DNA from: an uncultured Candidatus Rokubacteria bacterium
GTDB lineage: Bacteria > Methylomirabilota > Methylomirabilia > Rokubacteriales > CSP1-6
NCBI GenBank assembly: GCA_963789955.1
Contig: CAWBMV010000015.1
Coordinates: 32,001-96,000 of the forward strand
DNA length: 64,000 nt
Direction: 5' to 3'
Shown: positions 1 to 64,000 of the stretch, one piece after another
How the letters are laid out: every line of letters begins with the position of its first letter
How positions within the stretch are numbered: position 1 is the stretch's first letter
Translations under genes and position numbers: made by a program
The notes under the pieces: generated by a model
Databases searched by the model: none
What the model saw: only the letters and a program-made list of their open reading frames with translations
Told to the model about the DNA's origin: nothing

Positions 1-20
1 AAGGTTCGCTCCGACGGATC

Positions 21-314
21 ATGTCGACGATCGTCATTCGCCGAAAGCACGACCTGGGACTCGCGAAGGCCAAGCGTCTCGCCGAGAGTGTTGCCCGGCA
101 GTTACAGGGCGATTACGGCGGGTCTTTCACCTGGAAAGGCGCCGATCTCCACTTCAAGACGACCGGGGCATCTGGCTCGGTGGCCGTGACGAAGGCCGGC
201 TTCCAGGTGCGCGTGGAGCTCGGCTTGCTGCTGAGCCCGCTACGCTCGCGAATCGAGCGCGAGATCGTCACCTTCTGCGACGAGCACTTCGGCGAAATCG
301 CCCGACCAAAGTGA
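21..314 (+). CDS. Polyhydroxyalkanoic acid system (PHA granule region) family protein
   Basis: 97 aa with the I.IRR.H.LG..A start, W.GD.L.F...GASG and V.LG.LL.PL...IE.EI pattern typical of the family. Confidence 0.8.
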   Translation: MSTIVIRRKHDLGLAKAKRLAESVARQLQGDYGGSFTWKGADLHFKTTGASGSVAVTKAGFQVRVELGLLLSPLRSRIEREIVTFCDEHFGEIARPK

Positions 315-367
315 CAAACGGAACTTTTGGACTGGCTCCTCAATTTTCTCCGTTGGGGGTGGTGAGT

Positions 368-862
368 ATGCGATTTCTGAGTGCGTTCCTGCTCATCGCG
401 GTGGTTCTGGGTACGGCAGGGCCTATCGGAGCCGACGGGAGCTCGGAGCCGAGCAAGTCGGCGTCCCAGGGTAATCCCACGTACGTCGCGGGGGTGAGTG
501 CCGTCAAGCGTGGCGACTATCCGGCGGCGATCCGTCTCTTCCAGGAGGTGGTCGCGAAGGACGACCAGAACGCGGACGCATACAACTGGCTCGCCTACAG
601 CACTCGTAAGAGCGGTGACGCGGCGAAGGCGATCCCGATCTACGAGAAGGCTCTGGCCATCAATCCCAAGCACCGGGGCGCTCACGAATACATCGGCGAG
701 GCTTTCCTCGTGCTGGGCGATCTTCCCAAGGCGAAGGAGCATCTCGCCGTGCTCGACAAGCTGTGCTTGTTGCCCTGCGAGGAGTACTCCGACTTGAAGA
801 AGGCCGTCCGGGACTACGAGAGCAGCGGCGGCCGGGTCAAGCCGGTGAGCACGTCCAACTGA
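368..862 (+). CDS. Exported tetratricopeptide-repeat protein
   Basis: Signal-like N-terminus MRFLSAFLLIAVVLG; TPR helices (NADAYNWLAY, YEKALAINPKHRGAHEYIGEAF); C-terminal LCLLPCEEY. Confidence 0.8.
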   Translation: MRFLSAFLLIAVVLGTAGPIGADGSSEPSKSASQGNPTYVAGVSAVKRGDYPAAIRLFQEVVAKDDQNADAYNWLAYSTRKSGDAAKAIPIYEKALAINPKHRGAHEYIGEAFLVLGDLPKAKEHLAVLDKLCLLPCEEYSDLKKAVRDYESSGGRVKPVSTSN

Positions 863-1189
863 ACGACTGCGCCTGACGAGCCGCGCTCCTGCATCATCGT
901 GATCAGGAGCGCGGGCCACTCTCCGCCCGAAGGCGCCGAGTCAGGCGCCGCGCCCGAGCGAACACTGTATTTCGGGCATAGCGCCCGAGCCGGTCCGCGG
1001 CAGCCGGCGCACCAGCTGGTGCTCCCTGACGGGGACTCTCCTCGGTTTGACCGACCGGAATTCCACAAAGAAACCGCGCCTTCCATAGTGAAACGCGCCA
1101 ATTGCGACTAGGGCGCCGAGTCGCCGATTTGCCGCGAGTCGACGTTGGTCTTTTGTTTGCAGGATCTCTTCGGCAGGAGGGTGACGACA

Positions 1190-1417
1190 ATGGGTTGGCT
1201 AGACCTGAGCGAGTACAAGCAGATCGACAATGCAGCGCGAGCTCGTGTCGCCGATCTTCTCTCCTCAGCCAGACCGCGACGGCCGAGAAAAGCAGCAGCG
1301 GCACGACGCTCGTCGCTCGCGACCTTGCTCTACGTCACGTCCAGGCTCCGCGCCAGGCCGCGAATGATCGATGGCTACATCGACTACTTCGGCGAACCGG
1401 TGCTGAACCAGGGATAG
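1190..1417 (+). CDS. Small hypothetical protein
   Basis: AGGAGG Shine-Dalgarno at 1175-1180 ahead of ATG 1190; 75 aa; no family recognised. Confidence 0.5.
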   Translation: MGWLDLSEYKQIDNAARARVADLLSSARPRRPRKAAAARRSSLATLLYVTSRLRARPRMIDGYIDYFGEPVLNQG

Positions 1418-1627
1418 CCGCGCGAGAGGCGTGCGATTAGTGCCGGCCGCTGATTCATCCGGGCGGCCGGGTACCCTTGCCCGCATAACTCTCCGATCTT
1501 GAGCTCCGCGTCCGCCAGAAACTAGGTGCGTGGGCGCCGGCGTCGGTCGAATTGGCTACGGGTCGATTTCACGGCGCGCCCATGTCGGTGTCTTGAGAGG
1601 TACGCGCGGGAGTAACGGCGTACCGCG

Positions 1628-2269
1628 ATGCGAACGAGTGAGTCGGGAGGTGATCGACGGATGTCCCACATGTTGGATGCGCAGATCGATAGCGATGCCG
1701 CGCTCGTAGAGGCGCTACGCCGAGACGATCCAGACGCCGCCGATCAGCTTGTCGAGCGTTACGGTGAGCGCCTGTATCGCCTGGCAGCGGGTGTCACCGG
1801 CACGCGCGAGGACGCCGAGGAAGCCACGCAAGTGGCGCTGATGAAGGCGGTTCGAACGATCGAGACGTTCAAGGGAGACTCGAGCTTCGGCGGATGGCTC
1901 GACCGTCTCGCCGCCGGTGTTGCGCATCGCAAGCTGTTGAGGCGGCCGCCGAAGTCCGAGACGGTCGCGCTGGACGACGTGCTGCCCCCGTTCGATCGCG
2001 CCGGCCGACATTTCGAGCCGATGAACGACTGGTCGGGTCGGATCGACGGGTCGGGGCTTCAGGGCGAGTTGCGTCGGGTCATGACCGACGCGATCGACGC
2101 TCTGCCGCCCGACCATCGAACCGCCCTGGTCCTGCACGACGTCGAGGGCATGTCGGACGCCGACATCGCCGAGGTGCTCGGCGTCGGCCCGAGCGCAGTC
2201 CGGGCTCGCGTGCACCGCTCTCGACTGTTCCTGCGCCAACGTCTGTCGAAGCACCTCGACTCGACGTAG
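1628..2269 (+). CDS. ECF-type RNA polymerase sigma-70 factor
   Basis: Region 2 (DAEEATQ...TFKGDSSFGGWL) and region 4 (LPPDHRTALVLHDVEGMS..IAEVLG...VRARVHRSR). Confidence 0.85.
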   Translation: MRTSESGGDRRMSHMLDAQIDSDAALVEALRRDDPDAADQLVERYGERLYRLAAGVTGTREDAEEATQVALMKAVRTIETFKGDSSFGGWLDRLAAGVAHRKLLRRPPKSETVALDDVLPPFDRAGRHFEPMNDWSGRIDGSGLQGELRRVMTDAIDALPPDHRTALVLHDVEGMSDADIAEVLGVGPSAVRARVHRSRLFLRQRLSKHLDST

Positions 2270-2333
2270 TCGCCCCGGGTCGACCCCTCGCCATCTCGAG
2301 ACGTTTCGCGTGGATGGCCGCGATCACGCTCAC

Positions 2334-2360
2334 TGTCGATTCTGGCTGTCCCGGAACGAC
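2334..2360 (+). promoter_or_regulatory. Putative ECF42-type promoter (TGTCGA-N17-CGAC)
   Basis: TGTCGA 2334-2339, 17-nt spacer, CGAC 2357-2360, upstream of the YciI-YciI-sigma operon. Confidence 0.7.
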
Positions 2361-2403
2361 AATCTAGTGTCCGCGGCCATTCGCCGGCGCCGAAGGAGGG
2401 GTC

Positions 2404-2757
2404 ATGAAGTACGTATGCCTGGTCTATCTTGTCGAGCGAGAGATGATCGCGATGTCCAAGGGGGAAGCGGACGCCTGCACCGACGAGAGCTTGGCCTACG
2501 ATGATGCCCTCAGGAGGGCCGGGCACCTTGTCGTTGCCCACGCGCTGCAGCCGGTCGAGGCTGCCACCACTGTCAGGGTTCGGAACGGCAAGCTCTCCAC
2601 GACGGACGGCCCCTTCGCCGAAACGAAAGAACAGCTGGGCGGGTTCATTCTGATCGAGGCACGGGACCTGAACGAGGCCATCCAGGTGGCGGCGAAGATC
2701 CCGCTGGCCCGGCGTGGCAGCATCGAGGTACGACCGATCAGAGAGATCAGGCCCTGA
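2404..2757 (+). CDS. YciI/DGPF family protein
   Basis: TDGPFAETKEQLGGF motif and IEVRP end. Confidence 0.92.
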   Translation: MKYVCLVYLVEREMIAMSKGEADACTDESLAYDDALRRAGHLVVAHALQPVEAATTVRVRNGKLSTTDGPFAETKEQLGGFILIEARDLNEAIQVAAKIPLARRGSIEVRPIREIRP

Positions 2758-2768
2758 GGAGAACGTTC

Positions 2769-3125
2769 ATGAAATTCATGTTCATGATCTATCACGACGA
2801 GAATGTGCTGGACGCGCTGCCGAAGGGCGAGATGCAGGCCCTCATCGACTCGGCCCTCGACTACGACGATGAGATCCGGGAGAGCGGCCACTACATCGTT
2901 TCGGACGCCCTGGAATCCTCTCGGACGGCCCGGACCATCCGGGTCCGCGGCGGCAAGGTCTCCACGACCGACGGCCCCTTCGCCGAGACGAAGGAGCAGC
3001 TCGGTGGGTTCTTCCTCATCGAGGCCAAGGACATCGACGAGGCGTGCGAGGTCGCCTCGCGGTTCCCGCCGGCGCGGGTCGGCATCATCGAAGTCCGCCC
3101 GGTGAGGGAGCTGACGCACTCCTAG
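2769..3125 (+). CDS. YciI/DGPF family protein (second paralogue)
   Basis: TDGPFAETKEQLGGF motif and IEVRP end. Confidence 0.92.
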   Translation: MKFMFMIYHDENVLDALPKGEMQALIDSALDYDDEIRESGHYIVSDALESSRTARTIRVRGGKVSTTDGPFAETKEQLGGFFLIEAKDIDEACEVASRFPPARVGIIEVRPVRELTHS

Positions 3126-3140
3126 CCGCGACACCCGGTC

Positions 3141-4394
3141 ATGAATGAGCCAACAGTCGACCACGCCCGCGAGGCGGTGGACGCGATCTATCGGTCCGAA
3201 TCACGGCGCGTCCTGGCCACGCTCATCCGTCTGCTCGGTGGCTTCGATCTCGCTGAAGAGGCGCTGCACGAAGCCTTCGCCGCCGCGGTCGAGCAATGGC
3301 CGCGCGAGGGTACGCCGGCCAATCCGCGGGCGTGGCTCGTTTCGACCGGGCGCTTCAAGGCCATCGACGCCATGCGTCGGCGCGCGCGGTTCGACGCCTC
3401 GGAGGCGGAGCTGGCCGAGCGGCTCGAGGCGGAAACCACTCGCACCATGCCGGGAGAGGCTCAGGACATCGAGGACGACCGGCTCCGCTTGATCTTCACC
3501 TGCTGCCATCCGGCCCTGCCGCCGGACGCGCAGGTCGCATTGACCCTGCGCGAGGTCTGCGGGCTGACGACCGAGGAGATCGCGCGCGCCTTTCTCGCCG
3601 CACCACCTACGCTCGCCCAGCGCATCGTCCGCGCCAAGGGGAAGATCCGCGACGCGCGCATCCCCTATGAGATCCCCGCGCTGCCCGAGCTGCCGGATCG
3701 ATTGGACGCGGTCCTGCACGTCATCTACCTGGTCTTCAACGAGGGCTACTCGGCCTCGTCAGGCGGGTCACTGACGCGGGCCGATCTCTCCGGCGAGGCC
3801 ATTCGCCTGGGACGACTCCTGGTCGAGCTGCTCCCGGAGCCCGAGGCCCTGGGCCTGCTGGCGCTGATGCTGCTCCACGAGTCACGCCGCGTCGCGCGCA
3901 CCTCGTCGAGCGGCGAGCTGATCCTGTTGGACGATCAGGACCGTTCGCTCTGGGATCGGGCTCACATCGCCGAGGGCAACGCGCTCGTGCAACGGGCGCT
4001 CGCATCTCGACGGATCGGTCCGTACACCCTCCAGGCCGCGATCGCGTCGGTGCACGCGGAGGCGCCCGCCGCCGCGGCGACCGACTGGACGCAGATCGTC
4101 GGCCTCTACGACGTGCTGATGCGGGCGTCTCCATCGCCGGTGGTCGAGCTCAACCGCGCGGTCGCCGTCGCGATGCGCGACGGACCCATGGCGGGTCTGG
4201 CTCTCATCGACACGATCCTGGGGCGCGGCGACCTCGCCGACTATCCGCTGGCGCACTCCGCGCGCGCCGACCTGTGCCGGAGGCTCGGAAAGAGCGGTGA
4301 TGCCCGCGCCTCCTACGAACGGGCGCTGAGCCTCACGCGGCAGGAGCCGCAACGACGTTTTCTCGAGCGACGCCTGGCCGAGCTCGGCGACTGA
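3141..4394 (+). CDS. ECF42-type sigma factor with C-terminal TPR-containing extension
   Basis: 417 aa; [40 protein letters not shown] motifs; DGPF genes directly upstream. Confidence 0.92.
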
Positions 4395-4718
4395 CTCACC
4401 CGACGAGGTCGTGCTCGATCGCGTCCTCCGAGTTCTCGCTCGGCTTCGCGCGCTCTCTTCTCCGCCGCCACATATCTGGCTTCGGCCGTTCTGGAACTCC
4501 GTGGATTCGACGGAACTCCTCGGCTGGCACGACCCGTATTACGCGACCCAGTCCGTCGAGGATCGTCACGGGCGCCGCGCTCTCCTCTTCGGCGACTCGG
4601 TCTCCGATCCTGCTGAGCTCATCGACGTTCCCCCTTCTAGGTGCTCTTCGCGGCCTTTGGATGCGCCCATCCCGGGCATCGGTTCTCGCTCCCCGTACTT
4701 GGCAGGTAGCGGCCGGAA

Positions 4719-4745
4719 TGTCGATCGCGACCCGGCTCGTTCGAC
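4719..4745 (+). promoter_or_regulatory. Second putative ECF42-type promoter (TGTCGA-N17-CGAC)
   Basis: TGTCGA 4719-4724, 17-nt spacer, CGAC 4742-4745, 80 bp upstream of the DUF899 gene. Confidence 0.65.
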
Positions 4746-4824
4746 GATAGAGCGGGGAAGCCGTTTACGCCGCGTGGGTCGGCGAGGGCAGTAACGATCC
4801 GAAACGAGAGCAGACGAGAGCGTG

Positions 4825-5632
4825 ATGGACAGCCCAAGGATCGTCTCGCACGCAGAATGGCTCGAAGCTCGTAAGGCGCCGTGGTGACGGAAAAGGAGCT
4901 CACGAGGTTCCGCGACCGGTTGGCCGCCGAGCGTCGTGCGCTGCCGTGGGTGAAGGTGGAAAAGCGGTACGTCTTCGACGCGCGTCAGGGCAAGGTGACG
5001 TTGGCCGATCTGTTCGACGGACGCAGCCAGCTCTTCGTCAAGCATTTCATGATGGGGCCCGGCCAAGCGACTCAGTGCGTCGGGTGTTCCCTCGAGGTGG
5101 ACCATGTCGAGGGGCTCCTTGGGCATCTGCAGAACCACGACGTGTCGTACGCCGTCGGTGGCGCGCGCGCCGATAGCGGAGATCGAAACCGTCCGTGAGC
5201 GTATGGGATGGCGCTTCACGTGGGTGTCGTCGTATCACTCCGAGTTCAACTATGACTTCCACGTCTCGTTCACGCCCCAGCAGATCGCGACGGGCCGCGC
5301 TCTTCTACAACTACGAATACGTGAACCCCGGGCTCGAGGACCTGTCGGGCGACAGCGTCTTCGTCAGGGACGAGGCCGGCCAGATCTTCCACACGTATTC
5401 CACGTATGGGCGCGGCGGCGAGGAGTTCCTCGGCATCTACCGATATCTCGATGCGACACCAAGAGGGCGCGACGAGAATGGCCCGTACAACACGCTCGCG
5501 GACTGGGTGCGGCCGAGGAACATGTACGGCAAGGGCGGCTTGGTGGAGGGAAGCGGGCGCTATCACCAGCCGGCCTGCGGTTGCCGCGTTCCTGCCGAAT
5601 CCGGGACTCGAAGTGAGCCATCAAATAGATAG
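4825..5632 (+). CDS. DUF899 thioredoxin-like protein (frameshifted in this sequence)
   Basis: EWLEARK, RRALPWV, LADLFDGRSQL, CVGCS, MGW.FTWVSS, FHTYSTYGRG, LD.TP.GR.E found across three frames. Confidence 0.85.
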
Positions 5633-5655
5633 GCGGAGCACACAGGGAGCTGAAT

Positions 5656-6159
5656 GTGGTGGAGATGATCGGAACGTGGACGCCATGGGCGGCGTTCGTA
5701 GTGTTCGTCCTGGTCCTCGCGAACCAGGCGGGCGTCCCGATTCCCGCCACGCCGTCGTTGCTAGCGGCCGGCGCACTGGCGGCCGGCGGCAGGTTGAGCT
5801 TCAGCGTGATCCTTGCGGCCGCGGTCGCGGCCGCGCTGAGCGCCGACCTCGTGTGGTACGGCCTGGGACGCTGGCGGGGTGCTCAGACGTTGGCGGTTCT
5901 CCGGCGACGCATGAAACCGCACGCGTGGATCGACTGGGTCGAGAGCCTTTTCCTGACCCATCGTTTCGGGGTTTTGTTTGGCGCCCGATTCTTGCCGGAG
6001 CTGAATCCAGTCGGAGCTGGGCTGGCCGGCGCCACCGGGGTGGGGCCCGCACACTTCTTGCTGTCTGCGTCTGGGAGCGCGCTCGTCTGGGCCGGTGCCT
6101 GGGCCGGTGCCGGCTACTTGTTGACCGAGGCAACCGCCCTTCTTCGACTGAGCAGGTGA
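5656..6159 (+). CDS. DedA/VTT family membrane protein
   Basis: NQAGVPIPA..LLAAG, AD..WY.LGR, ARFLP motifs. Confidence 0.85.
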   Translation: MVEMIGTWTPWAAFVVFVLVLANQAGVPIPATPSLLAAGALAAGGRLSFSVILAAAVAAALSADLVWYGLGRWRGAQTLAVLRRRMKPHAWIDWVESLFLTHRFGVLFGARFLPELNPVGAGLAGATGVGPAHFLLSASGSALVWAGAWAGAGYLLTEATALLRLSR

Positions 6160-6193
6160 TATCGCCGAAGAGGTCTTGCCTCAGAAGCGAACG

Positions 6194-7363
6194 TCAGGAC
6201 CTGCCTAGCCGCGCAGGCGCGGCGAGTGGTGCAGAGGCGGCGCTGGGCCACGCGGCCGCGTCGGCGCGACGTGCGGCGAGCGTCGCCTTCAGATTCAGCA
6301 CGGGCTGTTCGATGTAGCGGAAGGACGCCGCCGCCAATGCAAACGTCACGAGCCACGCGAGCAGCACCGCCATCGGATGGGCCTCGGGTTTCCACAACGG
6401 ACCGGCCACGTAGAACACCGGGTAGTGCCAGAGGTAGAGCGCATAGGAGCGCCGGCCGAGCCACGTGAGCGGCGCCCAGCCCAGCAGATCGCCGCACGGC
6501 GACGACGGCAACAGCGCCGCAACGATGACGACGGCGGACGCCACGGCAGCCCAGGTGCTGACGCTCGCGAGCACGTAGTCCACCGGGAAGTGCGCGCGCA
6601 CGATGAGGCCGAGCAGCGCGAGGCCCGCCAGCACGCCGAGCACGTTCCACACGACGACGGCGCGGCGCGTGCGGCGAAAGAGCTGCGAGGCGCAGAAGAT
6701 CCCGAGCGCGCAACCGACGAGCACCGGGTCGGCGTGGGCGTCGAGTCCGACGTAGATCCGCGCCATCCCCGTCGGCGTGCTCATGATCGTGAACCGATAG
6801 GCCACTGCGAGTCCCACGGCGGCCACCACGATGAGCAAGAGCGCCCAGCGGCGGCGGACCATGCGACCCAGGAGCAGCAGGACCGGGGGCCAGATCGCGT
6901 AGAACTGCTCCTCGACCGCCAGCGACCAGGCGTGACCGAGCAATCCCTGGGGTAGTCCATAGACGATCGCCCAGTTCGCCGTGCAGAAGATGACGGACAA
7001 TACGAACCCCACCGTTCCGAGACTCGGATCCCACACGATCATCGCGCCGCCGGCGATCACCACCAGCGGTGCGAGCGCCGGCAGCAGACGCAGGGCTCGT
7101 CGCACGTAGAACGCGCGGAAGGACACGTGACCGGTCGATGCGAGCTCATCGAGCAGCAAGCTCGTGATGAGAAAGCCACTGAGCACGAAGAACATGTCGA
7201 CGCCGAGGAAGCCGCCGGTCAGAATGCCCGTGTTATAGAGCATGACCGCCAGGATGGAAACGCCGCGAAAGCCGTCGAGGGCCGGCCGGTAGCCTAGCCG
7301 GAAGCTCCGGCGTTCTGACAAGATCGGGCCAGAAGCGCATGACTGACTGGCGTATTCCGCCAC
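6194..7363 (-). CDS. Acyltransferase family 3 (OafA/OatA-like) membrane O-acyltransferase
   Basis: YRPALDGFRG, GFLGVDMFFVLSGFLIT, HAWSLAVEEQFY, SYALYLWHYP; GTG start at 7363 after GGAGG. Confidence 0.92.
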   Translation of the reverse strand: MAEYASQSCASGPILSERRSFRLGYRPALDGFRGVSILAVMLYNTGILTGGFLGVDMFFVLSGFLITSLLLDELASTGHVSFRAFYVRRALRLLPALAPLVVIAGGAMIVWDPSLGTVGFVLSVIFCTANWAIVYGLPQGLLGHAWSLAVEEQFYAIWPPVLLLLGRMVRRRWALLLIVVAAVGLAVAYRFTIMSTPTGMARIYVGLDAHADPVLVGCALGIFCASQLFRRTRRAVVVWNVLGVLAGLALLGLIVRAHFPVDYVLASVSTWAAVASAVVIVAALLPSSPCGDLLGWAPLTWLGRRSYALYLWHYPVFYVAGPLWKPEAHPMAVLLAWLVTFALAAASFRYIEQPVLNLKATLAARRADAAAWPSAASAPLAAPARLGRS

Positions 7364-7369
7364 TTCGCC

Positions 7370-7390
7370 CCTCCGTCTACTAGACGGAGG
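7370..7390. promoter_or_regulatory. Inverted repeat overlapping the acyltransferase RBS
   Basis: CCTCCGTCTA-C-TAGACGGAGG, perfect 10-bp arms. Confidence 0.55.
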
Positions 7391-7454
7391 CAAACCCTGG
7401 GCCAGCATCCACGGCGCCGCCGGCCGTCTACCCCTACGGCGTACGAGCGTGAAA

Positions 7455-7545
7455 CGCGCGCGCGGCGGTCGACGTCGACCAGATGGCCCTTCCACTTGCG
7501 GATCTTGCCCGCGACGATCACGGTCTCGACGTTGGTGCGCAGGCG
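7455..7545 (-). pseudogene. Remnant of an amidohydrolase-family C-terminus
   Basis: Minus-strand peptide RTNVETVIVAGKIRKWKGHLVDVD resembles the final strands of TRZ/ATZ-like amidohydrolases; rest of gene absent. Confidence 0.5.
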
Positions 7546-7634
7546 CTCATAGCGCTGTTTCGGATTCGGATCCCCGGCTGTGATGACGAGCGGCCCGACG
7601 TTCACACGTCGGGCCGCTCCCGACACCTCGGGTA

Positions 7635-8886
7635 CTACGACAGCTTCGGCCAGACCGCCTTGGCGACGGCGATGCTTTCGGGATGCACGGCGACCGGGCG
7701 GCCCTTCTGCCACTGCACGATGCAGAGCTCGGCGCCGACGCGGCGGCCGTTGTCGTCGTACTTCACGCGGCCGTCGGGGAAGAGCTTCGCCGGCCCGTCC
7801 TTGAGGTCGATCTTGTGCATCATCTCGCCCAGCTTCTTGCGATCGGTGGACGCCGTCCGCTCCAGCGCCTCCTTGAAGATCATCACGTGCGCGTACGGGA
7901 AGATCGAGTCGTGGCCGAACCAGGGCTCGTTGGTCTTGGCCATGAAGCGCTTCTCGAGATCGCCGATATCCTTGCCCGGCCAGTTGGCCAGCCCCACGAT
8001 CATGCCCTCCAGATGCTCCTTGCCGGCGATCTTCATCAGCTCCGGCACCGTCCAGTGACCGCCGCCGCCGACCAGCGGCACCGTGCTGGCGGTGATGCCG
8101 CGCTCCGCGAACTTGTCGAGCAGGAGCTTGTCGTCGCCGACGTTCGTCGACTGGCACACGATGAAGTCCGGACGGCCGGAGCGGATCTTCTGCACCAGGG
8201 TTGTCGCGTCGGCGAGCGGCGGCGTGTAGACTTCGTCGGCCACGATCGTCAGGCCCAGGTCCTTCGCCACGTGATCGCGAATCGGCTTCATGAAGCTGAC
8301 CGCGGCGGCCGAGTTGTCGCCGACGAACGCCACCTTCGTCGGGCGCCCGCTCCCGGCCTTGGCCGCCAGGTCGACGACGCGCGGCAGCAGCGCGCTGGCC
8401 TGCGCGTCTCGCGGTCGGCGCCGACTGGAAGATGTACTTGAAGCCGCGTCCGGTGATCAGGTCGGAGTAGGAGAGCGTGAGCCACGGCAGCTCCGCGCGC
8501 TCGGTCACCTCGGTCACCGCGAGCGTGAAGCTCGACAGCCAGCAGCCGATGCCGCCGACCACGTCGGGCTCTTGCGCCACCAGCCGCTGCGCGGCGTTCT
8601 TGGCCTTCTCCGCGCTGTCCCCGGTGTCGTAGAGGACCAGCTTCAGCTTGGCCCCACCGAGGGCTTTGACGCCGCCGCTCTTGTTCACGTCCTCGATCGC
8701 CAGCTCGGCGCCCATCTGCTCCAGGATGCCCTGGCGCGCCCACGGACCGGACAGCGGGACGACCAGCGCGATCTTCACCTCTTTCGGGTTCTGCGCGCGC
8801 GCGCGACGTGGCGCGAGCGCCGTGGCGGCACCGGCGAGTCCAATCTTGATCGCGGTCCGACGTCCAAACGGCGTCAGCGTGCTCAT
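7635..8886 (-). CDS. Branched-chain amino acid-type (LivK/PBP1) ABC substrate-binding protein, Tat-like signal, frameshift near 8410
   Basis: GRRTAI signal; VKIALVVPLSG..A..G, AIEDVN..GGV; two ORF pieces join. Confidence 0.88.
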
Positions 8887-8928
8887 GCCTATCATCTCCC
8901 GTGTGGTTGCGATTCCATGGTGGTCGCT

Positions 8929-9645
<717 letters not shown>

Positions 9646-9660
9646 GCGGCGCGTCCGGCG

Positions 9661-11433
9661 CTACGCATTCTGGCGAGCCAGCCATTTCTTGCCGAGGTAG
9701 GCCTCGATCACCGAGGTGTCCTCGACGACGGCGCGCGGCAGCCCCGTCGCCAGCACGCGGCCGTGGTCCAGCACCACGAACCGGTCGGCGAGCCGCATCA
9801 TCGCGTGCATTGTATGCTCGATGATGCAGATCGTCACACCCTGCTCGCGCAACCCGGCCAGCACGGTCAGGACGCTGTCGCATTCTTCTCGACCCAGCCC
9901 GGCCAAGGTTTCGTCCAGCAACAGCAATCGCGGATTGCCGGCCAGCGCGCGGGCGAGCTCCATCAAGCGAAGCTGCTTGTTCGTGAGCTGTCCCGCCGCC
10001 AGACCCGACTGATCCTGGAGCCCGACCTGATGCAGCGCCCGCACCGCCGAGGCGATGGCGTCGCGATCCGAGAGACCGGAGCCGTAGGCTCCGACGATCA
10101 CGTTGTCGAGCACCGGCAGGCGGGTGAAGCTGCGCACCACCTGAAACGTGCGCCCGACGCCCATCCGGCACACCTCGAACGTCTTGCGGCCGAGCATCTG
10201 CTGGCCGGCAAGCTGCGCCGAGCCTTCGTCGGCCGAGAGCACGCCGTTCAGCACGTTGAACAGGGTCGTCTTGCCCGCGCCGTTCGGCCCGATGATGCCG
10301 AGGATCTCGCCCGCGGTGACCGAGAAGCTCACTTCGCTGACCGCTTTCAGGCCGCCGAAAGCTCGTGAGACATGCTCGACGACGAGCAGCGGCACACCCA
10401 CGCGGGCCGATACGCGGCGCGGCGCGGACGCCGTCGCGGTCGGCATCAGATCGGGAATCGGTGCCGCGGCTTTCGGGCGGAACCAGCGGTCGCGGACGGT
10501 CCAGAACAGCCCGTCGGGCGACAGCAGCATGACGGCGATGATGGCGGTGCCGTACACGACGCCCTGGATGCCGGGCAGATAGGTCCCGAGCTCGGCTTGC
10601 AACGTTTCGGCGAGAGGCACCAGGATCGCGGCGCCGATCAGCGGCCCCCACACCGACGCCACGCCGCCGAACAAGGTGACCACCACCGCCTGCGCCGAGA
10701 CGAGCATGCCGAACACGGAATCCGGCGTGATGACCAGCAGGACGCGCGCGTAGAAGCCGCCGACGACCGCCGCGATCATGCCCGACACGACCAGCGAGCG
10801 CATCTTCCACAGCCGCGCATTGATGCCCGCCGCCTCGGCGGCGAGCTCGTTCTGTCTGATCGCCAGCAGGGCCAGGCCGAAGCGCGAGTTCTCGATGATC
10901 AGCGAGACGACCACGCCGCCGATCAGCAGGCATACCGCGATCAAGGTGTAGATGCGCGGCTCGCTGAACTCCATGAACGCCGCCGGATTTTCCCGGTGCA
11001 TCGGGATCGACACTTCCTGAAAGCCGAGATACTGCAGCACGTAGAGGATGGCGAGCGGGTAGGCCAGCATCGACAGCGCGAAGTAGTGCCCGCGCAAGCG
11101 GAACGTGGGCAGGCCGATCGCGATCGCGGCCAGTCCGCCGAGGATCATGCCGAGCACGATGCCGAGCCAGGGCGAGAGGCTCCAGTAGACGACGGCCAAG
11201 GTGACCGTGTACGCGCCGATGCCGAAGAACGACGCGTGGCCGAACGACAGCTGGCCGCCGTAGCCGGACAGGATGTTCCACGAGACGCCGAACAGCGCCC
11301 ACACCGGGACGAGCGTGAGGATCAGCTGGTAGTAGCTGTTCTTGACGAAGAGTGTGAGCACCAGGTACGCGACGGACAGCACGGCCAATGTCGTCAAGCC
11401 GCGCTTGAGCTGTGGCCCGGTCCCGTACCTCAT
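9661..11433 (-). CDS. Fused LivM permease / LivG ATPase
   Basis: WNILSGYGGQLSFGHA permease half followed by GPNGAGKTT...RTFQ...LLLDE ATPase half. Confidence 0.92.
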   Translation of the reverse strand: MRYGTGPQLKRGLTTLAVLSVAYLVLTLFVKNSYYQLILTLVPVWALFGVSWNILSGYGGQLSFGHASFFGIGAYTVTLAVVYWSLSPWLGIVLGMILGGLAAIAIGLPTFRLRGHYFALSMLAYPLAILYVLQYLGFQEVSIPMHRENPAAFMEFSEPRIYTLIAVCLLIGGVVVSLIIENSRFGLALLAIRQNELAAEAAGINARLWKMRSLVVSGMIAAVVGGFYARVLLVITPDSVFGMLVSAQAVVVTLFGGVASVWGPLIGAAILVPLAETLQAELGTYLPGIQGVVYGTAIIAVMLLSPDGLFWTVRDRWFRPKAAAPIPDLMPTATASAPRRVSARVGVPLLVVEHVSRAFGGLKAVSEVSFSVTAGEILGIIGPNGAGKTTLFNVLNGVLSADEGSAQLAGQQMLGRKTFEVCRMGVGRTFQVVRSFTRLPVLDNVIVGAYGSGLSDRDAIASAVRALHQVGLQDQSGLAAGQLTNKQLRLMELARALAGNPRLLLLDETLAGLGREECDSVLTVLAGLREQGVTICIIEHTMHAMMRLADRFVVLDHGRVLATGLPRAVVEDTSVIEAYLGKKWLARQNA

Positions 11434-12386
11434 GCGCGTTCCGCCGAACGCCCGAAGAGCCCTTGCGGCCGCAGCAGCACGATCATCAGGAACACGACGA
11501 AGATCGCCGCGTTCTGCAGCTGCGGCGGCAGGATCAGCGCCGAGAACTGCTGCACGAACCCCACGGTCAATCCGCCCCAGAACGCGCCGAGGATGCTCCC
11601 CATGCCGCCGAGCACGACACCGGAGTACATGATGATGACGTAGTCGAATCCGACGAACGGACCGAAGGAGATATACGTCGCCATCAGCCCGCCGGCGACG
11701 GCGGTGATGCCGGCGCCGAGGCCGAAGGCGATGCGGTACGCGCGGTCGACCTCGATGCCCATGTAGGTGGCGGCCGTGGGATTGTCGGCGGAGGCCCGCA
11801 GCGCTTTGCCCAGGCGCGTGTACTCGAGCGTCAGGTACAGCACGATCGCGACCAGGATCGCGACGCAGAACGCGATCAGCTTCGCCTTGTTCAGAAATAC
11901 GGTCGCGCCGCCGTAGACCGGACCGATCAGAAACGCCTCGGCGGACAGCGGCGTGCGGACGGCGACGGGCGTGGAGCCGAATACGATCTGGCCGCCGTTC
12001 TGCAGAATCAGCGAGATGCCGAGGGTGACGACCAGCTGACCGAAGTGGCCCTCATCCAACGTGCCCGCCGTCCGCAGGCCGGATACCCGGGAGATCAGGA
12101 ATTTGTGCAGGAGCGCGCCGCCGACGAAGACCAGAGGTGCGGCGCAGAGCGCGCCGACGAACGGTCCCCAGTAGGGGCCGAGGAAGGACAGCACCTTGCC
12201 GCCGCTGACCAGATAGAAGCTGGCGAACATGCCCAGCATGAGGAGTTCGCCCTGGGCGAAGTTCACGATCCGCATGATGCCGAAGATGAGTCCGAGGCCG
12301 ATGCACATGAGGCCGTAGATGCAACCGATCGTGATGCCCGCGGTGACCGCGTTCAGCACGTTCTCGATCAGGATTTCCAGATCCAC
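11430..12386 (-). CDS. livH: LivH-like ABC permease
   Basis: GLGLIFGIMRIVNFAQGE, TRLGKALRA, VVLGGMGS. Confidence 0.92.
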   Translation of the reverse strand: MDLEILIENVLNAVTAGITIGCIYGLMCIGLGLIFGIMRIVNFAQGELLMLGMFASFYLVSGGKVLSFLGPYWGPFVGALCAAPLVFVGGALLHKFLISRVSGLRTAGTLDEGHFGQLVVTLGISLILQNGGQIVFGSTPVAVRTPLSAEAFLIGPVYGGATVFLNKAKLIAFCVAILVAIVLYLTLEYTRLGKALRASADNPTAATYMGIEVDRAYRIAFGLGAGITAVAGGLMATYISFGPFVGFDYVIIMYSGVVLGGMGSILGAFWGGLTVGFVQQFSALILPPQLQNAAIFVVFLMIVLLRPQGLFGRSAERA

Positions 12387-12514
12387 CGAGCTTGCGCTGT
12401 CCTCCCGTCAGGCGATCCGGGAGAGGTGGCGCCTTTGGCAGGGGTCCTTCGTTACTTCCGGCCGCGGCGAACAGCCCGATGGCAGGGCTCGCTCCCGAAC
12501 GCAACGACGCGACT

Positions 12515-12964
12515 TTAGCACGTGTCGGCGCGAGTTTTCGTCAGAATCCTTCGCAGAACGCGATGATTCACGTATGCGAGCACCTGGACGGCCAGGGCCA
12601 ACGGCACCAGCACGGTAACGCCCCACCACATTCCGAGTATCGACTGCAGTCCTACGGCCCAACGAGTCTGGTTCGAGTCGAAGTCGTCGATCAGGTGCCG
12701 GAAAACGAAGATGGCGAGGCCATAGATCAAGATCGCCGCATAGACGCTGAGCGGCGAGTACCAGTAGAGCGCTCTGGCCGAGGCACGGCGATACGTCGGA
12801 ATCGAGATGGCGGTGATCATGATGCCGGTGACGATCGCCGCGAGCAGTCCCGTCGCGGCAGATTTTCCCCAGATCCCGAAGGCCTGAGCACCGAGCGCCC
12901 AGGAGACACCCCACCAGAGAACCCCGAAGCAGGCGCCGGCAAGCAGCCCCACGGCGCCGTTCAT
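12515..12964 (-). CDS. Hypothetical membrane protein (about 4 TM)
   Basis: Hydrophobic segments; ATGA overlap with the upstream ORF. Confidence 0.55.
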   Translation of the reverse strand: MNGAVGLLAGACFGVLWWGVSWALGAQAFGIWGKSAATGLLAAIVTGIMITAISIPTYRRASARALYWYSPLSVYAAILIYGLAIFVFRHLIDDFDSNQTRWAVGLQSILGMWWGVTVLVPLALAVQVLAYVNHRVLRRILTKTRADTC

Positions 12965-13323
12965 TCGTGGGGAAGAAGCAGTCGAACCAGAACCAGAGGA
13001 ACGCGCCGCAGAGTCCACACGACGAGAGACGAGATGATCAGGAGCGCGATGGACAGCCGGCGATGCGCTTCACCTCGCCAGAGCGACAGAGCCGTGCACA
13101 CCACGCCCGCGACACAGGCAAAGAAGCCTCCCACCCCGATCACGAAAGCGCCCATGAGGTAGCCCCATCCGCCGGCGGTCGATATACTTTTCCGTTCGTA
13201 AACCAGGAAGAGGGCAACAGCCGCCCCGAACAGTATCAGGGTCACGAACAGGCCGACCGCGATCCGGAAGAAAATCGGGGGACGAATCGGCGGCGCCATG
13301 GAATGCCGCGAAATCTGATTCAT
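12961..13323 (-). CDS. Hypothetical membrane protein (about 3 TM)
   Basis: Three hydrophobic stretches; start uncertain. Confidence 0.55.
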   Translation of the reverse strand: MNQISRHSMAPPIRPPIFFRIAVGLFVTLILFGAAVALFLVYERKSISTAGGWGYLMGAFVIGVGGFFACVAGVVCTALSLWRGEAHRRLSIALLIISSLVVWTLRRVPLVLVRLLLPHE

Positions 13324-13449
13324 TGTTCCTAGTGTAGGCGGTCCGATCGTCGCCGCCAAAATCCCCGGCATCGGCGGTCAGCGCCGGGCGCAACGATCCC
13401 GGGGTGTGCGATATTAAGATCCTCAAGCGCTCGTACAGGAGGGATCGTC

Positions 13450-14724
13450 GTGACACCGCAAGAGAGGACCAACGGGCTCGAGAGCGACAACGGCGCGATC
13501 CCGAAGCTGAGCGGCGACATCCGGTCCCTCATCCCGAAGCTCGGTCTTCGCAACTACTGGTATCCCGCCTCGAAGGACCGTGCGGTGGGCTGGCGCAAGC
13601 CGGTGAAGGTTTCGCTGCTCGGCGAGGACGTGTGCCTCTTTCGCGGCGCGGCCGGAAACGTGGTCGCGATCCAGGACGTCTGCCCGCACCGGGGCGCGCG
13701 ACTGAGCGACGGTGACTGCCACTATCGCGGGACCGTCGCGTGCCCGTACCACGGCTGGGTGTTCGACGAGTCGGGCAAGAACACGATGGTGCTGTCCGAA
13801 GGTCCCGCCTCGGGCGTGTGCGGCAAGCCCGGCACCGAGGCGAAGATCTACCCGACGCGCACGCTCAAGGGGCTGGTGTTCGTCTGGATCGGCGACGGCG
13901 AGCCCGCGCCGATCGAGGAGGACGTGCCCGGAGGAGTTCTTCGACGACGCGCTCGTCCTGATCGGCCAGGTCGTCTGGCGGTGCAACTGGGAAGTCGCGC
14001 TCGAGAACTCGATGGACTCCCACGTCAACTACGTCCACCGCAATGCCCTCGTGGTCGCCCGCTCCGGCTTCATCGCCCGCGGCGCGCAGGGCGAGCACCC
14101 GATCTTCGTCGGCAACGGCTTCGCCGGCGACGTCGCTGAAAGCAACTACGTGCGGAAGAGCCCGAAGTACGACGTGTACTCCGACGGACGGCGGTGGCCG
14201 AAGACGAACTACCGGCGCTACTGGACGTGGCTGTTCAGGCCGCTCGCCGAGCGCGCCCGGCGTCACATCCCGGCGCCCCGCACCGCGCGGTGGGCCGGCG
14301 GGCATCGCCTGCCCGGCATGTTCCGCACCGAGTTCTCGCTGGGACCTCTACACCCGCATGTGCGTGCCGATCGAAGAGAACCTGACGCGCGTCTGGTACT
14401 ACCACTGCCTGCGGCCCAAGGGCGCGCTGCAGCGACTCTGGCAGCGGTTCCTCTACGGCGCCGTGCACCGGTGGATCATCGAGTACAACTTCTCGCGTCA
14501 GGACGAGCGCGTGATGCTCGACCAGCGCTACGACGCGCCGGAGAAGCTGTCGGGGACGGATGCCGAGGTGATCCAGTGGCGGCGGCTCGTGGTGACCAAG
14601 CACTTCGGCGGCCGCGACGCGCCCTACGAGTACCGGAACCCCGACGGCATCGCGCCGGATCGAGGTGCCGCTCGGTCGCGTGTCCGTGCGCTATCTTCAA
14701 GAACACTCGCGGGCGAAGTCCTGA
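13450..14724 (+). CDS. Rieske non-heme iron oxygenase alpha subunit (frameshifted)
   Basis: GLRNYWYP, CPHRG...CPYHGW Rieske motif, ENSMDSHVNYVH mononuclear iron site, QDERV; end reconstructed. Confidence 0.88.
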
Positions 14725-14739
14725 CGCGCGAGCCCGGCG

Positions 14740-15543
14740 ATGAAGCTCGCGGGGAAGGTCGCGATCGTCACCGGGACCAGCCCCAATATCGGAGGCGGCA
14801 TCGCCGAGGGGCTGGCCGACGAAGGCGCCGCGGTCGTCTGCGTCGATCAAGTTGCGGAGAACGCGCAGCAGTGCGCCGAGTCGATCAAGCGCCGCGGCGG
14901 CCAGGCACTCGGCATCGCCTGTGACGTCACCGACGAAGCGCAGGTGGCGGCGATGGTCGGGCGCGCCCGCGAGAGCTTCGGCGGCGTCGACATCCTCGTC
15001 AACAACGCCGGGATCCTCGGCGGCCTCAGCGTGCTCGAGATGCCGCTCGAGCGCTGGAACCGTCAGATCGCCGTGAATCTCACCGGGACGTTCCTGTGCA
15101 CCAAGCACGTGGCCCGGCTCATGGTCGAGCTGGGGCGCCCGGGCAGCATCATCGTGATCGTGTCGACCGCCGGCCATCAGGGCCAGGCCGGCAACATCGG
15201 CTACTGCACGAGCAAGAGCGGCCTGCTCAACTTCACCCGCGCCGCCGCCATGGATCTCGCGAAGCACCGGATCCGCGTGAACAGCCTCACCCCGACCGCG
15301 ACCGACCGCGAGGAAGCCGGCGAGCGTGCCGTCGCGTGGGGCCGGCCCCGACCCGAGCGGCGCGAGGGCGCGATGCTCGACTTCCAGAAGATGGTGCCCG
15401 CGGGCCGGCTTCCGAGCCCGCGCCACTACGGGCGCGCCGCCGTGTTCCTGGCCTCGGACGACGCGGAGATGATCACGGGCTTCGACCTCCGCGTCGACGG
15501 CGGCGCGATCGCGAAGTACTGGCCGTGGATTCCGAACGCCTGA
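14740..15543 (+). CDS. Short-chain dehydrogenase/reductase
   Basis: VTG...IG, DILVNNAG, YCTSK (YxxxK). Confidence 0.92.
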   Translation: MKLAGKVAIVTGTSPNIGGGIAEGLADEGAAVVCVDQVAENAQQCAESIKRRGGQALGIACDVTDEAQVAAMVGRARESFGGVDILVNNAGILGGLSVLEMPLERWNRQIAVNLTGTFLCTKHVARLMVELGRPGSIIVIVSTAGHQGQAGNIGYCTSKSGLLNFTRAAAMDLAKHRIRVNSLTPTATDREEAGERAVAWGRPRPERREGAMLDFQKMVPAGRLPSPRHYGRAAVFLASDDAEMITGFDLRVDGGAIAKYWPWIPNA

Positions 15544-15552
15544 GGGCGCGGA

Positions 15553-17888
<2,336 letters not shown>

Positions 17889-17899
17889 ACTCATTCGCC

Positions 17900-18596
17900 A
17901 TGACGCGCCGTCCGGCCGTTCGCGCCGTCGTCTTCGACGCGGGCCACACCTTGCTCGAGATGGACTACGCGCGGCTCACCGCGTTTCTTGTGTCGCGAGG
18001 CCACGATCTTCGCGAGACGGCGGTGACCGAGGCCGAGCGGCGTGCACGCACGCGTCTGGATACCGAGCGCGCGGCGCAGGCCACGCGCGAGCGTACGGGC
18101 GAGGGGCGCTACGTCCGGTACCTGGCGGAGTATCTGGCGATCGCGGACGACGCAGAGCGCGTGGCGATCGCGGAGTGGCGGCGCGGCTTCAACGTGCCGA
18201 TCGGGCTCTGCCACCAGGCCGACGGCCAGGCGGCGAAGGCGCTCCAGCGCGCGCGCGACGCGGGGCTGATCGTCGGAGTCATCTCGAACTCCAACGGCTC
18301 GGTGCAGCGAGCGCTCGAGATCGCCGGGCTCGCCCCGCACCTCGCGTTCGTCATCGACTCCAGGGTGGTCGGCATCTCGAAGCCCGATCCGCGCATCTTC
18401 GCGCTCGGCCTTGCAGGCGGCCGGCACCGCGCCGGAGGAGACCGTCTACGTGGGCGACTCCTACTTCGTCGACGTCGTCGGTGCCCGGCAGGCGGGACTC
18501 GGAGCGGTGCTGTTCGATCCGGGGCGCACGTGGGGAGCGCGCGATTGCTCGATCGCCACCGATCTGTGCGCGGCGGTCGACCACGCCCTGAGCTAG
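17900..18596 (+). CDS. HAD-superfamily hydrolase (frameshift near 18410)
   Basis: FDAGHTL, ISNS, KPDPRIF, YVGD....DVVGA. Confidence 0.88.
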
Positions 18597-18605
18597 CCGC
18601 CGGCT

Positions 18606-18634
18606 TTGCCTGGCGATTCCCGGCCGCGTAGACT
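18606..18634 (+). promoter_or_regulatory. Putative sigma70 promoter for the di-iron operon
   Basis: TTGCCT-N17-TAGACT upstream of ATG 18659. Confidence 0.5.
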
Positions 18635-18658
18635 ATCGCCCGCGATGAGAGCTCACCG

Positions 18659-19612
18659 ATGAGCGAGACCCGCGAGCACGCCGCGCGGCTCCTGCGCGCC
18701 TATCAGGCGCAGGAGAAGCGCTTCGTCGAGCGGCGCTTTCCGCTCCAGTTCGCTCCGGAGGTGCCGGTACTCCGCGAGCTCTACAGCCAGGCCAAGGGGC
18801 TTCACTGGAACCCGGAGACCGATATCGCGTGGGACCGCTTCGATCCCTCGCGCTACGACACGCCCACGCGCGAGGCGGCGAGCCGCACGTGGAGCCGACG
18901 GGCCTGGAGCGTGTATCCCGGACTGACCGAGAGCACCGCGCTCTTGATCCGCTTCTGCCTGGAGTCCGGCTCGCTGGGGATGGACGCGAAGCTGTTCCTC
19001 TCGTTCCGTCCGGCGGAGGAGGCCAAGCATCTCGAGGTGTGTCACATGCTGGCCGAGCGATTCGGCGGCTATCACGCCGATCCGGGCGAATCGAATCTGG
19101 CGCGCGTGAGCAATCACGCGTTCGGGCAGGCCGCCCTCGACGGCGAGGTCCCGGTCGAGGCGTACATCGCGGCGCTCGGCGCGCTCGACGATCAGCTCGA
19201 TCTGAACCTCTATGTGAGCCATCTGCAGCAGGCCAAGGACGAGACCGTGCGCGCCGCGCTCAGGCTCATCGCGGGCGACCGCGCACGTCACGTGGCGTTC
19301 GCGTGGGCGTTCCTGGGCAGTCGCGTGCCGACGCTCGACGAGCGGGGACGCGGCGCGGTCGTCGCCGCCGTGCGCGACATGCTCGCGAACGTCATCCTCG
19401 CCGGCTATCGCAACACGTGGCTGCTTCCGGAAAAGAGTCGCGAGCCCTGGCTGGGCGCCGAGTCGGAGACGGCGCGGCATGGTCTCGGCGCCTCGACTCC
19501 CGGGCAGGAGCGGGGTGTGCTCCGCGCCACGATCGCCCAGGTGCGGGAGCGGCTCGCCGTGTGGAAGCTCGACCTGCCGCGCGTCGAGCATGCCGAGCTG
19601 GGGGCCGTCTGA
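18659..19612 (+). CDS. Ferritin-like fold protein with degenerate di-iron site
   Basis: Paralogue of the next gene; EEAKH kept, second ExxH is DRARH. Confidence 0.8.
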   Translation: MSETREHAARLLRAYQAQEKRFVERRFPLQFAPEVPVLRELYSQAKGLHWNPETDIAWDRFDPSRYDTPTREAASRTWSRRAWSVYPGLTESTALLIRFCLESGSLGMDAKLFLSFRPAEEAKHLEVCHMLAERFGGYHADPGESNLARVSNHAFGQAALDGEVPVEAYIAALGALDDQLDLNLYVSHLQQAKDETVRAALRLIAGDRARHVAFAWAFLGSRVPTLDERGRGAVVAAVRDMLANVILAGYRNTWLLPEKSREPWLGAESETARHGLGASTPGQERGVLRATIAQVRERLAVWKLDLPRVEHAELGAV

Positions 19613-19648
19613 GCTCGGGACGCTATATATAAGGATAGGGAGACCGCC

Positions 19649-20575
19649 ATGCTGACCGAGAAGGAGCGCACCGGAGCCTACGTCCTCGAGCAGCGCTATC
19701 CGCTGCCGCTCTCCTCGGCCATGCCCGACGTCTGGGACCTCTGGCGGCGGGCGAAGACGCTCGAGTGGGATCCGCAGACCGACATCCCCTGGGAAGAGCT
19801 GCACCCCGAGCGCTACAGCGCCGAGCAATTGCTGGCCGCGCAGATGTACTGGAGCCGGCGCACGTGGGGCGAGTACGGCGCGATCTCCGAGAGCCCGGCG
19901 CTCCTGCTGCGCTTCTGCCTCGAGCGTCAGCTGCCGGATCTCCAGTTCTTCTTCACGATGCGCACGATGGAGGAAGGGCGCCACGCCGAGGCCTCATGGC
20001 TGATGGCGGATCGTCTCGGGCGCTACTTTCCCCAGCCGCAGAACCCGCCGACGGCCGGCGCCGTCGGCACGCACGGGGTTCGCCGCATGGCGTTCGATCC
20101 CGAGACCTCGCTCGAAGGCATCTTCGCCAGCCTCGTCTGCGCCGCGGAGGAGATCCTGATCGACGTCTTCAAGGCCACCGTGCACAAGGCGACCAACCCG
20201 GCCGTGCGCCGGCTGATGGAGCTGATCCTGCGCGACGAGGTGCGGCACATCGCGTTCGGCTGGCAGTGCCTCGACGCCTGGGCGCCGTCCTTCACGCCGG
20301 AGACCGTGCGCAACATCGAGGCCGCCGTCACCACGATGATCGAGAACGTCGAGTTCCGCGGCTACCGGAACCTCTGGCTCGCGATCGAGGGCGGCAGCGC
20401 GACGCCGGCCGAGATCGACGCCGACCGCATCTCCTGCGAGGCGGGCCTGGGCGGCAACACGCCCGAGGACGAGATGCGAGTCTTTCCCGATTTCTTGAAG
20501 AAGATCCGCAAGCGGATGGCGCCGTGGGGCGTCAACATCCCCATGTTCGACCACCCGCGCCTGGGCAAGGTCTAG
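19649..20575 (+). CDS. Ferritin-like di-iron carboxylate enzyme
   Basis: WGEY...EEGRH...AEE...DEVRH complete ligand set; AK...W.P..DIPW N-terminal motif. Confidence 0.85.
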   Translation: MLTEKERTGAYVLEQRYPLPLSSAMPDVWDLWRRAKTLEWDPQTDIPWEELHPERYSAEQLLAAQMYWSRRTWGEYGAISESPALLLRFCLERQLPDLQFFFTMRTMEEGRHAEASWLMADRLGRYFPQPQNPPTAGAVGTHGVRRMAFDPETSLEGIFASLVCAAEEILIDVFKATVHKATNPAVRRLMELILRDEVRHIAFGWQCLDAWAPSFTPETVRNIEAAVTTMIENVEFRGYRNLWLAIEGGSATPAEIDADRISCEAGLGGNTPEDEMRVFPDFLKKIRKRMAPWGVNIPMFDHPRLGKV

Positions 20576-20582
20576 CGATCCG

Positions 20583-22877
20583 GTGAAGTTCATCGGCGAC
20601 CGGCTCCTCCGCAAGGAGGATCCGCGTCTGGTGCAGGGCCGCGGCCGCTACGTCGGCGACATCGCGCTGCCGGGCATGCTGCACGCCGCCATCCTCCGCA
20701 GCCCGCACGCCCACGCCCGATTCGGCGCCATCGACGCCGCCGCGCGCGATGAAGACCCCCGGCGTGGTCGCCGTCGTCACGTTCGCCGATCTCGGCGAGG
20801 CCGCTCGCCAGCTGCCGATCGTGCCGCCGCACGCGGCGCTGCGCGGCAAGAACTTTTCGCTCCTCGCCGGCGATCGCGCGCGCTTCGTGGGCGAAGCGGT
20901 CGCGGTGGTGGTGGCGGAGAGCCGCTACGCCGCCGAAGACGCGCGCGAGCGGATCGACGTCGCGTGGGAGCCGCTGCCCTCGGTGCAGGAACCAACCGCG
21001 CCCGGGCCGGCGTCCGTTCACGACGACATCGCCGACAACCTCGCGGGCCGCGTGACCTTGGCGCGCGGCGACGTCAGGGCCGCGCTCGGGGCCGCGCCCC
21101 GCCGGGCGAGCTTGACCCTGAGCATCGGGCGCGCCGGCGGCCAGCCGATGGAGACACGCGGGCTGGTCGCCGAGTACAACGCGATGGCCGGGCTGCTCAC
21201 GGTGTGGGCGTCGTCGCAGGTTCCGCACCAGGTGCGGCAGTTCATCTGCGATCTGCTCGGGCTCGAGCCGCATCGCGTGCGCGTGCTGGCGCCCGACGTC
21301 GGCGGTGGCTTCGGCGCCAAGCTGATCGTCTATCCCGAGGACGTGCTGATCCCGCTGCTGGCGTTGCGCCTGGGCCGTCCCGTGCGGTGGCTCGAGGATC
21401 GTGTCGAGCACATGCTGACGGCCACCCAGGAGCGCACGCAGGTGCACACGGTCGAGGTCGGCTTCGATGACGAGGGGCGCCTGCTCGCGCTCCGCGACCA
21501 TTTCGTACACGACACCGGCGCGTATACGCCGCGCGGTCTGGTCGTGCCGCTCCTGAGCGCCTCGATGCTGGCCGGTCCGTACCGGATCCCCGCGGTCGAG
21601 GTGACGTTCGACAGCGTCTACACCAATCGCGTGCCGGTGACGCCGTACCGCGGCGCCGGCCAGCCGCAGGCCGTGTTCGTCATCGAGCGGGTGATGGACC
21701 TGATCGCGCGCGAGACCGGGCGCGATCGCGCCGCCGTTCGCTTCACCAATCTCGTGCAATCGGCCGACATGCCGTACGACGTCGGCCTGCCGAACTATCG
21801 CGGCTCCGGCAACGTCATCTACGACAGCGGCGACTACCCGGCGGTGCTGCGCCACGCGCTCGAGATGTCGGACTACGAGCGCCTCTCGAAGGAATGCCGG
21901 CGTGCTCGCGACGAGGGCCGGCTCCTCGGCCTCGGCGTCGCGTGCTACGTCGAGCTGACCGGCGTGGGTCCGTTCGAGGGCGCGACCGTTCGCGCCGACA
22001 CGTCCGGACGCATCACCGTCTTCACCGGGGTGCCCTCGCAAGGGCAGGGGCTCGAAACGACGCTCGCCCAGGTCGCGGCCGGTGAGCTCGGTGTGACGCC
22101 GGAGGATGTGGCGGTGATCGGCGGCGACACCCTGGGGATCAGCCAGGGCATCGGCACGTTCGCCAGCCGCGCCGCGGTCGTCGGCGGGAGCGCGGTCGCG
22201 CTGGCCGCGCGCGAGCTGCACGCCAAGGCCGTCCGTCTGGCGGCTCACGCGCTCGGCGTCGCGGAAGACGAGATCCAGCAGCACGGCAAGTTCTTCGCCG
22301 AGCGCGCCCGGCCCGAGCGTCGGATCGAGCTCGGCCGCCTCGCGTCCGCGGCCGCGATGGCCACGGCGGCGCACGGCGTGGCCCCCGGGCTCGAGGCCAC
22401 GCATTTCTTCCAGCCGCCGGACATCGCCTATTCGAGCGGCGCGCACGTCGCGCTGGTCGAGGTCGATCGCGAAGCGGCGCGCGTGCGTCTGCGTCGGCTA
22501 CTGGGTGAGTCACGACAGCGGCCGGCTCATCAATCCCACGATCGTCGAGGGCCAGATCCACGGCGGGGTGGCCCTCGGTATCGGCAGCGCGCTCTTCGAA
22601 GAGATCCAGTACGACGCCGCCGGTCAGCCGCTCGGTGCGAGCTTCATGGATTACGCGCTGCCGCGCAGCGACGACGTCCCGCCCGTCGCGATCGACCATC
22701 TCGAAACACCGTCGCCGCTGAATCCGCTCGGCGTCAAAGGCGTCGGCGAATCGGGCTCACTGCCGGTCGCGGCCGTCGTCGCGTCGGCGGTCGAGGACGC
22801 GCTGACCGGTTCTGGTATCCGACGTGGAGGGAATGCCTCTCACGGCCGGCGCGCTCCGTCGACTGCTGTGGTCGTGA
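20583..22877 (+). CDS. Xanthine dehydrogenase / CoxL-like molybdopterin-binding subunit (frameshifted)
   Basis: RKEDPRLVQGRGRYVGD, RSPHAHA, VGGGFGAK, PYRGAG, QGQG, KGVGE. Confidence 0.9.
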
Positions 22878-23020
22878 GTCCTCCCGGCAAGCGCCTCATT
22901 GACAGCGCGTGGTATGGCGCGGACACTCGTCGTGTCGGCGTCGTGCCGCGTGAACGGACCGTTTCGACGAAGTCTCATGTGCTGAGCCGCGATGACGCGG
23001 CACGAAGAAAGGGGTTCGCG

Positions 23021-23201
23021 ATGGCAAAGGTGCTTCGATGCGGTGATTTGATGCCCGGCTGCAACGCGGTCATCGAGGGCAAGGACGAGGCCGAGGTGAT
23101 GGCCAAGGGCGCGGAACACGCCAAGACGGCGCACAAGATGACGTCGATCCCCACTGGAGGTGGCGGCGAAGGTCAAGGCGGCGATCAAGGACAAGAACTA
23201 G
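23021..23201 (+). CDS. DUF1059 small metal-binding-like protein (one frameshift)
   Basis: MAKVLRCGDLMPGC...EVM....EHA...H...EVAAKVKAAIKD. Confidence 0.8.
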
Positions 23202-23353
23202 CCCCGCGAACCTGGCGTGCTTCAGGGCACACGGGCGCCGACCCTGCTCGGCGCTCGTCGTGTCTTCAGGGCCGGTTCCGAGACCGACGAGCGGATTCGC
23301 AAGCTCGCGACAGGCTTGACGTCTCCGCGATGGGCCTGATAGACAAGCGCCAG

Positions 23354-25778
23354 ATGCTTCGACGCCCGCTCCACGATCCCCGACGGCTCGCGCTCTCTCT
23401 GTTCTCGACGCCTCTGCCCGGTCGAGTGGCCGGCAGCCGATGAGGACGCGACACGCTTCGAGCGTCGGGACGCGAGCCTGGATTTCACGAGCCCGGCGGG
23501 ACCGGTCAGGTGACGTTCTGCACCTCGCGTATCGTGCGCGTCGCCCTCGGCGCACACGAGTCGCACGACAGCGTCGTTCGTCGGTCCGCGAGTCTGGGCG
23601 CCGCCGCCGTTCGAAATCGCCGACGGCGAGCCCGTCCGGCTGGCGACGAGCGATTTGCGGCTCGAGGTCGAGACCCATCCGTTGCGCTTGACGTTCGCCG
23701 ACGCCGCCGGCGCCTGGCTCCTGCGCGAGCCCGCCGACGGAGGGATGGTACTCGAGCGCGGCGCCGCCGGCGCCGGGCGCGTGCGCGCCCGCTTCACGTT
23801 CTCCGGCGAGCAGCACTTCTACGGTCTCGGCCAGGGCGGCGGGCGGCTCGATCGCCTCGGGCAGGGCCGCCAGCTCTGGAACTCTCATCTCGGCCATGGG
23901 CCGGGCTCGGACATCGCGATCCCGCTGCTGGTCTCGAACCGAGGCTACGCGCTGTTCTTCGACAATCCCAGTGACGCGACGCTCGCGGTCGGTCGCTCGG
24001 ACAACGGCGTGCGCATCGACTACACGGCCGAGACCTCCGCGCTGACCTGGTACTTCCTGATCGGCCCCGACCTGCGCGGCCTCATGGGCGAGGTGGCCGA
24101 GCTCCTCGGGCGCGCGCCGCTGCCGCCGCGGTGGGCGCTCGGTTTCTTGCAGTCGACCCGGCACTTCGACGACACCGCCGAGCTGCAGCGCCTGCCGCGC
24201 ACGCTCCGCGAGAAGCGAATTCCGTGCGACGCGCTCATCTATCTCTCGACCTACGGCGAGGCCAAGGGATGGAACCGCGGGGTCGGCCACCTCGAGTTCC
24301 AGCCCACGCTCGTGGCCGAGGCCGGCGGCGTTGCTCGACGAGGTGCGAGCGCAGCACTTCGAGTTCATCACGCACGAGTATCCCGTGCTCCACGAACAGT
24401 CGCCGCTCTTCGCGGAGGCCGAGGCGCGCGGCTACCTCCTGGAGACGGGCTACGAGCGTGGAGCCGGCGGCGTGGCCAACTATCGCGAGGGCCAGCGCCA
24501 TCTCGACTTCTCGAACCCCGACGTGCGCGCGTGGTGGTGGGCGGCGCATCGTGAGCTCGTGCGGCTCGGCGTCGGCGGCTGGTGGCTCGACGGCGGCGAA
24601 GGCCCGCCGGCCGCCGCGAAGCTCGCCGCCGGGGACGGCACGCTCCTGCACAACATCTACGATCGCTTGCGCCACCAGGGGTTCGCCGAGGGCGAGGCCG
24701 CGGCGCGCCCGGATCAGCGCGTCTTCCTGCTGTGTCGCTCCGGCGCCGCCGGCATGCAGCGGTTCGGCGCCTCGACGTGGTCGGGAGACATCAACAACGA
24801 CTTTCCGACCCTGGACGCGCAGATTCCGCTCGGGTTGAACACGGGTCTGTCGGGCGTTCCCTACTGGGGCACCGACGTCGGCGGCTTCTTTCATCCCGTG
24901 CCGGAGACCGGCGAGCTCTATGCGCGCTGGTTCCAGTTCGGCGCGTTCAGCCCGATCTTCCGATCGCACGGCTGGGTGTGGCGCGAGCACACTCCGTGGG
25001 CTCACGGTCCCGAGGTCGAGGCGATCTGCCGACTCTACGCGGAGCTGCGCTACCGACTGCTGCCGTACACGTACACCCTGGCCCGGCAGGCGCACGCGCT
25101 CGGTCTGCCGCTCATGCGTCCGCTCGTCCTCAACTATCCGGACGATCCGAAGACGTGGACGCTCGATCACGAGTACCTGTGGGGCGACGATCTGCTGGTG
25201 GCACCGGTGACGCGCGAGGGTGCTACCGCGTGGCCGGTCTATCTCCCGGACGGCGAGTGGTTCGACTTCTGGACGGGGGAGCGCTACGTCGGGCCCGGCG
25301 GGATCACGCTGGCGGCGCCGCTCGAGCGGATGCCGCTGCTCGTCCGCGCCGGCGCGATTCTGCCGCTGGGCCCGATCGTTCAGTACACGGGCGAGCGCCC
25401 ACTCGACGAGCTGACCTTACAAATCTATCCCCGGGGCACCTCTCGCTTCGGGCTCTACGAGGACGACGGCCGCACGAACGCCTATCGCCGCGGCGTGTAC
25501 GCGCTGACACCGATCGTGTGCGTTGCGCAGCCCGGTCGCGTGTCGATTCGCGTCGAGTCGCCGGCTGGCGATCGATCGGTCGTGCCCGCCGGCCGCCGTT
25601 ACCTGCTCCGCGTGCGCGTCGCCGTCCGCGCGCCGTCGCGGTCGAGGGGACCGGCGAGCTTCTCCACGTCGGCGGCGACGCCGGGCGTTCCGGCTGGTGG
25701 ATGGACGACGCGGGGTTCCTCTGTATCCGGCTGCCGGCCGCATCGCAGGCCACCGTCGTGGTGACGCACGACGTCTGA
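23354..25778 (+). CDS. GH31 alpha-glycosidase (frameshifted)
   Basis: FYGLGQ, PPRWALG, WWLDGGEG nucleophile, WSGDI acid/base, ARWFQFGAFSP, YEDDG; start uncertain. Confidence 0.88.
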
Positions 25779-25784
25779 CGGTGA

Positions 25785-25812
25785 GCCCGGGGGCCCGAGC
25801 GGCCCCCCGGGC
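25785..25812. terminator. GC hairpin between convergent GH31 and SBP genes
   Basis: GCCCGGGGGCC-CGAGC-GGCCCCCCGGGC; no U-tract. Confidence 0.5.
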
Positions 25813-25820
25813 CGGGTCAA

Positions 25821-27880
25821 CTACGCCTTGAAGTACCAGGTCTCCGTGTGCGCGATGTGCGGGTTGTCGCTCACCGCGCTGTTCCACAGCCGCTCGGGGA
25901 CGTTGCCCATCGTGTTCTTGATCACGCGCACGCCCTGCGAGGCGGGCGAGTTCGAGACGACGGGGATCAGCCACAGCTCGTCGAGCGCGATCTTCCAGAC
26001 CTCCTTGGCCAGGCGCGTGCGCTCCTGGTCGGGCACGCCGAACGATCGCCGATAGGTCGCCATCAGCTCGCGCATCCGCGCCGGCGGCTCCTTGCCCTGC
26101 CGCGCCGGCGCTCGCAGTACCAGACTGCCGTAGAGCGGTCCCAGCGGGCTTGGTGAGCTCCGTGGGGAAGAGCAGCGGCGGGTGGCCGAACATGTCGTCC
26201 GCCCCCCACTGCGTCTCGAAGTAGATCTGGTGCTCGTTGGCTCGCATGCGCGTGGTGGCCAGCCCGCGCTCCAGCTCCTGCACCTCGCCGCGGACGCCGA
26301 TCTTCTTCCACTGCTCGACGATCATCTCCGCCATCTGCGTGAACGGCAGGAAGCCGAGATATGTCGTCAGCGCCAGTCGGAGCCGGCCACCACCGTCGGC
26401 GCGCAGGCGGTAGCCCTCGCTGTCCTTCTTGGTGAGACCGAGTGCGTCGAGCATCTCGTTGGCCTTCTTCACGTCGTAGGCCGACGTGCAGCGTCTTGTA
26501 CTCCGGCCCGGGGAAGTACGGCGTGCGTCGCCCGGCGCCGCCGAGCCGGCCTGACCGAGCCCGAGCACGAACGTCTCGTTGATCTGGGTGCGGTCGATCC
26601 CGTGCGACAGCGCGATCCGGAATTCGCGGCGTGCTGAGCCACTTCGCGATCTCCGGGTCCTTGTCGAAGCTCTGGTTGCAGAACAGCCCGACGTCGGCGC
26701 CCTGGTCAGACGGGTCGAGGTGGACTCGGTAGTCGCCCTTCTGCTGGTTCTCGAGCAGCACCGGCAGCTTGCTGATGTCGATGTGGCGTGCCTGCGAGTC
26801 GTACTCGCCGGCGATCGCGCGCAGGTTGATGACCTCGAGGTTCTCGCCGAGCGTCATGCGGATGCGGTCGATGTACGGCAGCTGATTGCCGTCGGTGTCG
26901 ACCCAGATGCTGTAGGGGTTACGCTCCAGGCTCCAGGTCGGCGTGTTGATCGGCGACACTGTCTTCCAGGCCGTCACGACTGGCAGGTCCGGGTTGCGGC
27001 ACGCGTCGTTGCGGTTCTTGAACAGCAGCACCCAGTTGTCGAACTTCAGGTCGGCGACCTTCTTGCGGACGTCGTCCTTCGACGCGTACTTCGGGATGGA
27101 ACTGCTTCAGGTAGTGCGCGGGCGCGAAGCCGCCCAGGGCGTCGCGGCCGTAGCGCGCGTGGTGTCCGATGCCCCACACCGAGGCCGAGCACCGTCGGCA
27201 GCGCGAAGTAGGGATCGGGCGCGAGGAACTGCACGGTGGAGGCGTCGACCTTCTTCACCGCAATCGGCTTGCCGTTGATGGTCATCACGGAGAGCGGCGT
27301 CGGCACCAGCTCCTTGTTCGAGTAGACCTCCTCGAACCAGAACACGAAGTCGTCGGCGGTGAACGGCTGACCGTCGCTCCACTTCATGCCGCGGCGCAGG
27401 GACATCGTGATCGTCCGACCGTCCGGGCTGACCTCCCAGGCGCGCGCGATGTTGGGCACGATCTTGGTGCCGGTGTAGTCGCAGTAGAGCAGCTTGTCGT
27501 TTTGCGCGGCACGGTGGCCGTTCGAGGTGTCGAACGGCCCGGTGAAGCCGCGCCGCCACGTGCCGCCGTACTTGCCGATCTCGTGCAGCGGCTTGACGAC
27601 CAGCGGATCCTGGCCGATGCGCTGCGCACGGGCGGAAGCTTGCCGGCCTTGACCAGCTCGGCGAGCTGAGGCGCCTCCTTGAAGGTCTTGGGATATTGCG
27701 CGAGATCGGTGACGACCTCGGCGCCCTCGAGCTTGCCGATCAAGTTGGTGCTCGGCTTCACGCCCTGCGCCTGGGCCCGCGTCACCAGGCCGTCCGGCAT
27801 CTGCGAGGCGGCGAGCGCGAAGAGCCCGGCCTGCAGCACTCGGCGTCGCGAAGGCGCTCGTCGTGGTCACTCATGATCAT
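25821..27880 (-). CDS. Family 5 (DppA/OppA-like) ABC substrate-binding protein, Tat-like signal (frameshifted)
   Basis: FKEAPQLAELV..GKLPPV, IGKYGG, MKWSDGQPFTADD, ERNPY....D..GNQLPYID. Confidence 0.88.
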
Positions 27881-28918
27881 GTCCTTTCGGGGCTGCGCCC
27901 GATCCGGCGGCAGCTCTGGCGACGGACGAGTTGCAGCGGCAACGGGCCCGACTCCTGGGCGGCCCGCCCGGCGATGAGGTCCAGCAACGTGGCCGCCGCG
28001 GCGCGGCCCAGCTCGTGGCGCGGCACGCGGACAGTGGTGAGCGTCGGCGTGACCAGGCTGGCATACGGCACGTCGTCCCAGCCGACGACCGAGAGATCGC
28101 GCGGGACGCGGACGCGGCGTTCGGCGCACGCCTGCAGGACGCCGATGGCCATCGTGTCGTTGTGACAGATCACGGCGGTCGGCGGCGCGTCGAGCGCGAG
28201 CAGGCGCAGACCGGCGCGATGGCCGCCTTCGATCGAAATGCGCTCACGGACGATCAGCGACGGCGGAGGCGTCAGATCGCTGTGACCAAGCGCTCGCGCG
28301 TACCAGTCTTCGCGGCTGGCAAAGGGCGCCTCGTCACGCGAAGGCACGACGAGCGCGACGCGGCGGTGCCCGAGGGCGGCGAGGTACTCGACGACCTCTG
28401 ACGTCGCGCTCGGCCAGTCGACCCACACCGACGCCACGTGCCGGCCGCGGACCTCGCGATTCAGAAACACCATCGGCACGCCCGCTCGCCGGCCCAGCGC
28501 GGCCAGCTCCTCGGGAACGACTCCGCGGCGCCCCGAGGATCAACCCGTCGGCGCTGCGGTCGAGCAGGTGCTCGACGTTGCGGCGCTCGACTTCGGGATC
28601 GCGGCGACTGCTCGCGAGAAACAGGCTATAGCCCAGAGGTGACAAGACGTCCTCGGCGCCGCGCACGACGTCCGGGAAGAAGGGACTGGCCACGTCGCCC
28701 ATCACGACAGCCGACCGTGAACGTCTTGCGGCTCGCGAGGCTCCGTGCGACGTGGTTGGGATGGAAGCCCGAGCTCGGCGATGGCCCGTTCGACGCGCGT
28801 CGAGTGTCGGCGCGATCGAAAGCTCGCCGTTGATCACCCGCGAGACCGTCTGGTGCGAAACCAGGGCGCGCCGGCCGACATCTCGGATCGTGGCGCGTTG
28901 TTCTTCAGCGAACGTCAT
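27877..28918 (-). CDS. LacI-family transcriptional regulator (frameshifted)
   Basis: TIRDVGRRALVSHQTVSRVING HTH; PTAVICHND.MAIG, VPRDLSVVGWDD, PTLTTV. Confidence 0.9.
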
Positions 28919-28947
28919 TCGTGGCACCTGCCGGCGCGTCTGAGGGC

Positions 28948-28965
28948 CTTGTGACCGGTCACAAG
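28948..28965. promoter_or_regulatory. LacI-type operator palindrome
   Basis: Perfect 18-bp palindrome CTTGTGACCGGTCACAAG with central CG between divergent lacI and ABC genes. Confidence 0.8.
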
Positions 28966-29010
28966 CTAGCAGTAGGATCTCCCCGGTGTCAACGACCTCG
29001 GGGACGCACC

Positions 29011-30015
29011 ATGCTGACGTACGTCGTTCGTCGCTTGCTCCTCGCCGTCCTCGCGATGCGGGCGGTCTCGGTCATGGCCTTCGTGATCATCCAGCTTCCG
29101 CCCGGCGATTATGTCACCGCCTACGTCGCGCAGCTGGCGGCAGCGGGATCGTCGCGCTCCAGGGCAGCTGCGAGCACGCTCCGCGACCAGTACGGGCTCG
29201 AGCGAGCCGCTCTGGGTGCAGTACGTGCGGTGGATGCGGCTGTGCGCTGCAGGGAAACTTCGGGGCGTCGCGCTCGAGTTGCGGCAAGCCCGTGTCGGAG
29301 CTGATCGGCGAGCGCCTATGCGCTGACGATGGCGCTCTCGGTCGGCGCCATCATGCTCACGTGGTTCCTCGCGATGCCGATCGGCATCTACTCCGCGGTC
29401 CGCCAGTACTCGCTCGGCGACTACGTCGGCGACGTTCATCGGCTTCATCGGCCTGGCCGTCCCGAGCTTCATGCTCGCGCTGGTGCTGATGTACGCGCGC
29501 TTCCGCTACTTCGGCGCCAACATCGGCGGCCTGTTCTCGCGCGAGTACGCGGACGCGCCGTGGAGCCTGGGCAAGGTCTGCGATCTGCTCAAGCACCTGC
29601 TGGCTCCCGGCCGTGATCCTGGGATGGCCGGCACCGCGAGCTCGTCCGGATCATGCGCGCCAACCTGCTCGACGAGCTGCGGCAAGCCGTACGTCATGAC
29701 GGCGCGCGCGCGCGGGGCTCGTCCGAGTGGCGCTCATCTGGAAGTACCCGGTGCGGGTGGCGCTCAACCCGTTCGTCAGCACGGCTCGGCTACCTGCTGC
29801 CGTACGTGGTCTCCGGCACCATCATCGTCGTCGGTCGTGCTCGAGCCTGCCCACGGTGGCCCGCTGCTCCTGCGCGCGCTGAGCGCCAGGACATGTACCT
29901 GGCCGGCGCCATCATCCTCCTGCTCGGCGCTGCTCACCGTGGTCGGCACGCTCATCTCGGACTTGCTGCTGTGCTGGCTCGACCCGCGGATCCGCACGGA
30001 CGGGCGAGGCGCTGA
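29011..30015 (+). CDS. DppB-like ABC permease (many frameshifts)
   Basis: MLTYVVRRLL, IIQLPPGD, MRANLLDEL..PYV.TARA, LISDLLL.WLDPRIR. Confidence 0.8.
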
Positions 30016-31198
30016 GCCACGGCGACTCCCGGCCGGCGGCGTGCCGAAGTCGCAGGAGCTCGCGCTGCCGGCGTCGAGGCCGAGCGGACCGCCTCTCGGT
30101 CGCCTCGCAGTGGCAGCTGATGTGGTGGCGCTTCCGCCGCCACCGGCTGGCCGTGGTCGGCGTGGCTCGTGATCGCGCTGTCTACCTGGTCGCTGCTCTT
30201 CGCCGACTTCCTCGCGCCGTACGCCGCCCGACCGCGCACCGACGGCGCACGATCGCTCTGCCGCCGCAGGCCGATCCACTTCTTCGACCGACGGGCAGCT
30301 TTCGCGCCCGTACGTGCTACGGCGCTGCACGGGCACGCGCGACCCGCATGACGCTTCGCGCTCGTCGTACGACGCCCGACCCGAGCGCGAAGCATCCCGT
30401 CCGCTTCTTCGCGCCCGGGTGCGCCTACAAGCTCTTCGGCCTGATCCCGACCGACTCCACCTGTTCGGCGTCGCCGAGGGCGCGCGCGACGGCGCGCGTC
30501 TTCCTCTTCGGCGCCGACGCGCCAGGGCCGCGACAGTCTCTCGCGCATGATCTACGGCGACGCGGATCTCGCTCTCGATCGGCCTGGTCGGCGTGGTCGC
30601 TCAGCCTTCGTGCTCGGCGTGCTCCTCGGCGGCATCTCCGGCTACTACGGCGGCGCGATCGACACGCTCATCCAGCGGGTCATCGAGTTCATCCGCTCGA
30701 TCCCGACGATCCCGCTCTGGATGGGCTCTGGCCGCGGCGCTGCCGGCGGACTGGTCGGTGCTGCAGGTCTACTTCGCGATCACGGTGATCCTGCTCGCTC
30801 ATCGGCTGGACCGGCCTGGCGCGCGTCGTGCGCGGCCGCTTCCTGTCGCTGCGCGAGGAGGACTTCGTGACGGCCGCGCGGCTGGCCGGCTGCGAGCCAG
30901 ACGCGGATCATCTTCCGCCACATGCGTGCCGTCGTTCACTCAGCCACATCATCGCCGCGATCACGCTGGCGATCCCGGAGATGATCCTCGGCGAGACGGC
31001 GCTGAGCTTCCTCGGCCTCGGGCTGCGTCCGCCCGGCGATCAGCTGGGGCGTGCTGCTCCAGGAGGCCCAGAACATCCAGGCGCTGGCGCATCTCGCCCT
31101 GGCTGCTCGTCCCCGCCGTGCCGGTGATCGTGGTCATCCTCGCCTTCAACTTCATCGGCGACGGCCTGCGCGACGCGGCCGACCCGTACGGGCGCTGA
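30015..31198 (+). CDS. DppC-like ABC permease (many frameshifts)
   Basis: WWRFRRHRLA, GGISGYYGG..D..IQR, ETALSFLGLG, FNFIGDGLRDAADPY; start approximate. Confidence 0.8.
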
Positions 31199-31210
31199 CC
31201 ACAGCCCGAC

Positions 31211-32290
<1,080 letters not shown>

Positions 32291-33347
32291 GCCGCGCATC
32301 GCGGCGGCGCCGCTGCTCGAGGTTCGAGGACCTGCCGCAAGCACTTCCCGATCCGCGGGGCCTGCTTCGCGCGAGGTCGGGCAGGTCGAGGCGGTCGACG
32401 GCGTGACCTTCACATCGACGCGGCGAGACGCTCGGCGCTGGTCGGCGAGAGCGGCTGCGGCAAGACGACGACGGCCGCTGCATCATGCGCGCGATCGAGC
32501 CGACGGCCGGGCAGATCATCTTCCGGCGCGGCGACGGCTCGCCGTCGACGTGGCCGCCTTGCCGGCCCGGCGCAGGTCCGCACTGCGCCGCGACATGCAG
32601 ATGATCTTCCAGGATCCGTACTCGTCGCTCAACCCGCGCATGACGCTGCTCGACATCGTCGGCGAGCCGCTGCTGGTCAACCGGGTCGGCACCCGCGCGC
32701 GAGCGGACGGAGCGGGTCGCCGAGCTGCTGCGGCTGGTCGGGCTGCGCCCCGAGTACATGCGCCGCTATCCGCACGCGTTCAGCGGCGGCCAGCGCCAGC
32801 GGATCGGCATCGCGCGCGCGCTGGCGCTCAACCCGAGCTGGTCGTCGCCGACGAGCCGGTCTCGGCGCTCGACGTGTCGGTCCAGGCCCAGATCCTCAAC
32901 CTGCTCGACGACCTGCAGGCGCGAGTTCGGGCTCACCTACCTCTTCGTCTCGCACGACCTCAGCGTCGTCGAGCACATCTGCGATCGCGTCGCGGTGATG
33001 TACGTCGGCAAGATCGTCGAGCTGGCGCCGACCGAGGAGCTCTTCACGCAGCCGCTGCACCCCTACACCGAGGCGCTGCTGTCGGCGGTGCCGAAGCCCG
33101 ACCCGCGCCAGCGCGCGTCGCGGATCGTGCTCGAGGGCGAGGTGGCCGACCCGGCGAACCCGCCGCCGGGCTGCGCGTTTCCACCCGCGCTGCCCGTACG
33201 CGGTCGAGCGCTGCCGGACCGAGGCGCCGGCGCTCGAGGCCGCGCCGACGGCCGCCTGGTGGCTGTCATCGGCGCGCGCGAGCTGACCCTGCGCGGAATC
33301 GGAGTGGCCGCATGATCCGCGGATCGGGCGACGTCTAGAGGAGAGCC

Positions 33348-35025
33348 AGGCCGAGCGTCCGCATCGCAGAAGCGACCGTCCGCGTGGACGCCGGTGCGCC
33401 GCTGGGCCCGCCCGACGAATCTGGACCAGCTTCGGCTACGACGAGATCAACTGGACGTCGACACCGATCGGCAAGCGGCACCTGCAAGACCATCGGCACC
33501 TTCGCCGAGCAGCCCTACTTCGTGCGCTCTCACTACATCTTCAACAGCGGCATCGGCTGGTCGCTGCCCCACTGGGGCGCCGGCAACGTCTATCACGAGG
33601 ACGCGGCCGGCCGGCCGTTCTACGACTTCGCCATCGCCGACCAGGTGTACGACGCGGTGGTCGCACGCCGGTCACCGGCCGCTGGTCGAGCTCGCGTTCA
33701 CGCCGCGCGCGCTCGTCCCGGACGGCGCCGAGAAGACGTTTCCGTTCGCGCCGAGCCCGACCCAGTGGAGCCCGTACGAGGCCGGGCTGTGGGCGATGCC
33801 GCCGAACGACTATCAGAAGTGGGGCGGCCTAGTGCGCGCGCTGGTCGAGCATTGCGTGGCGCGCTACGGCGCGGAGCACGTCCGCGGCTGGCTGTGGGAG
33901 CTGTGGAACGAGCCGGACATCTACGTACTGGCGCGGCACGCCCGAGCAGTTCCACGCGCTCTACGACGTGACGGCGGCCGCGGTGAAGGCCGCGCTGCCC
34001 GAGGCGGCGGTCGGCGGCCCGACGACGACCGGCGATCTCGGACCCGGCCGGCGCGGCAACGAGGTCCTGCGCGGGTTTCTCGCCCACTGCGCGCGCACCG
34101 GCGCCCCGCTCGACTTCGTGTCGTTCCACACGAAGGGCGGCCGCTTCACGCCCTGGCGCGTCTACGGGCCACTCGGCGGGCCCGCGCCCACGCGCGAGTC
34201 GCCGTCGAGCCTCAAGATGTTGCGCGAGGTTCGCGCGGCGCTCGACGCCGTCGGCGCGCCATCCGGAGTTCCGCGACCTGCCGTGCATCGTGGACGAGTG
34301 CGACGCGTCCGTGCCCGCTCACTGGGGCGTGTACGACAATTCGAACTTTGCATACCGCAACACCGAGTACTTCCCGGTCTTCCAGTGCAAGCTCATGAAG
34401 AAGCTCCTCGATCTCGACCTGCGGGGCGGCGCCCGCGTTCACCAGGCCACGCACCTGGAGCTTCTACTTCGAGGGCGAGCGCTTCTTCGAGGGCACGCGC
34501 AGCTTGTTCACGGCGCAAGGCATCGAGAAGCCGGTGCTCAACGCCTATCGGATGCTGAGCCGCCTCGGCGAGACGCGTCTGGCCGTCGAGTCGACCTCGG
34601 CGTGGCCGCTGGACCGCCTCGATGACGGCGATACGGGGATGCCGGAAGAGGTCGACGCGCTCGCCACGACCGGCCGCGATGGCGTGCGCGTGCTCGTGTG
34701 GCGCCATGCCGACGATCAATACGCCACCGACTCGCGCGCCACCGCCGTCACGGTACGAGTCGATCATCTCCCGTTCAGCGGCGGCGCCCGCGTGAGCCAC
34801 TGGCGGATCGACAGCGCGCACAGCAACAGCCACGCCGTGTGGCGCGCGCTCGGCGGTCCACAAGACCCCTCCGAGCATGACCTGCGCGCCATCCAGGAGC
34901 GTCAGGAGCTCGAGCGGCTCGAGCCCGACCAGACCGTCACGGTCCGTGATGGGGTGCTGACGTTGCGAATCGCGCTGCCGCTGCCGAGCGTGTCATTGCT
35001 CGAGATCCGCCCGGCCGCGCCATGA
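33348..35025 (+). CDS. GH39-like glycoside hydrolase (frameshifted)
   Basis: WELWNEPD acid/base, LDFVSFHTKG, IVDEC nucleophile, WRID..HSNS; start codon inferred after AGGAG. Confidence 0.8.
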
Positions 35026-35187
35026 GCCGACGGCACGTGACCGAAGCCCAACGAGGCGACGCATTGACCTGGATGCATCCGCCGACTACGCTCGGTTCGT
35101 TCCGTCGGGGGCCCGATCGTCAGAGGGCGTGAAGACGCGGCCGTCACAGGGAGCCCCAGAGGGGCACGAGGGGGATTGGAGCCGACC

Positions 35188-36416
35188 ATGACCAGTGAAA
35201 ACTCCCGGGACCTCAATTGCCTCACCGGCATCCGAGTCGTCGATTTCACCCAGTTCGAGGCCGGCACGTCGTGCACCGAGGCGCTCGCCTGGCTCGGCGC
35301 CGACGTGATCAAGGTCGAGAACCCGAAGACGGGCGACCCGGGCCGCCGGCTGCGGCCGGGCAAGCCCGACGACGACCCTTCTACTTCCACATGTTCAACG
35401 CCAACAAGAAGTCCATGACGGTCAATCTGAAGTCGCCGCGCGGGCTCGAGCTCGTCAAGGAGCTGCTGAAGAAGGCGGACGTCACGGTCGAGAACATGGC
35501 GCCGGGCACGATCGATCGGCTCGGGCTCGGCTACGACGAGGTGAAGAAGCTCAACCCGCGCATCATCTTCTGCCAGATCAAGGGCTTCGGCACCGGGAGC
35601 ACGTACGAGAGCGGCCTCGCCTTCGACATGATCGCGCAGGCCGCGGGCGGCATGATCAGCGTGACCGGCGAGCCCGATCGGCCGCCGGTGAAGCCGGGCC
35701 CGAGCTTCGGCGACACCGGCACCGGCATGTTGATGGCCGTGACGATCCTCGGCGCGATCCTCGAGCGGCAGCGGACCGGCAAGGGACGGCGGCTCCAGGT
35801 CGCGATGCAGGACGCCATGCTCCACTACATGCGCACGTGCTTCGCCACCCAGGCGCGCACGGGGAAGCCGGCGCGGCGCCGTGGCGGAAAATCCGTCGCC
35901 GGCACCAACTCGCCCTCGGGGCTCTATCAATGCAAACCGCTCGGCTGCAACGACTGGATCTACATCACGACGAGCCGCGGCAATCCCGAGCACTGGGGGC
36001 GGCTGATGCGCCTGATCGGGCGAGAGGAGCTGATCGACGACCCGCGCTTCGCCACCGGCGCCGCGCGTGTCGAGCGTGAGGCCGAGGTCGACGCGATCAT
36101 CAACGAGTGGACGCGGCAGCACACGAAGGAAGAGGCGATGACCCTGATCAGCGGCGTCGGCGTACCGGCCGGCGCCGTGTTCGACACGATGGAGCTTCAG
36201 AACGATCCGAGCTTCGAGAAGCGCGGCATCATGCAGGTGATGGAGCACCCGAGCGGGCCGTTCAAGATGCCGACCTGGCCGGTGCGGGTCGACGGTGAGA
36301 CGGCGCGGATCAAACCGTCACCGCAGCTCGGGCAGCACAGCGCCGAGGTGCTGAGCGCCTGGCTCGGCGTGGGCGCGGATGAGATCGCGGCCTTGAAACG
36401 CGAGGGAGTGCTCTAG
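35188..36416 (+). CDS. Family III CoA-transferase, formyl-CoA transferase-like (one frameshift)
   Basis: [41 protein letters not shown] catalytic Asp. Confidence 0.88.
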
Positions 36417-36632
36417 CCCCTTTTCGCTGTGGGGAGCTTGTCCCACAGTGGGGCACGCTCGCCCCGGTCCGTGCACGGCGGGGCGGGCGGCGCTGTCCGT
36501 CGATGCCCGGAGCACGCTCCGGCCGGTAAACCTGTTCGTAGAGAGCGCTTTAGATCTCGTTTACTCGACCAGGGTGAGGGGTGAGCGGGGTCTGGCAGGG
36601 CCCTTGCTTTGTGGCAAGGCAAGGCCGAGGCC

Positions 36633-37357
36633 ATGCGACGACTCCTGATCCTGCTCGCGCTTGCGGTGCTGACGGAAGGGTGCTCGACCGCCCCCGTCCT
36701 CCGAAGCAGGCGTTCGACTTCAAGACCACCGCGCTCTTCAAGCTGCCGTGCGACACCCCGGAGGTGCTGGCGGCCAAGCGGGAGATCCCGGACGACGGCC
36801 TCGAGACGAACGACAACCAATGTAATACGGTCCACCTCCTGAGGATGGTCGACCGCTTCATCTCCATCCAGGAGGCCGACGTGGCCAAGGGGATTCTCGG
36901 CGACACCATCGCCGAGGTCCGGGCCAAGGGCTTCAGCATCTTCACCGACGCCGAGGAACGCAAGCGGCGTCCGAACACCAAGCCCCTCTACGGCAACGAC
37001 GCGCTGGCCGCCGTGGGCATGAGCGTGGCGCCGCCCCCCCTGCAGAAGCCCGAGGAGATCAAGGCCTACGCCGATTTCATGGCCTCCCACTACGGCGAGG
37101 AGTACTACGAGAAGGACATGAAAAAGGTGGTGGACCGCTTCTGTCTCAACCGGCGCGACTCCAACGAACTGGGCGACGACCGGACGTTCGCGATCGTGTG
37201 GCGCAGTGGCCACGTCTTCAAGCGGGTGATCAAGGGCGGGCCGATCAACAACCCGAAGCAGGAGCGCGCGTTCCTGGTCTGTCCCGGCGATTTCATCGTC
37301 GACACCCTCATCGGCATCGGCAACAAGGCCGCGACCGGCTTGATGGTCATACCCTAA
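36633..37357 (+). CDS. Hypothetical lipoprotein (frameshift near 36700)
   Basis: MRRLLILLALAVLTEGC lipobox-like signal continuing into the 36581..37357 frame. Confidence 0.65.
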
Positions 37358-37370
37358 TCGGCGTCCAGCA

Positions 37371-38414
37371 TCACGGCCTCGTCCACACAATCAGCTCGCG
37401 GCCGCTGATCGTGAGCGTCGTGCCGAGCTTGTCGCAGCGTCGCACGATCTGCTCGACCGCTTCCGTGTCGTGGCGCGGGTCACAGACATAGGTTTCGTTG
37501 CGCTCGTTGTGGCGCACCAGAGAGAACGCCACCTGCACGAGCGCCGAGTCGTCGAAGGTGAGACGGGCGAGCATTCCGACCCAGTCGCCGTGGGCCCGGC
37601 GGCCATGCCCCGTGTGGAACGAGAAGCTGCCGAGGCCGTAGAAAACCGGCTTGCCACGATACATCTCGACCGCGCACGCGTAGTGCGGTCCGTGGCCCAT
37701 GACGACGTCGGCGCCGGCGTCGATCGCGGCGTGGGCGATCTCCACCTGATAGTCGAGGACGTCCTCGAACAGTCCCCAGTGATGAGAGGCGACCACGATG
37801 TCGGCGCCGGCGCGCAGCGCCCGTAGATCGGTCGCGAACTCGGCGAGCGACTTGACGTCCGCCCAGGTGTGGATCGCGGGCGGAAGCCCGGGACGATTCG
37901 CGGGCGGGACCCCGGGGCGCTGCGTCTGCAGCGGCGGCTCGTACGCGGTGCGTCCCGTCAGGACGGCGACACCGGCGGAATTGTCGGTGGCCTCGTGGCC
38001 GGTGGCCCAGTAGACGGAGGTCCGTTGCACGAAGCCGAAACGCAATCCTTCGTGGGTGACGATGGCGGGAGCGCGCGCAGCCTGGCGATTCACGCCGGCT
38101 CCGGTCCACGAAATGCCAATCGCTTCGAGCTGTCTGAGCGACGACCGAATCGCCTCCTCGCCGTAGTTCACGTTGTTGGCGTTGCCGACCGCGTGAAACC
38201 CGCCAATGACGAGAGCCTGAGCTGATGCGAGCGGAGCATAGAAGCCCTCGCGTTCCGCCGAGTGCCCGGTGGCGGGCTCATGGAAGCAGCATTCCAGATT
38301 GCCGAACAGCACGTCGGCCTCGCGTAACGTGTCCCGGATGAGCGCGAACGGCACGTGAGGATCGGTGACGTTCAGGAGGTTGATGTCGCCGGTCAGCATC
38401 AGCGCTCGTTTCAT
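37371..38414 (-). CDS. CapA/PGA_cap-family metallophosphoesterase-fold protein
   Basis: GDI, GNLEC, ANN, SHHWG, GHGPH, YGLGSF. Confidence 0.88.
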   Translation of the reverse strand: MKRALMLTGDINLLNVTDPHVPFALIRDTLREADVLFGNLECCFHEPATGHSAEREGFYAPLASAQALVIGGFHAVGNANNVNYGEEAIRSSLRQLEAIGISWTGAGVNRQAARAPAIVTHEGLRFGFVQRTSVYWATGHEATDNSAGVAVLTGRTAYEPPLQTQRPGVPPANRPGLPPAIHTWADVKSLAEFATDLRALRAGADIVVASHHWGLFEDVLDYQVEIAHAAIDAGADVVMGHGPHYACAVEMYRGKPVFYGLGSFSFHTGHGRRAHGDWVGMLARLTFDDSALVQVAFSLVRHNERNETYVCDPRHDTEAVEQIVRRCDKLGTTLTISGRELIVWTRP

Positions 38415-38449
38415 GGCTCACCCTGTATCGTCCACGCGCTCGCGCCCGC

Positions 38450-39235
38450 TCAGGGCCGGACGCCGGGCGCTTCGATCGCCATCCCCCGAGCCCGCCACAT
38501 CAGGAACAGCTCGAGCTCGACGAGCTCAGGGGCGCCGTATTCGTAGGGCTCGGCGCGGATTCCGACCAGACAGTTGCGCAGCCGTCGCTGAAGCGAGCCG
38601 AGGCTCTGCCATTCGAGCCGGTAGACCGGATAGCCGGTCGGATGCGCCTGCGGGATCGCGTTGCCGGCGAGGCGCTTGCCCCAGTTATCGTCGTGACACT
38701 GGCTGCAGGCGAGGTTGAGCTGGCCCTGCCGCCGATAGAACGCGGCGCGGCCGTTGTCGAGAAACGGCTGCACGCGACCGTCGATCGCGATGTCGATCGG
38801 CAGGCCGCGTGACTGGCGCGCCACGAACGCCGTCAGGGCGAGGAGCTCCCGGCTCTCGTAGGCGAGCGCCGGCGCCTGCTGACGCTCGGCCCGGCACAGG
38901 TTGATGCGCTGCTCGAGGTTCACGGGCCGCTTCAGCTTGGCGTCGAGCGCCGGATAGCGCGCCGCCACGCCCTTCATGCTGGCGCGCGCCTCGCCGTGGC
39001 AGTCGGCGCAGGCGCGGCCGGCGGTGCCGGCCTTGCGCGCCCACAGCCCGCCGCCCTCGAGCACCCCGAGCATTCCGGGATTGGTTGCATCATCGTCCTG
39101 CATCGCGCGCGTCTCACGGCTCATGAAGTCGTAGCCCGAGCGGCGCTCGGCCTGCGGGATCTCGCCGGGGAACGCCGTCCCGGCGAGCAGGGTCAGCGCC
39201 GTCGCGGCGAGGAGCCGGACAAAGCTCCCTCTCAA
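38450..39235 (-). CDS. soxA: SoxA-like diheme cytochrome c
   Basis: QDDDATNPG, CADCH, RINLCR, GQLNLACSQCH, YPVYRLEWQSLGSLQRRLRNC; TTG start overlaps soxZ stop. Confidence 0.92.
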   Translation of the reverse strand: MRGSFVRLLAATALTLLAGTAFPGEIPQAERRSGYDFMSRETRAMQDDDATNPGMLGVLEGGGLWARKAGTAGRACADCHGEARASMKGVAARYPALDAKLKRPVNLEQRINLCRAERQQAPALAYESRELLALTAFVARQSRGLPIDIAIDGRVQPFLDNGRAAFYRRQGQLNLACSQCHDDNWGKRLAGNAIPQAHPTGYPVYRLEWQSLGSLQRRLRNCLVGIRAEPYEYGAPELVELELFLMWRARGMAIEAPGVRP

Positions 39236-39552
39236 TCGACCGTGATCGCGGCCGACTCGGTCGCCGAGAAGCCGTTGTCGCCGGTCCACTGGAACGCGAG
39301 GGTCCCGCTCTCGGTGGCGACGGTCGAGAAGACGAAGAAGGGATTCGCGGCGATCGCCGGATGGAGCTCGGCCCGGAAGACCTCCGTGCCGTTGTAGGTG
39401 CACACGAAGAGGCGGACGATGTCGCGCGGGATCGACGTGCCGAGCTGGCTGCGGCGATACCCGGTCTCCATCGGGTGCGAGATCAGGGTCTTGATCTCGA
39501 TGACCTCACCGCGCCGGGCGCGAGGCGGCACGTTGACGAGCGCGTTGGCCAC
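39232..39552 (-). CDS. soxZ: SoxZ-like carrier-complex protein
   Basis: LISHPMETGYRR, IAANPF, W..DNG. Confidence 0.92.
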   Translation of the reverse strand: MANALVNVPPRARRGEVIEIKTLISHPMETGYRRSQLGTSIPRDIVRLFVCTYNGTEVFRAELHPAIAANPFFVFSTVATESGTLAFQWTGDNGFSATESAAITVD

Positions 39553-39554
39553 GA

Positions 39555-40019
39555 CTACGCGTCCTCGAGGCAGGCGGCCAAGGTCACCACGACCGCCGCA
39601 CTCGCGGACCAGAACGAGCCGTCGCTGAGCTCGCCGATCGCGGTCACCGTCTGGGTGTTGGCGAGCCGGATGCGCGTCGACACGCGCGCCAGCCCGGCGC
39701 GCGGCCCGAAGCGGAAGCTCACGACCTCGGGCTGAGGGTTCAGCTCGGTGAACACGTGGATCGCGCGCACATGATCGGCCGGCGTCATCGGACTCTCGAC
39801 ACTGACCGTGAGCGGCACGGTGTTGCCGTTCTCGGAGAGCGGCGGCAGCTCGAGCTTCACCCGGCCCTTCGAGACGCGGGACGAGCCGACGACCTTGCGG
39901 ATGGCGTCTTGCATCGCCTCGGGGGTTGCATGCGCGGGCGCCACGGTGATGACGGCCCCGAGTCCCAGGCCGGCCGCGGCGGCTTGCAAGAATGTGCGGC
40001 GCGTCGTCTCGCGGTCCAT
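39555..40019 (-). CDS. SoxY paralogue with AACLE-type arm, Tat signal
   Basis: TRRTFL signal, P.LSENGNTVP, NPQP, STRIRLA; ends VTLAACLEDA rather than VTIGGCGG. Confidence 0.88.
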   Translation of the reverse strand: MDRETTRRTFLQAAAAGLGLGAVITVAPAHATPEAMQDAIRKVVGSSRVSKGRVKLELPPLSENGNTVPLTVSVESPMTPADHVRAIHVFTELNPQPEVVSFRFGPRAGLARVSTRIRLANTQTVTAIGELSDGSFWSASAAVVVTLAACLEDA

Positions 40020-40447
40020 CAGTCTTTCAACGTCGTCAAGAAGGCCACCACGTCCTCGATCTGCTCGGCGCTCAGGACGGGCTTGCCGCGCCACGCCGGC
40101 GCGACCCGCGCGAGCCCATCGGTTCGATGATACGCCGGCATGATCGTGGCCGCGTTGATTCGGCTCGAATCGACGATCCGAAGACGCAGCTGACCCTCGG
40201 ACCAGCGCTTGCCGGCACCCGCCAGATCGGGCGCGAGATTGCCCTGGAAGCGCTCCTCCGGAAACGGTCCGCTGTGGCAGAGCAGGCACAGGCCGAGCTG
40301 GCGGTTGGTGACGATCGCGCGGCCGCGCGCGGGGTCGCCCTTGGCACCGGTGAGCGACGTCGGGATCGAGTCTTGCGCCGCCGCCACCCCGCCGCTCGCC
40401 GTGGCCACCGTGCAGCAGGCGGCGACGACGGCCGCGGCGAATCTCAC
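40019..40447 (-). CDS. soxX: SoxX-like monoheme cytochrome c
   Basis: GDPARGRAIV, CLLCH, GNLAPDL, TIMPAY, IEDVVAFL; GTG start overlaps fccB stop. Confidence 0.9.
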   Translation of the reverse strand: MRFAAAVVAACCTVATASGGVAAAQDSIPTSLTGAKGDPARGRAIVTNRQLGLCLLCHSGPFPEERFQGNLAPDLAGAGKRWSEGQLRLRIVDSSRINAATIMPAYHRTDGLARVAPAWRGKPVLSAEQIEDVVAFLTTLKD

Positions 40448-41718
40448 CCGAACGCCTCGGCCGTGATCGTGTGGAACCAGGCCTCGGCGAGTATCGCCTC
40501 TGCCTTGCGCGTCTCGCGCGGCGCGTCCGACGGGCTCACGCCGCCGGAGCCGGGAACGTCGGCGAGCTGTCCGCCCGTGGGCTGGTAGACGCCGGCGACG
40601 GAAATCCCGTAGTCCGGCGCCACGAGGCTGTAGCACGTGTTGATCAGCTTGGGGCTCGGCGGCGGGCTGCCGGCGAGGAGCGTCGCCACCGCGGCGGCGC
40701 ACACCTTGGCCTGGGAGTTCGCGGCGAACGCCGACTTCGGCATCGCGCCGGCGATCGCGGCGTCGCCGATGACGTGGATGCCGGCCTGTAGCTTCGATTC
40801 GAACGTGACCGGATCGATCGGGCACCAGCCGCTGCGATCGGCGACGCCGGCGACCTCCGCGATGCGGCCCGCCTTCTGCGGCGGGATGACGTTGGCCACC
40901 TTGGCCTGGTGCTTACCGAAGTCGGTCACGAGCGTGAGTGTGGCGGCGTCGACCGAGGTGACATTGCCGCCCTTGGAGAGTGGCACCCACTCGAGCAGGC
41001 CCGGATAAAGCTCGGCCCAGGCGGCCTGGAACAGCCGCTGCTTCGAGAACGCGTCCTTCGCGTCGAGCACGAGCAGCTTCGACTTCGGCTTCTTCGTCTT
41101 CAGGTAGTGAGCGATCAGGCTCGCGCGCTCGTAGGGCCCGGGCGGACACCGGAACGGATTCGCCGGCGCCGAGATGATGACGAGCCCGCCGTCGTCCATC
41201 GCCTCGAGCTGGCGGCGCAGCAGCAGGGTCTGCTCGCCCGCGCGCCACGCGTGCGGCATCACGGCGGCCGCCGCCTCGTCGTAGCCGGGCAGCGCCCCCC
41301 ATTTGATGTCGATGCCGGGCGCCAGCACGAGCCGGTCGTACGACAGCTTCGCGCCGTCGGCGAGCGTGACCGATTTCGTCGGTGCGTCGATCGCGGTCGC
41401 GGCCGTGCGGACGATCGTGATCCCATCGGCGGCGACGCGCTCGTAGGTGAACTGTTGCGCGGAGAGCTCCCGCAGGCCGCCGATCACGGAGTTACTGAAC
41501 GGGCACGCGATGAACGTCGCGCTCGGCTCGACCAGGGTCACCACGATGCGCGGGTCGGTGTGGCGGAGCGCGCGGGCACAGCTCGCGCCGGCGAAGCCTC
41601 CGCCGACGACCACGACACGGGGCCGGCCCGCTTGAGCGCGCGCCGGAAGGGGACAGAGGGCCGCGGCGGCCGTCGCCGCGACGCCGAGCTTGAGGAACGC
41701 GCGACGGTCGGTCTTCAT
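40444..41718 (-). CDS. fccB: Flavocytochrome c sulfide dehydrogenase flavoprotein (FccB/SoxF), Tat signal
   Basis: DRRAFL, GGGFAG, CPFSN, CPPGPYERAS, PKSAFAANSQ, NTCYS. Confidence 0.9.
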   Translation of the reverse strand: MKTDRRAFLKLGVAATAAAALCPLPARAQAGRPRVVVVGGGFAGASCARALRHTDPRIVVTLVEPSATFIACPFSNSVIGGLRELSAQQFTYERVAADGITIVRTAATAIDAPTKSVTLADGAKLSYDRLVLAPGIDIKWGALPGYDEAAAAVMPHAWRAGEQTLLLRRQLEAMDDGGLVIISAPANPFRCPPGPYERASLIAHYLKTKKPKSKLLVLDAKDAFSKQRLFQAAWAELYPGLLEWVPLSKGGNVTSVDAATLTLVTDFGKHQAKVANVIPPQKAGRIAEVAGVADRSGWCPIDPVTFESKLQAGIHVIGDAAIAGAMPKSAFAANSQAKVCAAAVATLLAGSPPPSPKLINTCYSLVAPDYGISVAGVYQPTGGQLADVPGSGGVSPSDAPRETRKAEAILAEAWFHTITAEAFG

Positions 41719-42008
41719 TTTTGTTCGGCGTACCAGGCGGCGATCGCCTGGATCTCGTCGTCGGTGAATCCCTTGGCGATCCTGTCCATGACGGTGGCTG
41801 CGCGTTCGCCCGAGCGGAAGTCATGCATCGCTTTGACGATCTCGGCGCGATCGCGCCCGGCGAGCCGCGCCACGGGCGAGGGGCCGCGCGCCGACGAGGG
41901 ATGACAGCCCGAGCACGCCGCGGCGCCCGCCGGCGGCTCGGCCGATGCGACGGTGGCCGCCGCGATCGATACACACGCGATCACGGCGGCCACGACACTA
42001 CGCATCAC
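41715..42008 (-). CDS. Small monoheme cytochrome c (FccA-like partner)
   Basis: Signal peptide, CSGCH, TVMDRIAKG. Confidence 0.88.
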   Translation of the reverse strand: MMRSVVAAVIACVSIAAATVASAEPPAGAAACSGCHPSSARGPSPVARLAGRDRAEIVKAMHDFRSGERAATVMDRIAKGFTDDEIQAIAAWYAEQK

Positions 42009-44191
42009 TCACACCATCTGGTAGCCGTGGTTCTTGAGCGGGAACGTGCGGATGCGCTTCCCGGTCGCCCGGAACATGGCGTTCAGGACCGCCGGCGCCG
42101 CCACGCAGATCGTCGGCTCGCCGACGCCGCCCCAGAATCCGCCGGACGGCATGATGATCGACTCCACCTTCGGCATCTGTGCGATCTTCATCGAGTCGTA
42201 GTTGGTGAAGTTCGTCTGCTCGATGGCGCCGTCCTTCACCGTGCACTCTTCCATGAAGACCGCCGACAGACCATAGACGAACGAGCCGGCGATCTGGCGC
42301 TCGATCTGCCCGGGGTTGACGGCATAGCCGGGATCGGTCGCGCAGACGATCCGCCGCACCTTCACCTTGTCGCCGCCACTGACGGACACCTCCGCGCACG
42401 CGGCCACGTAGCTGCCGAACGCCATCATGTGCGCCAGCCCTCGGTGCACGCCCTGCGGGGCCGGCTTGCCCCATCCGGCTCGGTCGGCCACGGCGTTCAG
42501 CACCGCGAGATGCTTGGGATGCTTGCTCATCAGCTTGCGCCGGAACTCGAGCGCGTCCTGACCGGCGGCCGCCGCGAGCTCGTCCATGAAGCACTCCAGG
42601 AAGATCGCATTCTGGTTGATGTTCACGCCGCGCCAGAATCCGGGCGGGACGTGCGTGTTGCGCATCGCGTGGTCGATCAGGAGATTGGGCACGGTGTAGC
42701 CGAGCGTGAAATCACCGCTCGGATCGACACCCTGGAACGTCGCGTTGTCCCGGCCGTCCTGGAGGTTCTGCGGGAACACGGAGGCCAGGATCGACTGGCC
42801 CGACAGCCGCATGTGCAGGCCGACGAGATTGCCGCTCGCGTCCAGCCCGCCGCTCATCTTCGCCTGCATGACCGGGTGATAACGGCCCTGCTGCATGTCT
42901 TCCTCGCGCGACCACAGGAGCTTCACGGGCGTGCCCGGGACCTGCTTGGCGATCCGCACGGCCTGCGTGACGTAGTCGTGGAAGGCGCCGCGGCGACCGA
43001 AGCCGCCGCCGAGGTTGATCTTGTAGACCTCGCACTTGTCGGCTGGCAAACCGGACGCCGCCAAGGTCGCCGCGAACGCGGCCTCGCCGTTCTGCGTCGG
43101 CACCCAGACCTCGCAGCGATCATCCGTGTATTTGGCCGTCGCGTTCATCGGCTCCATCGGCGCGTGGTTCTGGAACGGATACGCGTACACCGCCTCGACC
43201 TTCTTCGCAGCGCCGGCGATCGCGCCCTTCACGTCGCCGATCTGGGTCCGCACGAAGGCCTGATCGGCGTCGAGGCCTTCCTTCAGCGTGTCGGCGATCG
43301 TGGCGCTCGACACCTTCGCGTTCGGCGCCCTCGTCCCAGACGATCGGCAGCGCATCGAGCGCGGTCTTGGCCTGCCACCACGTGTTCGGCGACGACCGCG
43401 ACCGCGGAGTCGCCGACCTGCACGACGTGCTTCACGCCGGGCATGCTCTGCGCCTTGGCGGCTTCGAAGCTCTTCACCTTGCCGCCGAACACCGGGCACT
43501 CCTTGATCGCGGCGTTGAGCATTCCCGGCATTTTGAGATCGAACCCGTAGACCTGCGCGCCGGTCACCTTCTGTACGGTGTCCAGGCGCTTCACCGACTT
43601 GCCGATGATCTTCCACTCCTTGGGATCCTTGAGCGGGACATCGGCCGGCGGCGTCAGCTTCGCGGCGGCTTCCGCCACCTTGCCGTACGTGGTCGTGCGA
43701 CCGGACGGCTTGTGCGTGATGACGCTGTTGGCGGCGCTGCACTCGGCGGCCGGCACGCCCCAGGCATTGGCCGCGGCCTGCACCAGCATGACGCGAGCGG
43801 CGGCGCCGCCCTTGCGGACGTACTCGTTGGACTGTCGGATGCCGCGGCTGCCGCCCGTGGAGAAATCGCCCCACACGCGCTTGCGCGCGACGGACTGGCC
43901 GGGCGTCGGATACTCGGTGGTCACCTTCGTCCAGTCGCAGTCGAGCTCCTCGGCGACCATCTGCGCCAGACCGGTGAGCGTGCCCTGTCCCATCTCGGAG
44001 CGGGCGATCCGGACCACGACCGTGTCGTCCGGGCGGATGACCACCCAGGCGTTGATCTCGGGCGCGCCGTCCTGCGCTCGAACGACATTGGCGCCGAACG
44101 GGATCTTCAGGCCGAGGGTGAGCCCGGCGCCGACGGCCGCCGTGCCGATGACGAACGAGCGCCGATCGATCTTCGGGGTCTTGATGATCAT
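42009..44191 (-). CDS. IorB-type molybdopterin oxidoreductase large subunit, Tat signal (frameshifts near 43330-43385)
   Basis: DRRSFV, SEMGQG, TGGS, HAPMEPMN, LGGGFGRR, GGVGEP. Confidence 0.9.
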
Positions 44192-44201
44192 GGCTCTCCC
44201 T

Positions 44202-44651
44202 CTATGCCTTCGCCGCGGCGTGAATGGCTTCGCGCACCTGCTGGAACGTACCGCAACGGCAGATGTTGGTGATCCCCGCGTCGATGTCGGCGTCGGTCGG
44301 CTTCGGCTTGTCCTTCAGAAGCGCCGCCACCGCCATGATCATCCCGGCCTGGCAGTAACCGCACTGGGGCACGTCGTAGTCGACCCAGGCCTTCTGGACC
44401 TTGTGCAAGACGCCGCCATTCGCCAGGCCCTCGATCGTGGTGATCTGCTTACCCTCCGCCGAGGCGACCGGCAGCACGCAGGAACGGACCGCCTTGCCGT
44501 CGAGGTGCACCGTGCAGGCGCCGCACATCGCGACGCCGCATCCGTACTTGGTCCCCGTGAGGCCGACCTGCTCTCGGATCGCCCACAGAAGGGGCGTGCT
44601 GGGGCTGACATTGACCTCTTGGGTTTTGCCGTTGATGGTCAGGCGCGCCAT
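44202..44651 (-). CDS. IorA-type 2x[2Fe-2S] small subunit
   Basis: [30 protein letters not shown]. Confidence 0.92.
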
Positions 44652-44721
44652 GATCTTTCCTCCCAGGATTGCGGTGCCGTGGTGCGAATATCCGCGATCA
44701 CGCTCACAAGAGCAACCTTCT

Positions 44722-45329
44722 CTACAGAGGCTTGATCTGCACCTTGCGCCACTTGATGGCGCCGCCGGGCGCGTCCTTGGGCCCGTTGCCGAACTGAAGC
44801 GCGATCGGTCCCTGCGCGTGCTGACTGTCCTGAACATTGGCGGTCTGGACGCCGTTCAGCACCACGGTGAGCTGCGAGCCCTTGGCCGTGATCTCGTACG
44901 TGTTCCACTTGCCGCCGGCCTTGGGCATGGGCGACACCTTGGCCACGTTGACGATTCCCCCGGTGCCGTAGGCCGGCTCGGGGCGCTGATCGTAGATGTT
45001 CACCTCGTAGGCGTTGGTCGCGGTGATCGCGTTGGGATCGGAGCAGCGAAGGAAGACGCCGCTGTTCGTGGTGTGATCCGCCCAGAACTCCACCCGGATC
45101 TGAAAATCCTTGTACGAGCTCTTCGAGACGAGGAAGCCGCCCTTGCCCTTGTCCGCGATGATGGCGCCGGCCTCGGAGCGCCAGTTGGCATCACCGATGC
45201 GGTTCCAGTTGTCCAGACCGGTCGCGCCATCGATGAGCGTGGTCCAGCCGGCGTCGGACTGACCGAACGACATGTAGGCGCACCCGAGAACGGTCAACCC
45301 GATCCCATGACGATGGATGGGCGTCTCAT
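44722..45329 (-). CDS. DUF1080 domain exported protein
   Basis: GW..LIDG, YKDF, NSGVF, YEVNIYD, WNTYEI, GPIALQ; signal region frameshifted. Confidence 0.85.
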
Positions 45330-45399
45330 GGCGATCTCCTGCGGCGGAATGGTTCGATGACGTCGTGTCGTTCGTCATCGCGCCGACACGCGGAGATAC

Positions 45400-46217
45400 T
45401 CGCCCACCGCGACGGATACCTTCGACACCACTGAGCGGACGTGGTGCGAGACATACGGTCTACTCGTTCACGGCACGCGCGACCTCCGAGATCGACGGCG
45501 ACTGCTCCGCTCACGGAGCGACCTGGAACGAGGTGGCGAGTCCGTGACGGCGCTCGCGCCGATCGCCCGCTCGGCGATGACGGCGAGCGGTGTCCGGGGC
45601 GCACGACGCTCGCGTCGAACGCGGTCGTCGACCGGGTGGCGCTACCGCGACGTCCGGTGCCGATCCGCGTGCCAGAATCTCGACTTCGAGTGCGAGATCG
45701 GCGTCGTCATTGGACGCGGGCGAGAACCTCGACCCGAAGAACGCCGTCGACCACGTCGTCGGCTACTGCCTGTTCAACGACTGGAGCGCCCGCGACGTGC
45801 AGCGCAACGAGATGGAGATGCGGCTCGGCCCCGCCAAGGGCAAGGACACCGCGACGACCCTCGGGCCGTGGCTCGTGACGAAGGACGAGCTCGAGCCGTG
45901 GCGCGCCCGATGGGCTACGATCTCCAGATGGTCGTCTCGGTCAACGGCCGCGAGTACGGCCGCGACCGCTGGTCCAACGCCTTCTGGTCGATCGGCGAGA
46001 TCATCGCGTACGCGTCTCGAGGGACGAAGGTGTGCGCCGGGGACGTGCTGGGACGGGCACCTGTGGCAACGGCTGTCTGGCCGAGCTGCGGACGCGGGAC
46101 GCCGCCGCGTATCCGTGGCTCGCGGTCGGCGATGAGATCGTCTACGAGGTGGAGCAACTCGGGCGCATCGCCAACCGGATCGTCGCCGGCCCGCCGCTGA
46201 TTCCGCTGCGTCCCTGA
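45400..46217 (+). CDS. Fumarylacetoacetate-hydrolase family protein; 5' part garbled, possibly a pseudogene
   Basis: LDFECEIG, FNDWSARDVQ, KGKD.ATTLGPWLVT, GT.GNGCL; start not resolvable. Confidence 0.7.
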
Positions 46218-46243
46218 CGACGCATCGTAGGATATAGGCGGCG

Positions 46244-47114
46244 ATGAGCACGACGCCACACCCGGACGATGGTGATCCGACGGTCGCGATGCCGGCTCGG
46301 CCGGCCCCGGCCCCTCCGACGACGGAGACCAGGCGACTGCTTGCCTCCTTTGGACCTCGGCGAAGGCGCAGTACCGTGGCTCTCCGCCGCGGCCGCGATC
46401 GTGCTTTTCGCGATCGCGGCCGCCAGCTCGTTTTATCTCGTGCAGCGAATGAAGCCGCTTCCGGTCCCGCCCCAGCCAGCGCAAGAAGCCGCCGCTCCGC
46501 CCGTGATGCCGCAGGCCAGCCAGCCCACTCAAGCGCCGCCGCCGCGCGTGTCCGACAAGCCGTCCAGCCCGAGACAGATGTTGAAAGAAATCTTCGACGG
46601 CCGAGATCGGGGGCACGCCGTGACCGCTTCGGTTGAAAGAGGCGCGGTCCGCATCGGTTCTTCGACGCCCGGCTACGTGTATGTGCTGGCCGCCTCGGCC
46701 AACCAATTCGACGGTGCTCCGCTGTTTGTCGCAATGCTGTTCCCCAGGGCGGCGGACACGAACAATCGCGTCCGGCCCGGCCAGACGCTGACCTTGCCCG
46801 ACCTGCCGTGGCCGGCGAACGCCGAGTTCCTGGCCATCGTGTCCGATGAACGGCGCGACATCGACGTGCTCGGACAGCTGGTCGGGAAGGTCATCTGTCC
46901 CTCCAGCGGCCCCTGTTCGGAGTCCTATGGGGCCGTCGTCTTCTCGAGCGAGGGGATACGCGCGACCGCCCGCAATCCCGCGGCCCCGAAGGCCCCCGCC
47001 GCTCGACCGCCGGCTCCGGGCCCCCGCCGCTGCAGTGATATTTTGGAGCGCGCATCGCTGGGCGAGTCATTGACGGACGAGGAGCAGACGTTCCTCACGA
47101 GGGATTGCCGATGA
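46244..47114 (+). CDS. Bitopic membrane protein with DUF4384-like external domain (frameshift near 46340)
   Basis: Pro-rich N-terminus, one TM, S..PGYVYVL...LFP....NN.V.PG, C-terminal RCSDILERASLG...CR. Confidence 0.6.
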
Positions 47115-48319
47115 TGATCCGCAACCTGCTCGTTTGCGCCGGCGTGCTCCTGATCGTCGCCGGGTGCGCCACTCCCGCTCCGGCGCCGGCTCCGATTGCG
47201 GCGCCGACCAGCGACACGTCCGAGCGGAGCTTCGACGAGGCGGTGAACGTGGCCACGGACGGCCTGGTGACCCAGCTGCAGCAACGGCCGGGACCTTCGA
47301 CCAAGACGGAAGCCAGGCGAAGCCTGGTGATCGACCCCATGGTCGATGCGGCCTCCGGCCAGCAGACCGCGGCGACCCTCCTCCTCGAGCAACGGGTGGC
47401 GGAGCGGCTCCGCAGCAGCGCCGCGCAGCTCGACGTCGTGCCCTTTCAGGTGCTCAACCTGAGCCAGGCGCAGTATCTGTTGACCGGGACGATGGCGCGC
47501 GTCGCGAGTAGCCAGCCCGGGGCGTCCCAGGTGTTCGAGATCAACCTGGCGGTGACGGATCTGAAGGACGGGATGGTCGTGGCGCAGGCGTCGTCGCGCG
47601 CGCGCGACGAAGGAGTGGATACGAATCCGACGCCGTACTACCGCGACAGTCCCGTCGTGGTGAAGGACCAGGTGGTCGACGGCTACATCGCCACCTCCAA
47701 GACGCCACCCGGTCGCCCGGCTGATCCGGTCTACTTCGAGCGCGTTGCCACGGCGACCGTCGTCAGCGAGGCCACCATCGCCTACAACGGCGGCAACTAT
47801 CAGGACGCCCTCGCGCTCTATCAGACTGCGTCGGCCAAACCAGGAGGCGAGCAGCTGCGGGTGCTCAACGGGATCTACCTCGCCTCGTGGAAGCTCGGCC
47901 GCGCGAACGAGGCGGAGGCGGCGTTCGGTAAGGTCGTCGCGCTCGGATTGAGCAGCAACAACCTCGGCGTGAAGTTCCTGTTCAATCCCGGGACGACCAA
48001 CTTCTGGTCCGACCCGCAAGTCAGCGGGCCGTACGGCTTCTGGTTGCGGCAAATCGCGCGACAGGCGGTGTTGGCGAGAGTCTGTATGAACCTGGTGGGC
48101 CACACGAGCCGGACTGGATCAGTGCCCTACAACGACCGACTCTCTCTGCAGCGCGCCACCTACATCAAGCAGCGCCTCGAAACGGAGGCGCCCCAGCTCG
48201 CCCCGCGGACTCGAGCGTCGGGGATGGGCTTCCGGGAGAATCTCGTGGGCACGGGCACCGACGATGCGCGCGATGCGCTCGATCGGAGGGTCGAGTTCAA
48301 GATCAGCGAGTGCTCATAG
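47111..48319 (+). CDS. Lipoprotein with TPR-like segment and C-terminal OmpA-like domain
   Basis: IVAGC lipobox; VGHTS..G...YNDRLSLQRA...DRRVEF. Confidence 0.85.
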   Translation: MMIRNLLVCAGVLLIVAGCATPAPAPAPIAAPTSDTSERSFDEAVNVATDGLVTQLQQRPGPSTKTEARRSLVIDPMVDAASGQQTAATLLLEQRVAERLRSSAAQLDVVPFQVLNLSQAQYLLTGTMARVASSQPGASQVFEINLAVTDLKDGMVVAQASSRARDEGVDTNPTPYYRDSPVVVKDQVVDGYIATSKTPPGRPADPVYFERVATATVVSEATIAYNGGNYQDALALYQTASAKPGGEQLRVLNGIYLASWKLGRANEAEAAFGKVVALGLSSNNLGVKFLFNPGTTNFWSDPQVSGPYGFWLRQIARQAVLARVCMNLVGHTSRTGSVPYNDRLSLQRATYIKQRLETEAPQLAPRTRASGMGFRENLVGTGTDDARDALDRRVEFKISECS

Positions 48320-48385
48320 TCCTCTAGGTCCTCTAGGCTGTCCGACGGGATACAATCATTCCACCCCCACATCCTGGAGGATGCG

Positions 48386-49009
48386 ATGAGTACAGCGACA
48401 ACCGTGACTCGGGCGCTGCCGGCCGCCTCGCAGCGGATCTCGCCGCAGAAGTTCGCCCACATCGTTCTCAAGACTGCCAACTTCGACGCGGTGATCGCCT
48501 GGTACGCCACCGTGCTGCAGGCGCGGGTGGCCTTCCGCAACGATTTCATCGCGTTCCTGACCTACGACGACGAGCATCACAGGGTTGCCGTCATCAACAT
48601 GCCCGACAGTCCGGCGCCGGAGCCGGCGGCCGCCGGCGTGCACCACATCGCCTACACGTACGCCGATCTGGGTGAGCTCTTGTCGACCTATCGGCGGCTC
48701 AAGGCGAGTGGGATCGAGCCCGCGCGTTGCATCAACCACGGGCCGACGATCTCCATGTACTATCGCGACCCCGACGGCCTGCGCGTCGAGCTGCAGATCG
48801 ATGTCTTCGCCACCATGGACGAGGCGCACGCGTACTTGACGGGCCCGGACTTCGCCGAGAATCCTATCGGCATCATCTTCGATCCGGAGCAGTTGATTCG
48901 AGACTACGAGGCTGGACGGGCCTACGACGACCTGGTGCGGCGCCCGCCGCTCCCGCCGGGCAAGACTCCCATGGACATGCGCGAGGAGACTCCGCGCGGA
49001 ACGCGCTAA
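48386..49009 (+). CDS. VOC/glyoxalase-fold protein
   Basis: AHIVL, FLTYDDEHHR, GVHHIAY, NHGPTISMYYRDPDG..VELQ. Confidence 0.88.
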   Translation: MSTATTVTRALPAASQRISPQKFAHIVLKTANFDAVIAWYATVLQARVAFRNDFIAFLTYDDEHHRVAVINMPDSPAPEPAAAGVHHIAYTYADLGELLSTYRRLKASGIEPARCINHGPTISMYYRDPDGLRVELQIDVFATMDEAHAYLTGPDFAENPIGIIFDPEQLIRDYEAGRAYDDLVRRPPLPPGKTPMDMREETPRGTR

Positions 49010-49569
49010 ACGGGCAGGAGCGGCTCGGTCCGATCCGGCGGCAAGTCGGTGTCGAACGAGTTGATGAGCAGCGCCAGCAGACTGTAGTTCCCCATGACCA
49101 GCGCGAGCTCGACCACTCCCTGGCGGCCGAACTGCTCGAGCGCGGCCTGAAACGCCCCCCGGCTCACGCGACGGGTACGGAAGAATTCGCGGCCGTAGTT
49201 CACCACCGCCGCCTCGTCGGCAGCGAGAGCCGGAAGCTCTTTGCGCTCGCGCAGAGCGTCGACGATCTCACCGCGGACGCCCGCCTTGCGCGCGGAGCCC
49301 GCATGCGCGTTCCAGATGTGCTGGCAATCGAGCTCTCGCGCGGTCACCAGCATGGCGAGCTCCTGGATCTTCTTCGTCAGCGAGGACTCTTCGCGCAGGT
49401 AGTGATTCAGGAGCGTGGCCCACTGGTGCGCCTTCGGCACGTGGATCAGGACGGAACCCGGGCCATAGCGCGGGATCGATCCAAGTCCTTTCACCATTTC
49501 ATCGAAGATCGTCCGCTGCGTTTCGGGGACACTCTCTCTGGTCGCCAGGGGTAGTCTCGCCACGGTCAT
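49006..49569 (-). CDS. Carboxymuconolactone decarboxylase / AhpD-like protein
   Basis: GP..VL.H.P, ELA.LVTARE, W.AH...AR.AG, GVVEL...MG.Y. Confidence 0.85.
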   Translation of the reverse strand: MTVARLPLATRESVPETQRTIFDEMVKGLGSIPRYGPGSVLIHVPKAHQWATLLNHYLREESSLTKKIQELAMLVTARELDCQHIWNAHAGSARKAGVRGEIVDALRERKELPALAADEAAVVNYGREFFRTRRVSRGAFQAALEQFGRQGVVELALVMGNYSLLALLINSFDTDLPPDRTEPLLPV

Positions 49570-49597
49570 CTCCAGTTCGTGGGATTGGGTCTCGGCT

Positions 49598-50809
49598 TCA
49601 GCCGGAAAGCGTGTCGTAGTGATGCGACTTGCTGATCACGTCCTTCGCGTACAGGCCGGCGATCTCTTCTTCGGAGTAGCCCAGGAGGCCTAGCACCTCG
49701 TCGTTGTGCTCGCCCACCTTGGGTGTCGAGCCGACGACGGCGGGCGTGCGGCTGAAGTGCCAGAAGTCACCGGAGACGGCGATCGTGCCGGCCAGGAAAT
49801 CGGGGACCTCGACCATCGCCCGTCGTTCCCAGGGATGGGGATCCTGAGCGGCCTGCGCGATGGTGTTCACCGGCGCGGCGACGACGTCGTGCTTCGTGAA
49901 GTGGGCGATGGCATCCTTCATCGTCATCGTGCCCATCAGCGCGCGCATCGCCTCGTTCACGATCTCGGCGTGCTTGCCACGCTCGCGGCGGGTGATGAAG
50001 CGCGGATCCTCCTGCCACTCGGGCTTCCCCAGGGCGGCGCATACGCGATGCCAGTGATGCTGATCGCCGGCCGCGATCAGGACCCAGCCGTTCTTGCAGG
50101 GGTACATGCCGCTGGGCGGCGCATCGGACTTGCCCCGCTGCGGCTCGGTTCCGGCGCCGTGATAGGCGGTGATGGGAATCTCGGTCATGCTGTAGCCGGA
50201 GTCGGCCAGGCACACGTCGATGCTCTGCCCCTCGCCCGAGATGCTGCGCTCGAGGAGGGCCGCCAGGGTGCCGATCGCGGAGTGCAGCGCGGTGGTGCGG
50301 TCGATGATGGGAACGCCCGCGCGAATCGGCGGCATGCCGTCCTCGCCGGTGACCATCGCGACGCCGGACATGGTCTGGCCGATGGGGTCGTAGCCGATCT
50401 GGTCTTTGTAGGGACCGAATTGCCCGTACGCGGAGACGTTGACCATGATGATGCGGGGGTTCAGCGCCTTCAGCACGTCGTACCCGAAGCCCATCTCTTC
50501 GATGGTCCCAGGTCGGAAATTCTGCACGAGCACATCGGAGGCCTTGATCAGCTTGCGCAGGACGGTCTTCGCTTCCTCGCGGCGCAAGTCCATGCTCACG
50601 CTCTTCTTGCCGCTGTTGTACTGAACCCAGTACGCGCTTTGCTTGCGCACCCACGGTGCGTGGTACCGGGTTTCCTCGCCGCCCAGCCGCTCGATCTTGA
50701 TGACCTCCGCCCCCAGGCGGGCGAGCACCTGGGCGCAGCGGGGTCCGGCCTGATGGCGGCCCAGGTCGATCACGCGGATACCGTGCAGCGGCCCCTTACC
50801 ATCTGTCAT
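49598..50809 (-). CDS. Family III (CaiB/BaiF) CoA-transferase
   Basis: AGP....LA.LGAEVIKIE, NSGKKS, NFRPG, GVPIID. Confidence 0.9.
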   Translation of the reverse strand: MTDGKGPLHGIRVIDLGRHQAGPRCAQVLARLGAEVIKIERLGGEETRYHAPWVRKQSAYWVQYNSGKKSVSMDLRREEAKTVLRKLIKASDVLVQNFRPGTIEEMGFGYDVLKALNPRIIMVNVSAYGQFGPYKDQIGYDPIGQTMSGVAMVTGEDGMPPIRAGVPIIDRTTALHSAIGTLAALLERSISGEGQSIDVCLADSGYSMTEIPITAYHGAGTEPQRGKSDAPPSGMYPCKNGWVLIAAGDQHHWHRVCAALGKPEWQEDPRFITRRERGKHAEIVNEAMRALMGTMTMKDAIAHFTKHDVVAAPVNTIAQAAQDPHPWERRAMVEVPDFLAGTIAVSGDFWHFSRTPAVVGSTPKVGEHNDEVLGLLGYSEEEIAGLYAKDVISKSHHYDTLSG

Positions 50810-50837
50810 CGCGTCACTCCTTCTCTCCGACGGTCGA

Positions 50838-51785
50838 CTAGAAGACGATCACGAGCCGCCCTCGAGTTCCGCCCGCGGCCATCTTGCGCTGCGCGTCCGC
50901 GGCGCGCTCGGGCGGGAACGTCTCGGCCACCCGCAAGGTGAGCCGGCCTTCGGCGACGAGACGGCCCAGACGATCGAGCGCTTCGTGGTTGTGCACGTAC
51001 GAAGCGACCCGTACCGGCTCGATCGTGATGGCTCGCTCGGACGGCCCGGCGAAGCCGCGCACGGTCGCCAGCTTGCCGCCATCACGGATCGCGGGCAGGG
51101 CGGTGGCGTCGAGCACCGCCGCGTCGATCAGTCCATCGACACCCCCGGGAGCCGCGTCGTAGAGGCCACGGATCGCGGCGTCGCCGCTGGGTATGAAGGT
51201 CTTCGCGCCGAAGCGCTTCACCAGCGCTTCGTCTTGAGATCGCGCCACCGCGATCACGCGCAGGCCTTCGCTGACGCCGAGCTCGACCGCGTAGCCGCCG
51301 ACGGCGCCGGCTGCGCCCGTGACCCCGAGGGTCTGTCCCGGCTTGAGCGCGAGACGGTCAAGGGCGAGGCGTACCGTCAGCCCGTTCATCGGCAGAGTCG
51401 CGGCGGCTTCCAGAGTCGTCCCCTCGGGCACGCGGGCAACGGACGCGGCCGGAACGACCACGAGCTCGGCCTGCGCGCCGCCGCCCGGACGTCGCGGATT
51501 GACGATCGCCATCACACGGTCGCCAGGGCGCCAGCTCGTGCCCTCGCCGACGGCGTCCACCACTCCGGCCAGCTCCATGCCGGGGATGTAAGGTGGCAGC
51601 ACCCCCATCTCGGCCAGCTGGGCGGTGGTCAGCTGCCGTCCGCTGCGGAAGCTGATGTCGGTGGGGTTGACCGTCGCCGCCGCGACACGGATGCGCACCT
51701 CGCCGGGGCCGGGCTGCGGCTCAGGCAGGTCCGACAGTTCTAGTACTTCGGGACCACCCAATCGGGAAAAGGTCACGGCTCGCAT
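50838..51785 (-). CDS. NADPH:quinone oxidoreductase-like MDR protein
   Basis: GGPEVL, VNPTD, PGMELAG, GAAGAVGG, RGRLVI. Confidence 0.88.
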   Translation of the reverse strand: MRAVTFSRLGGPEVLELSDLPEPQPGPGEVRIRVAAATVNPTDISFRSGRQLTTAQLAEMGVLPPYIPGMELAGVVDAVGEGTSWRPGDRVMAIVNPRRPGGGAQAELVVVPAASVARVPEGTTLEAAATLPMNGLTVRLALDRLALKPGQTLGVTGAAGAVGGYAVELGVSEGLRVIAVARSQDEALVKRFGAKTFIPSGDAAIRGLYDAAPGGVDGLIDAAVLDATALPAIRDGGKLATVRGFAGPSERAITIEPVRVASYVHNHEALDRLGRLVAEGRLTLRVAETFPPERAADAQRKMAAGGTRGRLVIVF

Positions 51786-51799
51786 GTGTGGCCTCCGCG

Positions 51800-53194
51800 T
51801 CACTCCATCGTCCGAACGTTGGGCGCGACCGCGATCTCCATCTCTGTCAGCGCGATCACGTCCTTGGGCGTGAACCCGGGCGCCACGGCGTCGAGGACGA
51901 AGCGGTCCTTGTCCCAGCGCAGCAGCGCCAGATCGGTCACCACGTAGCTGACGCACGCTTTGCCGGTCAGCGGGTAGGTGCATTTCCGCCGTAGCTTCGG
52001 GCGGCCCTTGCTGTCGACGTGCTCCATCACGATGATCAGGTCGCCCTTGCCGGACAGCAGGTCCATCGCGCCGCCGATGCCGCCGCGCTTGGCGTCGGCC
52101 GTGCTCCAGTTCGCGACGCTGCCGTGCTCGTCGACTTCGTAGGCCCCGAGGATGACGGTGTCGATCTGGCCGCCGCGCGCCATCTCGAATGAGGTGACGC
52201 TGTCGAAGAACGACGCGCCGCGGTTCAGCGCGACGAACTGGCCGGCGGCGTTGTAGATGTCCGGATCGATCTCGTTCTCGTCCGAGACCATCCGGCCGTA
52301 GCCGAGGACGCCGTTCTCGGCGTGCAGGATCACGTCGCGACCCTCGAGATAGTTCGACACCATCGTGGGGATGCCGACGCCGAGATTCACGTAGGTGCCT
52401 TCCTTGACGAGCTTGGCCGCGTTCCTCGCGATGCCTTCGCGCGTCAGCGCCGGCTTGCCGTCGTAGAGGCGCGGCTGGTCCGCGGGGCGTCGCGCCGGCC
52501 GACGCCAGGCCTTGCCGTCGACCACGTGCGTCGTCTTGACGACGCGCGACACGAAGATCCCGGGCAGATCGATCAGCTCGGGCGCGATCTCGCCGGGCTC
52601 GACGATCTCGTCCACTTCGACGATCGCGACCCGCGCGGCCTTGGCGAAGCTCGGATTGAAATTCTGGCTCCCGCCGCGGAACTGGACGTTGCCGAGACGG
52701 TCCGCGCGGTAGCCTCGCAGCAGGGCGTAGTCCACATGGATCGCGTGTTCGAGGACGTGGCGCTTGCCCTCGAACTCGCGGATCTCCCGTCCCGTCGCGA
52801 GGTCGGTGTCGACACCGGTCGGCGAGTAGAACGCCGGGATTCCGGCGCCGCCCGCGCGGCAGCGCTCGACCAGGATGCCCTGGGGAACCAGCTCGACCTC
52901 CATCTTGCCGGCCGCGATCTGCTCCTCGCTCGCGGTCGGCGTGCCCGGCCGCACGGAGAACGCCGCGATCAGCTTCTTCACCTGGTTGTTCTCGGCGAGG
53001 ATCTGACCGCGGGTCGCGCCGGCGTCGCCGAGCGAATTGCAGACGAGGGTCAGATCTTTCGTTTTCTGATCGCGCAGGGCGCAAATCAGGGCCGTCGCAA
53101 ACCGGTGCGCGACGCCGAACCCGGCGATGGCCACCGTCGCGCCGTCGGGGATGTCCGCGACGGCCTGCTCGGGCGAGGCAACGATCTTGTTCAT
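51800..53194 (-). CDS. Family I 3-oxoacid CoA-transferase, fused A+B subunits
   Basis: PQG.L.ER.RAGGAGIPAFY, VNLGVGIPT, AENG, GIGGAMDL, CTYPLT. Confidence 0.92.
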   Translation of the reverse strand: MNKIVASPEQAVADIPDGATVAIAGFGVAHRFATALICALRDQKTKDLTLVCNSLGDAGATRGQILAENNQVKKLIAAFSVRPGTPTASEEQIAAGKMEVELVPQGILVERCRAGGAGIPAFYSPTGVDTDLATGREIREFEGKRHVLEHAIHVDYALLRGYRADRLGNVQFRGGSQNFNPSFAKAARVAIVEVDEIVEPGEIAPELIDLPGIFVSRVVKTTHVVDGKAWRRPARRPADQPRLYDGKPALTREGIARNAAKLVKEGTYVNLGVGIPTMVSNYLEGRDVILHAENGVLGYGRMVSDENEIDPDIYNAAGQFVALNRGASFFDSVTSFEMARGGQIDTVILGAYEVDEHGSVANWSTADAKRGGIGGAMDLLSGKGDLIIVMEHVDSKGRPKLRRKCTYPLTGKACVSYVVTDLALLRWDKDRFVLDAVAPGFTPKDVIALTEMEIAVAPNVRTME

Positions 53195-53236
53195 GGCGGT
53201 CTCACCTCTCGAGGTTGGTAGAGCTCGAGTAGATCA

Positions 53237-55209
53237 TCACGGCAGCGCGAACGCGACGATATAGTCGCCGGGCTTCGTCCTCAAAGCGGTGTGCCCACCG
53301 GCGGCGATCACGACGAACTGTTTGCCGCTCGGCGCACGGTACGTCATCGGCGTCGCCTGCGCGCTCGCCGGCAGCTCACCGCTCCAGAGCACTGTTCCCG
53401 GTCTCGATGTCGAAGGCGCGCAACGTCGTGTCGCGCGCCGCGCCGATGAAGATCAGTCCGCTCGCGGTCGTGAGGGCGCCGCCGACAGTTCGACCGAGCC
53501 CTGGAATCGTCGGCAGCTCCGGCGACGTGCCGAGCGGCACTTCCCAGCGGACGTCGCCGGTCGCGAGATCGACGGCGGTCAGCGCGCCCCACGGCGGCGG
53601 GTTGCACGGCAGGCCGCCCGGCGACGACCAGCGCCTCGCGATACATCCCGTAGGGCGTGCCGCGCTGCGGAGCGAACTCGCGGCCCGGGCGCGCGGCCGC
53701 GGCGCGCTCCGCGCTGGTACCGGTCGCGCGGAACCAGCGTGACCACGAACGCGAGGCGATTCGTGGCGGCGATCAGCAGCCCGCGCACCGGATCGTACGA
53801 GACGCTGCCCCAGTTCATCGCCGCCGACGTAGCCGGGAAAGATGACGGTGCCCTCGAAGCTCGGCGGCGTGAAGATGCCCTCGGACCGCAGCCGCGAGAT
53901 CCGCGCGCGACACGCATCGCGCTCGTCCGGCGTCAGTCCCCACGCATCGTCCGCGGTGAGGCGCGCGGGCACCGAGCGGGCGAGGCCGGATCGGAAACGG
54001 CTGCGTCGGTGACGCTTCCTCCCCGGGCACGGTGCTCTTCGGGACGGCGCGCTCCTCGACGGGAAAGAGCGGCGCGCCGGTGTCGCGATGCAGGACGAAG
54101 ACGTGGCCCATCTTGGTCGCGACGACGACGGCGGGAACGGGCTTCCCCTCCCGAGTCACGTTGACGAGGACGGGCTGAGCGGGCACGTCGTAGTCCCACA
54201 GGTCGTGATGCACGACCTGGAAGTGCCAGACGACGTCGCCCGTCGCCGCCCGTAGCGCCACCACCGAGTTCGCGTAGACGTTCGCGCCGAGCCGCTCGCC
54301 GCCGTAGAAGTCGGGGCTCGGGCTGCTCGTGGGGACGAAGACGAGCCCGCGTTCCGCATCGACCGACATCACCGACCACACGTTGGCCGCGCCGGTACGG
54401 CGCCAGCTGTCGCCGGCCCACGTCGCGCGCGCGGGATCCGACTCGCGCGTCGGGATCGGATCCCAGCTCCAGCGGAGCGCGCCGCTGCGCGCGTCGTACG
54501 CGCGGACGACGCCGCGCTCGAGGTCCGCGGCGCGGTTGTCGCCGATCGAGGAGCCGACGACCACGAGCCCGTTCACGATCGCCGGCGGCGACGTCACCTG
54601 ATAGCAGCGGCAATCGTCGAGGACGTCGATGCCCTCCGTGAGGTCGACCGTGCCGCCGCGGCCGAAGTCGGCGCACGGCGCCCCGGTCGCCGCGTCGAGG
54701 GCGACGAGCCGCGCGTCGATGGTGCCGAGGAAGATGCGACGGCGACACGCGCGGTCGGCGCGAGCCTCGACATCGAGCCACGTGGAGACGCCCCGCGACG
54801 TGGCGATCGCGACGCGGCGCGTGCGATCGACCTTCGCGTCCCAGGCCCAGCGTTCGTTCCCGGTCTCGGCGTCGAGCGCGATCACGCGGTTGTACGGCGT
54901 GCTGAAGAAGAGCGTGCCGTCCACCATGAGCGGCGTGGCCTCGAAGGCGTAGTGCGCCCAGGGGCCCGGCACGCCGACGGTCTCGCCCGTCCGGTAGGTC
55001 CACGCGACGCGCAGGCGCGCGACGTTCTCACGGTCGATCTGGGTCAGCGGCGAGTAGCGGGTGCCGCCGGCGTCGTTGCCGTAGCTCGGCCACTCGCCGC
55101 GCGAGACGGAATCGCCGCGCAGCGCGGGCAGGCAGCCGGCGAGCAGCAGTGTGACGATCGCGAGCGAGCCGATGCTCGAGGTCAGACGAGCGCGAAGGCT
55201 ACGAGGCAC
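53237..55209 (-). CDS. PQQ-dependent glucose/quinate-type dehydrogenase, lipoprotein-anchored (frameshifted)
   Basis: LLAGC, RYSPLTQI...NV, EATPL, HHDLWDYD, SPTQP, PPWG, ATPMTY, IVAFALP. Confidence 0.9.
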
Positions 55210-56611
55210 GCGCCGGCCACACCGGCTCGTTGTGGCCGAGCGGAACCGACGGCCGGGCCCAGCGCGGCGCGGTCTCGGACATGCGCAGCACGGGTCCGAG
55301 ATGACGCAGGCGGCCGACCGGCGTCTCGCTCGTGATCGACCAGCGCTCGAGCTCCGACGGGGTGAACTCCTTCGCCACGTCCTGGAGCTCGGCCTCGGGC
55401 ACCTGACCGCGCCCGACGAGCCAGCGCCCGGTCTGCGCGAGCGAGATCCGCACGAGCCAGCTGCCGCCCTCGCGGGCCCGGCGCGCGAGCGCGACCATCG
55501 CGCCGAAGGCCATGAGATAGCCGGTCAGATAGTCGATCGCCGACACCGGATAGAACTGCGGACCCGGCGCCGAGCCGGGAAAGAGATCACCCTGGCGGCT
55601 CGTGATGCCGCTGACCGTCTGCACCACCGTGTCGAAGCCCCGCCGTGACGCCCACGGTCCGACGTGGCCGAAGGCGCACAGCGAGACGAAGACGATCCCG
55701 GGGCGCAGCTTCGCGAGTGTCTCGGGCGAGAACCCGCGAGTGCCGAGCGTTCCCGGGCGATACCCCTGCGAGAAGACGTCGGTCTCGCGCACCAGCCCGC
55801 GCAAGATCTCGACGTCCTTCGGCTCGCGCAGATCCAGGTGGGCGGAGAGCTTGCCGTGGCCGGTGTCGTATTCCTGGTAACCGATGTTCGGCAGGTGCGC
55901 CCCGGTGATCTTCAGGACGTCGGCGCCGTGCTCGGCCAGGGTGCGGGCGCACGTCGGCCCGGCGAGGACGCGCGTCAGGTCGAGCACGCGGATGCCCGAC
56001 AGCGGGCGATCCCCGGCGGGCAGTTTCTCCGGCGAGCTCTCGCCGATCTTGACGATCTCCATCAGCGGCAGCGAAGCGATCGCGGCGGCCTGCGGGTGCT
56101 TGGCCCATTCGTCCATCGTGCGCACCATGCCGCCGGCGCCCTTCGCGGCGATGATCGCTTCCTCGAGCTCGAGCGCGTCCCACTGCGCGACCGCCTTGCG
56201 GACCGCCTCGCGGTCTTCCGGCACGCCGAGCACGCTCAGAGCGGCGGCGCGATGGTTCGGAAAATTGCAGTGCAGGTAGCTCCAGCGGCCGTTCTTGGCT
56301 GGATAGACGCCCATCACCGTGTTGCGCTCGGTCGACACGTGCGCGCCGTCCATCTTCAAGTAGTGCCCGCTGCGGAGCGACGCCGTCGCCTGGCGGGTGT
56401 CGACCGCGATCTCCTGGCGCCGCCCGGTGCGCAGCGCCCACAGATCGGAGACCGCGAGGCCGACGGCCGCGAGCGCGGCGGCGCTGGTGTCGCCGATGCG
56501 GAACGGCGTCGGCAAGATCGGATCGGTGCCGCCGGTGATCTCGACTTCGCGGGCACGGTCGTCGCCCCAGCCGGCCACCGGCAAGATCGTGCGCAGTGCA
56601 TCGTTGGTCAT
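55199..56611 (-). CDS. Family III CoA-transferase-like protein with duplicated architecture
   Basis: Degenerate N-terminal half, then PLSGIRVLDLTRVLAGP, RRGFD, AIDY. Confidence 0.85.
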   Translation of the reverse strand: MTNDALRTILPVAGWGDDRAREVEITGGTDPILPTPFRIGDTSAAALAAVGLAVSDLWALRTGRRQEIAVDTRQATASLRSGHYLKMDGAHVSTERNTVMGVYPAKNGRWSYLHCNFPNHRAAALSVLGVPEDREAVRKAVAQWDALELEEAIIAAKGAGGMVRTMDEWAKHPQAAAIASLPLMEIVKIGESSPEKLPAGDRPLSGIRVLDLTRVLAGPTCARTLAEHGADVLKITGAHLPNIGYQEYDTGHGKLSAHLDLREPKDVEILRGLVRETDVFSQGYRPGTLGTRGFSPETLAKLRPGIVFVSLCAFGHVGPWASRRGFDTVVQTVSGITSRQGDLFPGSAPGPQFYPVSAIDYLTGYLMAFGAMVALARRAREGGSWLVRISLAQTGRWLVGRGQVPEAELQDVAKEFTPSELERWSITSETPVGRLRHLGPVLRMSETAPRWARPSVPLGHNEPVWPARAS

Positions 56612-56620
56612 GGTCAGCCT

Positions 56621-57179
56621 CTACGCCGTCAGCGGCTTTTCCGTGGCGTGTGCCGGCGCTTCCAGCTCATAGGTGTTCATGTTGTACGCGAGTACCGCGT
56701 AGCACGCGACCAGATTCGTCAAGGTCATGGCTCCGCGCTGACCGAAGCGCGCCGTCGCGGCGTCGAACGTGGGCCGGCTCACCTTGCGATGCTGGAGCAG
56801 CTCGCGGGTGAAGTCGATGACGGTTTGCTCGTCCGGGTCGAGGTTCACGAGCGGGCGCTTGTCGCGAATGTTGTCGACGATGTCGCCGCGCAGGCCGGCC
56901 TGCCGGGCGGCGGCGGCGTGTGCATACCAGATGAAGGCGCAGCCCATCTCGGCGGCGACGGAGATCATGACCAGCTCCTGAAGCCGCTGCGGCAGGCTGG
57001 CCTCGTCGCGAATGTAGGTTCGCAGACGCCTCGAGTCGCTGCGCCATCTCCGGCATGTGCAGCAGCAGCGAGTAGGGACCGATGTTTGGACGGCCCGCGC
57101 GGCTCAGCATGAAGGCGTCGTACGCGGGTTTTTCTTTCTCGGCGATCTGATCTCGCGTGACGAGCGGTATACGAGCCAT
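56621..57179 (-). CDS. Carboxymuconolactone decarboxylase / AhpD-like protein (one frameshift)
   Basis: GPYSLLLHMP, WYAHA..AR.AG; paralogue of 49006..49569. Confidence 0.82.
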
Positions 57180-57194
57180 GAATTCTCCCTTGAG

Positions 57195-57979
57195 TTACTG
57201 GCCGGCGGAGGTCGCCGCCTGCCGCATCTTCTGTAGATAGGCCTCGCTGCTCTGCTGGAGCAGTCGGCCCACGGTGCTGTGGAAGTACTGCACGCCCAGG
57301 CCCAGAAACTTCGGGATGAGATTGTCCGGGCAGCTGCATCCGGCGATCCGCCCGGCGCCGGTGATCGTCTTCACGCCGCGCTCCATCATGTTCTGCACGT
57401 CCGGATGCGTCGGCTGCCCCGTGTAACCCATCGATTGCGAGAGGTCGCCGGAGCCGATGAAGTAGACGTCGACACCCGGCACGGTGACCAGCTCGGGCAG
57501 GTTGTCGATCGCCTCGACTTCCTCGAGCATCAAGCACACCAAGGTCTGGCGGTTGGCTTCCTTCGGCGTAGTCCGCGGTGGTGCCCTTGAATCCGTAGCC
57601 GGCGGGCCGGCCGCCGCTGAAAATACCGCGGTGCCCCTCCGGCGCGTACTTCACCGCGTCGACGGCGGCCCGGGCTTCGGCGGCCGTGTTGACGTGAGGA
57701 ACCTGCACGCCCCAGGCGCCCCGATCCAGGAACGGCGCGATGATCTCGGGCTTGTTGCCGACCGGGCGCACGATCGGCGCCATCCCGGTGAGCTCGGCGG
57801 CGGCGATGCACGCCTCGGCGGTGTCGACGGTGATGGAGCCGTGCTCGTTGTCGAGCAGGATCCAGTCGAAGCCGAGGTGGCCGAGCATCTCCACCACGGC
57901 CGGTGAGGGGAAGGTGCACATGACGCCGAAGGCGGCCTTGGCCGGCGTAGAGCCTGTGCTTGAGCGTGTTCTCTCGCAT
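57195..57979 (-). CDS. HpcH/HpaI class II pyruvate aldolase family (frameshifted)
   Basis: GFDWILLDNEHG, LDRGAWG..VPHV, KYAPEG.RG, FIGSGDLS. Confidence 0.88.
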
Positions 57980-58007
57980 GGCCGGGAGTATACGCCGCGA
58001 GCGCGGC

Positions 58008-59016
58008 TCAGGCGCGGAGCGTGCCCTCGGCGAGCGCGATCAACGCGTCTTGAATGCGCCGGTCGATCTCGATGCCGTCGCGCGTGAGGCGCGCGCGCTC
58101 GCGATACCCGCGCTCGCCCGGGATGCGGATCTCGGCGACGCCTTCCTGGCGCGGCGTCGCCTTGATCGCGGCGATCTCCGCCGGCCAGCGCGCGTCGATA
58201 GTCGTCCAGCGGAACGAACAGATCGGGCTTGAACGCGATGAAAAGATATCCGGTGCTCTCCTCGGTCGGTACCGCGCTGCAGAGCACGCCGAGCGCGTGC
58301 GTGGCGAGCGCCAGCGCGTAGCCCTTGTGCCCGCCGAACGGCAAGATCGCGCCGCGCCGCGCGGCCTCGGCATCCGTCGTGGGACGACCACGCTCGTCGA
58401 GCGCCACGCCTTCCGGCAGCGGAATGCCGAGGCGCTGGCGGAACTGGAGATCGGTGCCCATGAACGCGGAGGTGCCGAGGTCGATCACGAGCGGATCGCC
58501 GTCCATCGGAAAACCGAACGCGATCGGATTAGTGCCGAGCGCCGGCTGCGCACCGCCCGGCGGAGCGACCATCGGCGGCGCGGCCACGGTGTGGATGGCG
58601 ATCAGGCCGGCGCGCGCCGCCATCTCGACGTAGTAGGCACTGCGCCCGCTCATCCAGATGTTGTTGACCGCCACCAGCGCGAAGCCGTGCGCCTGCGCGC
58701 GCTCGATCACGGCTCGCGTCGCGTAGTACATCCCGAGCATGCCGCTCTGGTTGCCGCCGTCGAAGAGCACCGACACGCTCGTCTCCTTGACGACGCGCAT
58801 CGGGTGGCGCGGAGCCTTGAAGAACGGATGATCGGCGACGTTCAGCAGCTTCGGGAGACCGGAATACTCGTAGCCGCAGACCGCGGCGTCGAGCACGTGG
58901 TCGGCGAGGATGCGGGCCTCCGCGGGCTCGTATCCGATCCCGCGCATGGCGCTCTCGGACAGCGTGCGGGCCTCGGCGACGCTCAGGTGAAGCCGGTCGC
59001 TGGACGCGGCCGGCAT
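58008..59016 (-). CDS. Ldh_2 (malate/L-lactate/sulfolactate dehydrogenase type 2) family oxidoreductase
   Basis: GTNPIAFGFP, VID..TS, PFGGHKGYAL, RIPGER; frameshift near 58190. Confidence 0.88.
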
Positions 59017-59021
59017 CGGGA

Positions 59022-59786
59022 TCACGCGCCCGGCGTGACGGTGCGATCGACCACGCTCATGCCCTCGAGCGCCAGGCCATAGCCCAGATAGTCGATCAGC
59101 TGCCGCTTGAGCGGCTGCGTGAAGAGCACACGCGTGTAGCGAAGCAGAAGCGCCGGTTGCCTGGCGATCTGCTCGGCCAGCGCCCAGGCGCGCGGCAGGA
59201 GATCGGGGCGCGGCAGCAGCTCGCTGACCAGCCCCAGCTCGAGTGCCTTCCGCGCGTCGAGGGTCTGCCCGGTCAGCAAGAAGTAGCGGCCGCGATTCCA
59301 GCCGAGCAGCAGCGGATAGATGATGTGCATGCCGTCGCCGGGGACCATCCCGTTCGGGAAGTGGGCCGAGTCCTGGAACTGCACGTCGTCGGCGGCGAGG
59401 ACGATGTCGCACAGGAGCGGAATCTCCGAATGCCTCCAGGCCGGGCCGTTGATGGCACCGATCATCGGCACCTCGATGTCGAGCAGGCTCATCAGCAGAT
59501 GCTTGCCCTCCCAGTAGACGCGATCCCACTGCGCCGGCGTGCTGCGCATGCCGGTGCCCCCGGCCGCGCGCGGACCGGAGTACGTATCACCCGTGCCGGT
59601 GAGGATCACGACCTTGTTCTCGGGATCGCTTCCGACGTCGCGAAAGGCCTGAGGAAACTCGCCGTGGGGCAGGAGTCCCCACTGCAACGGGCCGCCGTTG
59701 GTGTGAAACGTCATCTGCAAGATGCCGTCGCGGCGCTCCATGCGGATCGTCTGGAATTTCGTCGCGTAGTCGTCGAAGCGCGCCAT
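59022..59786 (-). CDS. Crotonase-superfamily protein, 6-oxocamphor/beta-diketone hydrolase-like
   Basis: HSEIPLLCDIVLAA...FQD..HFPNG.VPGDG, LG.NRGRYFLLTGQ. Confidence 0.85.
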   Translation of the reverse strand: MARFDDYATKFQTIRMERRDGILQMTFHTNGGPLQWGLLPHGEFPQAFRDVGSDPENKVVILTGTGDTYSGPRAAGGTGMRSTPAQWDRVYWEGKHLLMSLLDIEVPMIGAINGPAWRHSEIPLLCDIVLAADDVQFQDSAHFPNGMVPGDGMHIIYPLLLGWNRGRYFLLTGQTLDARKALELGLVSELLPRPDLLPRAWALAEQIARQPALLLRYTRVLFTQPLKRQLIDYLGYGLALEGMSVVDRTVTPGA

Positions 59787-59923
59787 CGGATTCGATCCTC
59801 CTCGACCCAGGCGGGACAGGCCTCGTCACTCCGACCGAGCCTCGTTGGCGCGAACAGGATATAGTCGCGACGCGAGCTGTTCAACGCGGCCGAGAGCCGC
59901 CAGGTCATGCATTGGAGATCATC

Positions 59924-62531
59924 ATGGACGCTCAGGACGCACGCTCCGTTCCCGACCCCCGCACACCCAGCCGGGGTCCCTTGACCGGCATCCGTGTCAT
60001 CGAGCTGGCCGACGAGCAGGCTGAGTACTGCGGGCTGACCCTGGCGGGGCTCGGCGCCGACGTGATCAAGGTCGAGCCGCCGGGCGGCAACCCCACGCGC
60101 CGCATCGGCCCCTTCTACGAAGATCGCGAGGATCGCGAGCGCTCGCTGTTCTTCTGGCAGTACAACCGCGGCAAGCGCTCGATCGTGCTCGACCTGCAGC
60201 ATCCGGACGACCAGGATCGATTCCGTTCGCTCGTGGCCGGCGCGGATGTGCTGCTGGAGTCGACGCCGCGCGGCGAGCTCGACACGCGCGGGCTGAGCGC
60301 GGATTCACTGATGCGGCAGTCGCCGACTCTGATCGTCGCGCGGGTGTCGCCGTTCGGCGATTCCGGTCCGTGGGCCGACTTCAAGGGCTCGGACCTGGTG
60401 CACCTCGCCCTGGGCGGCGTGATGATGAACTGCGGCTACGATCCGGCGCCCGGCGGCACGTACGACCTGCCGCCGATCGCCCCGCAGATGTGGCACGCCT
60501 TCCACATCGCCGGCGAGCAGCTCGCGCTCTCGATCATCGCCGCGCTGCTGTTTCGCTGGCGGACGGGCCAGGGACAGCGCGTGTCGTGCGCGATCCACGA
60601 GGCGGTCGCGAAATCCACCGAGGTCGACCTGATGACGTGGGTGATGCGGCGCGCGCTCGTACTGCGGCAGACGTGCCGTCACGCGCGCGAGGGCATCACC
60701 CCGCATCCGTCGATCGTGCACACGAAGGACGGGCGCTGGGTGATGGCGAATCTCGGGACGCGTCCGGGCGACACGGCGGCGCTCGTGACCCTGCTCGAGA
60801 AGTACGGCATGGACGCCGGCCTCGACCCCGAGAAAGCCACCGTGCCGACGAGCGGACGGTTCGTGCCGGGCACCGGGCCGAGCACGGAGAAGCGCGATCA
60901 CGCCATGGAGGCCGTCCAGCGCTTCGTGCGCGCGTTCACCTACGAGAACGTGCCGTGGCGCGAAGCCCAGGAGGCCGGCATGCTCTGGGCCCCTCTGCGT
61001 AAGCCCCACGAGAACGCGATGGACCCGCACTGGCTCGCGCGCCGGAGCTGCACCGACGTCGAGCATCCGGAGCTCGGCCGCTCCTTCCGCTATGCGACGA
61101 GCAAATGGCTCGCGACTGGAACGACCTGGTCGGTCGGTCGCGCGCGCGCCGCTCCTGAACGAGGATGCGAAGACCGTGATGCTTCCGCGCGAGCGCGACC
61201 TGCCGGTGGTCGACGCCGCGGCGCGCGCGCCGGTCGGCGAGGGGCTCTCGCCGCGCGGCAAGCCGTTCCCGCTGAACAAGATCCGCATCCTCGACTTCAC
61301 GTGGTTCCTGGCCTCGGCCGGCGGTACGCGATTCCTCGCCGCGTTCGGCGCCGAGAGCATCAAGGTCGAGCTGAAGAGCCATCCCGACACGCGCATGGCC
61401 GCGATGGCGCCGGTCGGCGGTCGAGCGGCTCGCGATGCGGCGACCGGGCCGTTGCGCGGCGTGACCGATCCGGACATGGGCGGGCAGTTCAACAACAAGA
61501 ACCCGGGCAAGCGCGGGATCTCGCTGAACGTCCGGCACCCGAAGGGCCTGGAGATCGCGCGCCGCCTGGTGGCGATGTCGGACGTCGTCGCCGAGGGGTT
61601 CTCGCCCGGCGTGCTCGACAACTGGGGACTCGGTTACGACGCCCTGCGCGCGATCAAGCCCGACATCATCTACGTCCAGCAGTCCGGGATGGGCGCGAAA
61701 GGCACCTACGGCCGCTTTCGGACCGTGGGTCCGATCGCGAATTCGTTCTCGGGCTTGTCGGAGATGTCAGGACTCCCGGAGCCGGCGATGCCGGCCGGGT
61801 GGGGCTACTCGTATCTCGACTGGATGGGGGCCTACAGCTTTGCCCTCGCGATCCTCAGCGCGCTCTTCCATCGCGCGCGAACGGGCGAAGGGCAGTGGGT
61901 CGACGCCTCGCAGTCCGAGGTCGGGCTCATGATCAGCGGCACCAGCATCCTCGACTGGTCGGCCAACGGACGCATCTGGTCCCGCTACGGTAATCGCTCT
62001 CCGTACAAGCCGGCGGCGCCGCACAACGTCTACCCGTGCGCCGGCGTCGATCGATGGCTCACGATCGCCTGCTTCACGGACGCGGAGTGGCGCGCGCTGA
62101 CCGAGGTCGCCGGACATCCGGAGTGGGCGAGCGACGACCGCTTCAGGGATCTCGCCGCGCGGCTGGCGCACCAGGATGCGCTCGACGCGCTCGTCGGCGG
62201 CTGGACCAAGACGCGCGATGCGTACGAGACGATGTTCGCCCTGCAGCGCGCCGGCGTGCCGGCCGGCGTTTGCCAGACGGCGGCGGACCGCTGCGACAAC
62301 GATCCGCAGCTGGCGGCGCTCTCGTGGCTGACCGAGGTGACCGGCACGAAGATCGGCCGGTGGCCGCTCGCCGAGGTGCCCGTCAAGCTGAGCGAGAGCC
62401 CGGCGTACATCGGCGGGCGCATCGATCGCGGCGCGCCCTGCTACGGCGAGGACAACAACTACGTGTACGGCGAGCTGCTCGGGATGTCGTCCCAGGAGAT
62501 CAAGGCGCTCGCCGAGGAGGGCGTCATCTAG
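59924..62531 (+). CDS. Tandem fused family III CoA-transferase (two domains; frameshift near 61140)
   Basis: Two CaiB domains ([13 protein letters not shown]...NRGKRS; FGAE.IKVE...NPGKRG) with no stop or RBS between them. Confidence 0.85.
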
Positions 62532-63848
62532 CGCGCGGCACGTCGCCGCTCAGCGGGCCGGCGAACTCGGCATTCGGCCCGAGCCGCGCCGCGACGCTTC
62601 TCGGCAACAACACGGTCATCCGGCCCTCGCTGCGCATCCGGCCGGCGATCGAGCCCGCGTCGGGGCTGTAGCCCCAATAGACGTCTCCGCGTACGGGACC
62701 ACGAATGGCTCCTCCGGTGTCCTGCATCACGAGCAGACGATGGAAGCGCTGGTCCGGCTTGGCCGTGTCCGGATCCGGCGCCGTCGTCTCGAGCCAGACC
62801 GGTACGCCGAGCGCGTGCACGGTGAGATCGACGGCAAGGCTCGCTTCCGGTGTCAGCGGCACGCCCTCGGCGCCGAGCGCTCCCAATGACGGGTCGCCGA
62901 TCGGCTGCTCGGTGAAGAACACGTAGGACGCGTTCGCGTTCATCAGCTGAGGAGCTTCGGCGGGATGCGCGAGAAGCCAGGCGCGTATCGACTGCATCGA
63001 GACCGTCTCGCGGCTGAGCTCGCCGCGCTGGATCAGGATCGCCCCGATCGGCGTGTAGGGCCGGCCGTTCTGCGCCGCATAGGCCGCGCGGACGACGGTT
63101 CCGTCGTCGAGAACGACCCGCCCCGACCCCTGAATCTGCAGGAAGAACGCGTCGACCGGATCGTCGACGAAGAGGATCGGCGCGGCCCCAGCCGGCCCGG
63201 CGACCTCGATCTCCGCTCGGGCGGGATAGGGAATCAAGCGTCCGTCCGCCACCTTGCCGACGATCCGCTGTCCCCTGAGATTGTCGCGGAACAGCCCGAG
63301 GTCGACGTTCACCAGGTCGACGGGAACACCGTAGAGCGGTGTTTGATAGGGACCGTGGCGTGTGCGGCTGCCCTTCAGCTGCGGCTCGTAGTAGCCCGTG
63401 AACAGGCCCGCGCCCGAGCCTTGCGCGACGCGGTAGGGCACGAATTCGGATTCGAAAAAACCGCGCACCGCGTCCGGATCATCGATCGAAACCTGCGCGG
63501 CCGTGACGCAGACCTGGCGCCACTCACCCGCGGTGCCCGCGTAGTTGACGCCTCCGAGCGGCGCGTCGTCAGGTCTGGCCGCGAGCGCGGCGCACGAGCG
63601 TAGGAACGCCTGCAGGGCGCTTCGTGGATCGCTTTGCGTCCACCCGTCGAGCTCGCCGGGTGATACGGCGTCGAGGCGAAGCAAGAGTGGAACGGCAGGT
63701 GGTGGCGCCGGGCTCGGCGCGGGGTCGGCGTCGGCGGCACCGGCGTCGTCACACAGCCGGCGAGAATCGCCGCGGCGAGCACGGCGATACGACCTCTCGA
63801 TCTCAGACGGAAAACCGCGCGCGCCGACGCGCACGTCCTCGAGCTCAA
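62524..63848 (-). CDS. mltA: Membrane-bound lytic murein transglycosylase A
   Basis: ILAGC lipobox (frameshifted), FTGYYEP, QIQGSG, N.SYVFF, QDTGGAI.G..R.D. Confidence 0.9.
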
Positions 63849-64000
63849 TAGGGCTCTTTGACGAAGATGAAGGTCGTCCCCTGCACGATCGGAGCGCTCG
63901 CGCCGACGAACGAGACGTTGACGTCCTTGACCTGGCGCTCGCCCGCGCGCCCCGACGCTTGCAGCGCGCCCTCGATGATGTGCCAGAGACCGTGGATGCG
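63845..64000 (-). CDS. C-terminus of a thiolase-like protein (partial)
   Basis: RIHGLWHIIEGALQASGRAGERQVKD pattern of SCP2-type thiolase C-termini. Confidence 0.65.
   Translation of the reverse strand, partial: RIHGLWHIIEGALQASGRAGERQVKDVNVSFVGASAPIVQGTTFIFVKEPY

What the first reader, a model, noticed from the sequence alone, without database searches (positions are those of the whole stretch)
37371..45329. Non-canonical Sox-like operon: SoxAX + SoxY(AACLE)/SoxZ + Fcc coupled to a Tat-exported IorAB molybdoenzyme, with no SoxB or SoxCD
Seen: same-strand order DUF1080, iorA-like, iorB-like, cytochrome c, fccB, soxX, soxY-like, soxZ, soxA, capA-like. From iorB to soxA every junction abuts, overlaps (ATGA, GTGA, TGATG, TTGA) or has a 2-nt gap, so this is very likely one operon. 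Known: canonical thiosulfate oxidation needs SoxB (hydrolase) and usually SoxCD (sulfite-oxidase-family Mo enzyme); neither is here. Inference: a periplasmic carrier-based pathway in which a xanthine-oxidase-family Mo hydroxylase works with a Sox-like carrier. It could remove sulfur from an organosulfur or thio-heterocyclic substrate and trap it via Fcc and SoxAX/YZ, or use the carrier to deliver the Mo sulfido ligand. The parts are known families; I know of no characterised function for this assembly.
Basis: partly seen in the sequence, partly recalled or inferred. Interest (0 to 1): 0.85.

Follow-up and report, generated by a model that had tools for sequence, protein, structure and literature searches.

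The report
Molybdenum enzyme with variant sulfur carrier
Eight packed genes join a molybdenum oxidase to a non-standard copy of the sulfur-carrier (Sox) proteins; the same block recurs in many other bacteria, often ones with no ordinary thiosulfate-oxidation enzyme, so it likely runs a separate, still untested pathway, possibly removing sulfur from an organic compound.

Summary
Real and conserved, but eight genes, not ten: iorA-iorB-fccA-fccB-soxX-soxY'(AACLE)-soxZ-soxA behind its own predicted promoter. DUF1080 (1 of 149 related loci) and capA (0 of 149) are chance neighbours. SoxY' belongs to the named, uncharacterised family TIGR04487. IorAB lies beside it in 28 of 28, 66 of 67 and 16 of 17 loci with enough flank; SoxB in 0 of 149. 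This genome has a separate canonical soxY(GGCGG)ZXAB locus, yet 17 of 19 alphaproteobacterial carriers have no SoxB, the background rate, so the cassette stands alone. Its IorB forms a dedicated clade. A cluster of this content was described in Starkeya novella (2013), where its SoxAX/YZ went undetected on thiosulfate; this scan also met it in at least seven other genomes. I found no function in print. Best reading (0.4, inferred): a periplasmic enzyme-carrier pair oxidising a sulfur-bearing organic substrate, with SoxAX and Fcc handling the sulfur. The IorB-SoxYZ contact could not be modelled. New member of a known but unexplained kind.

The parts
44687..44715 (-). Predicted sigma-70-type promoter of the cassette (-35 TTGCTC, 17 nt, -10 GATATT), between the DUF1080 stop and iorA
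   Evidence: Same pattern about 30 nt before iorA in 25 of 30 same-phylum loci against 1 of 6000 shuffles; pattern written after seeing the sequences; the generic scanner did not list it
44202..44651 (-). iorA-like 2x[2Fe-2S] subunit, 149 aa, no signal peptide
   Evidence: Pfam Fer2 and Fer2_2
42009..44191 (-). iorB-like molybdopterin subunit (about 726 aa) with twin-arginine motif DRRSF; two probable assembly frameshifts near 43385 and 43324
   Evidence: MoCoBD_1/2; intact proxy L045:8807-10984, 94-96% identical; model pLDDT 88.6 matches 8GY3_C, TM 0.86, 27% identity; Glu691 and Gln366 invariant in 66 of 66
41715..42008 (-). fccA-like monoheme cytochrome c (CSGCH)
   Evidence: (weak, below cut-off), sequence; variable member: 28 of 28, 33 of 67, 9 of 17
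40444..41718 (-). fccB/soxF flavocytochrome c sulfide dehydrogenase flavoprotein, twin-arginine motif
   Evidence: FCSD_central and FCSD-flav_bind; 5N1T E 1.7e-151; Cys191 and Cys362 in 130 of 130
40019..40447 (-). soxX-like monoheme cytochrome c
   Evidence: TIGR04485 80 bits, cut-off 61
39555..40019 (-). SoxY' carrier with arm VTLAAC150LEDA, twin-arginine motif
   Evidence: TIGR04487 202 bits, cut-off 172; Ala149 and Cys150 in 158 of 158, Glu/Asp two after the Cys in 155 of 158
39232..39552 (-). soxZ-like carrier subunit
   Evidence: TIGR04490 82.5 bits, cut-off 76
38450..39235 (-). diheme soxA-like cytochrome with active-site Cys226, Arg222, Arg210 (numbering of the 265-aa frame)
   Evidence: TIGR04484 225 bits, cut-off 110; 1H31 E 1.5e-52; residues in 152, 152, 151 of 152

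Best explanation
The eight genes likely form one stand-alone, probably periplasmic pathway in which a dedicated molybdenum hydroxylase (IorAB) likely works with a variant SoxYZ carrier to oxidise a small sulfur-bearing organic substrate. Shown: the gene set, its fixed linkage, intact catalytic residues, independence from SoxB. Inferred steps: (1) IorB, FccB and SoxY' leave by Tat, IorA riding with IorB; (2) SoxAX', keeping its cysteine-ligated heme and anion-binding arginines, couples a thiolate or sulfane group to Cys150 of SoxY'; (3) the Mo centre does its usual family chemistry, adding OH to an aldehyde-, thione- or heterocycle-type carbon, on a group held by the arm or on a free substrate whose sulfur is caught by the arm; (4) FccB exchanges sulfide/sulfane with the arm and recycles it; (5) electrons go through the [2Fe-2S] centres and the c-type hemes to respiration. 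The stiffer, acidic AAC-x-E arm would be shaped for IorB rather than SoxB.
For: IorAB within 7.5 kb on the same strand as SoxY' in 28 of 28, 66 of 67 and 16 of 17 loci with enough flank, more constant than FccB (28, 62, 11) or FccA (28, 33, 9). Linkage survives rearrangement (Roseomonas; L163, L164). Reverse test: 21 of 26 full-length IorB matches at 61% identity or more sit beside soxYZ'. These IorBs form one clade (54 rows, SH-aLRT 100) with their own motifs near the Mo site (FWRGVNxNxN, GEPTI, R103/R105/W107). More distant IorBs also sit with non-GGCGG SoxYZ (L174, L175 at about 50%; L180, L182 at about 41%; L194). SoxB in 2 of 19 carriers against 35 of 351 overall (Fisher p 1.0). S. novella second-cluster SoxAX/YZ not detected in any tested growth condition, thiosulfate included (PMC3797975). 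SoxA and FccB catalytic residues kept.
Against: No substrate, activity or contact is shown. No transporter, hydrolase or regulator is conserved beside the cassette to point to a substrate. 4 of the 26 clade IorBs have no SoxYZ beside them, and G312 has IorAB with soxX and soxA but no SoxY match in its genome; L096 and L158 have the Sox-like genes without IorAB beside them. The closest solved relative is a plain aldehyde dehydrogenase. I know of no xanthine-oxidase-family enzyme that acts on a protein-bound substrate (own knowledge). The twin-arginine motif is also in unlinked IorBs, so it is no special sign.
Confidence: 0.4

Rival explanations
1. IorAB is an ordinary exported aldehyde or N-heterocycle dehydrogenase; SoxAX' and FccA serve as its heme electron acceptors (in place of the cytochrome subunit of the acetic-acid-bacteria enzyme), and SoxYZ'/FccB are a co-expressed sulfide or persulfide buffer with no substrate hand-over.
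For: Best structural match is the membrane-bound aldehyde dehydrogenase 8GY3; IorAB has no FAD subunit in the cassette; G312 keeps only soxX and soxA beside IorAB; divergent SoxYZ also sit beside alcohol, methanol and formate dehydrogenases, read by the authors as a carbon-metabolism or protective role (PMC11237559).
Against: SoxYZ' is at least as constant a partner as SoxAX' (soxZ 67, soxA 65 of 67); L082 has iorAB-soxYZ only, L180/L182 have soxYZ-iorAB without soxAX; SoxA keeps its anion-binding arginines.
Confidence: 0.22
2. The carrier system recharges the labile terminal sulfido ligand (Mo=S) of the exported enzyme: FccB/SoxAX' make SoxY'-persulfide from sulfide or thiosulfate and the arm hands the sulfur to molybdenum.
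For: The family needs Mo=S (established knowledge); SoxYZ-S-sulfane is the working form of the canonical carrier (PMC5336275); pairing recurs across distant IorB lineages; clade-specific residues flank the Mo-binding motifs.
Against: Of nine distant IorBs (40-43%) fetched, seven have no Sox-like gene nearby, so exported IorAB-type enzymes do not generally need it; six extra proteins with four hemes and a flavin is a large outlay for a maturation step (inference).
Confidence: 0.2
3. An alternative inorganic sulfur pathway: SoxAX'/FccAB load thiosulfate or sulfide on SoxY' and IorAB takes the place of SoxB/SoxCD.
For: All loading enzymes are intact; IorAB fills the slot of the missing enzymes; the cassette mostly occurs without SoxB.
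Against: Not induced on thiosulfate in S. novella; in Bradyrhizobium diazoefficiens only soxY1 of the canonical locus is essential for thiosulfate oxidation (PMC5748708; that its soxY2 is the AAC type is my inference, not checked); oxidation at sulfur is not known chemistry for this Mo family (own knowledge).
Confidence: 0.12
4. Redundant Sox isoenzymes that feed the canonical SoxB pathway, with IorAB an unrelated passenger.
For: This genome has SoxB elsewhere; SoxX, SoxZ and SoxA pass the canonical cut-offs; a SoxY tree without the arm separates AAC from GGCGG rows only weakly (80/69).
Against: 17 of 19 carriers have no SoxB; IorAB linkage 110 of 112 flanked loci (two of them counted twice).
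Confidence: 0.05

Closest known systems
Second sox cluster of Starkeya novella: soxX2Y2Z2A2F2 (Snov_1982-1977) plus xanthine-oxidase-family Mo enzyme Snov_1975/1976 (PMC3797975)
   Same: Same gene content: SoxAX, SoxYZ, two-subunit flavocytochrome c, XO-family enzyme, no SoxB or SoxCD; canonical sox locus elsewhere in the genome.
   Different: Gene order as written in the paper differs (Sox genes first); different phylum. I did not retrieve the S. novella sequences, so arm type and orthology are unchecked. The paper suggests it may have no functional significance or matter under other conditions.
NCBIfam TIGR04487 SoxY_para_1, 'SoxY-related AACIE arm protein'
   Same: SoxY' passes the cut-off.
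   Different: The model names one protein; it gives no pathway or function.
Canonical Sox system SoxAX-YZ-B(-CD) (Paracoccus, Rhodovulum, Thermus)
   Same: SoxA, SoxX, SoxZ pass canonical models; SoxA is diheme and closest to 1H31 with active-site Cys and Arg kept.
   Different: AAC-x-E arm instead of GGCGG; no SoxB or SoxCD in 149 loci (SoxB tested); IorAB as fixed partner; distribution independent of SoxB.
Membrane-bound aldehyde dehydrogenase of Gluconobacter oxydans (PDB 8GY3, IorB-type large subunit)
   Same: Same fold and domain order, TM 0.86 over 728 columns; catalytic Glu and GGGFGRR motif.
   Different: 27% identity; different motifs near the Mo site; linked here to Sox-like genes.
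Flavocytochrome c sulfide dehydrogenase FccAB/SoxEF (5N1T, 1FCD)
   Same: Flavoprotein E 1.7e-151 with both redox cysteines.
   Different: Cytochrome partner monoheme here and absent from many loci that keep fccB.

Membership tests
TIGR04487 SoxY-related AACIE arm protein | Score over curated cut-off and AAC-x-E arm | tested here: met
   202.2 bits against 172; arm AACLEDA
Canonical Sox system | SoxY with GGCGG arm (TIGR04488) | tested here: not met
   114.1 bits against 125; the C12 copy passes, 139.8
Canonical Sox system | SoxB in the cluster | tested here: not met
   None in the cluster or in 149 related loci; SoxB lies on C12 with its own SoxYZ/XA
Canonical Sox system | SoxCD | tested here: not met
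   No match over the TIGR04555 cut-off in this 87%-complete genome
Canonical Sox system | SoxA with cysteine-ligated catalytic heme and conserved arginines; SoxX monoheme | tested here: met
Canonical Sox system | Thiosulfate oxidation to sulfate | not testable with these tools
   Published data on similar clusters point against it
S. novella-type second sox cluster | soxX, Y, Z, A, two-subunit soxF and XO-family Mo enzyme in one locus, no soxB/CD | tested here: met
S. novella-type second sox cluster | Sequence orthology to Snov_1975-1982 | not tested
   S. novella sequences not retrieved
IorAB/AldGH-type molybdenum hydroxylase | 2x[2Fe-2S] small subunit, IorB-type large subunit, catalytic Glu and Gln | tested here: met
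IorAB/AldGH-type molybdenum hydroxylase | Activity on isoquinoline or aldehydes | not testable with these tools
   No assay; no NCBIfam model of defined substrate reached its cut-off for either subunit (IorB given in two pieces)
FccAB sulfide dehydrogenase | Flavoprotein with two redox cysteines and FAD-binding cysteine, plus c-type cytochrome | tested here: met
   Cys191, Cys362 in 130 of 130, Cys72 in 124 of 130
Tat-exported complex | Twin-arginine signal on IorB, FccB, SoxY' | tested here: inconclusive
   Motifs visible (R10, R11, F13 in at least 90% of 66); export not shown

The most novel reading that the evidence does not exclude
A widespread, unrecognised branch of sulfur metabolism in which a xanthine-oxidase-family enzyme acts directly on a substrate tethered to a SoxY-type swinging arm: the first protein-carrier-dependent molybdenum hydroxylase, stripping sulfur from a common soil organosulfur compound in Rokubacteria, Bradyrhizobium, Methylobacterium and many other bacteria.
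Probability: 0.3. Interest if true: 0.85.

Novelty: new member of a known kind. Interest (0 to 1): 0.52.

Why it matters
The cassette is common (50 of 251 genomes of this phylum, 19 of 351 sampled Alphaproteobacteria) and has no known job. If the Mo enzyme uses the carrier, it is new chemistry for both families. It is directly testable in cultured hosts that carry it (Methylobacterium, Neorhizobium, Bradyrhizobium). There is also a practical point: its SoxA, SoxX and SoxZ pass the canonical thiosulfate-oxidation models while most alphaproteobacterial carriers lack SoxB, so surveys that count soxAX or soxZ as thiosulfate oxidation may overcount; one floodplain-soil study reads soxAX transcripts that way (10.1101/2020.05.14.086363; I did not check which type it counted), and a 2026 Sox survey sets aside about 1000-1300 out-of-cluster paralogues each of soxA, X, Y and Z without discussing a xanthine-oxidase partner (PMC13500833).

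Tried and rejected
DUF1080 and capA as members: rejected. Conserved flanking genes that might name a substrate: none; clusters were lineage-specific transporters, hydrolases or shadow ORFs. ESM Atlas look-up of IorB: not available. Expression: 18 RNA runs among holders from 12 studies carry parts of the stretch, but in the four laid contigs cover the flanks as well and cannot show strand, level or one transcript, so this is no evidence of expression; high depth over iorAB may come from other organisms' homologues. SoxZ Cys51 as a marker (148 of 156): also present in one of three GGCGG-linked SoxZ that aligned, dropped. SoxY tree without the arm: too weak to prove separation from canonical SoxY. 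Plasmid hit H4 is a canonical GGCGG locus and H16 a soxYZ-fcc unit; both left out of counts. Generic promoter scan found none. A basic patch on IorB (R103, R105) meeting the acidic arm is an idea only: no coordinates were available to check its position. Literature: AACIE with SoxY gave 0 papers; searches gave no functional study. Not held: Masuda 2010, Kappler and Maher 2013, Kilmartin 2011; the S. novella molybdoproteome paper was not listed; these may describe the cluster further. Supplements were not read. The tags bll2732-2737 were recalled; the only hit lists bll2737-bll2736 among operons with an Irr motif and I did not verify that they are this IorAB.
Full report
Observation. The ten ORFs lie on the minus strand as described. 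Pfam and NCBIfam give a [2Fe-2S] subunit, a molybdopterin subunit, a small cytochrome c, a flavocytochrome c flavoprotein, SoxX, a SoxY relative, SoxZ and SoxA, flanked by PF06439 (DUF1080) and PF09587 (CapA) genes. Junctions from iorA to soxA are 10 nt or less. The SoxY ends AACLEDA and passes TIGR04487, 'SoxY-related AACIE arm protein', but not the GGCGG model. iorB is broken into three frames in this assembly; contigs of public runs lack one base at 43385 (three of four runs) and 43324 (one run), a same-genus genome has an intact 726-aa gene, and other genes of the assembly show like shifts, so I treat these as assembly errors. Names of close SoxY homologues place the organism among Rokubacteria/Methylomirabilota.

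The rest of the genome. Contig C12 has soxY(GGCGG)-soxZ-fused soxXA-soxB, SoxB split into two frames scoring 319 and 448 bits, and a second fccB nearby. No SoxC passes its cut-off. So the window's cluster is a second, different system beside a canonical one.

Extent and conservation. 50 of 251 genomes of the phylum pass TIGR04487; I fetched the 49 others. All 28 with at least 5.2 kb upstream and 2 kb downstream hold all eight genes, in the same order. In an even draw of 351 genomes of the class that holds Bradyrhizobium oligotrophicum (seed included, completeness filter 95), 19 pass the cut-off; of 20 fetched (18 of these plus two just under), 17 had flank and 16 have iorAB. In 300 scored genomes of the class of a Burkholderiaceae seed, 2 pass, seed included, and the non-seed one has all eight genes in order. 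Annotated plasmids show the same block in Methylobacterium and Neorhizobium and a rearranged one in Roseomonas. Across the 149 loci, SoxB 0, capA 0, DUF1080 1. A sigma-70-like promoter sits about 30 nt before iorA in 25 of 30 same-phylum loci and in the window (1 of 6000 shuffles; pattern drawn up after looking; 0 of 91 other loci). An Irr-like motif with up to three mismatches lies before iorA in 11 of 91 of those other loci against 17 of 9100 shuffles, a hint of iron control in some Alphaproteobacteria.

Independence from canonical Sox. SoxB is in 2 of 21 genomes tested that carry the cassette and in 35 of 351 of the whole draw; without the seed, 1 of 18 against 33 of 332, p 1.0. Kin are not independent and genomes may be incomplete, but there is no sign of enrichment.

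Reverse test. Searching the same 351 genomes with the intact IorB (three candidates scored per genome) gave 26 full-length matches at 61-74% identity and then a drop to 53% and below. 21 of the 26 sit beside soxYZ'; one is cut by a contig end after fccA-fccB; one (G312) has soxX and soxA only and no SoxY match in the genome; three stand alone, and in those genomes variant SoxYZ loci lie elsewhere. In a 69-row tree (quick method, no bootstrap) these enzymes form a clade of 54 rows with SH-aLRT 100; the eight same-phylum rows nest among alphaproteobacterial rows, which hints at transfer but was not tested. Clade-specific residues include FWRGVNxNxN against FWRSVGxS/T, GEPTI against GEPG, and R103, R105, W107. 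IorBs at about 50% (L174, L175) sit with SGAC-x-E SoxY, soxZ and soxA; two of nine at 40-43% (L180, L182) with GAC[S/A] SoxYZ; the other seven have no Sox-like neighbour.

Catalytic equipment. SoxA keeps the catalytic heme, Cys226, Arg222 (152 of 152) and Arg210 (151 of 152), the residues that line the thiosulfate site in this family (PMC4423706, passages); the position matching Arg190 of 1H31 is mostly Ala (118 of 152). FccB keeps both redox cysteines (130 of 130). IorB keeps Glu691 and Gln366 (66 of 66), and its model (pLDDT 88.6) matches the Gluconobacter membrane-bound aldehyde dehydrogenase subunit 8GY3_C with TM 0.86 at 27% identity. In many loci fccB follows iorB with no cytochrome gene; of 39 loci checked that lack an fccA match none showed a convincing substitute, so another heme protein, perhaps SoxAX', must take its electrons (inference).

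Mechanism. The most constant pair is IorAB with SoxYZ'; SoxAX' is nearly as constant, Fcc less so. The loading enzymes are intact while the unloading enzymes of the canonical cycle are missing, and a Mo enzyme that normally hydroxylates carbon is present instead. I therefore favour an enzyme-carrier pair for oxidising a sulfur-bearing organic compound (0.4), over an aldehyde dehydrogenase with borrowed cytochromes and a sulfur buffer (0.22), sulfido recharge (0.2), an inorganic pathway (0.12) and redundant isoenzymes (0.05). Every chemical step is inferred. The contact between IorB and the carrier is left open because no complex could be predicted.

What is known. PMC3797975 (passages read) describes in S. 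novella a second cluster soxX2Y2Z2A2F2 with a xanthine-oxidase-family enzyme, lacking SoxB and SoxCD; its SoxAX and SoxYZ were not detected in proteomes, transcripts were very low, and the authors suggest no functional significance or a role under other conditions. PMC5748708 (first quarter of the text and passages) states that only soxY1 is essential for thiosulfate oxidation in B. diazoefficiens. PMC11237559 (passages and part of one section) discusses divergent SoxY beside carbon dehydrogenases; I saw no mention of this cassette in those parts. PMC13500833 (passages) has no occurrence of 'xanthine'. PMC5336275 (passages) supports the sulfane form of the carrier. PMC3570799 had no 'sox' or 'xanthine'. 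Ten searches found no functional study; several key subscription papers were not held. Earlier notes of this scan report the same cassette in seven other genomes and gave me the S. novella lead, which I then read.

Verdict. A real, stand-alone, widespread cassette, already seen once in print and named at the level of one protein family, with no known function. This copy is a new member of that kind. Added here: the eight-gene boundary with its promoter, the dedicated IorB clade, the independence from SoxB, and the recurrence of IorAB-SoxYZ pairing in distant lineages. Interest 0.52.

Noticed in passing
L180 (G579:C20), L182 (G490:C11), L197, L198: A distant version: soxY (arm GACS/GACA)-soxZ-unknown ORF-iorA-iorB (about 41%)-cytochrome c, with a divergent fccB-like and FGE-sulfatase-domain gene on one side and a convergent PF13447 multiheme cytochrome and cytochrome b on the other. 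L197 and L198 are near-identical to L180.
   Followed up: partly
L194 (G508:C24:118414-121704): An IorAB at about 34% identity transcribed away from a soxY (arm GACEG) and soxZ: a third IorB lineage beside a non-GGCGG carrier.
   Followed up: no
G000:C12:278400-289600 (L010): Canonical soxY(GGCGG)-soxZ-fused soxXA-soxB follows a large molybdopterin oxidoreductase that looks polysulfide-reductase-like (my reading of the sequence, no family search) and a second fccB.
   Followed up: partly
L062 (Sinorhizobium meliloti pSymA, CP140933.1): soxY with arm TNGCL, soxZ, cytochrome c and fccB, with no SoxAX, SoxB or Mo enzyme in the stretch shown.
   Followed up: no
L167 (G312:C1): Clade IorAB followed by soxX and soxA only; no SoxY match in the genome.
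   Followed up: partly
L074: Two IorAB pairs in tandem before the fcc-sox genes, one inside and one outside the main clade.
   Followed up: partly
window 36581-37357 (+): 258-aa ORF with no Pfam or NCBIfam match; a related contig joins 36573 to 37366 without it, and another joins 36388 to 38446 without it and capA, so both are variable inserts.
   Followed up: partly
window 29471-34400: Peptide ABC transporter genes and a following gene appear split over several frames, consistent with an indel-prone assembly.
   Followed up: no
window 46269-48319 (+): A DUF4384-like protein and an OmpA-domain lipoprotein-like gene, both below Pfam cut-off.
   Followed up: no

What the first reader, a model, noticed from the sequence alone, without database searches (positions are those of the whole stretch)
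39555..39600. SoxY swinging arm reads VVVTLAACLEDA instead of VTIGGCGG
Seen: the carrier Cys is kept but is flanked by Ala-Ala and followed by acidic LEDA. Known: canonical SoxY binds sulfur on a flexible GGCGG arm; from memory a paralogous 'AACIE arm' family is defined without a known function. Inference: the stiffer acidic arm fits different partner active sites and insulates this carrier from SoxB/SoxCD. The linked SoxA keeps both CxxCH motifs and the active-site Cys (RLRNC), so it can probably still form S-S bonds.
Basis: partly seen in the sequence, partly recalled or inferred. Interest (0 to 1): 0.7.

Follow-up and report, generated by a model that had tools for sequence, protein, structure and literature searches.

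The report
AACIE-arm SoxY in molybdoenzyme operon
This gene encodes an ordinary member of a named but never-tested family of SoxY-like sulfur-carrier proteins whose cysteine arm reads LAAC-LEDA instead of GGCGG; it sits in a widely conserved operon with its own SoxXA cytochromes and an exported molybdenum enzyme that likely works on whatever the arm carries.

Summary
Window 39555-40019 (minus strand) encodes a 154-aa Tat-signal SoxY homologue with one cysteine, ending VVVTLAACLEDA. It scores above the curated cut-off of NCBIfam TIGR04487, "SoxY-related AACIE arm protein", and below that of true SoxY. The tail is not an artefact: all 120 closest database relatives also keep LAAC.

It belongs to a tightly packed operon, iorA-iorB-fccA-fccB-soxX-soxY'-soxZ-soxA. 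In 64 of 64 related loci with enough flank, and in 13 of 13 more distant ones, the AAC-arm SoxY lies with its own SoxX, SoxZ and SoxA and a Tat-exported xanthine-oxidase-family molybdenum enzyme (IorAB). FccB is frequent but optional.

Of 50 carrier genomes, 42 also have SoxB. The 8 without SoxB also lack a true SoxY, so the module can stand alone.

Function is untested. The only literature found is the unexpressed "second sox cluster" of Starkeya novella (2013) and the dispensable soxY2 of Bradyrhizobium. My best guess is that the arm delivers a sulfur adduct to IorAB rather than to SoxB/SoxCD.

This scan has reported the same module on other genomes at least ten times. It is a new member of a known kind, of moderate interest.

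The parts
44202..44651 (-). iorA: small 2x[2Fe-2S] subunit of a xanthine-oxidase-family molybdenum enzyme. It has no signal peptide of its own.
   Evidence: NCBIfam hits to the gamma/small subunits of glyceraldehyde, xanthine and Pao dehydrogenases, all below their equivalog cut-offs. Present in 64 of 64 full loci.
42009..44191 (-). iorB: Tat-exported molybdopterin-binding large subunit. As assembled it is broken by two 1-nt insertions, near 43385 and at 43323-43326.
   Evidence: It reads in three frames against the intact 727-aa orthologue of L009, and the insertions show up in the DNA alignment. Public-run contigs lack these bases. The closest solved structure is 8gy3_C, the large subunit of an aldehyde dehydrogenase, at E 8.9e-72. 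The Glu of the G-E-P motif is invariant in 69 orthologues.
41715..42008 (-). fccA: small monoheme c-type cytochrome (SoxE-like).
   Evidence: Weak Pfam Cytochrome_CBB3 hit and a CxxCH motif in the translation. Found by tblastn in only 28 of 64 full loci.
40444..41718 (-). fccB: flavocytochrome c sulfide dehydrogenase flavoprotein (SoxF-like) with a Tat signal.
   Evidence: Pfam FCSD_central and FCSD-flav_bind. E 1.7e-151 to 5n1t_A, with the three cysteines (ACPFSN, FRCPPG, NTCYS) aligned. Present in 59 of 64 full loci.
40019..40453 (-). soxX': monoheme cytochrome. The start codon is uncertain and overlaps the end of fccB.
   Evidence: TIGR04485 79.9 bits against a cut-off of 61. Present in 79 of 79 loci with enough flank.
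39555..40019 (-). soxY': AACIE-arm carrier protein, 154 aa, Tat signal, single Cys150.
   Evidence: TIGR04487 202.2 bits against a cut-off of 172; PF13501; translation.
39555..39593 (-). The arm VVVTLAACLEDA plus the stop codon.
39232..39552 (-). soxZ': partner subunit. Its GTG start lies 2 nt after the soxY' stop.
   Evidence: TIGR04490 82.5 bits against a cut-off of 76. Present in 80 of 80 loci.
38450..39235 (-). soxA': diheme cytochrome. Its TTG start overlaps the soxZ' stop (TTGA).
   Evidence: TIGR04484 225.2 bits against a cut-off of 110. Aligned to 1H31_A at E 1.5e-52 with both CxxCH motifs and RLRNC. Present in 71 of 71 loci with enough flank.

Best explanation
The gene at 39555-40019 (minus strand) encodes a Tat-signal SoxY paralogue of NCBIfam family TIGR04487 whose only cysteine sits in a VTLAAC-LEDA tail. 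It is the carrier of a conserved iorA-iorB-fccA-fccB-soxX-soxY'-soxZ-soxA operon, in which the arm is predicted to take a sulfur adduct, likely loaded by its own SoxXA, to the molybdenum hydroxylase IorAB rather than to SoxB/SoxCD.

Shown here:
- family membership;
- the operon and its tight packing;
- the near-universal linkage of AAC-arm SoxY with its own SoxX, SoxZ, SoxA and IorAB;
- catalytic motifs kept in SoxA', FccB and IorB;
- occurrence of the module with and without canonical Sox genes.

Inferred:
1. All parts meet in the periplasm, given Tat signals on SoxY', IorB and FccB.
2. SoxXA' oxidatively couples a reduced sulfur species to Cys150. This could be sulfane made by FccB from sulfide, or thiosulfate.
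3. IorAB oxidises the adduct with oxygen from water and passes electrons through IorA's 2Fe-2S clusters to c-type cytochromes.
4. The Ala-Ala/acidic arm matches these partners and keeps the carrier apart from SoxB/SoxCD.

I put the identity and the module at about 0.95 and the mechanism at about 0.35-0.4.
For: Membership: TIGR04487 202.2 bits against a cut-off of 172, and TIGR04488 below its cut-off.

Module, close relatives: 64 of 64 genome loci with at least 4.7 kb upstream and 1.6 kb downstream have IorA, IorB, SoxX, SoxZ and SoxA, and 59 of 64 have FccB. These come from Rokubacteria/Methylomirabilota, one Limnocylindria MAG, and Alpha- and Betaproteobacteria.

Module, distant relatives: in an even sample of 401 Pseudomonadota genomes, 14 of the 30 loci returned had AAC/SAC-type arms. 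All 13 fetched with wide flanks, at 43-62% identity to the window's SoxY', have the same six genes, and 8 of 13 have FccB.

Tightest link: in L019 one IorAB pair runs straight into soxY'-soxZ with no soxXA between. L041 has the order iorAB-soxY'Z'-soxXA.

Independence from canonical Sox: SoxB is over its cut-off in 42 of 50 carrier genomes. The 8 without it have 0 of 8 true SoxY, and 6 of them also lack SoxC. One of these is a record titled complete chromosome (L077).

Catalytic residues: both CxxCH motifs and RxRxC in SoxA'; the Glu of the GEP motif invariant in 69 IorB orthologues; the FccB cysteines aligned to 5n1t.

No flanking gene family is shared by more than 31 of 93 loci.

Literature: the S. 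novella second sox cluster, with an XO-family Mo enzyme, is not induced by thiosulfate (PMC3797975, passages read). B. diazoefficiens soxY2 is not essential for thiosulfate oxidation (PMC5748708, passages read).
Against: - No experiment bears on the function.
- Xanthine-oxidase-family enzymes are known to hydroxylate activated carbon (aldehydes, N-heterocycles, CO), not sulfur (established knowledge, recalled). Step 3 is therefore chemically unprecedented.
- A Sox-like cycle needs a release step, and the stand-alone genomes have no SoxB.
- The module co-occurs with full Sox in most carriers: SoxB in 42 of 50 and SoxC in 35 of 50. Cross-talk is therefore not excluded.
- In this assembly iorB is broken by two insertions. 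If these are real, the module would be defective here.
- AlphaFold2 shows no difference in order between the AAC and GGCGG arms.
- I could not verify that S. novella SoxY2 or B. diazoefficiens SoxY2 carry an AAC arm.
- The 80 close loci are related to one another, so their counts are not independent events.
Confidence: 0.45

Rival explanations
1. The module is a spare or alternative isoform set that loads sulfur compounds onto a second carrier, which is still processed by the canonical SoxB (and SoxCD where present). The arm differences would only tune substrate range.
For: 42 of 50 carrier genomes also have SoxB and 35 of 50 have SoxC. This genome has a true SoxY, SoxXA and SoxB on contig C12. 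SoxX', SoxZ' and SoxA' all pass the 'true' Sox HMM cut-offs. Isoenzyme ideas are mentioned in PMC3797975.
Against: 8 of 50 carrier genomes have neither SoxB nor a true SoxY. IorAB linkage is universal while SoxB is never adjacent. The soxY2 copy does not replace soxY1 in B. diazoefficiens (PMC5748708; its arm type is unverified). The S. novella cluster is not induced by thiosulfate.
Confidence: 0.12
2. IorAB is an ordinary periplasmic aldehyde or N-heterocycle dehydrogenase. The Sox-like cytochromes (SoxXA', FccA) serve mainly as its electron acceptors, and the carrier is not its substrate.
For: The closest solved relative is the large subunit of an aldehyde dehydrogenase, 8gy3_C, at E 8.9e-72; my recollection is that this is a membrane-bound, cytochrome-linked enzyme. 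IorAB lacks an FAD subunit, so it needs a cytochrome acceptor. Where FccA and FccB are missing, SoxXA' are the only cytochromes in the cluster.
Against: This does not explain why SoxY'Z' is present in every locus (80 of 80 and 13 of 13). It also does not explain why iorB abuts soxY' directly in L019. The only known role of SoxXA is loading SoxY (established knowledge, recalled).
Confidence: 0.12
3. SoxXA', SoxY'Z' and FccB make a periplasmic persulfide that installs or repairs the terminal sulfido (Mo=S) ligand which xanthine-oxidase-family enzymes need. The carrier would serve IorAB as a sulfur donor, not as a substrate holder.
For: This fits the strict IorAB-SoxY'Z' linkage and the optional sulfide dehydrogenase. 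The sulfido ligand is essential and labile in this enzyme family (established knowledge, recalled).
Against: Four to six genes is a heavy investment for maintenance. Other exported enzymes of this family, such as PaoABC and the 8gy3-type aldehyde dehydrogenase, are not known to need such a system (recalled). Nothing here tests it directly.
Confidence: 0.12
4. The odd C-terminus is a sequencing or assembly artefact, or the gene is a decaying remnant.
For: The assembly has indel problems. iorB carries two 1-nt insertions, and the canonical soxA and soxB on C12 are split across frames.
Against: The tail is identical in 107 of 121 close proteins and LAAC is kept in 121 of 121. An independent 1839-base contig covers the gene without gaps. 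The family motif recurs in 87 of 150 cluster representatives. The ORF is intact and translationally coupled to its neighbours.
Confidence: 0.01

Closest known systems
NCBIfam TIGR04487 (SoxY_para_1), 'SoxY-related AACIE arm protein'
   Same: It scores 202.2 bits over the full model length against a cut-off of 172. It has a Tat signal, a single C-terminal Cys in a V-T-L-A-A-C-[LIVT]-[ED] tail, and a SoxZ gene immediately downstream.
   Different: Position +1 is Leu (AACLE) rather than Ile. Leu is the commonest residue there among the representatives, at 31 of 87. The host is a Rokubacteria/Methylomirabilota-type MAG rather than a proteobacterium. The family has a name but no tested function.
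Canonical SoxY of SoxYZ (Paracoccus pantotrophus 2OXG/2OX5; TIGR04488)
   Same: Same domain (PF13501, 112.4 bits), same register of the carrier Cys, E 2.3e-17 to 2OXG_Y, and pairing with SoxZ and SoxXA.
   Different: The arm is LAACLEDA, not IGGCGG. It scores below the TIGR04488 cut-off (114.1 against 125). It is never adjacent to SoxB or SoxCD and always lies with IorAB.
Second sox gene cluster of Starkeya novella (soxX2Y2Z2A2F2 plus the xanthine-oxidase-family Mo enzyme Snov_1975/1976; Kappler and Nouwens 2013, PMC3797975)
   Same: Same gene content: SoxXA, SoxYZ and SoxF-like flavocytochrome duplicates, no SoxB or SoxCD, and an XO-family Mo enzyme in the operon (passages read).
   Different: I could not check that S. 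novella SoxY2 has an AAC arm. That cluster was barely expressed on glucose, methanol or thiosulfate, and its authors doubted a functional role. The breadth of conservation found here argues for a function.
Quinoprotein dehydrogenase-associated SoxYZ-like carrier (TIGR04557)
   Same: This is another SoxY-type carrier tied by gene context to a periplasmic dehydrogenase outside the Sox pathway, so it is an analogy for 'carrier plus non-Sox oxidoreductase'.
   Different: It is a fused SoxYZ. The window's SoxY' scores only 64.5 bits against a cut-off of 140. Its partner is a PQQ enzyme, not a molybdenum enzyme.
Aldehyde dehydrogenase large subunit, PDB 8gy3_C (closest solved relative of IorB)
   Same: Full-length match at E 8.9e-72, with a twin-arginine leader region aligned and the same domain order.
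   Different: The two are only distantly alike, and IorB meets no NCBIfam equivalog cut-off. The partners here are SoxY'Z' and SoxXA' rather than a multihaem cytochrome subunit (the latter is recalled, not tested).

Membership tests
TIGR04487 SoxY-related AACIE arm protein | HMM score at or above the curated cut-off (172 bits) over the full model | tested here: met
   202.2 bits, model positions 2-146 of 146. The genome search gives 201.6 bits.
TIGR04487 SoxY-related AACIE arm protein | C-terminal carrier Cys preceded by Ala-Ala and followed by an aliphatic then an acidic residue | tested here: met
   The tail is ...VTLAAC-L-E-DA. The family profile comes from 87 representatives.
TIGR04487 SoxY-related AACIE arm protein | Twin-arginine signal and an adjacent SoxZ partner | tested here: met
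   TIGR01409 17.9 bits against a cut-off of 16.7. SoxZ (TIGR04490, 82.5 against 76) starts 2 nt downstream.
TIGR04488 true SoxY (GGCGG) | HMM score at or above the cut-off (125 bits) | tested here: not met
   114.1 bits. The genome's other SoxY, on C12, scores 139.8-140.2 bits.
TIGR04488 true SoxY (GGCGG) | GGCGG swinging arm | tested here: not met
   LAACLEDA.
TIGR04488 true SoxY (GGCGG) | Works with SoxB (and SoxCD) in thiosulfate oxidation | not testable with these tools
   Context only. No SoxB or SoxCD lies in any of the 93 loci by the window's own queries. SoxB is absent from 8 of 50 carrier genomes.
Pfam PF13501 SoxY domain | Score above the gathering threshold | tested here: met
   112.4 bits against a threshold of 28.4. 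The AlphaFold2 model has mean pLDDT 86.7 and an all-beta core.
'Second sox cluster' type (S. novella) | soxX-Y-Z-A plus a soxF-like flavoprotein plus an XO-family Mo enzyme in one cluster, without soxB or soxCD | tested here: met
   Gene order in the window compared with the description in PMC3797975. The arm type of S. novella SoxY2 was not tested.

The most novel reading that the evidence does not exclude
IorAB is a carrier-protein-dependent molybdenum hydroxylase. Together with SoxXA' and the AAC-arm SoxY'Z' it forms a self-sufficient periplasmic pathway, independent of SoxB and SoxCD, that oxidises a sulfur or carbon-sulfur compound bound to a protein cysteine. That chemistry is not known for the xanthine-oxidase family, and the pathway is spread by horizontal transfer across soil Rokubacteria, Chloroflexota and Proteobacteria.
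Probability: 0.35. Interest if true: 0.75.

Novelty: new member of a known kind. Interest (0 to 1): 0.4.

Why it matters
The AAC-arm SoxY module is common in soil and freshwater bacteria. About 3% of an even sample of Pseudomonadota carry it. Yet it has no known substrate.

If the molybdenum enzyme really acts on a carrier-bound adduct, two things would follow. A new reaction type would be added to the xanthine-oxidase family, and a new branch would be added to periplasmic sulfur oxidation. Metagenomic surveys that count every soxY/soxA/soxX as 'thiosulfate oxidation' would also need correcting. For this particular window the result is more modest: a correctly spotted but typical member of an already named family.

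Tried and rejected
- **Complex prediction** (IorA + IorB 40-727 + SoxY' 32-154 of L009, as alignments A6/A5/A4). The queue was full and again at the permitted retry, so nothing was folded. The IorB-SoxY' docking question stays open.
- **First search for related loci** with the 67-sequence alignment A1 failed because it had no conserved stretch. It was repeated with the 13-sequence A2.
- **AlphaFold2 comparison of the two arms.** SoxY' residues 146-154 and true SoxY residues 166-171 are both coil after the last strand with low pLDDT at the tip. This gives no information on stiffness.
- **SoxY family tree** (96 rows, quick IQ-TREE because the careful search did not finish). AAC and GGC arms separate with 3 label changes, but the split has only 79% SH-aLRT support. 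This is suggestive, not proof of one origin.
- **Search for further conserved neighbours.** No flank gene family is shared by more than 31 of 93 loci. The best local ones (an MFS transporter in 15 loci, amidohydrolase, ABC parts) are lineage-specific.
- **Promoter and terminator scan** of 37000-45600 found nothing above shuffles.
- **Literature.**
  - 'AACIE' was absent from the 25 papers listed; that search needed only one of its two terms, so the rest of the library is not shown to lack the word.
  - Among the 15 papers listed of 134, none holds iorB together with a sox term.
  - The only listed paper with 'isoquinoline 1-oxidoreductase' plus soxY/soxZ mentions them separately (PMC4782131).
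  - Sudo et al. 2024 (PMC11237559, sections 19-21 and a term search read) does not mention molybdenum, xanthine, aldehyde or TIGR04487.
  - Masuda et al. 2010 is not held, so the soxY2 result is cited second-hand.
- **RNA-library contigs** (X15, X16) cover most of the operon at 92% identity or more. Contigs cannot prove transcription, so this is only a weak hint.
- **A role as a SoxCD substitute** predicts anticorrelation with SoxC. None is seen: SoxC is present in 35 of 50 carrier genomes.

Full report
**Observation.** The minus strand of window 39555-40019 encodes a 154-residue protein.
- It has a twin-arginine leader (MDRETTRRTFL...AHA) and a single cysteine, Cys150.
- The tail reads VVVTLAACLEDA. 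Bases 39558-39593 encode these 12 residues and 39555-39557 are the stop.
- Aligned to solved SoxY from Paracoccus (2OXG_Y, E 2.3e-17), Cys150 falls on the carrier cysteine of VTIGGC.

The tail is not chance and not an artefact.
- Of 121 proteins (the window's own plus the 120 best of 7935 hits), 107 end in the identical 12 residues and all 121 keep LAAC.
- Among the 150 best representatives of 50%-identity clusters, 87 have [AGST]-A-C-[ILVTM] at the C-terminus. In 79 of these 87, E or D follows two residues after Cys. A further 26 have GGC-type arms and 37 are fragments or other.
- A 1839-base contig from an independent soil run spans the gene without gaps.

**Family.**
- NCBIfam places the protein in TIGR04487, 'SoxY-related AACIE arm protein', at 202.2 bits against a cut-off of 172. 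It falls below the cut-off of true SoxY, TIGR04488, at 114.1 against 125.
- Pfam sees an ordinary SoxY domain.
- Two database relatives carry exactly this NCBI name, in Methylomirabilota/Rokuibacteriota MAGs.
- A quick tree of 96 SoxY sequences groups AAC arms apart from GGC arms with three label changes, but branch support is weak at 79%.

**Surroundings.** Eight genes lie head to tail on the minus strand, with overlaps or gaps of 10 nt or less.
- They are iorA (44202-44651), iorB (42009-44191), fccA (41715-42008), fccB (40444-41718), soxX' (40019 to about 40453), soxY', soxZ' (39232-39552) and soxA' (38450-39235).
- SoxX', SoxZ' and SoxA' pass the curated 'true' Sox cut-offs.
- SoxA' aligns to diheme SoxA 1H31 at E 1.5e-52, with both CxxCH motifs and the RLRNC cysteine in place.
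- FccB matches a solved flavocytochrome c flavoprotein (5n1t_A, E 1.7e-151) with its three cysteine motifs aligned.
- IorAB is a xanthine-oxidase-family molybdenum enzyme: a small 2Fe-2S subunit plus a Tat-signal large subunit. It meets no equivalog cut-off.
- Its closest solved relative is the large subunit of an aldehyde dehydrogenase, 8gy3_C, at E 8.9e-72.
- The Glu of the G-E-P motif is invariant in 69 orthologues. From memory, this is the catalytic base of the family.

- By tblastn with the window's own proteins, all 64 loci with at least 4.7 kb upstream and 1.6 kb downstream contain IorA, IorB, SoxX, SoxZ and SoxA in the same order. FccB is in 59 of 64 and FccA is detectable in 28 of 64.
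- Hosts include Rokubacteria/Methylomirabilota MAGs, a Limnocylindria MAG at 74% identity, Bradyrhizobium, Reyranella, Xanthobacteraceae, Hyphomicrobiaceae and Burkholderiales.
- These 80 loci are the closest relatives, so I also searched an even sample of 401 Pseudomonadota genomes. Nine exceed the TIGR04487 cut-off, and 14 of the 30 loci returned carry AAC/SAC-type arms such as AACTEE, SACTE, AACVIG, AACVVL, SACIDGG and AACVEP.
- All 13 fetched with 20-kb context, at 43-62% identity to the window's SoxY', have IorA-IorB-SoxX-SoxY'-SoxZ-SoxA. Eight of the 13 have FccB.
- In L019 an IorAB pair runs directly into soxY'-soxZ without soxXA, followed by a second complete unit.
- Outside the module nothing is conserved: no flank family occurs in more than 31 of 93 loci.
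- The invariant core is therefore IorAB + SoxXA' + SoxY'Z', with FccAB a frequent accessory.

**Relation to canonical Sox.**
- This genome (87% complete) also has a true SoxY ending VKVTVGGCGG, together with SoxXA and SoxB, on contig C12.
- It has no SoxC over the cut-off.
- Among 50 genomes carrying the module, 42 have SoxB over the cut-off and 35 have SoxC.
- The 8 without SoxB have no true SoxY either (0 of 8), and 6 of them also lack SoxC. One is a record titled complete chromosome (Reyranella sp., L077).
- MAG incompleteness weakens single absences, but the pattern says the module neither requires nor replaces the canonical system.

**Literature.**
- Kappler and Nouwens 2013 (PMC3797975, passages read) describe a second sox cluster in Starkeya novella, soxX2Y2Z2A2F2, with an XO-family Mo enzyme. 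Its SoxAX/SoxYZ proteins were not detected, and transcription was very low on glucose, methanol or thiosulfate.
- Masuda et al. 2017 (PMC5748708, passages read) state that only soxY1, not soxY2, is essential for thiosulfate oxidation in B. diazoefficiens.
- I could not verify the arm type of either SoxY2; the 2010 primary paper is not held.
- Sudo et al. 2024 (PMC11237559, sections 19-21 read) classify SoxY arm signatures but do not mention a molybdenum partner.
- 'AACIE' was absent from the 25 papers listed, and none of the 15 papers listed holds iorB together with sox terms.

**Mechanism.**
- Shown: membership, operon, linkage, retained catalytic motifs, and independence from SoxB in some genomes.
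- Inferred:
  - SoxXA' couples a reduced sulfur species to Cys150. This could be sulfane from FccB-oxidised sulfide, or thiosulfate.
  - The arm carries the adduct to IorAB, which oxidises it.
  - The Ala-Ala/acidic arm matches these partners rather than SoxB/SoxCD.
- Against this reading:
  - sulfur oxidation is unprecedented for this enzyme family;
  - no release enzyme is evident;
  - AlphaFold2 shows both arm types as low-confidence coil;
  - the planned IorAB-SoxY' complex prediction could not be run.
- Rivals:
  - an isoform set feeding canonical SoxB;
  - IorAB as an ordinary aldehyde dehydrogenase using the Sox cytochromes as acceptors;
  - a persulfide supply for the Mo=S ligand;
  - an artefact, which is excluded.

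**State of the locus here.**
- iorB is read in three frames because of two 1-nt insertions relative to three relatives, near 43385 and at 43323-43326.
- Contigs from 4 of 4 public runs lack a base at 43323-43326, and contigs from 3 of 4 lack one at 43385. One of them is a contig that differs at 5 letters and one gap over 42897-43360.
- The canonical soxA and soxB of the same genome are also split across frames.
- Assembly error is the likelier reading, but this is not settled.

**Verdict.**
- The protein is a typical member of an already named, functionally untested family. The interesting part, the constant molybdenum-enzyme partner, was reached here independently.
- This scan had already noted that partner on at least ten other genomes, and the 2013 paper mentions it once.
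- It is a new member of a known kind, of moderate interest.

Noticed in passing
window 43323-43326 and about 43385 (iorB): There are two single-base insertions relative to three related loci, so iorB reads in three frames. Contigs of 4 of 4 (first site) and 3 of 4 (second site) public runs lack the extra base. This is probably assembly error, but it is not settled.
   Followed up: yes
L135 (G000:C12:279000-298000), 6701-10802: The genome's canonical cluster is true SoxY (GGCGG), SoxX, SoxA and SoxB. SoxA and SoxB are each split over two reading frames, which suggests an indel-prone assembly.
   Followed up: partly
L135 2247-6651: Directly upstream of the true soxY lie an iron-sulfur subunit (TtrB/DsrO-like) and a 942-aa DMSO-reductase-family molybdoenzyme (PhsA-like, all below equivalog cut-offs). 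Both SoxY copies of this genome therefore neighbour a molybdenum enzyme, of different families.
   Followed up: no
own genome G000: There is no SoxC over the cut-off (best 130 bits against 420) in an assembly that is 87% complete. The canonical Sox system here may be the truncated, SoxCD-less type.
   Followed up: partly
L019 7362-15832 (Burkholderiales MAG): Two tandem paralogous modules are present. The first is iorA-iorB-soxY'-soxZ with the iorB end overlapping the soxY' start. The second is a more divergent iorA-iorB-soxX-soxY'-soxZ-soxA.
   Followed up: partly
L043, L050, L064, L036, L073, L032, L034: One or two extra iorAB pairs lie in tandem upstream of the module. In L043, L050 and L064 the pair nearest fccA is the more divergent one (about 50% identity).
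   Followed up: no
L012 (Limnocylindria MAG) versus Rokubacteria loci: The whole eight-gene module is 74-85% identical at protein level between a Chloroflexota-class MAG and Rokubacteria. This points to recent horizontal transfer, or to a binning error.
   Followed up: no
window 37371-38414 (minus strand): A 347-aa ORF lies 35 nt downstream of soxA'. It has a weak match to the lasso-peptide Trp epimerase MslH family (80.9 bits against a cut-off of 700). It is not found next to the module in any of the 93 other loci.
   Followed up: partly
L057 3959-5380 and 14 other loci (L057 is a Bradyrhizobium record): An MFS transporter gene sits about 150 nt upstream of iorA on the same strand in 15 loci. 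It is a lineage-specific addition that might hint at a substrate.
   Followed up: no
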